Shown piece after piece: positions 1-14,619 of a stretch of 14,619 nucleotides of DNA. The translations under genes were made by a program, and so were the position numbers. Below the pieces are notes generated by a model. The model saw only the letters and a list, made by a program, of their open reading frames with translations, was not told the origin of the DNA and ran no database searches. Position 1 is the stretch's first letter. Each line of letters starts with the position of its first letter. The stretch lies in contig JBMFKU010000028.1 of NCBI GenBank assembly GCA_049971805.1, positions 1 to 14,619 on the forward strand, written 5' to 3'. This DNA is from Caldisphaera sp. GTDB taxonomy: Archaea > Thermoproteota > Thermoprotei_A > Sulfolobales > Acidilobaceae.

Positions 1-126
1 CCCCATGTTTTACTTAAAACAAACATTAAAAGCATTACCAATTTAAAAGAAGAGGTTTGCCGTTTATTTTATCATTACACGTTTTTCTTGCTTACTTATT
101 TTTCCAACCTGCTTTGTATTTTTTAA

Positions 127-390
127 CTACAATTTTTCCCCATCAGCAACATCATCTATATCCATAGACCTTTTATGGAATCCCCATACATGGAGCTTAT
201 CTGCTATGTCAAATATATCTGTTAAACCCAATTCATAAGAGGCCTTATCTATAAGCCTCCTAGTCCATTTTCCCTTAAGTTTTGCTTCTCTTGCCTCTTG
301 AAGATCATAAAATTCAGCTAATAGTTTTACAAACTCTTCTGCAGCCTTATATACATTTTCAGAGGCTTAAGCTACTAATACTATTGTCAT
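127..390 (-). pseudogene. PaREP1-family (HEPN-related) protein, pseudogene
   Basis: Not in the ORF track. Manual translation of 366->127 gives ASENVYKAAEEFVKLLAEFYDLQEAREAKLKGKWTRRLIDKASYELGLTDIFDIADKLHVWGFHKRSMDIDDV..., matching PaREP1 motifs (QASEKxYKAAEE; GxWT; LHVWGFH). TAA at 369-367 sits where the Q of QASE is expected, 7 codons after an in-frame ATG at 390. Confidence 0.8.
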
Positions 391-525
391 AAACCATACT
401 TAAGGAGCAAATGGTTAGGTTTTAGTTTATTTATACGCACAATTAAGGAGATTTGTTAACATTAGAACAAATTTCTAAAAGAGAAGTAATAAAAACAGTA
501 GTCAGTAATGTAACTTGTTTTTTGC

Positions 526-900
526 TTACACCATGAGATTTGATACTTCATTTGATAATAGCAACACATTTACATATGTTACTACAAAGTGTTTTGCCTT
601 TTTATACCATTCTACATATGCCATGCCTTTTGCTTCTCTTCCTCTAACGCTTATTATAACTCCCCGATAACTATAACCCTCCCATATCTCTTTTCCCCTT
701 GATAGCTTTACTTTTGCATTTTCATCATAGGCACTTATTACGTTATACTGTTTCAAAAGCATTGGTACCTTAATTCTCATGTACTCATCAAGATTATCAA
801 CAACATCGTTAAGTCCTTCGTCTGCAAAGCCTATTATGTTAGAAGTCTTTTTAATACCAGTTCTACTCAAATTTTCACCTGATATTTTATAATAATTCAC
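526..900 (-). CDS. Hypothetical protein (124 aa)
   Basis: Uninterrupted ORF in AT-rich DNA with GTG start and globular-protein-like composition. No family recognised and the start is uncertain. Confidence 0.55.
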   Translation of the reverse strand: MNYYKISGENLSRTGIKKTSNIIGFADEGLNDVVDNLDEYMRIKVPMLLKQYNVISAYDENAKVKLSRGKEIWEGYSYRGVIISVRGREAKGMAYVEWYKKAKHFVVTYVNVLLLSNEVSNLMV

Positions 901-1017
901 AAGTTAAGTTTTTTATTAATCTCGATAAGGATAGAAGTTTGCCTATAATATAAAAAACTGAATGTAATCTTATATGTGTGTATTTGCAAAACAATTAAAT
1001 GTATAGGTGATAGAGAA

Positions 1018-1485
1018 ATGACGTCTGAAGGTATTGATTTTGAGGCTTTAGGGGACTTTCTTGCGGCTGAATCAACGTGGATCGGAGATGGTAGAACAAA
1101 GGCTAAGATTCATGATATAGAGCTAGAGGTAGATAATCCTTTAAGTGTGCTTCCAATAAATCCTCCTCCTAATGTAACTTGGCCAGAGCAACTTGTTCCT
1201 GCAGCCCTTGCTGTTTGCTTTATAACAACGATGACAACTATTAACGAAAAAATTGGCGTCGACATAAAATCTCTTAAGGTCATAGCAAAACCAATACTGG
1301 GTATCGATACCGATAATGGGTTCAGGTTTGAAAAGATATTGATAACAATAGAAATGTCTATTTCTTCGGGTGAGAGGAAAAAAGCCGAAAGGCTTGCAGA
1401 TCTTACCCATAAATATTGTTTGATAAGCAAGGCAATAGCAGGTAATGTAGAAGAAGTTGTAGAGAAAAAAATAATGGAGGTCTAA
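1018..1485 (+). CDS. OsmC/Ohr-family protein (155 aa)
   Basis: PEQLVPAALAVCF and HKYCLISKAI carry the two conserved Cys motifs of the OsmC family. Start moved to ATG 1018 because GGTGA (1006-1010) precedes it. Confidence 0.85.
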   Translation: MTSEGIDFEALGDFLAAESTWIGDGRTKAKIHDIELEVDNPLSVLPINPPPNVTWPEQLVPAALAVCFITTMTTINEKIGVDIKSLKVIAKPILGIDTDNGFRFEKILITIEMSISSGERKKAERLADLTHKYCLISKAIAGNVEEVVEKKIMEV

Positions 1486-1758
1486 TAAATGTCATAAACT
1501 ACCTATTCGATTCACCTTATTTTGATATATTTTTCTATTTATATAAGATATCATCAGTATTTTGCGATATGCTTGGATGACTTGTTATTATTGAAGTCTT
1601 GGCATTAGCCTAAGTGTTTGTTATGTATTTCAAACAAGAATCTTGAGAAAATTCTCTTATATTCTCTTATATTTCTTATTTTTAGTACATTGACATTTTG
1701 AGTTATTGATGAAATTTGATTATAATAGCTTACAAAGCTTTTTAGGTTACTTTTTTGA

Positions 1759-2312
1759 TTAATCTCATATGAATCTATAGAAAACAGCCTAAAAACATAC
1801 AATACTATAATAACAACTGATGATAATGGCAATATAATAAATATCTATAGAAAAACACACCTTTACGATGCATTTAACTTTAAAGAATCTGATTTCTTTA
1901 AAGAATCTAAAAATCCTTATAGAGTCTTTGACTTTAATGGATTTAAAATAGGAGTTATGGTATGCTATGAGATAAGATTTCCTGAAATTGCGAGAATTTT
2001 AGCTTTAAATGGAGCGGATGTAATATTAGTCCCAAGTGCATGGTTTAAGGGTTACAATAAGGAAGAGCATTGGTTAACTATGATCAAAGCAAGAGCATTA
2101 GAAAATACTGTTTATATAGCTACATTAAATCAAATAGGAAATGTATTTACTGGCATAACAAGTTTCGTAGACCCCCTCGGAATTATAATGCATAGAATGA
2201 AGAGGAAGGAATTATTTTTGGCGAAGTTGACAAAGAAAGAATCAATGAAGCTAGAAAAATATTACCCTTGCTCTCTCAAAGAAAAACTGATTTATATTCA
2301 GGACTTATTTAG
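1759..2312 (+). pseudogene. Carbon-nitrogen hydrolase (nitrilase superfamily) pseudogene
   Basis: Frame 1 is open from 1759 (after TGA 1756-1758) and reads YNT..IYRKTHLYDAF (catalytic Lys), CYEIRFPE (catalytic Cys), PSAW and ARALEN. At about 2196 it shifts to frame 3, reading NEEEGIIFGEVDKERINEARKILPLLSQRKTDLYSGLI* (TAG 2310-2312), a typical family C-terminus. The N-terminal catalytic Glu segment is absent. Confidence 0.85.
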
Positions 2313-2464
2313 CTTCAATTTTTATCATATAAAAATTTTTAAACTATTTATTAAGTTAGTAATTAAAATATATGCACGTTTAAATTTATTAATCTAAAAA
2401 ACATAATCAAATATGTATATGGTGTTTAATAACTTTATGTTATTAAACACTATAGGTGATAAAC

Positions 2465-3358
2465 ATGACTAGCAATTTGCCTTATGAAAAGAAAGAAACT
2501 TTTTTCCCTTGTAATGGAGAAAAGTGTCATGGTATTTTATATTTGCCTTCTGGTGTTAAGAAAGCTCCGGCCTTAGTGATGGGCATGGGTTTTGGCATGG
2601 TAAAAGAAGTGCATGCTGATGACTATGCCCCATACTTTGCTCAGAAAGGAATAGCTGTTTTCGTTTTCGATTACAGAAGATTTGGAAGAAGCGAAGGGAT
2701 GCCACGACAAGCTCTATATCCAATGGATCAAGTATCTGATTATAGATGTGCTATTTCTTTTATGAAAACTATTGAGAAAGTCGATCCAAATAGGATATGC
2801 GTTTGGGGGACAAGCTTTTCAGGAGGCCATGTATTAACCCTATTAGCATTTCCAGAACCTGGCCTAAAATGCGGAATATCCCAAGTTCCAAATGTTTATT
2901 CGTATAGAACAGCCTTGGAATATTTTGGTAGCCTTGAACCAGTTTTAATGCTATACTCACAGAACTCAAAGGATTGTTGCGAAGGAAGACCTTCTTATAT
3001 TCCTATAGTATCTAAAGATGGTATAGCAGCTTTAATGACCAAGGAGGCTTATGAATATTATACAAGCATTGCGTCAAAATATGAAACTTTTGAAAACAAA
3101 ATCACTTTAGATAGCCTAACTCATATTTTAGCTTACAATCCAGGGGATTACTCTCACTTAATAAAGAAACCTTTATTAATGATAATTGCATCTAAAGATC
3201 AAACAACACCTCCAAAAATAGCTAAAGAAGTAGCTGATAGAATTAAAAGCGAAGTAACAATAAAGGAATATAATGTAGGCCATTTTGAAATCTATAAACA
3301 ACCCTTATTAAATGAAATTGCAATTTATGAATCAGCATGGCTGTTAGAGAGGTTATGA
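2465..3358 (+). CDS. Alpha/beta-fold hydrolase (S15/CocE-NonD-like)
   Basis: FDYRRFGRSEG, nucleophile elbow GTSFSGG, candidate Asp (KDQTTP) and His (GHFEIY). GGTGA at 2455-2459 supports ATG 2465. Confidence 0.88.
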   Translation: MTSNLPYEKKETFFPCNGEKCHGILYLPSGVKKAPALVMGMGFGMVKEVHADDYAPYFAQKGIAVFVFDYRRFGRSEGMPRQALYPMDQVSDYRCAISFMKTIEKVDPNRICVWGTSFSGGHVLTLLAFPEPGLKCGISQVPNVYSYRTALEYFGSLEPVLMLYSQNSKDCCEGRPSYIPIVSKDGIAALMTKEAYEYYTSIASKYETFENKITLDSLTHILAYNPGDYSHLIKKPLLMIIASKDQTTPPKIAKEVADRIKSEVTIKEYNVGHFEIYKQPLLNEIAIYESAWLLERL

Positions 3359-4272
3359 GCATGTCCGATTGCAACTGGTGTAATATAGAAAAGTTAAGTG
3401 AAAATGTTTATGCAGTTATTGATAAAAACGGTGGATGGTTTTTAAGTAATTCTGGCCTTATTGACATGGGTTCATATACATTAGTTATCGATACACAATA
3501 TAATGAAAAAAGAGCTAATGATATTATAAACGTTATCAAAAATTTAGGGCTGCCGAAGCCCGGTTTAATATTAAATACACATCATCATGGAGACCATGTA
3601 TGGGGTAACCATGTCATAGGAGCACCTGCTATTATCCATAAAGAGGCAAATAACATGATAAAAACACTTAAAGAAATTGGATCTAGCATTTATGAAGCGT
3701 TCTTTCCACAATTAGACTTTAAGGGTTCAAAATACACATTACCTGATATAGTAATAGGTGATGATGGAATAATTTTAGAATCAAAATATGGCCCTATTAA
3801 TGTGGAATATCTAGGACCAGCACACACTGTAGGAGATCTAATAGTTATAGTAGATCATGCAAATACAATATTTGCTGGAGATATAATATTTAACCAAGTT
3901 ACGCCCTTAGCCCTTGATGGTACGGTATTAAATTGGATTAAAGTGCTAGATAAGTTGGAAGATATTTCAAAAGGTAAAAAGATTGTAGGAGGGCATGGAG
4001 AAGTTACTGATGAAAAAGTAATTAAACTTATGAAAGATTACCTTATACACATAGCAAATGGCACCAAAGAGAGTTTATTAAATGGAATTTCAGATCCTTT
4101 AATAATAGCAAAAAGTATAGGCCCTGGACCTCTTAAAGGATGGAGCCTTGAAGAAAGAATAGTTTTCAACATCGCTAGAGCAATATTAGACTTCCAAGGT
4201 AAACCTCCTGGAGAGATGGTAACAAATTTACCAGAACTAGCCACGAAAATGGCAAAATATCCATTAAAATAA
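3355..4272 (+). CDS. Metallo-beta-lactamase-fold hydrolase (cyclase-like subgroup)
   Basis: Metal ligands NTHHHGDHVWGN (HxHxDH), GPAHTVGD, FAGD and GGHG. ATG 3355 overlaps the upstream TGA (ATGA); ATG 3361 after GAGG is an alternative start. Confidence 0.9.
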   Translation: MSMSDCNWCNIEKLSENVYAVIDKNGGWFLSNSGLIDMGSYTLVIDTQYNEKRANDIINVIKNLGLPKPGLILNTHHHGDHVWGNHVIGAPAIIHKEANNMIKTLKEIGSSIYEAFFPQLDFKGSKYTLPDIVIGDDGIILESKYGPINVEYLGPAHTVGDLIVIVDHANTIFAGDIIFNQVTPLALDGTVLNWIKVLDKLEDISKGKKIVGGHGEVTDEKVIKLMKDYLIHIANGTKESLLNGISDPLIIAKSIGPGPLKGWSLEERIVFNIARAILDFQGKPPGEMVTNLPELATKMAKYPLK

Positions 4273-4370
4273 AAATATTTATCAATAATATTATAAAAAA
4301 TAAATTATTTTAAATAGATCTTAAAATAATTTCATATAAATTTTTATATAAAAAATAAATTAAATGCCTC

Positions 4371-7247
4371 TTAATGTTTCCTTAGAAATATTCCAGCTAT
4401 AGCTACAACAATTATTATCGCAGCTATACCCCCAACAAAAGTTATATTAGTTGATATTTTTGCATTTTCAATTAAAGGCCCATTAACAGTTACATTAGAA
4501 TTATTTGGTAATGTATAATTGCCAACCCATGTTAGAGTCTCATATATAGGCACTGATTCGTATAGCTTAATAGTAGAACCAAAATTGTACCAATTGTTTA
4601 TACCATTTATTGTTACCAAATATTGCTTATAATAATCTGCCGTTTCATTAATCATAGGATATAGCACGGTTATTGAACTGCTTTGATTCAATACGTATCT
4701 TTCTTGATTGCTAATATAAATTACCTCAGGTAAAGCAATTACTGTTTTATAGTTGAACCAATTACTTATTGTTCCGTTAGGTAGCTTGATAAAGACGTAA
4801 TATTGTTTAATATATGATGGAGTTAGGTTAAATGCATTGTTGACAACAACTCCATTTGTTTGGTTTATTATGTATCTTGTAACGTTATTTATATAAATCA
4901 TTTTGGGCAAAAATATACTAGATCCATAATTGTACCAACCACTTATTGTTCCGTTAGGCAATAATACATTGATGTAGAATTGTTTAATATATGATGGAGT
5001 TAGGTTAAATGGTGAATTTACATTAATTATTCTGCTTTGATTTAATACGTATCTTTCTAGACTACCATTATATATTATGGAGGGTAATGTAATTACAGAA
5101 TTTACATTGAACCAATTATTTATCGTTTGATTAGGCAATTTAATGGTTACGTAATATTGCTTGATATAATTTATAGTTAGGTTAAATGTGCTATTAATTG
5201 TTATAGTGTTGCTTTGATTTAATACGTATCTTTCTAGACTACCATTATATATTATGGAGGGTAGCTTAATGAGCATTCCTTTGTTAAACCAATTACTTAT
5301 TGTTCCGTTAGGTAACCTAATATTAATAAAATACTGGTAAGTGACTGAAACAGATATGATTATTGGGTTTCGTAAAATAATCTTACTTATATTTGAGTTA
5401 ATTGATTCTCTAGCAGTGCTATTAAAGTAATAAATGTTGTATATAATTATTTCTGTAGATTTGTTATACCAATCGCTTACTAATGTTGAATTAACTCCAT
5501 TTATTTCAGCAGGTATGGCATAATTTATCTTTAAATAATATTGAGTATAGAATGGTGGGGTAATAATCATTGAGGAGTTTATTTTATAATAGGTTTCTTT
5601 ATATATAACAAACCTTGTGTAGCTACCATTATAAACTGTTTGTGCTGGTATATCTATTATCGTCCCTTCATTGTACCAACCATTATTTATTTTTTGATAT
5701 AAATTGTTAATATAACCATTTAATTCGAATGGAAAAGTCACATAGAATTGCTGTTGATATACTGCAGTCACATTTGCATTAACATATAAGATTATTGTAT
5801 TGCTTTTAACTATTTGGCCATTTACTATTAAATATTTAAACAGCATCCTGCTGTTATTATTTATATAATAAATACTTGGAAACGTTAAATTGACTGGAGT
5901 ATTAAATAAATAATTTCCACTTAAATGAGAAAATCCGTCAACATAAAAATCAACTGGAGAAGTAACATTAACTATACCTCCTCCTACCGTCAATGATGAA
6001 GTAAACGTTTCTATTGGCATAGAACCTGCATATAAAGTTACTGATAAGTTGTAATTACCAGGTTGCAATATATACGATATTGGAGAGTATTGACCGAATG
6101 TTTGGTTATAATAGTTATTACCTGATATTGTTATCAACCATTCCCCGTTTGGAGGAGTTAAATATAAGGTCAGGTTATTTCCATTTAATTGATAATATGA
6201 TTTAGGTTGCCATAAGAATTCTTGTTGATTTTGCCCTTCAATCTGATGTACAATACCATTTTTATAATATTCTTGTATTCCATAATATTGATTTACATTT
6301 TCAGCGGTTACGCTAGCGGTAAATATAGAGGGCTGTAAACTTATTGCGTCAGGTACACTATAGAAATTACCATTATATTCGTAATAAAGGCCCATTGAAG
6401 CGTTCCAATTATATACAGTTAATTGAGACCCGCCACTTGCTCCTCCTACAACCCATTGTGTTACGAATGGATAATAAGGAGCGTATGAGTTTATTGAACT
6501 TTGAATTCCAGTTAAGAATTGTGGATTGCTAGACTTTACATAAACAGTTATTTTATCATATAAAATCCATCCTGAGTTAAAAGTAGAGTTCTGAAATTCA
6601 TAATACATATATATTTGTGGATAGCCATTGCTGCTCTGGTTTATAGTCATATATGCATATAAATAAAATGGAGAATTTGTTGAATAAGTAATAATATTAT
6701 TATTAGATAATGCCCAACTGTAATAAAATACCTGATTGTTTGAAGTAGAGAAACTACCATTTCCAGAGACAAGACTCTGATTTAAGCTATAGCTTGGATA
6801 AGTGCTATTCCACAGGTTATCTATAATATTTACATTATATACACCATTTATATAATAAACTTGAAAAACATCTTGCGCCCATAATGTCATACTACTTGTA
6901 ACGTTAAAATTTGAGTTTAGTTGAACAGAAAAAGCACTATTATTAATAGGCGCACCAGAATAAAAGCTACCTCCATAAAATGCGAAGTAACCTAATAGAG
7001 AATTTGTTGAATAGCTATATTCTATTAAGTTGTTATTTATTAAAGCTGATCCATTATCATTTATGCCAACACTTTCATTAAAGCCTGACTGCAAACCAAT
7101 TACTTTTCTTGCACTCATAGTTATATTACTTTCTTGACTTTCATATTTGCTTATTTTCATAGAATGGGATAAAGGCATAATTAATATCAACAGCAAAAAT
7201 AACGAAAGAACAGTTATCTTAAACCTTTTTGATTTACCAAAGTACAC
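4371..7247 (-). CDS. Thermopsin-like (peptidase A5 family) secreted, membrane-anchored protein with repeat stalk (958 aa)
   Basis: Basic + hydrophobic signal peptide; thermopsin-type motifs FSVQLN, WAQDV, IDNLWN and VGGASGG; many N-x-S/T sequons; repeated QYYV..W[YF]N units; C-terminal TM helix followed by RKH. GGTGG precedes GTG 7247. Confidence 0.82.
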   Translation of the reverse strand: MYFGKSKRFKITVLSLFLLLILIMPLSHSMKISKYESQESNITMSARKVIGLQSGFNESVGINDNGSALINNNLIEYSYSTNSLLGYFAFYGGSFYSGAPINNSAFSVQLNSNFNVTSSMTLWAQDVFQVYYINGVYNVNIIDNLWNSTYPSYSLNQSLVSGNGSFSTSNNQVFYYSWALSNNNIITYSTNSPFYLYAYMTINQSSNGYPQIYMYYEFQNSTFNSGWILYDKITVYVKSSNPQFLTGIQSSINSYAPYYPFVTQWVVGGASGGSQLTVYNWNASMGLYYEYNGNFYSVPDAISLQPSIFTASVTAENVNQYYGIQEYYKNGIVHQIEGQNQQEFLWQPKSYYQLNGNNLTLYLTPPNGEWLITISGNNYYNQTFGQYSPISYILQPGNYNLSVTLYAGSMPIETFTSSLTVGGGIVNVTSPVDFYVDGFSHLSGNYLFNTPVNLTFPSIYYINNNSRMLFKYLIVNGQIVKSNTIILYVNANVTAVYQQQFYVTFPFELNGYINNLYQKINNGWYNEGTIIDIPAQTVYNGSYTRFVIYKETYYKINSSMIITPPFYTQYYLKINYAIPAEINGVNSTLVSDWYNKSTEIIIYNIYYFNSTARESINSNISKIILRNPIIISVSVTYQYFINIRLPNGTISNWFNKGMLIKLPSIIYNGSLERYVLNQSNTITINSTFNLTINYIKQYYVTIKLPNQTINNWFNVNSVITLPSIIYNGSLERYVLNQSRIINVNSPFNLTPSYIKQFYINVLLPNGTISGWYNYGSSIFLPKMIYINNVTRYIINQTNGVVVNNAFNLTPSYIKQYYVFIKLPNGTISNWFNYKTVIALPEVIYISNQERYVLNQSSSITVLYPMINETADYYKQYLVTINGINNWYNFGSTIKLYESVPIYETLTWVGNYTLPNNSNVTVNGPLIENAKISTNITFVGGIAAIIIVVAIAGIFLRKH
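4626..5336 (-). repeat. Four tandem ~177-bp (59-aa) intragenic repeats
   Basis: Unit is QYxVxIxLPNGTISNWFN..LPxIIY...ERYVLNQS..FNLTxxYIK. Exact DNA matches: 5034-5086 = 5211-5263 (53 bp), 4802-4834 = 4979-5011 (33 bp) and 4756-4783 = 5287-5314 (28 bp). Offsets are 177, 177 and 531. Confidence 0.92.
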
Positions 7248-7284
7248 AATCCCACCTTATGCAATTATTAATGGTGTTTTAAAA

Positions 7285-7293
7285 TTATATAAA
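7285..7293 (-). promoter_or_regulatory. Putative TATA box for the thermopsin-like gene
   Basis: TTTATATAA on the minus strand about 30 nt upstream of the GGTGG SD and about 40 nt upstream of GTG 7247. Confidence 0.5.
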
Positions 7294-7439
7294 TCTTGGG
7301 ACATGAATTTTTGGGAATTTTCATGAATCTATTAGCTTTTGAATTAAATACTGAAATACAAGAATTTACAAACTGAATTGAATATTTCTCATATCTAATG
7401 AGATTTAAGGTATATGGGAATTCCCGTAATCTAATATTT

Positions 7440-7454
7440 TAAAGGCTTATATAA
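7440..7454 (+). promoter_or_regulatory. Putative BRE/TATA for the 7497 ORF
   Basis: AAAGGC-TTATATAA (TATA 7447-7454), about 35 nt upstream of GGTGA 7488-7492. Confidence 0.45.
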
Positions 7455-7496
7455 TTTCTAATCTTAATTATTAATTGTATATAGGATGGTGAAATT

Positions 7497-8051
7497 ATGA
7501 GTAATCTACTAGATAACACTATTGAGGAAGAAATAATCGATATTTCTAATAAGTTTAAAAATTCGAAAAATACATCCAATATTAAAAAAGTTATAAGGGA
7601 AAAACTAAATAAATATAAAAAACTACCTATTAATCTCGATGACAGATTAAATTTAGCTACATCGAACGAGGCTGGAATAAGAGAATATCAAAATATAAAA
7701 AATGAACTGTTAAAATATAAGTTAGTAAAATACTTTCATGACAATTCTTTTGATATTGAATCAAGAAAGAAAGATGATGGGGTTTTAAAAATATCGTTTT
7801 CTATTGACATTAATAGTAAAGCTGATTTAAGATTAAAATTATTTATTATAAATAAAGAAATAAAAAGAATAAAGCTGATTTGGGATGTATATGAAGAGGA
7901 TGAGGATGGAGAGGAGGATGAGGATTATGAAATTTCATATTCAATTGTATTGTTAGATAAGGAAATAGATAAAGATTTTGATAGTTTTGATAAAGATTAT
8001 TCGATTCTATATTTGATACAGGAACTAGGAGAATTAAAAGATAATCTTTAA
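7497..8051 (+). CDS. Hypothetical protein with acidic tract (184 aa)
   Basis: GGTGA SD at 7488-7492 and an upstream TATA box. Lys-rich N-terminal half and an EEDEDGEEDEDYE tract. No family recognised. Confidence 0.7.
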   Translation: MSNLLDNTIEEEIIDISNKFKNSKNTSNIKKVIREKLNKYKKLPINLDDRLNLATSNEAGIREYQNIKNELLKYKLVKYFHDNSFDIESRKKDDGVLKISFSIDINSKADLRLKLFIINKEIKRIKLIWDVYEEDEDGEEDEDYEISYSIVLLDKEIDKDFDSFDKDYSILYLIQELGELKDNL

Positions 8052-8084
8052 TTTATTATCATAAATATTTATTTTTAGAAAATT

Positions 8085-8435
8085 TTATTTTCTATTTTTA
8101 AAATTTAAAATTTCTCCAACAATACCTGATGCCGATAATTCTATCAACCCATATAATAGCGGATATACTAGTATTAATATTAACCAAGATATTCCAGCTA
8201 ACGCTCCAACAGTCTTAGCTAAAGAAACTAAATAATTTATTGGGTATACTAAATACATTAATAAAGAGCCTATAAATCCAATTAAAAAGCTTGAAATAAG
8301 CCTTAATGATCTTCTTCTTATTAATCCCATTATTATGCCTGGTATTATTCCAATCCAAACGTAAGGAATAAAATATGATAAGGCTAGAGTTAAAGCAATC
8401 GAAGTTATATATATTATTAAATTAGTCTTATTCAT
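8085..8435 (-). CDS. Small multi-pass membrane protein (116 aa)
   Basis: About 4 hydrophobic segments. GAGGTGG SD inside the end of the acylase gene favours ATG 8435, which follows the acylase TAA (8439-8437) after a 1-nt gap, suggesting co-transcription. Confidence 0.78.
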   Translation of the reverse strand: MNKTNLIIYITSIALTLALSYFIPYVWIGIIPGIIMGLIRRRSLRLISSFLIGFIGSLLMYLVYPINYLVSLAKTVGALAGISWLILILVYPLLYGLIELSASGIVGEILNFKNRK

Positions 8436-8436
8436 T

Positions 8437-10399
8437 TTATCCACCTCTAGGAATTAAATACCATGTAGCATTAACTTCAACAACAGGTGAAAATGGATAA
8501 TAATTAAAGTTTAGCCATGAATTTAGTTGCGTTTCAAACCATGGGCTTGCGGGATTTTCACTGGGCCCTCCTGGGAATATTGAATAAAATTGATTAGTTG
8601 CTGGGGAATCTACTATCCTTAAACTTGGTCCTTCACTAACAATTAGTGGAATAGAAATTGTACCATTGAAGTTAAAGTAAGCTGCTGATGGAGTAAAACC
8701 ATCACCCCATATGGGTATTGGGCCATAATTGAGAGATGAAATTCCAGCAGGATTTATGAGCTCTAATACATGTACGTTACCCCATTTCCAATTAGAAATA
8801 TTACCCAGCTTACTTGATAAATAACTCATTGCCTCATTATAAGACAAATTAACTACTTTACAAAAACTTCCATTAAATAATGATGAATTCGGATTATGTG
8901 TCGCAAAATACGCTAGATCGCTTGTAATTAAAGTATCAGTTCCATAAAAACCAACTGTACCTGTTAGCAAATTCTTATATTGGGTTAATCCATGTTCATT
9001 TAAAACTGGGTTAACTACATTATTTATTATGTTCAATAAAGTATATGTATAAATTGTTGGTGCAACCTCGTTTTGATAAAATGTATAATTCCATGCTGAT
9101 AACAACAAAACACCTTCTTTAAGATTATTTGAAAAGTTCTCATTTTTTAAGCATGAAACCATTACAGGATCTAATATGGAAGCCCATGAATCAGTTACAT
9201 TACTTTGCAAAGATTCCATATCTGAGATAGTCATGTTCCTATGAGAATTCAAATATCTATATATTGTTAACGCCCTTCCATCAGAGACCCAATAACCTCC
9301 AACAAATGGGTACGGATAATCTATAAATGCTGTTGGTTGATTTGGTGCAAAGGCAAAGCCCCTTTCAGGGTTAATTGATTGAGGCAAGTAATTAAACGGT
9401 ATATAACCAACAGGTTCATAATTAGGTATTGATCCATTTAAGATAGTTCTACCACCAACAACCTCTACACTTTCATTATTTGGTAATGTAATCCTTATTA
9501 AAGGATAGAGGCCCGCTGTAATAAATCCTGTCTCATTCTTTGAAACCATTGCTAAATTCTGTGTTGGCTCAACCCAATATCTTGCTGCATTTAATAATTG
9601 AGAGAAATTTGTTGAATTATCCAATAGGAATTCGGATATCAATGTTAAGAATGGATAATATTGATTTACCAAATAAAGGCTTATACCCATTTTTAATGTA
9701 TTGTTATAAGAAACTAAAGGCCCGTTATTTGTATAATAAATTGTATATTTTTTGTTCAATAAAGTAAAATTATACTCCTTTAAAGGTAACCATTCACCAT
9801 TAAATAGATAAGAATGGTTTTCCATATTTACAATTTCTAAATAAGCGTTGCTAGACGCACCTAAAGGAGTTGTCAATCCCCATGCAGTATTTTCCGTATG
9901 ACCTATCAAAACACCTGGTTCTCCAACTAATTCATAACCAGTTACGTTTAATCTAGGAGATACTAATTGTAATGGAAGCCATAATGACGGATCATATAAA
10001 GTTAAATGCGGATCGTTAGCCATCATTGGGTATCCAGTACTGCTGTAATTACCAGTAACTTCCCATTCATTGCTACCTAAATCAACAAAGCTTAATGGAT
10101 CTGAGCATATTTCATTAAGAGATGAGATAATTAATGGGATTGCCTTATATAAGGTTTCATTACTTAATCCATTTGCAAAATTGCTATAAAAGTTCAATGA
10201 CCAAAAATATGAAGGACTTATATTAAAGCTTTGAAGATTTAAGTTATTAACAGTTCCATTGCCTGGCATTGCTGTTAAAGAACCATTTGTATAATAAGGG
10301 TAATATGGGAAAAGTTCTTGAGTTAAATTGTAGCCTAAATGTGTATAAATTAAAGAAAGCCTTAGTTCATCGCAAAAACCTTTGGCTAATCCCCATGAC
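8437..10399 (-). pseudogene. Penicillin acylase family (S45, Ntn-hydrolase), 5'-truncated by an IS605-family element
   Basis: GSNEWEVTGNYSSTGYPMMANDPHL (beta-chain N-terminal Ser at 10074-10072), PGVLIGHTENTAWGLT, WKWGNVH and PGGPSENPASPWF. The signal peptide and most of the alpha chain are missing, and the ORF-track TTG start (10413) lies inside the element's left end. The remaining frame is intact. Confidence 0.88.
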
Positions 10400-10437
10400 A
10401 AAATGAACGACAAGCCTCGCCCCTTCTAGGGACGGGG

Positions 10438-10463
10438 TAAAGCTTTTAAATAGAGCTTTTAAA
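10438..10463. promoter_or_regulatory. Duplicated TATA-like motif inside the element's left end
   Basis: AGCTTTTAAA occurs twice (10441-10450 and 10454-10463). It reads as TTTTAAA/TTTAAAA, a TATA-like box on either strand. Confidence 0.5.
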
Positions 10464-10485
10464 CTTTGAAATACATAAAAGTATT

Positions 10486-10779
10486 GTGAAAACAATAAGG
10501 TGTGTGGGGAAGCCCATAATGGGCATACCATGTGTGTGTAGTGTCCCCACCCACACAGATACATATCCCTGAGTCCCTAGGATCTGGGAGCAGAGGGCAA
10601 CTCCCAGTGAGGGATAGGGGTAATGGGCTGAAGACCCAGCCAGTGGTCTACCGCTGGATGAACGGAGCGGGGTGGGTAATTCCCACTAGCTATGAGGTGA
10701 TGAAAATGAAGGTGGTAAACCACGAACCTGTGAGCCACCCTGGGGGAACCCTCGCCCTTCAGGGCGGGGAGGAGGTCAG
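10486..10779 (+). pseudogene. tnpB: tnpB remnant (5' leader fused to 3' tail; nuclease domains deleted)
   Basis: VGKPIMGIP / VSPPTQ (resembles, from recall, the extreme N-terminus of crenarchaeal tnpB ORFs) joins at about 10560 to HIPESLGSGSRGQLPVRDRGNGLKTQPVVYRW...GTLAL. No RuvC or zinc-finger motifs remain. Confidence 0.7.
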
Positions 10780-10799
10780 CCACCTACTGCTAGGCTTGA
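10562..10799 (+). ncRNA. Putative omega-RNA/reRNA (TnpB guide scaffold plus about 20 nt of flank-derived guide)
   Basis: Position at the tnpB 3' end / right end, where IS605-family reRNAs are known to arise. Stems: TATCCCT 10564-70/AGGGATA 10610-16; CTGGGAG 10584-90/CTCCCAG 10601-07; CCGCT 10651-55/AGCGG 10666-70; GTGGG 10672-76/CCCAC 10682-86; GTGGT 10712-16/ACCAC 10719-23; right-end hairpin. Boundaries are inferred. Confidence 0.55.
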
Positions 10800-10879
10800 T
10801 AAGTGGTTGAGGGCTTAGTCCCTACGCTTGATCATGAATGAAGATTAAGATGATTGAAATGAAAGTAAGAGCAAACAGT
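10780..10879 (+). mobile_element. Probable 3'-end remnant of a second, different tnpB element (IS607/ISC1904-like)
   Basis: Reads PPTARLDKWLRA*SLRLIMNED, then in another frame KMIEMKVRANS. This resembles from recall the WLRAKSL...KMIEMKV tail of Sulfolobales IS607-type TnpBs. It is not acylase sequence and is more GC-rich than the spacer that follows. Confidence 0.5.
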
Positions 10880-10984
10880 ATCAAGCTGGTAAAAAATATT
10901 AATATTAAAATATTTTTAATTTTTATTTATTTTTATCAAGATAAATATAAATTTAACTCCATATTATTACCTAAGGGGATGCAA

Positions 10985-12274
10985 ATGGTTTATGGTCTAA
11001 ATAAAAACCAATGGATACAGGTAATATCTGCATGGCTTGGTTGGCTTTTAGATGGCTATACAACTATTGCATATGCGTTGGTTGCATTAACAATATCTTC
11101 CGTTTTCTTTCCTCCCTATTTAAAAGTTTTAGGTATTGTCTTAACTTTTGCAGGTTTTGGGGTTGGTGCATTAGCTAGATCAATAGGTTCTTTAGTTTTA
11201 GGCAACTTTTTAGGAGATAAAATGGGAAGAAAAAATATGCTTGTTATTACAATCTTAGGCTTTTCCTTTTTATCTGCATCAAAAAGTGTATTGCCTGGTT
11301 ATAATAAGTTAGGGATTTTTTCACCAATTCTTTTATATCTAATATTATTTTTCGAAGGCTTGTTTGCAGGCGCAGAATATGGGGGAGGGTCAACTTTAGC
11401 TATGGAAAGTACTCCTCCAGATAAAAGAGGTTTTGTAGGTAGCTTTGTGCAAAGTGGATATGGAACAGGTTACTTTATTGTTTCTTTGGTTTTGGCATTT
11501 ATTTCTATGATAACAGGAAAATCCTTCTCAACAATAGGATGGAGAATATTATTTGCAACAGCTATCATTCCTGGTATAATTGCTTTTGCAATAAGAATAT
11601 TTGCTAAGGAAACAAACATATTCGAAGAAATGAAAGAAAAAAAGGAAATAGAAAAGATTCCATTGAAATCTTTGTTTAAATACTCTCCAAAACAAATGAT
11701 TATTGGATTGCTCATAACAACAGGTCTCCTTGCTATTAATACAGCGACTTTTTCCTTTTGGCCTTCCGTTATGTATAATTTAAAATATAATGAAGAAATA
11801 ATTGGCTTTTCAGTTGCTGTAATTAATCTAGTATCTTTATTCGGTGTATGGTTTGGTGGTTTTTTGGCTGATATAATAGGTGGTAGGAAAAAGCCTATGA
11901 TTATTTATGGAATAATTTTTGCATTTTTATCGTATTTTTTAATTAAGTATGGCTATACAGAAAAATTAACCATTTTTGTAACTCTATTTTCAATTCAGGC
12001 TTTTATTGAGGCTATGATATTTTCAACAATACCAGCTTTTCTATCAGAATTGTTTAGTAAAAAGTATAGAACAACTGCTGTTGGATTTACATATAATGGT
12101 GGAGCAATTATAGGAGGCTTTGCAATAAGTTTTATTTATGCAATTTCATTCATAGGTTTGGTAAACGCATGGCTAATAATCCTATATGTTTTTACTATAA
12201 TAATGTTGATAGGCATATTTTTGGCCCCAGAAACTTGGAGAAAATCAGCTAATGAAGACATGATAAAAAGGTGA
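10985..12274 (+). CDS. MFS transporter (metabolite:H+ symporter-like, 429 aa)
   Basis: About 12 TM segments; WLGWLLDGY, GDKMGRK (motif A), GLFAGAEYGG, ADIIGGRK and SELFSKKYRTTA. AAGGGGA precedes ATG 10985. The ORF-track extension from 10838 runs through the IS remnant and AT-rich promoter. Confidence 0.92.
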   Translation: MVYGLNKNQWIQVISAWLGWLLDGYTTIAYALVALTISSVFFPPYLKVLGIVLTFAGFGVGALARSIGSLVLGNFLGDKMGRKNMLVITILGFSFLSASKSVLPGYNKLGIFSPILLYLILFFEGLFAGAEYGGGSTLAMESTPPDKRGFVGSFVQSGYGTGYFIVSLVLAFISMITGKSFSTIGWRILFATAIIPGIIAFAIRIFAKETNIFEEMKEKKEIEKIPLKSLFKYSPKQMIIGLLITTGLLAINTATFSFWPSVMYNLKYNEEIIGFSVAVINLVSLFGVWFGGFLADIIGGRKKPMIIYGIIFAFLSYFLIKYGYTEKLTIFVTLFSIQAFIEAMIFSTIPAFLSELFSKKYRTTAVGFTYNGGAIIGGFAISFIYAISFIGLVNAWLIILYVFTIIMLIGIFLAPETWRKSANEDMIKR

Positions 12275-12278
12275 AAAA

Positions 12279-13163
12279 ATGAAAATTATTAATGGTTTTA
12301 AAATATGCGGTTATGAGGATGAAATTGCTTTATCAGGTATAACAGCTATTTTTCCAAAAAAAGGAAATATAGCTAGTGTTTACGTTGCAGGAGGATCTCC
12401 AGGAACAAGGGATACAGAAGTTATAGATCTTGAAAGAAGAGAAAATCATGAAGTAAATGCAATAGCAATAGTGGGAAGGAGCATGTATGGCTTAAGAGCT
12501 GTAGAAGGTATTGTCGAATCATTAAGGAAAGATGGAGTTGGATTTAAAGTAAATGATAATATAATTGTTCCCATAGTTCCTGCAGCCGTAATATTTGACT
12601 TTTATTATAATGATATCTTGCCTGATGAGTCATGGGGGATTAAATGCTATAAAAATATGGGTGATGAAGTTATAATTGGAGATCATTGGGCAGGAAAAGG
12701 TGCAACTGTTGGAAAACTTATGGGAATTAAATATATGATGAAAAGTGGTCAAGGTTTCTATAAGGAATCCATTGGAAATGTTGAAATAGGTGTATTAAGT
12801 GTTGTCAATTCTATAGGAGAAGTTGTAAATGAAAAGAATGAAATAATTGCTGGGGTTAAAGTAAAAGACAAAATCATGCCATTTAATGAAATTATAAAGA
12901 ACAAATTACTGAAAAAATCTTATATAAATACAACTGTTTCAATAGTTATGACTAATGTGAAGGCAACTCCTGAGCAGGTTAAGTTGTTTGCTAAATCAGC
13001 ATACATAGGTTTATCAAGGAGGATCAGACCCTTTAGTTTATCACTAGATGGCGATATAGTTTTCGCTGTAACAACAAATGAAGTTGAAGAGGATTTAGAT
13101 TTAATTAGAGGGGCGATAGAGGATATAGCATCTAAAAGTGTTTTATCTATATGGGGATTATAG
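12279..13163 (+). CDS. P1/S58 (DmpA-like) self-processing amidohydrolase, Asn/Thr (NylC/ThnT-type) cleavage site
   Basis: GGSPGTRDTE, VPIVPAAVIFD, GKGATVGK, VVNSIG, N217-T218-T autoprocessing motif and D257-G-D259. AGGTGA SD overlaps the MFS stop. Confidence 0.88.
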   Translation: MKIINGFKICGYEDEIALSGITAIFPKKGNIASVYVAGGSPGTRDTEVIDLERRENHEVNAIAIVGRSMYGLRAVEGIVESLRKDGVGFKVNDNIIVPIVPAAVIFDFYYNDILPDESWGIKCYKNMGDEVIIGDHWAGKGATVGKLMGIKYMMKSGQGFYKESIGNVEIGVLSVVNSIGEVVNEKNEIIAGVKVKDKIMPFNEIIKNKLLKKSYINTTVSIVMTNVKATPEQVKLFAKSAYIGLSRRIRPFSLSLDGDIVFAVTTNEVEEDLDLIRGAIEDIASKSVLSIWGL

Positions 13164-14399
13164 ATGGATATAGATGATGCCATAGATGCAATAAAGAAAG
13201 ATATGATAAATTTTTTAATAAAAATTATAAACATACCTACGGAAAATCCTCCAGGATTAAATTATGAAAAGTTTGTTGATTATGTTTCAGAATACTTAAA
13301 ATCAATAGATTACAAAGTAGAAATAGTGAAGCCTAATAAAGAAGAGCTAAAGCAACTTGTTAAATTTGGAGAAGGTGAAAGGCCTAATATAGTTGCAACT
13401 TATGGAAATGGCGGAGTAAAAATAGGCTTTAATTCTCATTACGATGTAGTTCCTTCTGGTAAAGGGTGGTCTCACGATCCATATAATGCTGTGATAGAAA
13501 ATGGAAAAATATATGGAAGAGGATCATCTGATATGAAATCTGGTATAGCTGTACAATTATTCGCAGTAGAAGTATTAAAGATGCTCTATGATATAAAAAA
13601 TATTACAGTTAAACAATTTATTGTGCCAGATGAAGAAACTGTAGGCAATAGAAACGCTGGCACCTATTATCTAGTAGAAAAAGGGTATATAAACAAAAAG
13701 AATTTGGATTATTTAATTTTTACCGAACCATTAAATCCAACAAACATTGGAATTGGCCATAGAGGTGCATTATGGGGCTTTTTTAAGCTAAAAGGAATAA
13801 AGTCTCATGGAGGCTTTCCGCAAAAAGGTGGAGATACCATAAGATGCGCAGCTAAAATAATAAACTATATCTATGAAATATTAGAGAATGGATCTAATAT
13901 TGTATCAAAATATCCTATTATACCAGAATCATCTAGAAGGCCTTCATATTTGGTAGGCACAATAAATGGAGGTGATTGGATGAACACAGTTTCTGATTAT
14001 TTAACTTTCTCTTATGTTAGAAGGATTGTACCAGAAGAAAAAATTGATTCTGCTATTAATGAAATAAATGATATAATTGATTATGGTAAAAGAACATGTC
14101 CAAATGTTAATATAGAATTCGATCAGTATTATATTACAGATAGTATAATATTTGAAAATAGTCAGGGGGTTAAATTAATAAGTAAGATAATAAAAGATGT
14201 CTATAGCGTTGAGCCTATCTTAGTTTTATCCCCAGGAACATTTGATATTAGGTTTGTATATAATAAAGGTATTGACACATTTAATTATGGTCCAGGATTA
14301 CTGGAAATGGCACATGCAACTGATGAATACGTTTATATAGAAGATTTGGTAAAATCTACAAAAGTTATTGCTTTGTTTTTAAAACAATTCATTAAATAG
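13164..14399 (+). CDS. M20 family metallopeptidase/deacylase (ArgE/DapE-like)
   Basis: HYDVVP, YGRGSSDMKSG, PDEE, TEP, SHGG and AHATDE metal/catalytic motifs. ATG directly abuts the upstream TAG. Confidence 0.92.
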   Translation: MDIDDAIDAIKKDMINFLIKIINIPTENPPGLNYEKFVDYVSEYLKSIDYKVEIVKPNKEELKQLVKFGEGERPNIVATYGNGGVKIGFNSHYDVVPSGKGWSHDPYNAVIENGKIYGRGSSDMKSGIAVQLFAVEVLKMLYDIKNITVKQFIVPDEETVGNRNAGTYYLVEKGYINKKNLDYLIFTEPLNPTNIGIGHRGALWGFFKLKGIKSHGGFPQKGGDTIRCAAKIINYIYEILENGSNIVSKYPIIPESSRRPSYLVGTINGGDWMNTVSDYLTFSYVRRIVPEEKIDSAINEINDIIDYGKRTCPNVNIEFDQYYITDSIIFENSQGVKLISKIIKDVYSVEPILVLSPGTFDIRFVYNKGIDTFNYGPGLLEMAHATDEYVYIEDLVKSTKVIALFLKQFIK

Positions 14400-14589
14400 C
14401 ATTTAATTAATTATTAAGTTCGGAATTGTATTAATCATATGATACCTAAAGCTGTGCCAACTAGAAGATCTTGTAGAAATAAGAGGCGACACACTTAGGT
14501 ATGTAATCAAGCTATACTTGGATTCGTGTATCTTTATCCTTCAGACGCGGGCTAAATCCTTTAAAATCGTGATAGCAGAACCTTTAGTC

Positions 14590-14619
14590 ATGGAACTTAA
14601 GGTGATAATTGTGGACGGC
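14590..14619 (+). CDS. 5' end of a gene running off the window (MELKVIIVDG...)
   Basis: ATG 14590 with TTTAAAA at 14560-14566 (about -27, leaderless-type spacing). Only 10 codons are visible, so no product is assigned. Confidence 0.45.
   Translation, partial: MELKVIIVDG

Follow-up and report, generated by a model that had tools for sequence, protein, structure and literature searches.

A probable gene-less IS605-type mini-element with an omegaRNA-type scaffold in the genome of Caldisphaera sp.

The DNA segment between positions 10400 and 10779 on the + strand is probably a non-autonomous, gene-less PATE, or mini-IS, of an IS605-type tnpA-tnpB element which is widespread among thermophilic archaea. 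It is located in a window of 14,619 nucleotides, which is the whole stretch of DNA analyzed here, and belongs to a Caldisphaera genome (G000) of 1.52 Mb in 66 contigs, with 31% G+C and 96.6% completeness. The open reading frames inside the mini are 65, 68, and 92 aa long and gave 0 Pfam matches. The earlier note on this DNA described a 380-bp element with both hairpin ends and a TATA motif, and all of these were found at the places given there. The dense stems, which the note reported from the fusion point onward, were confirmed as a structured block of 220 nt. The features of the element are as follows.

10396-10399, + strand: TGAC, the target site / TAM, directly 5′ of the left end, found in all three complete copies in the genome
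10400-10779, + strand: mini-IS605 (PATE) of 380 bp, with boundaries set by BLAST comparison of copies
10414-10438, + strand: imperfect hairpin of the left end (LE), GCCTCGCCCC/TTCTA/GGGACGGGG at 10414-10437, read from the sequence
10444-10452, + strand: TATA-like box TTTTAAATA, 6 nt past the LE hairpin, an archaeal promoter-like motif
10500-10556, + strand: hairpin P0, with the arms GTGTGTGGGG / CCCCACCCACAC and the inner GCCCAT..GGGC, aligned to four full-length tnpB genes
10560-10779, + strand: omegaRNA-type scaffold of 220 nt, made of the tnpB 3′ tail and the right end, assigned by 88% identity, covariation, and the model R1
10750-10769, + strand: hairpin of the right end (RE), CCTCGCCC/TTCA/GGGCGGGG, with a UUCA/TTCA loop, assigned from the sequence and Rfam matches
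10780-10799, + strand: putative guide segment, the 3′ flank of the scaffold, assigned by position only

The left boundary was placed against the uninterrupted gene in the relative G002, and it is ambiguous by 1 nt because an A at position 10400 is present both in the mini and in that gene. As judged by BLAST, the other copies have their boundaries at 10396/10400 and 10779/10780. Both ends are subterminal imperfect hairpins without terminal inverted repeats, like those of the tnpA-tnpB elements. The LE hairpin is conserved at 77-89% in the LE matches and has a similar form in the full-length elements. The RE hairpin is 94-97% conserved across the order and is followed by AGGAGGTCAG, with the last base of the element at 10779. 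An A/T box occurs at the equivalent place in the displayed minis and full-length copies, which is weak evidence in a genome of 69% A+T. An A/T-rich leader extends between the TATA-like box and P0. The region of about 10500-10850 forms a G+C-rich island (54-59%) within DNA of 31% G+C, and no oligo-T terminator was found within about 120 nt of the right end.

The mini is one of many related copies. A 406-nt query gave 14 DNA matches in G000, three of which are complete from the left to the right end.

10400-10779 of the window, + strand: this mini
C18:27161-27522: complete copy, 78% identity
C18:17480-17815: complete copy

Each of the three has TGAC in front, carries the common scaffold 3′ end GGAGGTCAG, and continues into an unrelated 3′ flank. 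A covariance model of the 220-nt scaffold block (R1) scored the scaffold of the mini at 265 bits and matched 17 places in G000 with E values no higher than 0.01, and 10 of these reached at least 50 bits. The DNA search, covering G000 and 40 relatives, found matches in 16 of the 41 genomes, including all six congeners, and R1 matched 51 of 101 genomes and 25 of 47 genera of the order. A 23-letter core motif was present in 50 stretches, whose sources cover many groups of thermophilic archaea, among them Caldisphaera, Acidilobus, Sulfolobales, Thermoproteales, Archaeoglobi, Thermococcus, and Korarchaeia-type MAGs. The BLASTN comparison proposed in the earlier note thus returned further complete copies in G000 and the same architecture in relatives, and the mini is not a single-copy random deletion product. 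No clean empty sites were found for the two C18 copies: one flank of each has congener orthologues, and the other was not found or is far away.

The proteins which would be required to mobilize and use such an element were searched for in the same genome. The Pfam family Y1_Tnp gave 0 matches for TnpA, and an intact TnpB was not found in G000, only fragments or pseudogenes; in a 66-contig, 96.6%-complete draft, this is to be read as not found and not as absent. The family OrfB_IS605 gave 0 matches over the cut-off, and a search with the TnpB zinc-ribbon family returned two short pieces at contig ends. Six matches were obtained with a full-length TnpB query of the G016 type, all with stops or with open frames of at most 124 aa, and tblastn with four TnpB types aligned at most 122 aa per piece. 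The best TnpB piece in G000 is frameshifted and ends in another gene. The lack of a cognate intact TnpB, which the earlier note had named as evidence against its own reading, is therefore what this assembly presents. An intact IS605 may have been left unbinned, because the draft resembles a metagenome bin in which many contigs end in these repeats. Among sequencing runs, hot-spring DNA runs contained 0.58, 0.49, and 0.24 of the words searched, and six metatranscriptome runs contained 0.04-0.05, shares too small to count as evidence of a transcript. Among the six congeners searched, tnpA is present in three, namely G001, G003, and, as a partial copy, G005. The relatives G002 and G006 carry scaffold-bearing minis, with one weak TnpB match in G002 and 0 in G006.

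Since TnpA and an intact TnpB were not found and the copies are old, being only about 78-80% alike within G000, the mini is most likely an orphan at present in this genome. Its present activity in G000 is rather unlikely, and we infer that it would be usable only on the entry of a compatible IS605 or another source of TnpB into the cell. The proposal that the copies act as a guide array for TnpB made elsewhere holds up in part: among the 27 copies listed, nearly every 3′ flank is different, and the effector itself was not found intact in G000. The same observations may be explained by a purely selfish, decaying MITE, in which the scaffold was spared by chance, gives no useful RNA, and inherited its structure from full-length parents. 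The missing TnpA and TnpB and the low identity between copies agree with such decay, as do the several copies in G000 which are visibly eroded (20-125 bits with R1) and the complete congener genome G005, in which only degraded tnpA and tnpB and weak scaffold copies are left. The comparison of RNA structure between the copies bears directly on this explanation.

By comparison of the copies, the scaffold and P0 were both shown to keep their base pairing by compensatory change. The alignment contained 27 distinct copies from four genomes, taken from 31 BLAST hits after four which were truncated or under about 70% identical had been dropped. The structure consisted of eight helices drawn from the sot0042 architecture and the MFE fold, and the control was the same structure with the partners slid by 1-3 columns. 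Pairing was observed in 89.4% of the cells (37.8-50.3% when slid), changes on both sides in 19 of 45 pairs (4-11 when slid), and a covariation score of 0.256 (0.07-0.12 when slid); the shuffle control overstates the difference because of the kinship between the sequences, and the structure has an advantage over the slid versions in that one of these sequences contributed to it. The covariation in the stems, for which the earlier note had suggested a covariance model, is thus present. In the inner P1 helix, all seven pairs have undergone compensatory change. The pairing of P4 is kept across loops of differing length, and the indels of this loop have lengths which are not multiples of three. One-sided changes are often of the C-G to U-G type, which is tolerated only in an RNA of the + strand. 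Part of the covariation may date from a time when the scaffolds still belonged to full-length elements. TnpA needs the end hairpins only, yet the whole 220 nt and the pairing of P0 are kept across copies which are 74-88% alike, and even the 11 copies with one common mini-specific leader show compensated differences in their P1 stems; both observations argue against a decaying MITE.

Single-sequence folding gave modest z-scores (-2.05 and -2.83), and the single hairpins folded as DNA no better than shuffles (z -0.7 and -0.8), so that the structural evidence is comparative and not thermodynamic. Two other approaches were discarded: an RNAalifold consensus (-18.4 kcal/mol) missed obvious local hairpins, and an all-pairs helix scan was too noisy in the G/C-rich sequence. 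The arms of P0 form at least seven pairs, with one mismatch allowed, in 24 of the 27 copies with 11 different arm sequences, a measure which is only moderately discriminating because a swapped-arm control reaches at least seven pairs in 47%. In all four full-length tnpB genes compared (L132, L136, L140, and L143), a 12-bp stem, CCCTATGCGGGG / CCCCGCATAGGG, is built from the codons of the two zinc-finger halves. Its arms covary between elements, which suggests an RNA structure overlapping with protein coding.

The scaffold is related to known archaeal RNAs. On the + strand, Rfam matches were obtained to HgcC (RF00062; 41.8 bits, E 7.5e-7, below the gathering threshold of 50) and to sot0042 (RF02656; 36 bits, E 2.1e-6, below the gathering threshold of 88). 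Both families are described as RNAs of the 3′ ends of IS1341-type tnpB with a UUCA-loop hairpin (PMC4615843). The mini shares with them this RE hairpin, the GGAGGUCAG end, the upstream stems, and the origin from the tnpB 3′ end, and intergenic PATE-derived versions of them are known. It differs from both in scoring below the gathering thresholds, in the elaborated inner P1 and P4, and in its 5′ domain. A TnpB-independent small RNA of the HgcC/sotRNA type, kept for the use of the host, for example as a regulator, would explain how the scaffold persists without TnpB, and scaffold-bearing minis do occur in the TnpB-poor G000, G002 (one weak match), and G006 (0 matches). Overexpression of sotRNA and PATE-derived RNA was also reported to improve the growth of Halobacterium (PMC4615843). 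Such a host RNA is very improbable here: the copies have no conserved genomic position or target, their flanks nearly all differ, and the distribution of the scaffold tracks that of the IS family. The sotRNA class has, moreover, since been explained as TnpB guide RNA in the accounts of PMC8612924 and PMC10055086.

The mini is derived from tnpB. The homology to the tnpB 3′ end starts exactly at 10560 and reaches 88% over 226 nt (from query position 176 of the stretch which begins at 10385). The frame of the mini from 10560 reads HIPESLGSGSRGQLPVRDRGNGLKTQPVVYRW, and the tail of the full-length TnpB reads HIPESLGSGSGGQLPVRDRGNGLKTQPVVYRW, or, over a longer stretch, ...NILHIPESLGSGSGGQLPVRDRGNGLKTQPVVYRW... 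The junction with the tnpB tail, which the earlier note had placed at about 10560, is therefore exact. The sequence to the left of it was taken for a leader in that note, which proved wrong. An alignment of four full-length genes, one simple deletion derivative, and seven minis places the zinc-finger codons of tnpB (C-G-E...C-P-R/H) at 10500-10556, and the true junction of leader and tnpB lies near 10499/10500. Between P0 and 10560, about 45 nt encoding ...GKVINADLNGAINIL with the RuvC-III aspartate are absent from all seven aligned minis. Because the segment 10500-10556 is derived from tnpB and is followed by this gap, the mini results from several internal deletions and not from one. The alignment points to at least two, and probably three. 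The earlier view that a deletion removed the protein and spared the RNA scaffold is accordingly right about the outcome, a protein-less element with the whole scaffold kept, and wrong about a single event. A graded series is seen, which leads from the full-length elements through the simple deletion derivative to the minis. The loss of the unstructured spacer of about 45 nt, with retention of P0 and the scaffold in minis across several of the order's families, also speaks against a decaying MITE, which is unlikely when this is taken together with the compensated stems.

A full-length parent of the gene-less PATE was sought, as the earlier note had proposed, and such an element was found in G109, a 2.7-Mb genome of another family with 17 high-scoring scaffold copies. 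One of these copies (L132) is a complete IS605, which contains, in order, TGAC, the LE hairpin, the A/T box, tnpA (Y1), a tnpB of 438 aa, and the RE. Its tail and RE are 88% identical to the mini over 10560-10779. Two congeners also carry tnpA-tnpB elements (G003:C56 and G001:C63), in which the RE end is as in the mini and the scaffold is shorter. The elements of G003 with a 459-aa TnpB were rejected as parents, as only their last 35-60 nt are in common with the mini. A copy of the G016 tnpB leader was likewise rejected as the source of the mini leader, since no similarity was found.

Two observations on related elements may be added. In a tnpB-only element of G016 (L047, G016:C7, about 730-860), a frame of about 49 codons is located between the LE and tnpB and overlaps the tnpB start; judged by eye from a hand translation, it is possibly a candidate ribbon-helix-helix-like protein. 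In G000 itself, C6:4415-5022 is an internally deleted element of the A/T-rich, 459-aa TnpB type, in which the LE is followed by codons of about 63-151 joined to about 366-456. The formation of deletion derivatives is thus not confined to a single IS605 lineage here.

The recognition of the target can be followed from the sequences in front of the left ends. In the IS608-type mechanism, the LE recognizes its target through base pairing. The mini is inserted directly 3′ of TGAC, its flanks are without target duplication, and the gene is uninterrupted in G002; TGAC also precedes the full tnpA-tnpB element. A pattern search across all of the collected sequence gave 41 distinct LE contexts, with TGAC accompanied by CAAG in the LE in 22, TGAT accompanied by CAAA in 15, and four exceptions, counts which are not independent as the copies are kin. 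Such covariation of TGAC/CAAG and TGAT/CAAA matches the IS608-type prediction of an LE reading its target by base pairing, a mechanism summarized in PMC10055086.

The genomic surroundings of the mini include a truncated gene on the left and a second repeat on the right.

8437-10399, - strand: penicillin-amidase-family gene, with its 5′ end cut off by the mini; Pfam matches it from profile position 133 onward
10780-10878, + strand: 3′ 99 nt of the unrelated protein-less repeat R2, which hosts the mini, assigned by copy comparison
G000:C4:5776-6046, C5:14173-14438, C1:52851-53116, and C6:56009-56271: full R2 copies

The amidase orthologue in G002 has 855 aa, compared with 659 aa here, and the flank of 501 nt is 100% identical. 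The gene is cut exactly at TGAC, because the G002 flank is identical to that point and then continues with the gene. The part missing from the gene comprises about the first 196 codons, including the signal-peptide-like start of the 855-aa orthologue, and the truncated gene is probably inactivated. A paralogous amidase region with 80% identity is found on contig C18, beside another mini copy. The segment C18:24028-27047 corresponds to the window at 8076-10400, so this gene neighborhood occurs twice in one bin at roughly 80% identity; the doubling is either an old duplication or the result of two related populations binned together. A 958-aa protein with a thermopsin domain is encoded at 4371-7247 of the window (- strand). 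This protein and the amidase, MFS transporter, and peptidase genes agree with an archaeon that is thermoacidophilic and degrades peptides.

The repeat R2 is 270-310 bp long and is represented in G000 by four full copies and at least 12 fragments. In R2, a TTTTTATAT box precedes a GC-rich core; many copies are present in G000 and G003, several of them at contig starts. In two copies, its 5′ end adjoins RE-like hairpins. Rfam returned no match to R2 with an E value of 0.1 or below. The sequence of intact R2 copies runs ...CCCATGAC/CCACCTACTG... The first 10 nt of the putative guide at 10780-10799 match four R2 copies with TGAC or TGAT in front, and the mismatches to these four copies are at guide positions 11, 14, and 20. 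Past 10878, the upstream region of the MFS gene begins, and in G002 R2 is absent there.

The amidase and MFS genes are not neighbors in G002, G005, and G006, and because the two flanks are not syntenic in these relatives, the context of the mini may be rearranged or mis-assembled. If it were mis-assembled, the amidase-mini-R2 junction would be a chimera, in which two near-identical minis, one in the amidase and one in an R2 repeat upstream of the MFS gene, were collapsed and joined, with the element itself being real. The two flanks are indeed on different contigs or far apart in the three relatives, identity to G002 is 100% in the left flank and 96% in the right one, and the 5′ part of the amidase is absent from an assembly which looks like a hot-spring metagenome bin with many contigs ending in these repeats. 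Assemblers, however, usually break at repeats instead of joining across them. The assembly contains no second near-identical mini (the best other copy has 78%), and a genuine deletion or a recombination of two copies would leave an arrangement of this kind as well. A chimera is therefore possible and, on balance, doubtful. Beside it stands the recombination of two minis, one in the amidase and one in R2, with the loss of the interval between them; the reciprocal product, with the 5′ part of the amidase beside a mini, was not found in the assembly, which contains only the 80% paralogue on C18.

The way in which a gene-less PATE of this kind could work may be outlined from its parts. The LE-proximal A/T box, which is located before tnpA in the full elements, would start a transcript near 10475, which would run through P0 and the scaffold into the 3′ flank. 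TnpB made elsewhere would bind the scaffold, and the RNA would be trimmed to an omegaRNA with a guide from 10780 onward. The complex of TnpB and omegaRNA would then cut TGAC-flanked DNA which matches the guide. In the published model, such cutting restores excised copies by recombination (PMC10055086). The movement of the mini itself would be provided in trans by TnpA from an autonomous element.

A more far-reaching reading, which is quite improbable, considers the minis as streamlined guide-RNA genes. In that case, selection would have repeatedly kept P0 and the scaffold, excised the 45-nt spacer, and set both behind the LE promoter. The cassettes would outlast the nuclease and await a compatible TnpB from an incoming IS605, plasmid, or virus, or they would be adopted by the host as a TnpB-independent RNA.

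PATEs encoding omegaRNAs which are acted on in trans, as well as standalone omegaRNAs of OMEGA systems working in trans, are described by Meers et al. 2023 (PMC10055086) and Altae-Tran et al. 2023 (PMC10691335, citing Altae-Tran 2021), and an omegaRNA from a mini-IS is reported to work in trans in E. coli (10.1101/2023.11.20.567912). For Halobacterium and Pyrococcus, the account of Gomes-Filho et al. 2015 (PMC4615843) includes intergenic PATE-derived RNAs and RNAs resembling tnpB 3′ ends. The idea of a trans guide cassette is thus already in print, and the mini adds an archaeal example to a described class; the supplementary lists of published PATEs and standalone omegaRNAs could already include its family. 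Like these published cases, the mini is gene-less and multi-copy, has the LE and RE of IS200/IS605 with a scaffold and a guide in the flank, and depends on TnpA and TnpB in trans. It differs in its thermoacidophilic archaeal host, in the larger scaffold of about 220 nt with a 57-nt upstream hairpin, and in its several internal deletions. In the published cases, the effector is present in the same genome, whereas TnpB and TnpA were not found in this assembly. With the autonomous IS605 elements of the order (such as L132 in G109, G003:C56, and G001:C63), the mini shares TGAC, LE, and RE, as well as the tail/scaffold at 88% identity. It is without tnpA, the 45-nt RuvC-III stretch, and some 1.1 kb of tnpB. 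In the autonomous elements, P0 is present as the 12-bp stem inside the zinc-finger codons.

As found, the mini matters little beyond being one more archaeal PATE or standalone omegaRNA. Locally, it marks the truncation point of a penicillin-amidase-family gene. For the family, the omegaRNA seems to begin with a stem made from the halves of the zinc-finger codons, which would represent a dual-coding constraint of RNA and protein, preserved in the minis after the loss of the protein. The covariation of the LE base and the TAM base (TGAC/TGAT) would give a ready prediction of the TAM for editing tools from thermostable TnpBs. Guide cassettes appear to persist where no nuclease was found. If the minis were streamlined guide genes, the window copy would aim the nuclease at R2, four copies of which carry the TAM and the first 10 guide bases.
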